Below, in pieces: positions 1 through 64,000 of a stretch of DNA of 64,000 nt (position 1 is its first letter; the number at the start of each line of letters is the position of its first letter). Source of the DNA: Pecten maximus (taxonomy: Eukaryota); assembly GCF_902652985.1 (NCBI RefSeq), contig NC_047021.1, positions 25,544,001 through 25,608,000 of the forward strand. The letters are read 5' to 3'. A model generated the notes under the pieces. That model was not told where the DNA came from, made no database searches, and was given only the letters and a program-made list of their open reading frames with translations. The translations under genes and the position numbers were made by a program.

Positions 1-2023
1 TTTTCTTAAGTTAAGGACATTAATATAACTAGGGCCTAGTCATTAGGTCTACTGGTTACAACTTTTATCAATAACTTATACTACACACACCAACGTCCGT
101 TGATATTTGTTCATTTATGTGAACTTTTCTGAAACGACATCATATCTGATAAACACCGCATTTGAGATTTGTATTTGTTTTAAGTACTCTGTATATTATC
201 ATGTTAGCTAAAATATGAAATGAACTTTATTGAAATTCTAAACAGTCCACAGGAAAACTTGTTGAAGTATTGTACACTTACTTGTCAATTTATAATTGTA
301 AGCTACAGTATACAGGACTTGGACAAGTTGGACGATTTTGAAAGCATTAGCAATATGTTGTCACGGACAAATTAGTTCAAGAAACTGGCAACAATTGAGT
401 GTTAATATGATGTCATTTATGCATTATCAAGAAAACACTTAACCAAGGCACTTTTTGAAGCGGTCTATTGATGACTCTGGAGAGTACACTACAGTCTGTA
501 TCTAGTTAGAGAACAAGTAGCGACAAGTTGACGAAATACAACATGGCGAATATTTCGCTGCCTGAATTTGGACATCACATCTTAATTTGAGGCGAACAAA
601 TGCTCAGTTAATCAAATGGGACATTGATTCCAAATGATAGTAAGTTCAGTCTAACTGAATACCAAAAGGCAAATTAAACGGGTGGCCAAAACGTCCAAGT
701 CGAGCAGCAGATAAGTTTTTGCCATCAAGGGGGAGTAACTCTAGCGGGATTGACGTCAAATGATTGTACAAAAAAGGCACCCGATACAAACGCACTAAGA
801 AGGCGAATTTAGATGGAACAATAATTAATATAAGCGGAAAATCCATGTACATTACTATATATATCAGGTCAAAACAATTCAATGAATGCACTTGGTTTTA
901 GTCATAAAATGATACACTGCTGACAGTGTAACTGCTTGTCAAAAAATATAAAATGGTATCCATCGTATAAAAGATCAGAAGTCATAACATTTGGATTTAT
1001 AACATATGTGTGTTAATTTGGTAATTTTTATAAAAAGCAACAATTTTTTTTTTACTTTCAATCGATAATAATTACTCTTTTTTCGGAGATGAAGCACGTT
1101 TACAGACAAGCGTACAAAATAAATCTGAAGGAAATAGTTCGTACTAGTATTGCTTAAAACCATTTAAAGTGTACTATTTACAATAGTATTGATTTTGTTT
1201 ATGTTAAATTACTTCAGATAAGCGGCTACACGTGTACGTTTTCTAATAAGAATACCTCGATGGCGCTAAATGAAGCGAGCATTTTCCGATTATCATTCCG
1301 GAAGGATTGTCGATAATTGTGTGAGGTCGTCGAAGCAAATATATGAAAATATTTTATTTTTATCCTGATAGGAATTACTGACGAGGTCTGGTATGTAAAG
1401 TAATTAGTGATGGATTCAGGGTGTAATTGCCCGAAGAAATGGGATGGAGTATAGCGATAATAAACAGTGACGTTGTTTCGACTTGTCTACACGACAAACT
1501 AATCTCAGGTGGACACACGACACAGGATCAACTGTTAGATATGTACAACTCCACTTGGAACTGAATTTATTGCAACTGTGGTTTAATTTACTTATAAACG
1601 CTCAGTCGTGCCATATATTATAATGTCATACCTGGTAGTACTCATCAGCAGTTCAACATAGTTATTAGAAGTTGCGCTGAAAAAGAAAATGTTCAATTGG
1701 CCTGCATCGCTCACATAGATAGTTAATAACACCTACGTGAATCTCAGTAGCATTATTATGTTGCCACATAACACCCAGTAATAGGTTTATGATTACAGGG
1801 GTGGGATCCCTTCGATGTCATGACCAACTGACAATGGACCTAAGGACGGGGGTGAGGCTGAATGGTTAATATAAGAATAATGATCATACTATTACTATAA
1901 TTTTCTTGCTGCTACACATAGGCCATCAGGGGTCCGGGGGTACTTCTCCTGGAAAAAAATTACTATTATGTCGCTGATTGATACGGGAATTCGTTTTTAA
2001 GATACCCTTACTTTGACAATTTT

Positions 2024-2045
2024 AGGGGGGGGGGGGGGGGGGGGG

Positions 2046-2083
<38 letters not shown>

Positions 2084-2098
2084 CCCCCCCCCCCCCCC
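2024..2098. repeat. compound poly(G)-(TG)n-poly(C) simple repeat
   Basis: G run, then a TG dinucleotide run, then a C run; source of the spurious ORFs at 1997-2303. Confidence 0.95.
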
Positions 2099-2671
2099 TC
2101 CTCTTAAATCCGCCAGTGTCCATGGATCAAGTGGCAGGGTTGAAGCAGAGCCCCCGGAAAAGTATTGCATTATTACTGTGTCTAGCAAGCAGGTACATTG
2201 TATATCATTTTATGGTCGAAATCACAACAGTTTTCGTGTCATAACCAATGGACCATGCCCAGAGGGTCGGGAATCGGTAACGGTTCTTGGTACGCCAGCA
2301 TGATTTTGTTAGTTCCTTCATGTCCAGTAAGGGGATATATAGTCGTGGTGTGTACATCTCTACCACAACTATTGTACTTTACTATTAAGTTATCGCCCTT
2401 GTTTAATTTGAACCATTGGTGTGTCCCCATTTATCCTCCCATATCTGCCATATCTGTAATATTGAAGGAGATTTTTAAATTTCCATACCCATTTTAGTTT
2501 TAATGCTGAAATTTCAACCTATGGGCCCATTTTTAACAATTTAATAATTATCTACACGCACATGTATTTTCTCCAATGGAATACCAAAGCTGTCTCAATT
2601 ATAATGGCTGGACTTTCCTTTTGGAACTCTGTGAGGTCGAAGATCATGAACTTTCCTTGAAGAAATCAAGA

Positions 2672-3203
2672 TGGTTTGATTTAGTTTATTTTGTTTAACG
2701 TCCTATTAACAGATAAGGTCATTTAAGGACGGCCTCCCGTGCGTGCGACATGCATGCGTGTAGTGAGTGCGTATGTGTGTTTTGGGAGGCTGCGGTATGT
2801 TCGTGTTAAGTCTCCTTGTGATAGGCCGGAACTTTTGCCGATTTATAGTGCTACCTCACTGAGGCATACTGCCGAAGACACCCAGCAGGACACTCTACCC
2901 GGTCACATTATACTGACAACGGGCGAACCAGTCGTCCCACTCCCAAAATGCTGAGCGTTAAGCAGGAGCAGTAACTACCATTTTTAAAGACTCTGGTATG
3001 TCTTGGCCAGGGGACAGAACCCAAAGCCTTCCTCACAGGGGCGAACGCTCAACTAAAGGCCAAAAGTGAGGCATTGTCAAGGGAAACATTAGGAAGAAGT
3101 TGCTAAGAAAGAAGAGTAAAGATAAGATCCCAAGTTTAGTCGCCTCTTACGATCATGCAATGGGGGCAGCAGGTATAATTCTTACGCCCTACCTGCAGGG
3201 CAG
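2672..3203 (-). mobile_element. full-length tRNA-derived SINE (Nin/Deu-domain-like) with a 5' leader
   Basis: Flanked by a 13-bp TSD GAAGAAATCAAGA (2659-2671, 3204-3216). Minus strand has an A/B-box-like tRNA head (~3005-3072), a central GGTCACATTATACTGAC-type conserved block and an AAAC-rich tail. Diverged copy at 53261-53867. Confidence 0.85.
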
Positions 3204-4217
3204 GAAGAAATCAAGACTGTCTTATGCGAAGCAAATAAATGAATAACCAGGGACAATGGACACATGTCTTTGTGGTGCGATCTGCATAGATATCGCAGAG
3301 TTTATGGCGAATTTCCTCTCCTGCAAAGCTACAACAGAATATCGTCTCCACCAGCCATGTTCTGTAGTAGTCAATCCCCATATACTGACGGCTCTTCTCA
3401 CGAGATGTGTGATTATATAGGCTCTACTTCGTTCTCTGGCCCCAATCACTTCACCCTTAAAATATCCTAATTTATCATCATTTTGCGATTGATATATACA
3501 AATATGGCTACTCTAGACAACCCTCTAATTGCGCCCTGTGTTGTATTCCAAAACCATGTAAACTACAGGCGGTGACATAAATTATCATGTTTATATTCGT
3601 TAATTACGAAGCATGTTCACACTCCTCTTCGGGGTGTACAATAGGACTATGTCCCTTTATCAAAATATTACTAGCTGGTTTTCAATGGTCCAAAGGTAGT
3701 CATGCTTATAGCATACTACTTTTCAAAGACCACATAATTAGGGACCACTTGTCAGCAACAATGATACTAAAACGCCTAGAGGAAGATAGGGTATTTTTGT
3801 GTCTGAAGGAATTTAAGTTGAGCAATACGACATCCGTCCATACCATAACCTTGAGTGTATATCATTGAGGAACTTTGATATGTCCACATGTCCTATCAAT
3901 CACAGTAAAAAAAATGAATAAAAGAAAAATAATAAATGATCGAGATTTACTTGTTATACGAGGCCGGCTTTATCAAAGTGCGTTAATTATTTTAACGTTA
4001 CTGACATGAGCGATATATGCCAAGTGAACGTGGATGTATCTCGATTTCTATAGATACAGTTCACACTGATAAAAGGGTAGACCATATAAACAACGTAGCC
4101 ATAGGTAAACTGTGAAGTATAGAGAAAGACAATGAGATCTCAATGTAAAATATAAATGTCCTGATTCAAGCTGAAATTTTACATTAACCTGACGAGGGTT
4201 AGCACGAAATCACGTTT

Positions 4218-4278
4218 CTAGTCCGAATGATACCGTACATACAGTGTATTAAAATATATAGAGAATCTTTCGGACTAG
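4218..4278. mobile_element. 61-bp miniature inverted-repeat element
   Basis: TIR CTAGTCCGAA / TTCGGACTAG flanked by direct repeat CACGTTT (4211-4217, 4279-4285). Confidence 0.6.
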
Positions 4279-4984
4279 CACGTTTCCTAATCGTTGGATC
4301 GCTTCATTAATTATCATCAACAGTAAGCTAATCTCTAAACTTCAATCGAATGCATAGGTTAACCAAAGGTTCACTATTCTGAAAAGCGTGAAACATTTTT
4401 TTTTTTTTTTTTTTGAGGAGTGGAACCCCGAGGACAAAATGCTAAAAGCTGTCTAAAATATTGACACGGACTTGATAAAACTGATTCTATGGTGGCTTAT
4501 ATTATATATGACATTTCCCATAATTCTAATTACGCTAGGACAATACAGCTTGATATTAACAACCGTAGATGGTTTACCCCTTTGCTCATCGACATATTTG
4601 AGGGATGTTATTTTTACGAAAAGAGGACCTAATCACCCAAACCATCTAACGATGTTAAACACACTAGGAAAGGTCAAAATACATATGTAAAAAATTCTAA
4701 GGAATCTCTTGTGTATGATGATTACCCAATAATGACTGGAACTAATGTGAATCAGTGACATGTGGAATAAGATGGACATAATGTCACATTAACCTATGTA
4801 ACAAGCCCGGTTTGTCGTTATGCTTCGTATAATACACAGTTATGTTCCTTTAAACGGTACCTTCTCTATATTTCTATCACAATGGTCTTCACTCTATTTG
4901 TAGACCATCTTGGCTACATCAGCCCAAACCCTAACACTAAAGTTTTCTAATTTGCGTTGAAAAGCTATATTATTTTCAGTTATT

Positions 4985-5140
4985 TAAGGATTAACATCAA
5001 TTATTTTTTCTGTTATAGTCATAACAGAAAAAACTGGAGTGTACTTTAAATAAACCGCGAAGCGGTTTATGAAGAGAGTACACTCCAGTTTTTTATGTTA
5101 TGACTGTATAACAGAAAAAAATAATTAATGTTAATTCTTA
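4985..5140. repeat. long imperfect palindrome, probably part of a non-autonomous DNA element
   Basis: Arms TAAGGATTAACATCAATTATTTTTTCTGTTATA...AAAACTGGAGTGTACT and AGTACACTCCAGTTTT...TATAACAGAAAAAAATAATTAATGTTAATTCTTA around a central ACCGC-GAA-GCGGT hairpin. Confidence 0.8.
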
Positions 5141-6961
5141 TATTTTAATTTCGTCTTATACACACCAAGATATTTCACTTTCTTTGGCGAACTCTTTTCT
5201 GTGATAAATTATTACGCAACGTCATCAGCCAATCAAAAATGACGTTACATTTCGCAACGTCAAAAATTTTGTTATGGAGGTATAACAAAATTATTTCAGC
5301 CAACGAAAATGCGTGTTTCATACAAAATTAAGTTATTTACTTTTTTGATAAAATTTGCCGACAATTTTTTCCAAACTTGCCGAATCAACCGGAACTGATT
5401 CGTAACTTGTTTTCATTTCCGTTTTCTGATCTATACATTGTAAGAACGGCAAAACAATCAAAACAATTATATACACTATATAATATTGAAACATGAAAAT
5501 GCCGTAACTGTTATACATTGATCATTCAACAAAATACAGACCATTTTGCGTCTTAGGATTCGTGTAAGGAAACCCATCTCTGTGAATGATGTAATTATGA
5601 AGCTGTGAATGTAAAACATGGGAGGCAGCATTTACAGGAATCTTTGACGGGAGTAACAACAGAACTGTCGCTACACGTTTAACATGTTAACAAAAGATCC
5701 GCGTCTGTTATTTCTAAAGCACTGATCTTTAAATAGCCGGAAGCAGTTACTACGGTTTCGGGGTCATAATCACATCCTTTAAAGATGTGATTAAGACACA
5801 AATCGCTATTATTGACTAATTATTACTACACTAGGAACGATTTGGACAGCTTTGTCGTCTAAGGAAGACTGCTCGCATTAGAAATGGCCTGCTAATTATA
5901 GACACTACAGAGGGATTAAACACTCCGATTAATCTATTTATTCAATACGTTACGGGACCCATTGACCTGGTATCGATCGAGAGGTCCTTCTAGTACCGGG
6001 TTGGCTTTGATCATATGATCCTGAACCAGAAATCATTATAAGAGTTACACAAATGTTGGTCATCAGGGATCTATCCCAAATATAAACACTGACCAATGAC
6101 CCAGGTCAAGGAATCTAAATTAGATTAGTCGCATTCTTCAACATTGACCGGAACCTATCTCACACATCTAACTGTTAAAACCGGACTCGGACAACTTTAA
6201 AGATCTAGAAATGGAAATATTATTTTAAAACCATGTATGTTTGAAAAGATTGAAATACATAGCACATATTACACATTTTAGAGTACTTGGTATTTCATAA
6301 ATATTTTAATATAGGGTTTGTTTGAGGAAATATGAGTCACGTTTTGCAGTTTTTAAGAAAACGAATTAAAGTACAAAATGTACCTAATTGACTGTTCGGA
6401 CAGCTGATATGGCGTCTTCTGTGGTTTCCGGACTTAGTGTTATGTAAGTATAATAATGTAGATTTTCTGATTTCTTTACATAGCAGTTTAACAGTATGTT
6501 TTATACACAAATGTTTTACAACAACGGTGATTTACTATTTAAGTTAGACTATTAGTTACTGATAACCTACGCAATTTTAACCGTTATCGAATATTTACAC
6601 TTAACTAATTACACCGCTATTTAGAACAGTCACGCTTAAAAGAGAAAGTAACATTTTGACATATCGCATTCAGCGATACTGCTGTTTTGACGAATTTCAG
6701 TTTGAAATAGGCTGCTTTAGAGACGATAAAATAAGAGTATTTCAGGACTAAGATATAACCATTATCATCGGAAATACCGTATTGTACATGAAAAAATATA
6801 CCAAGAAGAAGTGACAAATGATGAGAAATATATAATTTGAATGATTTTGAAGAAAACCTGATATTCGAAAAGATGTTCATCAAATGTATCTGCTATCATT
6901 CGTGTCGAAAACATCTTAGATTTACACTTGAAAACATTTACAGAGTTGTAACATGACGGCC

Positions 6962-7408
6962 AGAATTGGTTATGGTACATTATAGTAGATCTGTAGTTAC
7001 GTATAGAATTGGTTATGGTACATTATAGTAGATCTGTAGGTACGTATAGAATTGGTTATGGTACATTACAGTAGATCTGTAGGTACGTATATAGAATTGA
7101 TTATGGTACATTACAGTAGATCTGTAGGTACGTATAGAATTGGTTATGGTACATTACAGTAGATCTGTAGGTACGTATAGAATTGGTTATGGTACATTAC
7201 AGTAGATCTACAGAAGATCTGTAGGTACGAATATAATTGGTTATGGTACATTATAGTAGATCTGTAGGTACGTATAGAATTGGTTATGGTACATTACAGT
7301 AGATCTGTAGGTACGTATAGAATTGGTTATGGTACATTACAGTAGACCTGTAGGTACGTATAGAATTGATTATGGTACATTACAGTAGATCTGTAGGTAC
7401 GCATAGAA
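6962..7408. repeat. ~43-bp minisatellite, about 10 copies
   Basis: Unit AGAATTGGTTATGGTACATTACAGTAGATCTGTAGGTACGTAT repeated in tandem. Confidence 0.95.
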
Positions 7409-7980
7409 ATTTCGTATCAATTGCCTTTACATAAGAACATCTGAATGAAATCAGGCCTGTTGAATACATTAATGTCAAAAAGAACAAAGTGTATTGCTTC
7501 TAAATGCAAACAGGCGACTGGTCACAAGTTATTGCAACTTATAAAAGCGCCTTCCACATTAAGGGACATCCCTACGACAGTATTAACATGCAAAATTTCG
7601 CTCGATGGAATCAATGTCCGAACAAGGATTATATGAATGTTGGTGTCTACTAGTAATGATATTAATGCCGAAATGTTCAGAAAAAATGACGGATCGTACA
7701 CGAATACCGTCTGTATTTGCGGTAATTAGTGATACTTCGGGGCGAATTAAGCTTTTTTAGGACTTAAAACTTGAAGAACTTCGGTTTACCTTGCGAGTAA
7801 AGCTGCCGTATTAATGTTAAGATTATAACTTTTACTACCTGGGAAAAATACATATATTCCATTAAGTTCCATTTTGACGACCTAAGCTGTATTCAAACGA
7901 AGGAATACCCCTTTAATTGTTATACAACAATGTGATAGCGACAAAAGATACATGTATATATGAATTTATTTTTACAATAC

Positions 7981-7983
<3 letters not shown>

Positions 7984-8060
<77 letters not shown>
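7984..8060. repeat. (GA)n microsatellite
   Basis: Perfect GA dinucleotide run. Confidence 0.97.
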
Positions 8061-8065
<5 letters not shown>

Positions 8066-11000
8066 AAATATCTATATATATTTATTTTTATTTTATAAAA
8101 TTTAGATATGATTTATTGCTTTTGATGAACAAAGCCTTCTCAGCAGTTAACAGATATCAAATCGACAACCCATGACACAGATGTTAGTTACTGTATAAGC
8201 TAGTAATGACTGATCATTTACAGAGACGATGTACATGTCACCAGATTCCCAGCAGGAAGAATTTATTTAAACAATCGCCAAATCAAGTGACATTGCCTCC
8301 TAAAATCATAATTGTTAAGTAACTGTCATATATATTTCATTTCATTTTCTGTTTTCACAAAATAGAAATGGATTTCTATTTTAAACATAAAGTTAACATA
8401 TCAAGCCCTTTAAGTGCAATGCTTTTTAATGTCTTTGATTTAGCTACGACTTATTCAAATTGATTTCTTTAATTAAGATGTAGATGGTGTAGCTCAATAC
8501 ATGTATCAGCAGTTCCTGTACCGCCTGGCATTATGATATCTTGCGAAGTGTCACATCAATTTGACTCATTCAGTTAACTGTCGCGAAGAGGCATTCGCGA
8601 ATACAAAATAATTCGTCAAAATCGAGTTTAAGGTTGTATGCCTTTTTTTCAAGGGAAAATAAAAATTCAGAGAATATCTTGTACAGAGTTACAGCAGTAA
8701 TATACAATGTACACACCCACATATATATCAGCTGTTGAGAAGAAGAGCTCATAAAGTGTAAGAATTTGTCTCTCATCCATTTGTCTGTTTCGACAATACA
8801 ATATGTTTAAATCATGTATATCAGGTTATTTTTAGTAAAACAATAATATTTTGTTACCACGAAATGTATGGCAATAATGGTTAGTAATTAACATCTAGAA
8901 TTGACAAAAGCAGCATAAATTACACCAAATGCGTACTTGTGAGTAGAAAACCACAACTAAATGCTCGCTGCCACAGCCTACCGCAACCACGCGCTCCGAT
9001 TTGAAAACCTCAAAACTTAAACAATTTAGACGGTAAATTATAGAGAAAATTGCTTTTAAATGTTAAATCATTACACACGGGACTGATACCTCTATCATTT
9101 CATATTTCTATGTGAAATTTTAAAATGTGATTACAGCCTTAGTGGCTGTATGTGTTCCCTATAAACCGACCAGCATCTCGAAGTAGAACAGCCCACAATC
9201 CAATTATGTCTTCGAGCGCGCCGACGGCAGTTACATAACAACGCACCAAGTCCGCCCAAAATACCGTTATGATGCCGAGAGGGGGCGATCGCATTGTCAT
9301 GGCAATATTGTTGAAGCATCCCATAAGTGGCATTTGTGGTCAGAGTTAAAAAAAAATAAAGCGAACCTTTAGGAGCATATTGTAATTTGGGATTCGGATT
9401 AGCTCTTAGGTTTGGGGTAAGTGGAATTGACATTAAACTTTAGTTACACGTGATTTCGATAACCGCTATGATATGTCGATAATATGGCCTTAACATATTT
9501 CTTGCTTTTAATTAAAGTTAATTTCTTAAAATATATAACGTCGAGTATCCTGATTGAATATTGACATTATCTTAAATTAAAAAATAAATATTGTATTTTA
9601 TATTATTAATTTTACTAATTCATAATAAATATGACAAACGAAAAGGCCGATTATGATAAGTTAATTTTAGATAATTTTTTTATATACAGATATACATAGA
9701 TATTAATATCAAGTACATATATGTGAACAAAAACTCCTCCTTTTTATCGCTGGTTTTGTTTGATTGATACTTTTATTCCTGTATCCATTTTTTAATAAAT
9801 AATTTTATGTGTATTCCCCAAAAATTACTATCATATTTTTAGAAGTATGACTTTTTTAAGATATCAATTTATTCCAAAGTTAGCGTTGTTACTATCCACA
9901 AGTGAGCGGTACTTATTCTAATTCAAACTCGCCGAGGAAGAAATCACAAAACAAATATAAATTATATTCCTGTTGTCTGGAAGAGGTGGATAATTTTACT
10001 TGTCAAATATAAAAGCTTCTGGTCGTTAATCCGTGAAATGGTGGTATTTGGGTAGAGTATTTGGATAGACACCCGGGTTTAGTTTGTAATGACAAATCTC
10101 CCCGTCTTTCTGACATATATAGGACTAAGGTTTAGTATTTTAGAGGCCTAAATAAATAAAAAAGAATAAATAGTACCTATTTGTTTAACGCTTGTCAGGT
10201 TTCATCAATTTAAATAACCATAGCACGAATAACAAACATTGCTTCCTCGTCATCTCTGATTTTATTAACACATCGGGAAATTGAAAATAATATGTCATTT
10301 TTAATATTGTCTTGTTAATAACACGTTTCGTATTGTCCTTTACATTTTATTTTTGTGATAACTTATACTTTTTTATAGATAATATTCCGACAATATCCAT
10401 TACCCCACTCTCTTATTATTCTTATTAGAAAGATTTGTTCTCCCTTGTTATATTTTGCTTTTACTGTAATTTTTTTAAATCATATTAAATATCTTTTATC
10501 AAAGTTTGATATAAAAGTGTAATTTGGATTTGTTGTCTCATGAAATGAACCTTTTTTTTCAAAAGAAATCTTTCTTAGTTGGGATTTGGTGATTAAAAAT
10601 GCATTGCCGTGTTCTCTTTTAACTTTAAAATAAAATTATCATATACATGTAATTATACTGGAGTGAAGCGTGAAAACATAGAAATGTTAAAACTGAAATA
10701 GAACGAGATAATAATAGGCAATGTCATGTAAACTGTACTAAATTGTGACAGTCCTCATCACAAAGGTAACCGATATAGAAGACCTATGTGAATTACAATA
10801 TATAATGAACATTAAAATAACATGTATACCACGGGTTAAAGCCAGGTAAACACTACCGTCCACCCTCCGTATTAATACTCAAGCTTGACCATCAAATGAC
10901 CAAACTATCTGGTCGGACAAGATTTGTGTTAGAACCGTACAACAATACCTCACACTATGGCAAGTGTCAAAGCCCGTCCGGTTCGACAGCCAGCGCGCTC

Positions 11001-11389
11001 TGGTGGCCTAAACCCGCCCCCTATTTTATGTTGATACTCGATTTGAATTAACTAACCCTTAATCTCATTGTGATGTGCCTCCGAGCCCATGTAACCCCTT
11101 GTCGCATTATCGGTCTCATTTCAGTTTTCATTAATCACATACAAATTCAGGCGCAAGCGCAAACAGTCGATGATAGCACTTGGATTGACCAAATGAAATC
11201 TGATGTTTACTTTAAAACTTACCACTGTTATGTGAAAACAGGAGCTCTACTCCTCGATTACAGCGATATGTAGCCGCAGTTTGAACAAATCTCTTCTACG
11301 CACAGGTGCGCCAGACACGGAGACATTATAAGTTATAATATATTTCTAAAAAATCATTTAAAGTTAATGTATTGATTCTTTATCAAACT

Positions 11390-36399
<25,010 letters not shown>

Positions 36400-37711
36400 T
36401 CGGTGAAATAATCACAGAGGAGTGGCTGAGTTTAATTTATTGTGTTTGTGAGTGAAGTGTTTGTTTTCTTTAATGAGATGTTCATTCAAGGTCTATGTAA
36501 CGTGCTGTTGTACACGATGTACTGAAATGTTTGAAAATTAAATAGGATTGTCATTGTCAGGAACTTAATTTGAAACTCAGTTCTACACGTTCATCGGACG
36601 TATCGATCACTCGTAAAATAGTATTAATCTTTAAAATACTTGCAATATAAGCAACTTTTCTTAACACCATTCAGCCGAGATTGGTCATTAAAGAGCAATT
36701 TGTAATATATAGCTTTTCGCAACTAATATGCCCTAAGTGGTTTTGTATTGATTTTTTTCAAAGCGTAGGTACGTGAGAACAAATGAAACAACTATATGTT
36801 CTTATTAGGGACCATGCACTCCAATTAATAATGATATTACATTAATTACACTGGGTATATCATTTTAGGATTTTTACACCGAACACATGCCTGTACAAAA
36901 CATAAAATGATTGATATTGTTCAATATTTATCATGTTGAAAGGTTAATCGTATTTAATGTTCAAACAAGTTTACACATTTCCCCGTGTTAATGTATATCG
37001 TGTGAGACAAACTTTTTAGACTTTAAAAACTTTAAGATGTATTACTTGGCTTGAAAAGCTTGATCTGTTTTATTATATATTGTTTGTTGATATTCTTTAT
37101 ATTATGCCAACAACATTATAATTAATCATAATTCATAACAAACATTTAAAGGGCGAATTGTGAATTGTTATTTAATTTTAAACTTTTGATTTAATATTTT
37201 GAAAAGAAATAACATTAGAGCGTGCTTTAAGTTATTGTTGAACTGCCCATCCTTGGCATTATAATTAAGGTGTTGAATCGTAATGAGGTTTGTAGTATGA
37301 AATATGTTAGCATAACAATCATTATAAAGCGACCATATGTTTATAATATTTGTATAAACAATAAAAATGTTAGCCTTGTTGATATTGATGTTATATAATT
37401 GTGCTAATATAATTGTTTGAATAAAAAATGAATTGAATTTTTTATCATGTATATTTCATTGTTTTTGGCACCGTAGCATCACACTACAAATACGACCAAA
37501 CTTGACATTTAAATCAAATTAAACAGTACTATATCTATACTGTGGAACGAAAGATGAGCTGTCGATAACAATAGCAATATGTTGTAATTGTATAAGGTTT
37601 CCATCAGGCAGAAGTATATTTTCCAGCAGACATATAGTGCTATAAACATTATCAATATTTTAGCAGCAGTATTGTCATAAAATGGTTAAACAACAAAAAT
37701 CAACTCATATA

Positions 37712-38228
37712 CACTGCCCTCCAAAAGTTCTGTTACACTTGGAACGTTTAAATCGAATGACTAGCCAACAAAATTTGAGAAAGAGTGTTGTAATATCCTG
37801 TAAGATAGTCCATGTGTAAGTGACGATTGCAAATTATTTGAAAAATACCTCACTTCTTTGAAATTGCAGGGAGAGGGAATGGAGGGTCCTATTTTCACCA
37901 ATGTTAAAAAATGAATACAAATATGGGTTTGTTTTGCTGACACAAATGAAAGTAATTGTTTAACTGATTAACAGTAAACAAATGTAAGAAATGCATTTTT
38001 GAAATCTATATCAAACAAAGAGGGAAATTTCCAGAATTTTGCATTTTGAGGATTTCTATTGTAGCAAAACATATACACTGTTGAAAAATGAACATGAATA
38101 TTTGAAATCACGAACAAAATCATCGTAAGAAGTTATGATTCTAACAAATTGTAATAAAGACTTCGAGATTAACTTAGCTGTATTTTATGTAATACATGTA
38201 ATTGTAACAGGACTTTTGGAGGGCAGTG
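37712..38228. mobile_element. Tc1/mariner-type MITE
   Basis: TIR CACTGCCCTCCAAAAGTTCTGTTACA / TGTAACAGGACTTTTGGAGGGCAGTG with TA on both flanks; no ORF. Confidence 0.9.
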
Positions 38229-38422
38229 TATTTGTAAGTATTAATGACAATATTATCATCAGAGGATGAAACGTTTACAAACAATACTATTTAATGTGGG
38301 GACTTTTTATCTTTTCTCATATTTACCTTCTCTCAGTAATACAGACTTCCACTGCTGACTTAACCGTTGTTTTTCTACTCAGGAACATTTTGTAAGGTAT
38401 TTAGATAGGTATTTAGATAGAA

Positions 38423-38790
38423 AATCTAGTTAGAAATAAATGTTAGACAAAGTTTTACCCTGGCATTTCACAGGTCATTGTCTGTCATCCCTGAGAATCT
38501 AGTTAGACACAAATGTTTAACAAAATTTTACCCTGGCATATCAACAGGTTATGTCTTCCCTGAGAATCTAGTTAGACACAAATGTTTAACAAAATTTTAC
38601 CCTGGCATATCTACATGTCATTGTCTGTCATCCCTGATAATCTAGTTAGACATACATGTTAGACAAAGTTTTACCCTGGCATATCAACAGGTTATGTCTT
38701 CCCTGAAAATCTAGTTAAACATGAATGTTAAACAAAGTTTTACCCTGGCATATCTACAAGTCATTGTCTGTCATTCCTGAAAACTAGTTC
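38423..38790. repeat. ~70/73-bp tandem repeat, about 5 units
   Basis: Units start AATCTAGTTAGA..TTTTACCCTGGCAT; endings alternate between GTCATTGTCTGTCATCCCTG and GGTTATGTCTTCCCTG. Confidence 0.85.
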
Positions 38791-39619
38791 GAATATGTGA
38801 CGATAAGACCCTTTTGGTGGATTTAAGAGGACAATGGTGTAGCAAGTTTCGTTAGTGTACCTTTTCGAGGTTTGGCTTTGTGATGATTTTGTCTAAGGTT
38901 ACAGCATACTGTTGTTTTTTTATCTTACACGCAAGTTATTCAGGTGTGTTCAGGATTTGTGCATAACAGACGGTACACAAGACAAAGATCACGCAAAGAC
39001 CACTATTCATGAAAGTTAATTAGCAGTCATAACATACTACAACAATTTCAGATTTGCTCAGTTTTAAATCTGATGAATCATTTAATAATTCTACTAGGAT
39101 TTGCTTTTAACATAGGATTTGATAAAGTCAGAATTAATATCAAATAAGATATACAATTGGAATAATAGTTAAAAAGAAAAAAAAAATCACTATCTTCATA
39201 AAAATATATTCATAATTTATGAGGTCTGGTTCCGAACATAAATAGAGCACCTGTCCTCGGTAAATGGAAGTATAGATGTTCATGCAATTTGATGAAAGTT
39301 CCGTAATTATTTTATCAATAAATGATATTAATTTCATGTTATTTTCACATTATACTTACTGTTTGAACAAAACTGAAAACATCAAGTACGTGCTATATCT
39401 TAACGTTTATCTAACAATGTTATTGGTACGTCAGATATGTCACAAATATAATCTCCATTTCAAGATTGTTTTACAAATCAAAATTCTAAAATCAAGCAAT
39501 AATTGGTATTCTTTAAATTATGAAATAAACTATTAACAAAAGAGTAATAAATTAATATGTAAAAATGATATATGGCAGGAAGATAAATATAGACGGTCGG
39601 CATGACAAAAAGACGAATG

Positions 39620-39832
39620 TTCCCATTAGCTTTGGAGCTATTCGCTTTGGATTTTCACTCTGGTTGGCCCGGATGGAAGCGCGCGAGGAGTCGTCCTGTG
39701 GGAGGAAAACGGGGTACACGGAGAAACCCACGTGATCGGACAGGTACCCATACTTTTACCCGTCCGATAAAATCGAACTCCGGTTGCCTAGGTGAAAGGC
39801 AAGTTTGTCACCACTGTGTCACCTGACCACCG
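39620..39832 (-). mobile_element. tRNA-derived SINE with V-domain-like core
   Basis: Minus strand reads A-box-like TGACACAGTGG, B-box GAGTTCGATT, then GTGGGTTTCTCCGTGTACCCCGTTTTCCTCCCA resembling the V-SINE core. Confidence 0.65.
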
Positions 39833-40770
39833 TCATATGCAATCTGAGAAGCGGTATATTCCGGAGTAGTTCTCATCAACATAAGTCTATATTGCTCTTT
39901 CAAATAGAGAAGTAAATATAGAACATGTGGCCCATTTGGACGGTGCTCATTGAAAAAAGAAAGAAAAAAGGATGATAGGGTGAGAAGGAGAGTAAGTAGT
40001 TTATCAAAAGATCACAAGTGAACAAAACCCTTTGCCTTCGAGTAAGTCTAGGCGCACAAACTCATAAACTAATCTAGAAATGATTTATCATTTGAGAGAA
40101 ACATGTGTTATTACCAATCTAAGATCAGCCTGGAAATGCATTCACTCGGTATATTCAGAAAAAAAACATGCCTGTTTTAACAGGCGTCTGCTTCTGGTTA
40201 GTATTGATAGAAGACAAAATATTAGCCCTACTCCTACTATATCAACAAGGTGTAACACTAAAAAACGTATATTTTAGAGTGGTATGAAGGGGGCGATCTG
40301 ATTGGTTGACAACTCTATAAGCAATATTAACTATAATTGTCGACCTATCAAGTCTACTCCGTTCCACAGTCGATACATCGTAGATCTTCTAGTGTGACAT
40401 AGTATGAGTAGGGTATACTATTTTCTTTCCGTCAATACTAACCAGAAGCATACGCCTGTGATATAACGTAGGAATATGTCCTGAACGAAGCGAACAGAAG
40501 TTGGTATCAATGTGTCTCAACGGCCTGGAAAAATCTAATAGACAAAACATTGTCATATTGAATACGTGTTTTATTACAATGGTTTATTACACCAAAAGAT
40601 CACTTACCGTAATGGGATTTACTTATTTTGTAGATATGATAATGCGAAGTTAAAGTCACATACATGTATATTAGAATTAACAGAATAGGAAATTTACAGT
40701 AAGTCTATCAGTTCTGCATAAACACATTAATCTTTTTAGATAATTGATCACACTCATTTACTGGATTAAG

Positions 40771-41439
40771 TTACTTCTTTTTGTAACCATATCCGTTACA
40801 TAATGGACATCGTCTGAAGTCCCGAACCAAACCAGTTCCTTCGCATTTGCCGCACTTTGTATGCTCTTCAGGTGGCTCAAACGATTTAACGATGGCACCA
40901 GCTCCCAAGCCCGCCGCAGATCCACCAATAATCCCTCCAACAATGCCCCCGATAGGTCCACCAACGACAGTCCCAACGATGGCCCCTGAGACCCCTCCCC
41001 AAAGGCCGCCAGCACTTGTCGCTACTCCAACATTGTCGCCCTTTAGGGCGTAATATGGACCAGTGAAATGAGCAATGACAACATCGCCTATCTTTGGCAC
41101 AGACTGGCCGAGCAACGCTTTGGCAATGGATTCAATGGCCTTGCTCGCTGCATAATCAGCTGCTTTATCCTTCAATTTGTCTAAGGTTTTATTTGGAGGG
41201 AATTGTCCTCTGGCAAGTTCGATGGCTTTCACCAGGTAGATAGGTTCGCCCTGAATGGCAAGTTTGATAACTTCGTCTGTCTTACTGTCGTACAAAATTA
41301 CACTGCGGATTTTTTGACCAGCTATTTTAGTGAATTCCTCCTCGGCGCTCCTCCTAGTAGTAAATGTGTGAGCTGGTAAGATCTTTGGCGATTCATCCTC
41401 CTCCTTAGCATAGGCTGCTATTAAGTAACGTCTTGCCAT
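40771..41439 (-). CDS. uncharacterised glycine-zipper protein with C-terminal DnaJ-type (CxxCxGxG)x2 zinc finger, paralogue A (222 aa)
   Basis: Uninterrupted ORF with raised GC; ATG at 41439 lies 20 nt after a tttcatttcAG acceptor (41460-41461); collinear homology with 43934-44599. Confidence 0.85.
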   Translation of the reverse strand: MARRYLIAAYAKEEDESPKILPAHTFTTRRSAEEEFTKIAGQKIRSVILYDSKTDEVIKLAIQGEPIYLVKAIELARGQFPPNKTLDKLKDKAADYAASKAIESIAKALLGQSVPKIGDVVIAHFTGPYYALKGDNVGVATSAGGLWGGVSGAIVGTVVGGPIGGIVGGIIGGSAAGLGAGAIVKSFEPPEEHTKCGKCEGTGLVRDFRRCPLCNGYGYKKK

Positions 41440-42059
41440 TTTATCTTGGCTTTTAATGCCTGAAATGAAATTAAAAATCAAAACAGATAATCTAAAGATC
41501 GAATGCACGCCATATATGTGTCAATTTTAGATATGACGTAAACGTTATTAAATGTAGCATATCTTATACTTGTTCATAAAAAAAGATTATTACATTAAGT
41601 AGAAGCTGGCTTACAATGTTAATCACATATTATCGAAATGATATTACTGCTTTTCATGTATTAATCTGCTGGATTTTTAACACTAGAGTATTATCATAGA
41701 AGACACAAAACATGAATGAATATTCAATATAACAATGTATTTTAAACATTACATTCCATTTAGTTTATTAACTTTTCTCAAAGATTTTGACTATAAGTTA
41801 CGTCCATGGTTTACTTTAGCTACCTTGTATGTATCACGATATCTCGAAAAGTACTTTAATATGTATAATATAAAATTATTCAGTACAGCCTAGCAAATTA
41901 ATTTAGAAACAACAAATACTATCTAACCCAAGTCAACCCATTTCATTTACAAAACAGAAGTATATCTTCTAAACGAGAAACTATGGTAAGGTAATTCTAA
42001 ATATATTCATTAAATGACTGAAATAATACAAATATCTAAAAGCGTCAAAAGAAAATAAT

Positions 42060-42490
42060 TCCATAACCTGCAAAATGGAACTTTGGATTGTAACTTACAT
42101 ATAATACAGGAAAATCTCTGGGGTGCAAGTGGTAGTTCTAGAAACGTATAGTTATGTATAGAGAGAAAAGATATTTAATGGGAATATTCATGTCGTAAAC
42201 AAGAACAAACAACAAGGACTTGCCTAGACGTTCAGAGTCATTTAACAGAGTGATAAACTAAATTTAATTGGTTATATGATTTTAAACTGAGAGCCTATCA
42301 TGTTTTATTTTATATAGCCTTTTTATTGTATTAGGTACACACATACATATATAAATATGTTACTCTTTCTCTATGAATATTTTTACTGAAATATTGGTGA
42401 TGTTCAGAAATATCCCGAAACAAATATTCTTCAATAGGAAGATTAGATATATCGACTAATTACGAACTTGAGCATCTCAAGGTAAGTAAT
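42060..42490. promoter_or_regulatory. putative bidirectional promoter and non-coding first exons of the paralogue pair
   Basis: Outward-facing donor candidates (- CAG|GTTATG ~42067; + AAG|GTAAGT 42482) and back-to-back TATA-like boxes (- 42308-42316; + 42348-42357). The AT-rich background weakens the motif evidence. Confidence 0.4.
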
Positions 42491-43107
42491 GAAGGTATTT
42501 AGGATAGATATATGTAGACCAAGCTGAAAGTAAGTATGAACAGGAGTTAATATAAAATTATAGCTTGTTTTCAAATCCTACTGATTGATGTAATTGTGTT
42601 GTGATGTAGTGTGTAAGTGTATTTGAATGAAATACATTTTGTTTAAACTAAAACATTTATGTTATACCGAATTTAAGTAAATTGCATTGAAATGCACCTT
42701 TTTGGTTTTTCTGGTGTCATGCAACAGTGTCTTACATACACTCAATAATGTGAGGAAGCATCATCATTTAGGACATGTATGAACAGCACGGGCTAAACAA
42801 TTACATCAAGTATAATCAATCTAATCAAACTCACTAATAGCTAACACTGACAGGACATGTTCACGCTACAGATTACAACAAATTTGATGGTACAAAAAAT
42901 GAATTATCGATAAGCACAAAATCTATTATACAAAATAAAGACACCTCTTTACATGAATATAATATTGCTCCTTGTTGGGATCATTTAAACTTGAGGATAT
43001 AGTAAGTTACATTTACAACAAAACTGAAGGCACGCAAGCATCTGGAATTGTGAGTATACAAAATAGTGAAATCGTATGAGAGGTCGGTGGTATTGAAATA
43101 CTTGAGC

Positions 43108-43494
43108 TTTTTCGGCATAGCCGTATAATTTTCTTTTGACCCCGGATATGACGCGACAGGTGGCGTTCCTGGTCAAGATGAAGTATGTGATTGGTCAATG
43201 TAGCAGTAAATGCAAAATGCTGATATGGAGTAAAAAACGAAACAAAGTTAAGATTGAATGCAAGATTAATACGTAGATGTATCAATGTATGTGTTTTCAA
43301 ATAACACATTAATAAAATTATATTCCTGATTCAAATGCAGTCTTATTATTACCAAAAATGATTCAAACTGACATAATTTTGATATCCGTGCTAAAACGCA
43401 TTAGTTCGTTAAATTATTTCACCAGCAGTTTTACATTATAACCAACAGCATTGAAACTATGCCGTTTATCTTTTTTAAAGATATTTCTTGTTTA
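43108..43494 (+). repeat. dispersed repeat, copy 2 (unclassified)
   Basis: Highly similar to 21048-21393. Confidence 0.85.
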
Positions 43495-43933
43495 GCGTTG
43501 TTTTGGTAAAAATGAGGCTGATTTATTTTGTTCTATCCTTTTTCATTGAACGAAAAAGAATATTATAGAAAAAAAATTGCGCTCGAAAGCACTAATATTT
43601 TCATCGTATCCGTTTCCAGCCAGAGTACACATATTCTAATTGAAGATTAATATCGGTAGCGAATTTTAAGCTGTAGACAATATACGTATGGCAAGTTTTA
43701 ATTGCAAATAGTGTACATAGAGAAACGACCGCCTGTTCAAGCTTCGCGACTGGCATGCTGAGAGTCGCAGGTTTGATCCCTGGTGGAGGCATACTACTCG
43801 CTTTCCTGTTACATTTTCATACTGATTTATCTTAATGATTATTTAACGAAATGCGATAATCGAGTGTCTCTTCCTCTAACTTCAATATATTTCGCTATTT
43901 TTCAGGTGTATTTTGCATATAAGTCCATCAAAT

Positions 43934-44599
43934 ATGTCGAAAGAAGCGAAGAAAGGCAGATATATAGTAACATACTTTAAAACTGCTGAGCATCAAAAAC
44001 CAGCTGTACTCTGTGTTACCGACGACTTGGAGAAAGCCGAGGGAACGTTTAAAGAAGAGAGAGAAAGAAAGATATACAGCACAGTTTTATACGACAAACA
44101 GAATGACAGGGTAATGAAATTTGCCATTGAAGGGGAACCAAAGTCTCTTTCTCTTGCAATAGAATTGGCGAGGAATGGAAACGAATTAAACGTCAATGCC
44201 TCAAAAACGAAAAAAGAAGGAAATGTGGTCGAAGCTGTCGAACAGATTGAAAGTGTAGCATCCGCATTAATGGGAAATTCGGTACCTGGGATCGGCCATG
44301 TTGTCGAAGCCCACTTTCTGGGGCCTTATTACGCAATGCAGGGCGACGGAGTAAAAGCGGCCCAGGCATGTGCTGGGCTCTGGGGAGGAATGACTGGAAC
44401 CGTCCTAGGACTTCTTGCAGGACCCGCAGGTGCAGTGGCCGGGGGAATCGCCGGTGCGACCCTTGCATCAGAAGCAACATGTCGCCTATTCAAGGCATAT
44501 AATCATCCAGACAAATGCAAGAAGTGTAAAGGAACAGGGTTGGTCGAGGACTACCGCACGTGCAAGCAATGTGATGGTTTCGGGTACATCAAAAAGTAG
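43934..44599 (+). CDS. uncharacterised glycine-zipper protein with C-terminal DnaJ-type (CxxCxGxG)x2 zinc finger, paralogue B (221 aa)
   Basis: Uninterrupted ORF; ATG at 43934 follows a tatttttcAG acceptor (43904-43905); shares LYD, AIxGEP, AIELAR, SVPxIGxVVxAHFxGPYYA, GLWGG and both CxxCxG motifs with paralogue A. Confidence 0.85.
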   Translation: MSKEAKKGRYIVTYFKTAEHQKPAVLCVTDDLEKAEGTFKEERERKIYSTVLYDKQNDRVMKFAIEGEPKSLSLAIELARNGNELNVNASKTKKEGNVVEAVEQIESVASALMGNSVPGIGHVVEAHFLGPYYAMQGDGVKAAQACAGLWGGMTGTVLGLLAGPAGAVAGGIAGATLASEATCRLFKAYNHPDKCKKCKGTGLVEDYRTCKQCDGFGYIKK

Positions 44600-44753
44600 C
44601 TTCAAACAAGTTTTATGCATCAAGGAATGATTATGTAAATGAGATTTTATTTATAATAATTGTTATTTATATATTTCAAACGATGTTTACATTCTTTATT
44701 TCCAAGTCAGAAGGTTTTCGTCTCCCAAACCGCAATTAACTCCCGCCTCAAGC

Positions 44754-44864
44754 CACGGGGCATGTCTAGTCTTATATAAAAAATGGCCAGAAATACCTAT
44801 ATTATAGACTTATATATATGTATTTCTGGCTATTTGTTAATATAAGACTAGACATGCCCCTGTG
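44754..44864. repeat. ~110-bp imperfect hairpin
   Basis: GGGGCATGTCTAGTCTTATAT..GCCAGAAATAC pairs with GTATTTCTGGC..ATATAAGACTAGACATGCCCC. Confidence 0.85.
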
Positions 44865-45289
44865 ATAAAGCCATGAATTTTCCATCAATAGGCAAGCGAC
44901 ACCTTGTCAGGCGTTTTAACACCTATGAGAAAAATGCGGAGATTCTGGTATTTATATCACCCAAGTTTAAGGTTTTAACTAGAGAGTGAGAGACTGTTTT
45001 TGTAAACAAACACTTACACGTCACCAATTAGTTTTTCTTTTATCTTATGAAACTGCATTAAAAATTCTTCTGAGAGCTGGCGTCTTTATTTCATTTTTAG
45101 CAAAAGGCCCAATGGAAGTTGCATTAGAAGTTAGTGAGCAGTGCAGGTATATTGCTCATCTGCTTCTAATGCAACTTTTAAGTTGATCTAGCTAGGTCAT
45201 TTATGGATTTGCTAAGCTGATTACCACTTAATTCAAGTATAATAGTAGGCTAGATTATTTTAAGTTTTGTAGCTCTTCATTCAAACATA

Positions 45290-45801
45290 CTACATGTACT
45301 GGCCAAATATCGGGTATCTGGGTTATTGAGAAGAATATAGAAGTTGTTAAAAGATTTTACTCTATTTCACCCCTGTGACCTTGAAGGTAGGCCAAGATCA
45401 TTCATCTGAACAAACTTAGTAGGACTTGACCCAAGCATCTTACAGGTCAAATATCTGGGCCCAGATGTTCAAAAGGTGATTAGACTAATCATTGTTTAAC
45501 AACAATATTAAAATACTGATTCTGGTAAAACTAATTGACAAAATTTTCTTAAACAGTCTGTCCATACCTGCTTATTTTGAAGAATATACTTTAAGTAAAG
45601 GAGAAATGAGATTTTCACAAATCGAGTGATCAAGCTAATAACCTTTTGAACAACCGGGCCCTGGTATCTAGAACACTTGGTTATTAAAAAAAAAGTAGTT
45701 TCAAAAGTTTACCCTATCTGTCCTCGGTTACTTGAAAGTATGACAAGGTCATTCATTTGAAACCCTGTTAGCCTTCTTAGTGTTTTGGTCAGGTGAGCTA
45801 G
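45290..45801 (+). mobile_element. degenerate Helentron/HINE-like repeat remnant
   Basis: Repeated TTTTAC..GACCTTGAA..GGTCATTCAT blocks ending in TTTTGGTCAGGTGAGCTA, a terminus I recognise from oyster HINE-type repeats (not verified). Confidence 0.45.
45455..45663. mobile_element. MITE nested in the HINE-like remnant
   Basis: Imperfect TIR CTGGGCCCAGATGTTCAAAAGG / CCTTTTGAACAACCGGGCCCTG. Confidence 0.7.
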
Positions 45802-46306
45802 AAATGGATATTATAGCATAAAACAAAAAGCATTGATAGGAACTTACAGAATTTATTATATACAACAATACAGTATATTGTATTTTATAACATACTTATA
45901 AAAACCACGAGCCAGCTAGGGATAACATCAAAAACAATAATACATTCTATAATAACCAGTATGTCACTTTCCAGACAACTTTTCAAATACTGTTCCCTTT
46001 TAGATTAAGATTATTTCATTAAATCTAATCAAATCACATTGTCAGGAAAAATAACAATCTAATATATATATATAAAAAAATGCTGTGATTGATCTTTTAA
46101 ACTATATCAGGCCTCCATGTGTTCTTAAAACAATAACATTTAATACACATTTCACCTAAAACGAAATTGATTTTGGCAACAGAGAAGATATATCTACAAG
46201 TATAAAGCTCTCTGTTGAATAATATTTTCAAACTTCAAACAATAGTGTCATCATCAAAAACATACTTAATACTTGGGAAACATACTGATGCCTTCTGATA
46301 TATGGC

Positions 46307-47700
46307 ATGGACATTGGGTGGAGGATGTATGGGGTTGTGTAGTGAACATTGGGTGGAGGATTTGTGGGGTTGTGTAGTGGACATTGGGTGGAGGATGTGT
46401 GGGGTTGTGAAGTGAACATTGGGTGGAGGATGTGTGAGGTTGTGAAGTGGACATTTGGTGGAGGATGTGTGGGGTTGTGAAGTGGACATTGGGTGGAGGA
46501 TGTGTGGGGTTGTGAAGTGAACATTGGGTGGAGGATGTGTGAGGTTGTGAAGTGGACATTTGGTGGAGGATGTGTGGGGTTGTGTAGTGAACATTGGGTG
46601 GAGGATGTGTGGGGTTGTGAAGTGGACATTGGGTGGAGGATGTGTGGGGTTGTGAAGTGGACATTGGGTGGAGGATGTGTGGGGTTGTGTAGTGAACATT
46701 GGGTGGAGGATGTGTGGGGTTGTGTAGTGGACATTGGGTGGAGGATGTATGAGGTTGTGTAGTGAACATTGGGTGGAGGATTTGTGGGTTGGGAAGTGAA
46801 CATTGGGTGGAGGATTGGTGGGGTTGTGTAGTGGACATTGGGTGGAGGATGTGTGGGGTTGTGTAGTGGACATTGGGTGGAGGATGTGTGAGGTTGTGAA
46901 GTGAACATTGGGTGGAGGATGTGTGGGGTTGTGTAGTGAACATTGGGTGGAGGATTTGTGGGGTTGTGTAGTGAACATTGGGTGGAGGATTTGTGGGGTT
47001 GTGTAGTAAACATTGGGTGGAGGATGTGTGGGGTTGTGAAGTGGACATTGGGTGGAGGATGTGTGGGGTTGTGAAGTGGACATTGGGTGGAGGATGTGTG
47101 GGGTTGTGTAGTGAACATTGGGTGGAGGATGTGTGGGGTTGTGTAGTGGACATTGGGTGGAGGATGTGTGGGGTTGTGTAGTGGACATTGGGTGGAGGAT
47201 GTGTGAGGTTGTGAAGTGAACATTGGGTGGAGGATGTGTGGGGTTGTGTAGTGAACATTGGGTGGAGGATTTGTGGGGTTGTGTAGTGAACATTGGGTGG
47301 AGGATTTGTGGGGTTGTGTAGTAAACATTGGGTGGAGGATGTGTGGGGTTGTGAAGTGGACATTGGGTGGAGGATGTGTGGGGTTGTGAAGTGAACATTG
47401 GGTGGAGGATGTGTGAGGTTGTGAAGTGGACATTGGGTGGAGGATTTGTGGGGTTGTGAAGTGAACATTGGGTGGAGGATATGTGAGGTTGTGAAGTGAA
47501 CATTGGGTGGAGGATTTGTGGGGTTGTGTAGTGAACATTGGGTGGAGGATTTGTGGGGTTGTGTAGTGAACATTGGGTGGAGGATTTGTGGGGTTGTGTA
47601 GTGAACATTGGGTGGAGGATTTGTGGGGTTGTGAAGTGAACATTGGGTGGAGGATATGTGAGGTTGTGAAGTGAACATTGGGTGGAGGATTTGTGGGGTT
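46307..47700. repeat. 35-bp G-rich minisatellite, about 40 copies
   Basis: Unit GTGAACATTGGGTGGAGGATGTGTGGGGTTGTGTA with a few variant positions. Confidence 0.97.
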
Positions 47701-48238
47701 AATTGTCAAGAAGCTTTCGGCAGATATGGTAATCCTCCTATTTGCTCACCAATGAAGCTTAGAAATAACATTCTTGATCTCAAAACATTTTGATGATTAT
47801 TCTAATAACTGTTCATATCTCCAGTTTAAAGATTTGTGTGTTCAAGAAAATATCTTAATTTCAACAAAACAATTACATTAATGCATATCTAGATATACAT
47901 TAAAAAAAAAACAAAGATAGTTCCCAAGTGACAATTTCTGAAAAATACTTTCATCCTTATCACTGACCAAACAAATTATGTATTTCGAGCTATTGCTTCA
48001 TCATTCATATTTTTTCCCTACACTATGAATTTTATTTATGAGATATGGAAAGTTATCCTGTGGAATATTTATACTTATTTAAAGCAAAGTTTACTACTGA
48101 TGTGAACACATACAATCCAATATGACTAATAAAGTTGCAAACAGTCAGAAGTGGAAAGAAGAATGTAAAAATTGACACACATAATAATTGATTTCAGAAA
48201 TATTTCCATTTGGTCGTTAATTGATAAAAACAATTGTC

Positions 48239-51208
48239 TCAATAAATGATATCGGACACAACCCACTGCTGTAGTTGAGTTGGAAGACCAGTGTTAGGAA
48301 CAGAATGTTTAAGTTCATCTTTAAACAACCTCCTCAGATAGATACGAGCCGTTTCTTTCAGTGTAAGAGGATTGGAGCAGCGATATCGGACATAATCCAT
48401 AAGTTCTGGTTGTTTCTCTTCCAACATCAGGAATGAACAAGCCATGAACGATCGGTCTTTGTGTAAACAGTAACCCTCTGAGAGTAGATATTTTATCATC
48501 TTGTAACTTCCCCTAGAACAGGCGATACTCAAGGCAGAGCTGTACCTATGTTTCTCCATTTCACAATCACAATTGACAAGTGTCCGAGCATGATTGACTC
48601 GTTCCTCCTGAACAGCTATGATGAAGGGCGTCTCTCCACAATTGTTGAATTTGTCAATTTCTGCTCCACTTTCTACAAGAAGTTTGATAATGCGAGGGGA
48701 AGATATTTGTACAGCATAATGCAGAGCAGACTCTCCCTCTGATGTAACTCTGAAACATAAAAAAATTTATCAATCTAAAAACAATTAAAATGACGAATTG
48801 ATCTGATGGTTTGGTATATATATATATATATTGCTGAATTAACAATAAATAGTATATATATATATATATATTGCTGAATTAACAATAAATAGACAATCTA
48901 TCTTTCAGTTGACTTTATATATTTTGGAACGGCACATTGAAATAAACAAAGTCTAATTTGATTGCATAACAAAAAATTGTTGACACAAACATGACTTTCA
49001 TACAAAATATCAGTGTTCTAACACTAATTTACATGTTAAAAGTGCATAGTAAACTCTGTAAAATTTCTTAACCAAATTTTTGATGGACAGGGGAGTGGTA
49101 AACTTGATGACATACACAATACTGTTGTGTACCAAGTAGAGGTGGAAGGATGTTCACACATAAGCGATTAACTGATCATTTAACATCAAATGTCATGATT
49201 CTCCATAGCAACAATATTTTCATGTGTTTTAATTAAATAATTTCACAGCCTATATAGTTTGCATCATAAAGACATCAATTTGTTGAAACATATCATTAAT
49301 ATGCAATTTCTTGGAAAGTTATATATTTTTAGGGATGACAGCAACTGAAAATGGAAATTTGAACATGCAGTCATCTATATTTATATGTAATCGTGTAATT
49401 GCATTGGAAGCCTTTCCAAGTATAAATGACAGTCAGTTGATATGTGTTTGACACCATTATCCCACCAATAATAGCAAAATTAAAACACAAAAATGTCTCA
49501 ACAGATATCACAGGGAACCGCCTTGTGCATCAGGGGAAGTAACTCCTGGTAGTATAATGTCCACAACATATGATATGCAATTTAATTACTTGTCAGGTGG
49601 GGCTCCTTTCTGTAGAAGTAAGTCAACCACGTTTGTTTGCTCGTGCAGGACAGCCAGGTGTAGTGGAGTGTGACCAGTTATGCGGTTGCCCTCATTGATA
49701 CCGATACCGTGATCTAAAAGTTCTAACACTGCCTCAGTGTTTCCATGTATCACTGCCTCGTGTATAGGTCGGTCCCCGTGTATGTTGGGCTGTGGATTAC
49801 AAAATTAAACAAGTGTGACTAAAAGACACATCACTCACATACCACCTTCATCAATTTGTTATAATTATATAACTAAACCTCTTTTGAAGAAAAATTCTTC
49901 ATTAAGAAAAATGTATACTATCTATCTGCCAAAATGTAATGAATATAAGGACCTCGGTAAGTTATTGACTTTATACAGGGAATAATGACATATTTGAATG
50001 TCAACAAATAACAGCCTAAAGTTTCATTCCAATATACAAGTACCTGGTAGCTATTTTGGTATTGTACAAATTTTTATAAATCAAATGTAATTATACCTTG
50101 TTTTTGTTGCAGCCTATCCTGATAAGGGTACGAATGAGTTCCCTGGTTCCTTTGGCACAAGCATAAAAGAAAGGAGTTTTTTCCTCCTTGTCTTTGTACT
50201 CAATATCAGCACCACAAGCTACAAGCTTCTCTATTAGGAGGGTAGATACACAACCTGCAACATTAACATGTTGTACATTTTACATTTTACATTTGTCTGG
50301 AAAATTAAACATTCAAGTTGCAAAGATGGACAAGTCCAATGGTTTGAATGTTCAGTTTCTCTTTTGGATTTCATTTTAATTAAAATATACTTGTTTCTAG
50401 GCCAGAGTTATAAAAATAAAAGCATCTCCTCATCAGTATATAAACATCCAACATTAAAGGAAATTAAATGTGATAGACTATATACATGATTCAGCATTAA
50501 TGAAAGTGTGAAATTTATGTCAATCTATTGAAAGGATAAAATTGAGTGACAATGAAAGTGAAAGTGAAGGTGGGATGTATCCGGGGTACATAATTTACAT
50601 ATGGCAGGTATGACACATGTTTGTCAATGTTAAAAGGTCTGGTCATCTATCACAGTTATGGCCCTGGATATCAATAAGCTGTTCAAACCTAGATATATAT
50701 TTGACTTTGAAGAGTAATTATACATTTGTATATTGATTTCAATCTTTTGTCCTAAAATCATGCTAAAAATTAAATGATTCTACGAAATGATGCTTTATCC
50801 AATCCATGAAACTGGAATTTAAAGTGTAAAGGTACATTCAAATTTTAGTAAATAACCATTGAAACAGATAAACACAACAATGATTTTGCCAACCCTCACA
50901 ATTGCTGATTAAAACAATTGTACAAATGTACAGAAACTGCAAACAGGGCATTCATGTTAATTCGGTTGAAAGATTTTGGCTTAAAAATATAGATACTGTA
51001 CATAAATATGTTATCAGTAAATCATGTACACATAACTTCACAGTAATTTAGCTAACAACTGACTTTGTTTACAAGCATAGAGTAGAGGAGTAAGTTTCCT
51101 AGAAGACACATAGTTGACATCACATCCCCGCATGACAGCAATCTGTGACAGCATTTCCACATCATTCTTCTTTATGGCCACCAGAATCTGTTTATTCATG
51201 CCCTCCAT
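48239..51208 (-). CDS. ankyrin repeat and SOCS box protein (ASB-like, ~337 aa)
   Basis: Coding exons 51208-51064, 50254-50097, 49789-49590, 48749-48239, GT-AG with matched phases. Ankyrin motifs TPLLYAC, TPFFYAC, RPIHEAV, TPLHLAV, SALHYAV, TPFIIAV; C-terminal SOCS box PLTLKETARIYLRR..GLPTQLQQWV. Probable non-coding first exon ends at 52222. Confidence 0.9.
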
Positions 51209-51679
51209 CTGTCATGGTGTAGCACTATGTACCTCACTGTCTTCATTCATCGGCTATCTATTAAAAAATTGTAATGGAAACATAATAATAATTCCTGGTA
51301 TTTGTATATGTAATAATGGCAAAATTACTATTTCAAGCTTTCATTTTGACATGATCATAGTGATGTTTAGGAAGAAGATTCTTGGAAGTTTTTACATACA
51401 TTTCACCACTGTGACCAAGGTCAAAGTCAATTGCATTCAGAAACTGTATATCACTCTAACCTACAGTTCAAATGTGATATCTGCTGGCAAAATATCTGGC
51501 ATATAGGGGTCTTCTGGAATTAAAGAAGATTCTTGAAGTTTTAACATATTAGACCCCTGTGACATTGATAAATTAATAAATATTTTTAAGTAAACTTTAT
51601 ATCCTGTGTTGAATTATGTATATCGCACCACAACCATCCAAAAAAGAACTTTCACGTCCCGTGTTCATGGAGAGCGGAC

Positions 51680-52012
51680 GTTACAGAGTATATAAGGTCG
51701 CCTTACTATCTCAGACTAGCGAGGAATTCCCTTTAGCCAAGCGGTAGGATGCTTGCTTTGAATTTGAAAGGTCGCTATTTCGAAGCCAGCGCAGGCAAGA
51801 TATTATTAATTACTCCTTCCTATACAGATTTTGGTGCCGTTGACCACTTCAAGTGAAAGCTATAGGAGATTCAGAGGCTTCCTTGAAGCTAAAGAACCTG
51901 GTTTGTGGTTGTCCTCGGGGCGAAGACTTTGTGAAGGAAAGAGTAGTGTAAAACAGGAGAGTATATAGTCACCTTATTAGCTCAGACTAGCGGGAATTTC
52001 CCTTTAGCCTAG
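51680..52012 (+). mobile_element. TRIM-like miniature LTR element with tRNA-like terminal repeat
   Basis: Direct repeats at 51685-51738 and 51959-52010; first repeat region ends ..TATACA (51826), then PBS-like TGGTGCCGTTGACC (51832-51845), ~100-bp internal part, purine tract (51933-51946) and TGT start of a truncated second repeat. Confidence 0.6.
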
Positions 52013-52221
52013 TCACATGTACATTTGTATTTGTTGACATGATTATGAAAAAAAATAGTATTTATAAGGCCAATGTATGATATATATTTATATATATTAC
52101 ATTAAGCATACAATCGTAATACAATAATTTACTCGTCTATAACGTAACATTTAAATTAAAAACATCATATGTGACATATGATCATGTCCACCAGGGACGT
52201 ATAATAAGAGTCCACAAATAC

Positions 52222-52560
52222 CTGTGAGCCTAGGATGCTTGCCTTGAGAGATTGGCAGTGGCATACGGAGTACAAAATGTATTTCATAAATCTATTACAC
52301 AAGGACCTACTCCGAGTAAACACCAGACAACTTTCAACATACATAACTCAGTATCCCAAAACGAGTCTTCTTATTGAATGTCATCGTCACAAATAAAAGA
52401 ATAATCGCGATATATCCCTGCTGGAAACTGTGGCTGTAAAGGTCACTCCCGGGAAAATGTCAACAGAGAGAACGTCATTGTCCAATAGACTCTTCAATCT
52501 GTAGACAGTAGAGCGCTATTGCGATGAAACTTTCAGATGATCTAGACAAGTTACAGCACA
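52222..52560. promoter_or_regulatory. putative bidirectional promoter region for ASB-like (-) and IDH3G (+)
   Basis: Minus-strand donor CAG|GTATTT at ~52221 is only ~340 bp from the IDH3G ATG. Confidence 0.5.
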
Positions 52561-55500
52561 ATGGCCGCGACCATGCATCGTCTGCGAGCTGGAAGGTTGT
52601 CAGGTCTTTTGAGTTCTTTCGTCAAGGATTCTCAGAGAGTAAGATTTATATGCTTACCTATTGACAGAAAAAGAATATATCTATCGTTTTGACTAATAAG
52701 AAGAACTACTTAGCTTTCCTTCCTTATATCATATGATAGTTTTGCGATGACATTGAATACAGTATAATTTTATCGTCACCAGTTTTGACGAACATCATTA
52801 TTCTCTAGACTATTATCTTTGTTACCTTTGTATGACGTCTGTAGTAATACTATTTATTCAAGTAAAGCATACACAGTACAATAGTATCACATATATGTTA
52901 TACAATATTTACATCATTTCATCATAGTACAGATGTTCTGTAATTAAATCAGCATTACTACCAGCTGAATATAACTACATTTTGTACTACATGCAGAGTG
53001 TCTTTTGAATCTAGCTGGCGTTAGATGTCATAGTTTTATCATTACTAAAGCAACCAAAAATACAAAATTCTCTCTTATGTACATACATTATATCCCAGTG
53101 CATGACACATAATCATCTATCCAGTGGATAATCCACTGACAGTGACAGTTAGTATAGTCATTGTCACAAAGAAGAAGAAGACATTTTGACTTATGTGCAT
53201 CAAAATGTCATTTTGATGATATGGTGCTAGGACCTGATGAAAGTCAGACTTCCTTTTTGTTCGGTTTGGTTTAGTATATTGTTTAATATGAATTAGGAGC
53301 TACCATCAGCCAAGGTCATTTAAGAACAGCCTCCCCTGTGTGTGAATGCATTCATGTGGTAGTTATAGCATGCATGTGTTTTGGGAATGCTACCGTACAC
53401 TATGTCTGTGTTTATCTTCTGGTGATAAGTCAGAAACTGATGCCAACATATATAGTGCTACGTACATCACTGAAGCATACTACTTAAAACACCCAGACAT
53501 ATATATATACCCCACCCGTTCACATTATACTGACAACAGGTGAACCAGCTGTCATCCCTGCACTCCCAAAAATGAGGAGCATTAAGCAGGAGAAGCAAGT
53601 ACAAACTATCATATTTATCAACATTGGTGTACATGTATGTCTCTGCCAGGGGACATAACCCAAATTTAAAGTCTTCCTCAAAATGCAAGCTCACAGGGGC
53701 GAATGCTTGACTAAAAGCCAAAAGTGATGAAGTGCAAAAGGAGGCAAAAGGATGAACAAAGTTGGTAGAAACAAGAGAAAAGTCAGATAATTAGATCCCA
53801 AATTTAGTTCCATGTTTCTTGCAATGGGTGCAGCAGGTAAAATTTCTATGCCCTAACTGCAGGGGAGGCTATCTTTTAGCTGGCCTACCAAACATTTCTC
53901 TAAAGTATTTAAGGCCTAATCATAAAACTGTAACCATGAACTGCATGCTGATTGAAGAAACACACAGGACAGGCATAAATATCTTAACAACAATAATGTA
54001 CATGTATATGATAATGGGTATATTTACATGTCATGTACATCCTGTTGTAGTGGAGTTTGCATGGTGCTGTGTTAGAAGTGAAAGCAACCCATCTGCAGCT
54101 TAATAGATTCTCTAGACTTACATATTTACATTTACTGACTAATATCTACCAGGATCAGCAGTATTAACAGTTGCCCAGAAAACCTTTGGTATCAGAAATT
54201 TAGTAGTCAATACAGATGGTAGTTGCTGACTTGCTACTCCTGCTTTGCACTCAGCATTTTTGGGAGAGGGATGACTGGCTGGTCCCTATGTCAGTATAAT
54301 GTGACTTGGTGGGGTGTCCTCCAGTATGCTTCAGTGAGGTTGCACTATAAAGTCAGCATCAGGTCAGGAGACAAACATGGATAACAACCATACAATGTAT
54401 GTCAGAAATTGTGATCATCCATCTGTCGTCCAGAGCTACGTTTTCGCAGTTATAAAGTGTGATTATACAGGTACATTGTACATGTACAAGATTGTAATCA
54501 AATTGACAGGTCTTTTGGCTACACAATATTCTTATGTTCATTTAGGTAATAGTGTACAAGTCAGTTTGGCTACACTTTATATAAAGCCTGATAATTGATG
54601 TGAGTTGGTCCCAACCTTGTCAACAATTAGAACTGATCTGCTACAGCATATCCAGGTGGTTTCTTCACCTGCTGCTTGAAAATGTAACTCTCTCTTTGTC
54701 AAACACTTTCAAATTATTCCAGTCAATGGCATGGTTGTGTTGTGTGGCATGATCTGTGATTGTCATGAAATTTGAAGATCGACTATTACTCCAGATCTCC
54801 CAGTTTCTTAATGAAACTAAATAATGTGTTGCTTGTACAACACTGTGCTACAATAAATTAAACTTAACTTTGTAAATGGAAGTCAAAGATGAAGGGATTT
54901 TTCGTGGGACTTGAGATGATTCTTACAGCTTATTATGATTCTTACAGCTTAATCTTTTAAAAATCAAGAGGTCATTCCTCATACTAAAAGTCCCATGCCA
55001 GTGATGTCACTTTGCACTGTTTTCAGCTTATAACCATTGATCATTTATTTAACTTTTTTAGGTTGTAAAACCTTGTGCTGCAGTTCAGACAAAGACATGT
55101 CACAAACGAGATTACACTGGTGAGGTAAGTTATCGGGATAAATTGCATCATGTTTCAGTTTAATAATTTAATATGAAAAAGGAATCTTATGTCACATATT
55201 TTATACTCATATGACAAATATGTACATATTGAGAGCATTTGAAGTGTAAACTTAAGAATAAAACCACTTTATGGTTGTCAGTGATGTATACAGCTTTAAA
55301 TACTAGATTTTCAGAATGAGCGAGAAATATGTATTTCAATATAAAAAAAAAAAATTAAACCTAATGATATTTTATTTCTTAACCATTGTAGAACCTGGCC
55401 AAATATGGAGGAAGAAATATGGTGACAGCTTTGACTGGAGATGGTGTTGGACCAGAGCTCCTTTCTCATGTCCAGGAGATATTCAGGTACTGCATCACTT

Positions 55501-58500
55501 GTATATGTTTAAATATGTATGTCAAGGAGATGTTCAGGTATTGTATGTTCATCAGTGGCATACATATAACTACCACGTATGCTTGCATGCAAAAACATCC
55601 AGATTTTTTTCTGAAAAAAAAAAAAAAAAATGAGTAAAAGTAAAAAAATGAGATAGAAAGACAGGGATAAAAGTCTATAAAGCATCCATATAATTTTCTA
55701 CTAACTAGCCACTGTTCACTAGTACCGTATTTGACATAATGTACAAACCATGTACAGGGAAAAGTTTCCATCTGAAATTTATGTGGCAAAAAATAACCAT
55801 TTCTTTTCATTTACATATATGTAGCAAAATTTTAATTTAATACACCCATCCTCTAAATCTTTTCTTGAAAAAAGATGAGGGTGCACTTAAAGGGGCAGAT
55901 GCGCTTATTAGGTCGAACACAGTATATGTTTAATAATTCAACATATTACCCTTATTATTTTTTTCATATAAAGAATGGAAGATTGTTCATGATCATATTA
56001 AATTAGAATCGTGTTACTCGTAAAAAAAAAAAATCAGATACAACTCACTTTATTACATTCTGAAGGAACTGTTATTTTAAGGGAATGCTGTATTTCAAAT
56101 AATTTTTGTTTTACTTTTCTCTAAAGGTATGCTGGAGCTCCAGTTGACTTTGAGCAAATAGAAATCAATGCAAGCTCATCCGATCCAGATTTCTTAAAGA
56201 AAGCTATGTTGTCAGTGCAGAGGAATGGAGTAGCCCTGAAAGGTGACAATGGATTTTACCTTTTCTGGTTAACGTTACCTTGTTCATACCAGCTCTATTT
56301 CCCTTTATATGGATCTAGATTAGCATTAGAAGTGTATCCTTTAACAAAAATTCCTCTAACTTGTTAAATACCAAATATTTACCCAGTTTTATTAATCCCA
56401 ATCTGGATATCATTGTGTTGAAATATACATGCTTTGCTGTAGAAGTTTATTATACAGGACGAGGTCTGTGACTTGAGTTCTAATGTATTTTTATGTAAAA
56501 GATATTTTCCTTACCAAAAATTAAAATAATATATTATACATGTTATATATATATAAAGCCATGTGCTCATAGATATTAATAAATTTGTTACCTGGCTATC
56601 ATTTAGGAATCGGTCAAGTGTACATTCTTTATATATTTTTCCTATGTCTAATAATATTACTTAATGATAAAATCAGACCATGTTTATAATGACAACAAAT
56701 ATCAATTTCATAGAACAACAATAATCATTCTGTCAAGTACTGAATTGTATTGGTTTGATTAACATTGCAGGGAACATTGAAACAAAATTTGATGACCCGA
56801 GTTTCAGGTCTATGAATGTTGATCTAAGGTGAGACAAATCATGCAAATATTTGGATAAAACTGATCCTAAATTGTTAATATTTAACATTTCTATTCTAAA
56901 GTTCAAAAAGTTTGGTTTGATTAGTATTGCTGAACATCCTATCAAGGTCATTTAAGGACGGATTCAAAAAGTATTTGTTCTGTAATTAGAAATGTGTAAA
57001 TATATACTTTTAAATTAATACATGTAGTGTAATCTATGTTATGTGCATTCTTATTTACATTGTAGTGGAAGGTAAGGTTGCAGTTTGTACATACGTATGT
57101 TACTATCTATCTAATGTAGACATTCTTTATTTTCTAATAAAGGGTACAGTTACAGCTGTTTGCCAGTGTTGTATGGTGCAGGTCTCTGCCTGGTGTACCC
57201 ACCAGACATAAGGATATAGACATAATACTCATCAGGGAAAACACAGAGGGGGAATACTCCAACCTGGAGCATGAGGTATGTATGCATATGTTAAATATTT
57301 TACAGTTGCGTAAAACAGCTAACCCAACACGCAGGTTCTTTCGATTGTTTGATTATTAAAAAAATATTAAAAATTATTAAAAAAAATTGTACCATCGAAA
57401 GAACCATCCTGTTGGGCTCGCTGTATTGTGCAATATTACTTGGATTTTTGGTGATACCTTTTGTATACATCTGTATCCATGGCTGGTTCACCTGGATTTC
57501 TACAATTCACTACCTTCCGGGAAGTTGTGTTTCCACATCCCCCCACACCCCCATACCCACTGTATTTATTTTACAATTATTACACTATAATCACTTTTAA
57601 GTTAGAATTTTGAAGTCAATGATATAATTTACAATCTACTATGTATATGAATGAATTATTTAATATTGCTATTGTGTTCTCATTAAGTTTTGAGACAGGT
57701 GGTCAATTTTATAAATAGCTTGATTAAAATGTATACATGGTTTAATATTAGCCTAATGATATATAGATTCTGTGAAAATAATTCAAAATTAAGGCATAGC
57801 ATGCTGTTATTCCTGGCAAGTTGGCAAAAGGCTTTTGATGAGAATATGACTGGGATTTAGAGGCGTTCAGTCTGCATCCATGAATTGTTTTAATTCATAG
57901 CACTAATTATTTCATGTTTTAGAATGTCCCCGGAGTTGTGGAAAGTTTAAAAATAATAACTGCAGAAAAATCCACAAGAATAGCCAAATATGCATTTGAT
58001 TATGCTCAACAGAAGGGAAGGAAGAAGGTGACAGCTATACACAAAGCCAATATAATGTAAGTTTTACTTGTAAGTGAACTATGAGGTGTATACTCAGTTA
58101 ACTCTTGTAAATAAGATACTTTTAGTAATTCATCTATGTTAACCATCTTCAAAGACATATGGATATTATTTTGACATTACAGTACTATACAAAACATTGG
58201 GTTAATATTACAGTCAAACCTGTCATATGTGACCTCCCAAGGGAGGCAATATAAAAAGTCACAAATGACAGGTTTAGGTGACTAGTAACAGTAAATAGCT
58301 GTGCAAAAGTTATGAGTAATTGAAATGATTTTGGAAACTTGTAAAAAATGTTTCAATATTAAAACATCTCTACAGTATGAATGTATGCTATGTCAAATGG
58401 ATCCCTCCTCCATGAGGGAAGCTAATTGTATGTTTTTTTGAGGAATAAAGTTATTTGAACATGAAAAAAAAGATATAGATAAGTTTCATTTTTTAAAGGT

Positions 58501-61126
58501 TATAATAAAATATACTGATGGATTTGGAATAATGACATAGGCGAATAGTTTTTCCATATTTTGTTGAATAATTTGTATTCATATTGTGTTGAACAGGAAG
58601 TTGGGTGATGGGCTGTTCCTAGAAAGTTGTCGCCAAGTTGCCTGTCTGTACCCTGATATTGAGTTCAATGACATGATTGTTGACAATGCCAGCATGCAGG
58701 TAATTATCTTATTTGATTGTTATTAATGGTTATAAAAACAAATGTATACATATATTTTGTAAGTAGAGATTCCCTATGAAAAGTCTCTTTCTCATAACAT
58801 TAGATATCACAGGCTTGTTGCTTTTTATGATAAACGTTGATGATGTCATTGTGATTGTTATTTAGTTCAAAGTAACTTGTGTATTTGTAGTAACAGCAAA
58901 CACCTGTTGTGCAGACTTCGCAAGCAAAAGTAGAAGAATGTCATGATTTTATTGTAAAAGACAAATCAAGCCAATTAATTAAAAACGAAGACAAAACAAA
59001 TATTGTTAAACAGTAGTTCAAATAATTGTGCTAAAATTCATTTCATAACTGGTAAAAGAATTTAAAAATTGTTTTTATTGATATCATTTATGCAGCAAGC
59101 TTTCAACAAGCTGACATGGATTGACAGTATCATATGACAGAAGATTAAATAAAGAAATTTGAAGAAAAGTGTTCTTTTTGTGCTGTTGTCAGAAATACAC
59201 TTAGCAGTTAATACCAGAGCATAGCAATTTGAATTCTATCTTTAGATGGTGTCCAGAGCATATCAGTTGTCACATGATTTGTATTTTATCTTTAGATGGT
59301 GTCCCGGCCCCAGCAGTTTGATGTGCTCTTGATGCCTAACCTATACGGAAACATCCTAAGTAACATCGCAGCAGGCTTGGTAGGCGGCCCTGGGGTTGTG
59401 CCTGGTGTCAATATTGGGCAGGATTTTGCTGTGTTTGAAATGGTAAGGTCAAGAAAGATCTGGTAAATGACATAGTCTTTAGCTAACCTTGTAGGAAGAA
59501 CAAGTAAGGGTTTTGTAGTATTGTGATATCTTTAATTTTCCATCAGAAAAAAAAAATTGAGTGACTTTTTCTTCTGAATTGCTTTATAAAACTTCATTGG
59601 GCCAAATAGGAATAGCTTGGCCAGATTTGCCCACTGGAGCAACTGATGGTTGATTGGTTTAACTTTATTCTTTTGGTCTGCAGTTCTAGTCAACGTTGCA
59701 TGTATGACTGGAACTCTCAATTCATTTACTAATATCATGCTATATTTTCAAGTAGCTTGCTTGAAACAGGTCCACCTTTACAAATAAATGATAATGCTTA
59801 AAACAATGAACATTCATCAAATAAAAACAATGTTCAGTTTAGGGATATTATATATTATGAACAATATATTTTGATCTACTGCAGGGCACAAGAAGTTCTG
59901 GCCGATCTCTGAAAGGCAAAAATGTAGCTAATCCAACTGGCATGCTGCTTGCAAGCTGCGATATGCTGGACTATTTAGGGTAAGGTGTTTATTTGTTCAT
60001 CAGTTTTTTATAAAAATAAATACATGTATATGCCATGCTGTTTTTTTGGCCAATCTTGGGTAATTTTCACACCATATGTCTTACTGATTTTAATAGATAC
60101 TCACTTTAGAACTAATTTCAGATTAAGATATCTTTGATACTTTTAAGTACATGACATTGTATTAAAATTGTCAAAATTGTATAGAATAACGATCAGATTC
60201 CATATTAATATGTTTTTAATGTAATATTAAAAATTATCTGTATGAGATTGAAATAAGTTTGCCATAGAATTTTATTTTGTTTTGTAATTAAAGTTTTTGT
60301 ATTGCAGACACCGTAAACATGCTGAAATGATAAGGGACTCTGTGATGACAGGTCATGAATGAAAATAAGGTAGTAAACTCGATTATATTAAGTTCCTTTT
60401 GCATTGACACACTCACAATACATTGCTTATATAAATAGATAACAACATAGAAATACCTGGTATTGCAATTAATAAGTGGCACCTATCACTATTATATAGC
60501 GAAAGTATCAAAAACACAATGCCTAAAAAATCTCCACAGCATCTGAAGAAATTATATTGATAACAATTACAGTTTTATGAAAAGATACTAATGCATTTTA
60601 GTTAAATATTTGTATTTGAAAAAAATAATGGGCTATAAACACCTAGATCAATTAAATTATTTTGGTTTCTGAATGTATAAAATAATGTAGTCGCATCTCT
60701 TTTTCGAGGAGTGTTCTGAGATTGAGTTCCAATGAGAGGCTGTCTGCCTGTCCAAAAGTATTGATGTTAAGAAATTGATTTTGATATTTGAAATTTCAGA
60801 GATAAACAATAGGATAATATTAATAAATTCTACATGGTTATGTTTTATATTCTATAGATATTAACAAATGATATATTGATTTTAATTACTAAAGAACATT
60901 ATCAAAATAAAAAGATTTGCAATTAAATAATCATGATTGATTTACAAAACATTGTGTAGACATGTTCATAATAATGTAAGATCATGTTCAAACGAAATTG
61001 AATATTGATAAACCTGTTTATTTTCCTTCGTAGGTCCACACACCAGATCTGGGAGGCCAGGCAACTACTCTGGACTTAGTGCACGCAGTCATTGATGATC
61101 TCAAACCTAAAACTCAGAGCTGGTAA
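52561..61126 (+). CDS. IDH3G: NAD-dependent isocitrate dehydrogenase subunit gamma, mitochondrial (~391 aa if the exon-11 frameshift is corrected)
   Basis: Exons 52561-52638, 55062-55124, 55392-55486, 56127-56242, 56771-56828, 57143-57275, 57923-58056, 58597-58699, 59296-59442, 59885-59979, 60308-60369, 61034-61126. Motifs [84 protein letters not shown]; Arg/Ser-rich presequence-like N-terminus. Confidence 0.93.
53261..53867 (-). mobile_element. diverged copy of the SINE at 2672-3203 (IDH3G intron 1)
   Basis: Collinear similarity including AAGGTCATTTAAG, TCACATTATACTGACAAC, TCACAGGGGCGAA and GCAGCAGGTA. Confidence 0.85.
54205..54365 (+). mobile_element. SINE central-domain fragment, opposite orientation
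   Basis: ATGGTAGTTGCTG..CTCAGCATTTTTGGGAG..GTCAGTATAATGTGAC..AGTATGCTTCAGTGAGGTTGCACTATAAA is the reverse complement of the SINE core. Confidence 0.75.
55723..55924. mobile_element. degenerate Tc1/mariner-like MITE
   Basis: TACCGTATTTGACATAAT / ATTAGGTCGAACACAGTA imperfect inverted termini. Confidence 0.45.
56912..56962 (-). mobile_element. 5'-truncated SINE tail with TSD
   Basis: TTGGTTTGATTAG..AAGGTCATTTAAGGACGG flanked by TTCAAAAAGT direct repeats (56902-56911, 56963-56972). Confidence 0.7.
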
Positions 61127-61871
61127 GGTTTTATCTTAATATCACAGATTGTTTTTTGTTTCATTTTGATGTTGTGAGAAAGTTTTAATTTATTTCTTTT
61201 ATTGTTTTTGTGATACACATGTACATCTCAGCAATATCTTCAAATTAAATCCTTCACTTTGTTACTCTCTACAATCTTGTTACATCAAGTGTAGCCAGAA
61301 GTCCTGTTGAATTGATAAGAAATCCATAAACTTTACAACTCTATGTATGTCCACTTCACTGATCATTTGTCTGCCAATAAACTGGGTATGATATACAAAA
61401 GTCTATTCATAAAACATACTCAGCAACCTGAATATGGAAACATTGCAGAATATTCTGATGACATTTGATCTAATATATAGCTGCATGTACCGTGATTTCA
61501 TGTGTATTGCCCAGCCATTAGATTGCCTGCATAAGCTGAAATAATGGTTTTATAATTTAAAGTCTGGTGCATTGCTGGCTGGTTATCTGTTAGGTAATGG
61601 AGTACAAGTTCTCATTATCGTGGGAAACCTCCACAGTATGTGTTACATTAATTGTAAGCTCAAACAGTTGACCTGTATTGACCTGTATTGCCCTGTCACA
61701 TGGAAAGTGTTAACAAATGTATCTCTAGATATGCTTGTTAGTTGTTTTTACTTGATACATAGATACATAGATTTTTTCTGACAGCATACATAAAATATGT
61801 ACAGGATTTACATCCTTTGATTGTCAGCTCGTAATAAAGTTATTGAAATAATAACTAATTGTTCTGACAGT

Positions 61872-62142
61872 TCACAGCTTGATTTTCTCTTTGAAACAGT
61901 ACTTTTGTGGCTGATTTTTCCAATGTTCATCAAGTTTATATATAAATTGTTTAATTGATATGACATTTACAACATCAAATGGGAGACTATTCCACATATC
62001 CATAATTCTCTGCGTGAATGAATATTTTCTTATATTTAATCTTGAGAATCCTTTATGTATTTTAAAGTTATGTCCGCGAGTGATTGGCCCTACATTTAAG
62101 GAAAACAATTTTGTGACTTCCCCGTCATATTTTCCCCCGAGA
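61872..62142 (-). mobile_element. CR1-clade LINE ORF2 C-terminal fragment
   Basis: TRGHNFKI..RLNIRKYSFTQRIMDMWNSLP..KLDEHW is the typical CR1 ORF2 end motif. Confidence 0.85.
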
Positions 62143-64000
62143 TGATTATGCTAACGTTGGTAGTGACAGTTTTTGTAGACATTCATAATATGACAGATTA
62201 GACAGACCAGGAACTTGTTTTGTTGCTCAACATGATACTTGATATGTCCATGCACAGTAAAATTTACCATTCGTATTTCGGATGTGAATGGCATTGTCTG
62301 TACCTGATATTACACCAGAGAAACAAATAAGTAAATCTAGATTTGAAATGTATCTTAATATGCATTAAGTTTTCATGTTTCTAGGAAAAGTTTTTGTCAA
62401 ATATGCCACTTCATCAGATAGCCAACAGAAGGCATTTTAATGTTTTATAGCCCGTGGGAAATACACAGGAAATTACTGTATATATCACATTGGTAAGGTA
62501 TGGTTAATGGTCACCAGAATATTGCTTTTCATACAGTGTCAGACCTACTACATTACACATACACAACATGTAGCTTGTTCTAGAATGGAGTGAAGGATTT
62601 GTTTTGAATCAGATTAGCTACTGTAGAAGTATTGTCTTCATGTCCAGATTTGTCCAGATTCAAACTGAACTTTACAAATGAGCATTACATGTATATGTAT
62701 TCTAAACTTTAAAAAATATCTTCTTTCAAAAAATCAATATTAGTGATTTAAACCTAGCTACTGTCCAGCTAAAATATCTATAATGAATATGAATTGCAAA
62801 TATTGTGTGATTTAAAAAAAAAAAAATGATTTAAAAATGCAATTTGTTTTAAAAATATTATTTAACTAAATGCATACATGTACTTGCTTGTGACTTAGAA
62901 GAGAAAATAGTTAGTTTGGTTCCTAACATTTCTTGAAAGTATTTTGGTTTTCACAACGATATTTATTTATTTGTTGGATATAATGCATTCTTGATTTCCA
63001 ATGAACCCTGTCTAAACCAAACACAAAGATAAACCTTTATACTTGTTTGTGATTGTTTTCAGATAACAAAGATTGAATATTCATGGAGATATATATAGAG
63101 AGAGATAAAAGGTCTTGGTATAAGCATTAAGCCAAACTATATAGTGTAGAGGTTAGACTGTAAAGACAGGGTCCATTGTAACAAAGCAGAGTCTATATCT
63201 ACACACACACAGTTTGATGTATTCTGTCTCCCATAAATAAGATGTATTTGTTTTGTTTTGTTGTAATTTTCACCATTTTGTTTACACCAGACTAAGAAAA
63301 GACTGGCTGTAGAAGGGTTTTGCACCAGCTTTAGTACTTTGAAGATTTAAGCATAAGAAACATTACTGTACTTAGTACAATAGGAATAACTATATACTCT
63401 CTGTTGGAGACTTTCATTTTAATGGTATTTGCAGTGTTTACGTATAATGTGAAGAACCAGTAAATTTGAATTAAAGCTGAACTTTCAAGTCTAATATCCC
63501 ATAAATTAAATGTTATACACTGTTATGGTATATAAAAACAGGAAAAACCACTGCATGGAATCACATACCAAGTATTAAATTTTGATTAGGATTTTTTTTT
63601 ATTTCTTTTGTTCATTTATTATTTTTAGGAGCTTCACTGTTGCCAAAAATGTATACACTAACAGATAGAGGAGATTTCACTATGGTATGCTTTTAGCAGA
63701 CGTTAGAGCATGTAGTTAGATATGCACATAATCACTGCAGCTTCTTCCTGCCAAAGTAACCCAGAGTCATTTAACCAACAATGAACACGTGTGTCATTCT
63801 TCTGAATAGATGTAGAACCTTACTATAAGTCTTCGTCTTTAAATGAAGGAAACAATCTCTTTCATAAGAAATCTATTTATTTACCTATGATTAAATCAGT
63901 ATGAAAATTATTGAGATGTTAATATTTATAAAAAATATATTACAATTGTTAACATACATACAGCACAGGGACAGTTCAAAATATCCCTTAATACCTTTAA

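Follow-up and report, generated by a model that had tools for sequence, protein, structure and literature searches.

By comparison of sequences, one predicted fold of ~75 nt is conserved between shellfish, other animal repeats and unrelated viruses. In the window, by which we mean the whole 64,000-nt stretch of DNA analysed here, this fold makes up the start of a SINE on the minus strand and carries conserved UCGUAAGAGGCGACUAA. We put at about one half the probability that these first ~75 nt act as an Xrn1-resistant (xrRNA-like) roadblock that would fix the 5′ ends of retroelements. The exact full-length 5′ ends of promoter-less LINEs and SINEs have so far been explained by ribozymes, and such a roadblock, if the model is true, would be a further route.

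The SINE and the 5′ ends of its copies

The layout of the element, with its flanks and an older copy of it in the window, is as follows.

3204..3216, no strand assigned: upstream copy of the 13-bp TSD, which pairs with 2659..2671
2659..2671, no strand assigned: downstream copy of the 13-bp TSD
2672..3203, minus strand: full-length SINE of 532 bp, bounded by the 13-bp TSD and fitting the pectinoid MESC SINE of PMC4758252 as described in the portions covered
3129..3203, minus strand: conserved RNA motif, a predicted double pseudoknot with helices A-E, from comparative alignment and a model
3062..3128, minus strand: C/T-rich spacer with a T4 run at 3065-3062 (Pol III stop signal)
3003..3061, minus strand: tRNA-like head with degenerate A and B boxes, the B-like one at 3021-3012
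2672..2702, minus strand: SINE 3′ tail, closing in CAAA-type repeats
53312..53868, minus strand: old decayed copy of the whole SINE, 69.5% identity, with the motif at 53792-53869 (30 bits)

The original prediction, made from the letters of the window, took the TSD to set the 5′ end of the SINE at 3203, and the 13-bp duplication at 3216-3204 and 2671-2659 bears this out. The long 5′ leader that it described ahead of the tRNA-like head is also present, but its length of ~130 nt has to be corrected to ~142 nt, with the head beginning at ~3061. A decayed version of the leader, placed at ~53790-53867, was recovered within the homologue of the element listed above. This decayed copy is adjoined by a fragment of the SINE central domain that lies on the opposite strand (54231-54351, plus strand, 75% identity). 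Elsewhere in the window, positions 46001-48000 have an extreme GC skew of 0.68 and are probably a simple repeat. A first look at the 918-Mb genome gave at least 1112 candidates for the SINE leader.

We also compared the element with the pectinoid MESC SINEs of Matetovici 2016, as described in the portions covered of that paper (PMC4758252). The MESC SINEs are ~520 bp long compared with 532 bp here, and flanking TSDs and CAAA-type 3′ repeats are found in both. The first 68 bp of the MESC SINEs have matches at the 5′ end of each of Nimb-17_LMi, I-3_DR and RTE-9_CPB, and the same segment also heads the ‘LP-SINEs’ (PMC4758252, in part). In our element nt 1 to the CUAA end is likewise 68 nt, followed by a C/T-rich region and the tRNA head, and the distance from the CUAA end to the head is ~74 nt compared with 88 in the paper. 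From layout and length, and not from matching letters, we infer that the leader is very likely the sequence described in 2016 as a putative LINE promoter. The 2016 paper notes an analogy to the Pr77 promoter/ribozyme, and the portions of it covered give no RNA structure, covariation or viral copies. In the literature searched (text only, with few subscription papers), no description of the fold or of its viral copies was found. The element and its leader are thus very likely known already as sequence.

The 5′ ends of the copies are uniform. Among the 30 top copies, chosen with a query that included the SINE 5′ end, the alignment begins at nt 1 in 28 and at nt 2 in two, and 17 have a TSD that ends no more than 2 nt from nt 1. 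An unbiased set of 29 copies was selected by the tRNA head alone. Seventeen of these start at nt 1, three at nt 3, five at nt 6-22, three at nt 105-117 and one at nt 151. The clustering of 5′ ends at the motif that was anticipated for the copies is thus seen in 20 of the 29, which begin at nt 1-3. A clean start at the tRNA head, as expected of a Pol III tRNA-SINE, was found in none of the 29 head-selected copies. In the nt-151 copy (L351, same genome) an inverted piece of the leader precedes the head, as twin priming would give. Across five repeat families conservation sets in 0-1 nt before helix A, as determined from exact-anchor copies only (15/39, 12/31, 11/26, 7/12 and 5/20).

All 38 parsed copies have a T4 run separating the motif from the head, and the A and B boxes are degenerate; in the tRNA-like head of the window no regex match to an A box was obtained and ARAGORN reports no tRNA. 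Because of the lack of clean head starts, the T4 run and the degenerate boxes, the retrotransposed SINE RNA is unlikely to be a Pol III product.

Fold of the leader and its covariation

The strand order of the fold is A5-U-B5-A3-(variable)AGAAU-B3-C5-loop with E5-C3-UG-hairpin D-UAA-E3. Its parts in the window are listed below.

3202-3198 with 3189-3185, minus strand: helix A, 5 bp, with loop 1 = U3197, from sequence and swap tests
3196-3190 with 3175-3169, minus strand: helix B, 7 bp, from covariation
3184-3176, minus strand: A-rich loop 3, 9 nt, containing conserved AGAAU
3168-3166 with 3158-3156, minus strand: helix C, 3 bp, immediately after B, from covariation and swap test
3139..3154, minus strand: hairpin D, with G3154-C3139, bulged A3153, UCG/CGA and the loop UAAGAGG
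3164-3161 with 3132-3129, minus strand: helix E (second pseudoknot), 4 bp, optional across families

Across copies, loop 3 accepts long insertions. The H-type pseudoknot of two stems that had been read from the sequence is present, with stem 1 growing to 5 bp, stem 2 having 7 bp and loop 1 being 1 nt. Its extent was underestimated, however: the knot is only the 5′ half of the ~75-nt fold, and C, D and E had been missed.

The evidence for the knot from the single sequence is weak, since across the whole window the 4+7 bp descriptor has 14 matches and nested folding of 3120-3210 gives an MFE z-score of -0.15, no better than shuffles. When the first 40 nt were shuffled with dinucleotide content kept, a 4+7 bp H-type knot arose by chance in 2 of 5000 cases. 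Nested folding of 3120-3210 prefers a rival 5′ hairpin that uses a TSD base, and the MFE structure of the exact 77 nt includes B, E and D. It is the comparative data that bear the claim.

An unfitted alignment was made from 13 non-viral copies, which had been selected on D. In this alignment pairing holds at 94.5% for B, C and D, compared with at most 58% for slid controls, and 30 both-side changes are observed compared with 10.3 when shuffled (0/500), with shuffle and swap controls alike treating families as unrelated (kinship ignored). Hairpin D is invariant in the alignment, partly through the selection of copies on D, and its pairing is thus predicted only. When the strands of 18 representatives were swapped, cognate pairing was reached in 0 of 20000 swaps for A, B and C and in 20 of 20000 for E; for B and C this result is biased, the registers having been picked on cognate pairing. 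A swap test on 13 held-out copies, with registers set by landmarks, avoids this bias and gave 1 (A), 0 (B), 0 (C) and 491 (E) of 20000. Helix A pairing was not part of the model when it was tested on these held-out copies. The check for covariation in both stems that was proposed with the original prediction thus had a positive outcome: B covaries across families, as does C, and A passes the held-out test.

Helix E is more variable. It has at least 4 bp in 14 of the 18 representatives and lengthens to 5 bp in a related species, and it has at most 2 bp in three of the six virus records described below. Among the six virus records alone it is unsupported (5896/20000 swaps). For the fourth pair of helix A, no compensation was found in this species. 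Judged by the comparative data, the leader is a real, widespread structured RNA.

An intron was considered as another source of the signals in this region (donor-like at 3192, branch- or acceptor-like near 3138-3103) and was rejected, no such joint being among the RNA-read joints listed.

Distribution in animals and viruses

A 17-nt core with the preceding non-A base has 150 exact matches in the genome, compared with 0 for a reversed control. The original prediction had linked the 17-nt motif to other elements, and other animal repeat families do indeed carry it at their 5′ ends. In the same genome there is an older family of ~400 bp, without a tRNA head, that has 2-3 tandem motif copies (the third by eye); its copies are ~70% identical to each other and its 3′ tail is similar to the SINE tail. 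The last unit of this family resembles the SINE leader, which suggests a common origin. Copies of the older family were noted at L101, L102, L107, L111, L112, L115, L098, L106, L127 and L130.

A metagenome search for the motif gave at least 120 stretches, which group into several repeat families. One of these is a second, independent SINE family (L162, L165, L202, L211 and L213), in which only a few nt separate the motif from the tRNA-like head behind it, whose A box is good. Others of the metagenome families with the motif carry no tRNA head. Tandem copies of the motif are found in a viral 3′ UTR (L072), in the old head-less family and in reads of a related species. Among 185,579 prokaryote genomes there are seven matches (L369-L375), all with the fold (37.8-68.4 bits). 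All seven lie in MAG or symbiont assemblies, most of them followed by SINE-like tails or microsatellites, and they are likely contaminating animal DNA. Phage-type matches with the fold were not found. No autonomous LINE with the motif was found, the ORFs 3′ of the motif having no Pfam match. In L372 (352-683) the motif is followed by a short frame, also without a Pfam match, which we take to be similar to the start of a LINE endonuclease; L372 is perhaps an internally deleted LINE.

In the viral collection all five exact matches carry the whole fold and represent four distinct viruses. A looser pattern added two further virus records with the fold, so that there are six virus records in total, from five distinct RNA viruses and one DNA virus. 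The looser viral patterns gave mostly chance matches (25/30, 41/48, 12/13 and 10/17). With a covariance model built from the 13 non-viral copies, the six virus records score 38.6-64.4 bits and other matches at most 22.4 (40 loci).

All five RNA viruses carry the motif in coding-strand orientation; the last stop codon lies 6-101 nt ahead of it, and the contig end is 15-107 nt away. The Pfam domains in these viruses are a tombus-type coat, RdRP_3, a nodavirus-type capsid, a tetravirus-type capsid and a toti-type RdRP_4. These RNA viruses have no DNA phase, and the presence of the fold in them therefore argues that the motif functions at the RNA level. At L086:4585-4615, in a viral 3′ UTR, a second pseudoknot with A and B only follows the full motif; it was seen by eye and the model did not detect it. 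In the 212-kb DNA virus record the motif is intergenic (L271:5951-6029), and its position, 120 nt past one stop and 150 nt ahead of the next ATG, is ambiguous. It is flanked by a 152-aa ORF and by a 1046-aa ORF that is kinase-like by eye and has an NAGPA domain.

These data bear on a promoter-only reading, in which the leader would be an internal Pol II promoter from a LINE 5′ UTR, as proposed in 2016, and nothing more, its pairing being incidental. The ~68-70 bp common to SINEs and three LINEs stand at the 5′ end, as the proposal has it (PMC4758252, in part). An internal promoter would yield uniform starts, and the T4 runs and decayed A and B boxes speak against Pol III. What the promoter leaves unexplained is the compensatory changes, together with the recurrence of the fold in RNA viruses that lack a DNA phase, and as the sole explanation we consider it very improbable. 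A promoter role may be added to the role of the RNA.

Possible roles of the fold

In the roadblock model the SINE would be transcribed by Pol II within a host or read-through RNA. Decapping or an upstream cleavage would open this RNA, and a 5′-to-3′ exoribonuclease (Xrn1/Xrn2) would trim the flank. We infer that the exonuclease would meet the three-dimensional fold of the motif and stall at the base of helix A. What is left would be a stable RNA whose 5′ end is always the same, to be copied by a LINE reverse transcriptase starting from the 3′ tail. In the viruses, the fold just past the last stop codon would shield the RNA on its 3′ side, which would persist as a subgenomic RNA.

The roadblock is favoured because one function must suit both the first base of a retroelement and the start of a viral 3′ UTR. 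The placement expected of an xrRNA, with the end at the first helix and, in viruses, just where the 3′ UTR begins, was found in five of five RNA viruses and in five retroelement families. The model is further supported by the 5′ ends lying 0-1 nt before helix A, which resembles published halt sites: in coremin the halt site is one nt upstream of hp1 (PMC10520033, in part) and in ST9a it is at the P1 base (PMC11702639, in part). A eukaryote-specific partner such as Xrn1 would also fit, as the prokaryote matches are likely contamination and no phage-type fold was seen. 

Several points speak against a roadblock. Four known frameshift H-type pseudoknots failed to stall Xrn1 (PMC10321173, in part), so that helices A and B alone would be insufficient. 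The motif matches no described xrRNA class, helix E is unsupported in the virus records, the fourth A pair is uncompensated and the position in the DNA virus is ambiguous. In raw RNA-seq runs of a related species no pile-up of read starts was seen at the element boundary, a question that standard RNA-seq cannot settle. In addition, the viral position is explained equally well by the strand order, which is that of the ribosome-binding TSS (T-shaped structure).

Another reading takes the motif for a miniature TSS-like element that binds ribosomes. In viruses it would enhance translation from the 3′ side. In retroelements it would tether LINE or SINE RNA to ribosomes and so bring this RNA to the reverse transcriptase, and the 5′ end would be fixed by an internal promoter that overlaps the motif. 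The order A/B/C/E/D corresponds to Psi3/H4a/H4b/Psi2/H5 of the turnip crinkle virus TSS 3′CITE, giving the same succession of three hairpins and two pseudoknots (H4a/Psi3, H4b/Psi2, H5), and B directly adjoins C just as H4a adjoins H4b (PMC5336357, in part). Like this 3′CITE, as described in the portions covered, the motif lies in 3′ UTRs of related viruses, tombus-like ones included, and its distribution is restricted to eukaryotes. The TSS, however, needs five upstream adenylates (PMC5336357, in part), while our elements start at helix A, and the exact 5′ ends would require a second function. The motif is also smaller (~75 nt compared with ~100 in the sources covered) and occurs at retroelement 5′ ends as well. 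In place of the large, stable H5 (-21.8 kcal/mol in the part of the source covered), it has a tiny third hairpin, D, of 4 bp and ~+0.5 kcal/mol with a conserved loop, and its second knot is optional, the shortness of helix E in half of the virus records being a further point against this reading. We consider a TSS-like role unlikely.

Exact 5′ ends, and a 17-nt core conserved from animals to viruses in the manner of catalytic cores, would also be expected if the motif belonged to an undescribed class of self-cleaving ribozymes, cutting just 5′ of helix A and thereby releasing the element from transcripts of the host. LINE 5′ ends are known to carry ribozymes (PMC5786205 and PMC6765202, in part), as are linear RNA viruses (10.1101/2024.05.16.594327, in part). 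The viral ones mostly sit in 5′ UTRs according to the covered part of the latter source, and a cut at the motif would sever the viral 3′ end from the genes, both of which speak against a ribozyme. The HDV-like ribozymes of R2, RTE and L1Tc/Pr77 share with the motif that a short module with a double pseudoknot is common to unrelated elements and gives an exact 5′ end (PMC6765202 and PMC5786205, in part); the motif differs from them in helix order, has no counterpart of P3/L3 and is kept in tandem copies. An active ribozyme cutting at its 5′ side would presumably trim such elements, so that the retention of inner tandem copies fits a roadblock better. In the related-species run X21, 471 loose-end reads were counted at the boundary compared with a depth of ~670, most reads continuing into the flank, which is weak evidence against cleavage, since decay is common among the copies and half of them are antisense.

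The order hairpin-CUAA-helix E resembles P4-J4/2-P2 of the HDV ribozyme. HDV-like ribozymes are defined by P3-L3-P3 and the 3′ strand of P1 lying between the 5′ strand of P2 and P4. In the 18 representatives only a few nt lie between the 5′ strand of E and D, with no space for P3-L3-P1, and an HDV-like ribozyme was rejected. A hammerhead ribozyme was rejected as well; its core consists of CUGANGA and GAAA and is absent from 3203-3120. The earlier judgement that the fold fits neither the HDV-like nor the hammerhead consensus therefore stands. The Rfam check proposed at the same time was also negative: the curated models (HDV-like, hammerhead, twister, pistol and hatchet) gave no relevant match in the window, at gathering or at E up to 10, and none in five virus records at E up to 5. 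We regard a ribozyme of an undescribed class as quite unlikely. The original prediction of an undescribed 5′-processing or 5′-protecting motif thus holds as far as it concerns a conserved structure at the exact 5′ end without an Rfam match, and its 5′-protecting option coincides with the reading favoured here. As the leading explanation, a ribozyme is not supported.

Returning to the roadblock, we compared the motif with the xrRNAs of flaviviruses (classes 1 and 2), of tombus- and luteoviruses (class 3) and with coremin, as described in the portions of the literature covered. These are likewise based on pseudoknots, stand at the start of viral 3′ UTRs and are protected from the first helix, or from the nt just ahead of it, and in flaviviruses they too occur in tandem. 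In secondary structure, helix order and sequence the motif is unlike classes 1-3 and coremin, and it has no Rfam match. We tentatively suggest, at somewhat less than even odds, that it is a new class of xrRNA traded between eukaryotic viruses of three or more kinds (+ssRNA, dsRNA and large DNA) and animal non-LTR retroelements. Through it, host RNA decay would provide promoter-less LINEs and SINEs with an exact 5′ end, without a promoter or a ribozyme. The motif differs from the published classes also in its location in cellular retroelements; the covered part of a 2021 review counts xrRNAs in cellular RNA as not yet found and as a goal that was still open (PMC8374639).

Follow-up and report, generated by a model that had tools for sequence, protein, structure and literature searches.

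A head-to-head pair of selected paralogues joining a glycine-zipper hairpin to a DnaJ-type zinc knuckle in Pecten maximus

The window analysed here, a stretch of 64,000 nucleotides of the Pecten maximus genome (NC_047021.1, positions 25,544,001 to 25,608,000), carries two genes, here termed A and B, that are real, selected paralogues of a family without a name. Each protein joins parts not known together: a new, predicted small α/β domain, a conserved motif with a glycine-zipper hairpin, and half of a DnaJ zinc module. The family lacks both a Pfam model and a solved relative, and no publication on it could be found, yet it is maintained by selection across bivalve orders. The explanation preferred here, held with about even confidence, is that A and B are hairpin-anchored intracellular membrane proteins and partly redundant paralogues, not obligate partners.

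The gene pair and its history in bivalves

The first-pass annotation of this DNA described two divergent reading frames of 222 and 221 residues about 2.5 kb apart, and the ORF list places both, intact, exactly where it had put them (Table 1), with their ATG codons head to head and 2,494 bp apart. Its estimate by eye of roughly 40% identity agrees with BLASTP, which gives 42% over 219 residues (E 2e-51, 6 gap positions), and the order of domains is collinear. Within the 918-Mb Pecten maximus genome, A and B are the only copies of the family. The window has a GC content of 33% and its other ORFs of at least 150 residues lie only inside a 35-bp minisatellite; together with orthologues at dN/dS 0.09-0.22, this places the A and B reading frames beyond chance.

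Table 1. Features of the A-B locus, in window coordinates
Feature	Position	Strand	Basis
Gene A, knuckle end: residues 187-222, single DnaJ-type zinc knuckle and basic tail	40774..40881	minus	PF00684, 17.8 bits
Gene A, coding exon	40771..41439	minus	ORF list; from first ATG, 222 aa plus stop
Gene A, residues 113-186, motif and glycine-zipper hairpin	40882..41103	minus	alignment, hydropathy, hhalign
Gene A, residues 83-112, variable helical linker	41104..41193	minus	helix predicted, low confidence
Gene A, residues 1-82, N-terminal α/β domain	41194..41439	minus	AlphaFold2, pLDDT 86-92
Polypyrimidine tract and AG acceptor, 20 nt 5' of A ATG	41460..41480	minus	sequence
A-B spacer, 2.5 kb between ATGs	41440..43933	.	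expected site of 5'UTR exons and promoter(s)
Polypyrimidine tract and AG acceptor, 28 nt 5' of B ATG	43893..43905	plus	sequence
Gene B, coding exon	43934..44599	plus	ORF list; from first ATG, 221 aa plus stop
Gene B, residues 116-185, same motif and glycine-zipper hairpin	44279..44488	plus	BLASTP alignment
Gene B, residues 186-221, zinc knuckle	44489..44596	plus	PF00684, 19.1 bits

Both genes are under purifying selection. Orthologues of A are 71% identical in Ylistrum and 67% identical in Mizuhopecten, those of B 70% identical in Argopecten and 69% identical in Mizuhopecten, and comparison with orthologues in three or four genera gives dN/dS of 0.18-0.22 for A and 0.09-0.20 for B. The two copies, earlier described as intact, are both intact and selected. 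Between A and B themselves, synonymous sites are saturated and no value is computable. Constraint is tightest on the motif and zipper (pN/pS 0.18-0.30 in A) and on the zinc knuckle (0.16-0.17), and is followed by that on the N-terminal domain (0.30-0.35); the linker is the least constrained part of A (0.36-0.71).

Each of the 11 homologous loci examined has an AG acceptor with a polypyrimidine tract 5-50 nt ahead of its ATG, and this retention throughout argues for an old eukaryotic gene and disfavours contamination. Judging from these signals, A and B would each have an intron in the 5'UTR and a coding region confined to one exon. The spacer between them holds GTAAGT donors at 42093-42098 (minus) and 42483-42488 (plus) and possibly a bidirectional promoter common to the two genes; blastn comparison of Pecten with Mizuhopecten or Ylistrum revealed no conserved non-coding block within it. 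In four runs bearing the same species label, whose status as RNA is a guess since no run is on record as such, two read contigs fall over A (173 nt, 40762-40934; 169 nt, 41170-41338), one of 160 nt from run X4 falls in the spacer (42107-42266), and none falls over B; these reads give no sign of transcription for B and traces at most for A. The protein of gene A is annotated in public databases, an identical sequence being found in NCBI/UniRef, and no protein identical to B is present in the public protein collection searched.

These last observations on B, along with the single coding exon of each gene, are what might be expected of non-functional ORFs, which could have arisen by chance, be retrocopies in decay or belong to a mobile element. 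Such a reading is close to refuted by the low dN/dS of both genes in several genera, the kept synteny, the presence of two copies only, the conserved 5'UTR acceptor and the existence of homologues across bivalve orders.

The gene order PRDM-A-B-Ank, with A and B head to head, is kept in Mizuhopecten and Ylistrum. In Ylistrum, A is intact and B has decayed into a pseudogene, its zipper shortened and its reading frame broken by a frameshift and three in-frame stops; in Argopecten, no trace of A is found between PRDM and B, and B is present in two tandem copies. Pinctada and Ruditapes each have one copy within the 20 kb examined. Loss of A and B is thus reciprocal among scallops, a natural experiment that constrains any model of the pair since it indicates that either paralogue suffices. 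The ancestral locus probably had one gene, and A and B would have arisen by inverted duplication in the scallop ancestor or earlier.

The first-pass annotation had gone further and proposed a co-regulated, hetero-oligomeric membrane-inserting system of two components, taken here as an obligate pair analogous to CdzC/CdzD, a two-protein glycine-zipper bacteriocin of Caulobacter whose small, secreted members act jointly on other cells. The likeness to CdzC/CdzD lies in glycine-zipper repeats and in two related adjacent genes (PMC5380434), and the proposal gains something from the head-to-head arrangement kept in three scallop genera, from selection on both copies in Pecten and Mizuhopecten, and from the ability of glycine zippers to mediate helix-helix contacts (PMC4470416; PMC5380434). 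It is not supported by the comparison of genomes: the decay of B in Ylistrum, the absence of a syntenic A in Argopecten, where B is duplicated, and the single copies of Pinctada and Ruditapes in the 20 kb examined argue against an obligate pair, as does a spacer lacking any conserved non-coding element. In a comparison with CdzC/CdzD by description only, A and B differ in being animal proteins of intracellular type, in possessing extra folded domains and in that either can be lost; the partners are not retained together, their N-termini are not hydrophobic and carry no secretion signal, and their neighbours are PRDM and ankyrin genes, with neither a dedicated exporter nor an immunity gene alongside. 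An obligate pairing is, on this record, very unlikely. Complex prediction for residues 84-190 of A with residues 84-190 of B gave a score of 0.00, with no answer returned.

Architecture of the family

A and B align over their full length with about 20 homologues (A2 alignment), in a shared layout of approximately 215-240 residues, in which an N-terminal domain is followed by an AHxxGPYYAxKGD motif, a glycine zipper and two CxxCxGxG repeats. All of the motifs quoted beforehand were recovered, namely GEP...AIELAR, SVPxIG...AHFxGPYYAxxGD, the GxxxG run and the two C-terminal CxxCxGxG repeats. The members that can be named are from bivalves (pectinids, Pinctada and Ruditapes), and marine eukaryotic contigs also carry the family. 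Its earlier description as unclassified holds, there being no match above threshold in Pfam, NCBIfam, PADLOC or the PDB for either protein; the Pfam signals described below are all sub-threshold. Literature searches through orthologue gene identifiers led to no paper, and motif-based searches found nothing on the family. Pattern scans of prokaryotic representative genomes and IMG/VR produced motif-only matches and no relatives; these matches were one zinc-knuckle fragment from a phage and one glycine-rich stretch from an actinomycete.

The N-terminal domain of A is modelled as a strand-helix-strand-strand-helix fold that appears specific to the family and carries a conserved GEP...A(I/V)ExAR element. 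No significant relative of this domain was found in the PDB (top Z 5.4, to T4 Dmd; Foldseek E of at least 0.25), where Foldseek returned nothing at an E of 0.001 or better. Sub-significant resemblance was seen to phage ORFans of 60-75 residues in BFVD (TM by target 0.6-0.77, E of at least 0.008) and, in the Atlas search, to LPD11 models at a TM by query of about 0.6, a value that means little at 80 residues; the Atlas search gave no feature matches.

Beyond the linker, A presents the motif P-G-x-G...A-H-x-x-G-P-Y-Y-A-x-K-G-D and then a helical hairpin of glycine-zipper type, centred on a G-G-P turn. Among 10 aligned sequences, His124, Pro128, Tyr129, Tyr130, Ala131 and Gly134 are invariant. 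The hairpin of A is 35% Gly and contains, in 52 residues, a single charge of each sign, and the turn in A and B is a centrally placed GGP or AGP. The zipper of B is 4 residues shorter than that of A over the aligned stretch, with two extra Cys residues and fewer GxxxG starts (6, at residues 148-170, compared to 14 in A, at residues 134-177). The Kyte-Doolittle maximum over 19 residues is 1.89 in A and 1.64 in B. Transmembrane glycine zippers of the Kim et al. 2005 class are defined, as cited in PMC4470416, by repeated (G,A,S)xxxGxxxG or GxxxGxxx(G,S,T) in a hydrophobic helix, and this pattern begins at 15 positions in A (13 within the hydrophobic stretch) and at 10 in B (9 within). The glycine zipper first noted by eye is therefore borne out as a hydrophobic glycine-zipper hairpin in both proteins. 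The Pfam glycine-zipper families (PF13488, PF13441 and relatives) have no match to A or B at E up to 10, and PF13441 matches one family member at E 0.036.

The hairpin region has pLDDT below 50 in the AlphaFold2 model. Its structural neighbours in the VIA search are the hairpins of Tim17/22/23, NDUFA11, SlyB and TraT (Z 5-6.6), and the wide VIA search as a whole yielded only hairpins and small α/β folds at Z of 6.6 or less. When sequence is included, the weak neighbours of the zipper (C19orf12, DUF456, SlyB, TraT, Tim17/22/23 and NDUFA11) are all membrane hairpins. The SlyB and TraT lipoproteins and the Tim17/22/23-NDUFA11 hairpins are the nearest neighbours of residues ~118-189, with Z of only 5-6.6 in a region modelled at low confidence, although A and B have neither a lipobox nor the four-helix Tim17 fold; the likeness is likely a convergence of glycine-zipper hairpins.

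The C-terminus of each protein bears two CxxCxGxG repeats (Cys196, 199, 211 and 214 in A; Cys195, 198, 210 and 213 in B), the four Cys residues being the only ones in A. In DnaJ, two such repeats make up one zinc centre, and in anti-TRAP the only one; the knuckle of A and B would by analogy bind one Zn through its four Cys. Signals to known families are consistent and sub-threshold throughout. PF00684 weakly matches 23 of 28 family members (best E 8.4e-5), and the bit scores of A and B (Table 1) lie under its gathering threshold of 32.7 bits; a PDB profile search retrieves, for the knuckle of A, the zinc fingers of Ydj1 and DnaJ at E 0.009 and 0.16; and B matches the NCBIfam models TIGR02349 (DnaJ, E 5e-4) and anti-TRAP (E 0.004), both far under their cut-offs. 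For anti-TRAP, whose cut-offs are 32 bits (PF15777) and 65 bits (NF058604), A reaches 13 bits in Pfam, and A and B reach 13.4 and 17.1 bits in NCBIfam. The knuckle of A is modelled at pLDDT 84-91. What had been called a DnaJ-type zinc finger is accordingly a single knuckle at both C-termini, equivalent to half a DnaJ zinc module, and the reported lack of a J domain is corroborated by the Pfam search of A and B, in which PF00226 gave no match even at E up to 10.

An anchored membrane protein and its alternatives

In the preferred explanation, each protein would sit at the cytosolic face of an intracellular membrane, with an uncharged glycine-zipper helix-turn-helix hairpin of some 50 residues dipping into or crossing the bilayer, and with the N-terminal domain and the zinc knuckle (one Zn, four Cys) ending on the same, reducing side. 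The zipper would probably also drive self-association. Membrane insertion, topology, zinc binding, oligomerization and any cellular role are inferences. A reducing compartment is suggested for A by its lack of an N-terminal hydrophobic signal and the confinement of its Cys residues to the knuckle; the N-termini of A and B are not hydrophobic, consistent with the earlier statement that neither protein has a signal peptide, and no localization signal was identified in either.

The closest parallel for such an anchor is C19orf12/Nazo (PF20721), small glycine-zipper hairpin proteins of the ER, mitochondria and lipid droplets. Like A and B, C19orf12 is small, lacks a signal peptide and has a central glycine-zipper helix pair with a G-G-P type turn, and the soluble parts flanking its hairpin are predicted on the same face (PMC4470416). 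Matches to PF20721 fall exactly on the zippers of A and B, at 11.8 and 13.8 bits against a cut-off of 30 bits and over profile positions 44-86 of 163 (approximately 33-42 positions covered). The flanks are unrelated, since the zinc knuckle, the AHxxGPYYAxKGD motif and the N-terminal α/β domain of A and B are all missing from C19orf12. A search of the scallop genome with PF20721 picked up a low-complexity frame on the strand opposite a mucin-like ORF, a match judged spurious. As organelle-membrane anchors, A and B would be a lineage-specific counterpart of C19orf12-type proteins.

A different emphasis on the knuckle, the most consistent sequence signal in the family, would make A and B soluble cytosolic zinc-finger holdases or adaptors of DnaJ-like type, with the glycine-rich stretch serving as a flexible or self-associating linker. 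Glycine-rich hydrophobic stretches may also aggregate or lie at surfaces, the middle region is modelled at low confidence, and the hydropathy of B lies only at the classical threshold. DnaJ/Ydj1 (PF00684) and anti-TRAP (PF15777) indeed share with A and B two CxxCxGxG repeats about 8 residues apart and give the top PDB and Pfam signals. However, DnaJ has four repeats and two zinc centres, whereas A and B have two repeats, which would provide one centre, and lack the J domain, the G/F region and the C-terminal client-binding domain, their knuckle being joined instead to a predicted membrane hairpin. A run of about 50 nearly charge-free and strictly conserved Val, Ile, Ala and Gly residues would be unusual in a soluble linker, and its neighbours are all membrane hairpins. 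A soluble role is thus quite improbable.

An unlikely but more consequential alternative is that A and B are regulated membrane-disrupting effectors of immunity or cell death, in which the module of each paralogue would form homo-oligomers and permeabilize a membrane while the N-terminal domain and knuckle restrain it or sense a signal. The motif and zipper are homologous to the N-terminal module of P0025, another unnamed eukaryotic family (hhalign 99.5% probability, E 7e-23), in which the C-terminal part is modelled as a calycin-type barrel of eight strands. This layout matches that of the CBASS effector Cap15, which combines two transmembrane helices with a ligand-binding barrel, oligomerizes and damages the membrane (PMC10419184), and Cap15 is among the matches to the P0025 barrel (Z 7.9). 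Where Cap15 joins its two membrane helices to a small head with a regulatory role, A and B would join their predicted hairpin to a zinc knuckle and an α/β domain and have no barrel. The zipper also weakly matches RTX pore-forming regions and membrane segments of phage tape-measure proteins, and the lineage-restricted, patchy distribution of the family, with duplication and loss among scallops, would suit an effector. Against this, PADLOC defence profiles returned nothing relevant for A or B and there is no sequence similarity to Cap15; the structural match to Cap15 ranks level with those to many unrelated barrels, and it concerns P0025, not A or B. The presence of only two copies per genome under steady purifying selection, with no diversifying pressure seen, also speaks against an effector, although low dN/dS as such fits anchor and effector alike. 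Were A and B gated membrane disrupters, they would represent a new animal effector class.

A broader and rather improbable version of this idea treats the AHxxGPxxAxxGD motif with its zipper hairpin, some 80 residues in all, as a mobile membrane-permeabilizing module of marine animals and protists that is carried on interchangeable sensor heads. These heads would be the α/β domain and zinc knuckle in bivalve A and B, the calycin-type ligand-binding barrel in P0025, and a further domain in P0039 and P0040; the occurrence of one module on alternative heads and the gain and loss of genes among scallops also fit an effector. In that case A and B would be members of a eukaryotic effector class not yet described, one that disrupts membranes when gated by a ligand or signal and has a Cap15-like layout, and their place could be downstream of the innate-immune signalling that is expanded in bivalves. 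The motif and hairpin are common to at least one other architecture, and so constitute a definable new domain and a candidate for family databases.

Coding structure and genomic setting of the gene pair

The two genes A and B lie head to head, with 2,494 bp between their facing start codons, and are the only copies of their family in the whole 918-Mb assembly, in which its conserved module occurs nowhere else. The first-pass annotation had described two long, divergent open reading frames some 2.5 kb apart, encoding collinear paralogues of roughly 40% identity, and both statements hold: a six-frame ORF list returns the frames at the same coordinates, and BLASTP aligns their products over 219 residues at 42% identity with six gap positions (E 2e-51). 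GC content of the window is 30-38%, two short stretches excepted, and no N stretches were met in the region.

All other ORFs of at least 150 aa in the window fall within a 35-bp G-rich minisatellite (about 40 copies, 94% match, GC skew 0.68), which accounts for three spurious minus-strand ORFs of 457-493 aa. The A-B spacer, in which no conserved non-coding block was found, carries a high-copy dispersed repeat that is probably SINE- or MITE-like. In each of the four runs aligned, its summed contig depth reaches the thousands or tens of thousands; consistent differences are numerous, and both borders show loose ends. A second repeated element just 3' of B has an internal inverted repeat and a depth of 58-534 in all runs, and a short tandem repeat (period 69 or 143 bp, 2.6-5 copies) is also present.

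Location of the genes, protein regions, repeats and comparison loci (L-prefixed loci, fetched for comparison, carry their own coordinates)
Feature	Location	Strand	Remarks
PRDM-type gene exons	window about 30500-35100	+	PR/SET and C2H2 zinc fingers
Tandem repeat	window 38420-38789		
Gene A	40771-41439	-	222 aa from first ATG
Dispersed repeat	window 43108-43493		inside A-B spacer
Gene B	43934-44599	+	221 aa from first ATG
Repeated element	window 44763-44900		3' of B
Minisatellite	window 46311-47700		35-bp unit
N-domain	A residues 1-82		conserved GEP...A-I-E-x-A-R element
Linker	A residues 83-112		variable, helical
Motif-plus-zipper	A residues 113-186		strictly conserved P-G-x-G...A-H-x-x-G-P-Y-Y-A-x-K-G-D, then zipper
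Knuckle	A residues 187-222		two CxxCxGxG repeats, then basic tail
Ylistrum B pseudogene	L005:6351-6982	-	
Argopecten tandem B-type copies	L007:10001-10642 and 16856-17491	+	
P0025 family, example	L010:8001-8636		
Rejected PF20721 match	L013:1171-1695		another contig of this genome
Phage knuckle	L015:1940-2071		IMG/VR contig

Protein architecture and family assignment

Alignments of ten and of 28 sequences reveal a four-part layout comprised of an N-domain, a linker, a motif-plus-zipper module and a C-terminal zinc knuckle. Residues H124, P128, Y129, Y130, A131 and G134 (numbering of A) are invariant among the ten sequences. The zipper spans ~50 residues around a central G-G-P, with 35% glycine and a single positive and a single negative charge; GxxxG starts number 14 in A and 6 in B, and Kyte-Doolittle hydropathy over 19 residues peaks at 1.89 in A and 1.64 in B. 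The four knuckle cysteines are the only ones in A. In an AlphaFold2 model run on the 28-row alignment, the N-domain is predicted as a strand-helix-strand-strand-helix fold (pLDDT 86-92) and the knuckle is modelled at pLDDT 84-91, while the linker and hairpin appear helical at pLDDT below 50.

Neither protein matches a curated family of Pfam or NCBIfam above threshold. The best Pfam match is the DnaJ cysteine-rich domain (A 17.8 and B 19.1 bits, against a cut-off of 32.7), PF00684 being matched weakly in 23 of the 28 family members and passed by none; further sub-threshold matches, to C19orf12, DUF456 and RTX, fall on the zipper with E between 0.03 and 0.2, and the NCBIfam results agree with this picture. 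A family profile searched against all PDB sequences recovered only zinc fingers, Ydj1 (E 0.009) and DnaJ (E 0.16), Foldseek gave no significant match in the PDB, and PADLOC returned nothing relevant. A wide structural search paired the hairpin with Tim17/22/23, NDUFA11, SlyB and TraT (Z 5-6.6) and the N-domain with T4 Dmd (Z 5.4), the latter domain also resembling, below significance, many phage ORFans of 60-75 aa and LPD11 models. Together these searches identify the knuckle as half of a DnaJ-type zinc module and the hairpin as a generic glycine zipper following a family-specific motif, and leave the N-domain without a recognisable relative. The earlier view of an unclassified architecture with no known animal family is thus upheld: A and B are built from motif classes already well known, in a combination of domains that is new.

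A CxxCxGxG knuckle on a phage contig from IMG/VR shares 44% identity with A residues 178-220, and small phage families (phrog_3931, 59 aa) match the knuckle at E 8e-6. The best candidate for a C19orf12 gene in this genome, a PF20721 match, was rejected: it is a low-complexity frame lying antisense to a mucin-like, Thr/Pro-rich ORF of 840 aa.

A putative membrane hairpin and reuse of the module

Neither A nor B has a hydrophobic N-terminus, which bears out the reported absence of a signal peptide. The chances are about even that both are hairpin-anchored intracellular membrane proteins, an intracellular location being suggested by the lack of a secretion signal and by the zinc-thiolate knuckle, which suits the reducing cytosol. 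The uncharged two-helix zipper with its proline turn would bring the chain back to the side of the membrane from which it started, so that N-domain and knuckle would lie together on the cytosolic face. A comparable arrangement has been proposed for C19orf12 (PMC4470416); self-association is likely to be driven by the zipper. That A and B, with their knuckle, are soluble zinc-finger adaptors is rather improbable.

Searched exhaustively with a family profile, 1.84 billion representatives yielded 80 proteins at E ≤0.001, only about a dozen of them full-length. The named full-length members are bivalve proteins throughout (Ylistrum, Pinctada, Ruditapes, Argopecten and Mizuhopecten) and the rest stem from Logan, ENA or Tara contigs that look eukaryotic; when prokaryotic representative genomes and IMG/VR were scanned by pattern, no relative of full length turned up. 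A second set of matches, including a 107-aa Dreissena protein, a foraminiferan transcript and several unnamed families, has only the motif-plus-zipper in common with A and B. Its best-sampled family, the eukaryotic sister family P0025 (211 aa), matches the A/B family over about 80 columns in a profile-profile comparison (99.5% probability, E 7e-23), and the module is therefore homologous beyond compositional likeness, and definable as new. In P0025 it is N-terminal and precedes a domain modelled as an eight-stranded calycin-type barrel, whose best structural match has Z 10.1.

This reuse of the module under different heads, notably a small barrel, speaks for the main rival reading, in which A and B are gated membrane-disrupting effectors. 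In the CBASS effector Cap15, which kills through oligomerisation in the membrane, two transmembrane helices are joined to a ligand-binding barrel (PMC10419184), and P0025, with its hairpin module and modelled barrel head, repeats that layout. However, the barrel match to Cap15 (Z 7.9) is not specific, no sequence link accompanies it, and the likeness concerns P0025 rather than A or B, for which an effector role is considered unlikely. In a third architecture, seen in P0039 (272 aa) and P0040 (362 aa), the module is followed by a beta-rich domain of ~170 aa without a Pfam match.

Selection, synteny and reciprocal loss

The A-type orthologues of Ylistrum and Mizuhopecten share 71% and 67% identity with A, the latter being an intact ORF unannotated in that genome, and the B-type orthologues of Argopecten and Mizuhopecten share 70% and 69% with B. 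Nei-Gojobori dN/dS against orthologues, a check proposed in the first-pass annotation, is 0.18-0.22 for A and 0.09-0.20 for B, not near 1, and non-functional ORFs are scarcely credible for this uncharacterised family under selection. Regionally, constraint is strongest in the motif-plus-zipper (pN/pS 0.18-0.30) and knuckle (0.16-0.25) and weakest in the linker (0.36-0.71).

The gene adjoining the family in both Argopecten and Ylistrum is matched by the window's PRDM exons, which anchor a gene order, PRDM(+), A(-), B(+), Ank(-), that recurs with a spacer of about 8 kb in Mizuhopecten and about 3 kb in Ylistrum. Ylistrum has an intact A beside a B pseudogene, which carries three in-frame stops, has lost part of its zipper and shifts frame before the knuckle. 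Argopecten carries two tandem B-type copies (dS 0.215 and dN/dS 0.375 between them), and no A remnant separates PRDM from the first of them, even when E values up to 10 are allowed. Pinctada and Ruditapes have one copy each within the 20 kb examined. In a maximum-likelihood tree the pectinid A sequences form one clade (99/99) and the B sequences another (100/100), which includes one unnamed sequence; deeper branching is not settled by it. Read most simply, a single ancestral gene underwent an inverted duplication, no later than in the scallop ancestor, and reciprocal loss followed, as is usual for partly redundant paralogues. Such loss fits poorly with subunits that are both obligatory, and the co-regulated, hetero-oligomeric two-component system proposed earlier is not sustained, an obligate partnership of A and B being very unlikely. 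The family clearly merits a bench test, but this striking claim is not upheld.

The loci fetched come from the scallops, Pinctada, Ruditapes, a metagenome contig and the P0025 sister family, and in all of them the ATG follows a pyrimidine tract and AG at a distance of 5-50 nt. This acceptor-like site suggests that a 5'UTR intron is conserved and that the coding sequence occupies one exon; the putative acceptors of A and B lie at 41460 and 43905. Of the four runs aligned to the region, whose RNA status is a guess, two short contigs cover A and none covers B. The exact sequence of A is present in NCBI/UniRef and that of B absent. The public protein collection holds only A for Pecten, only B for Mizuhopecten and only the first B copy for Argopecten; one member per pair seems to have been missed by gene builds.
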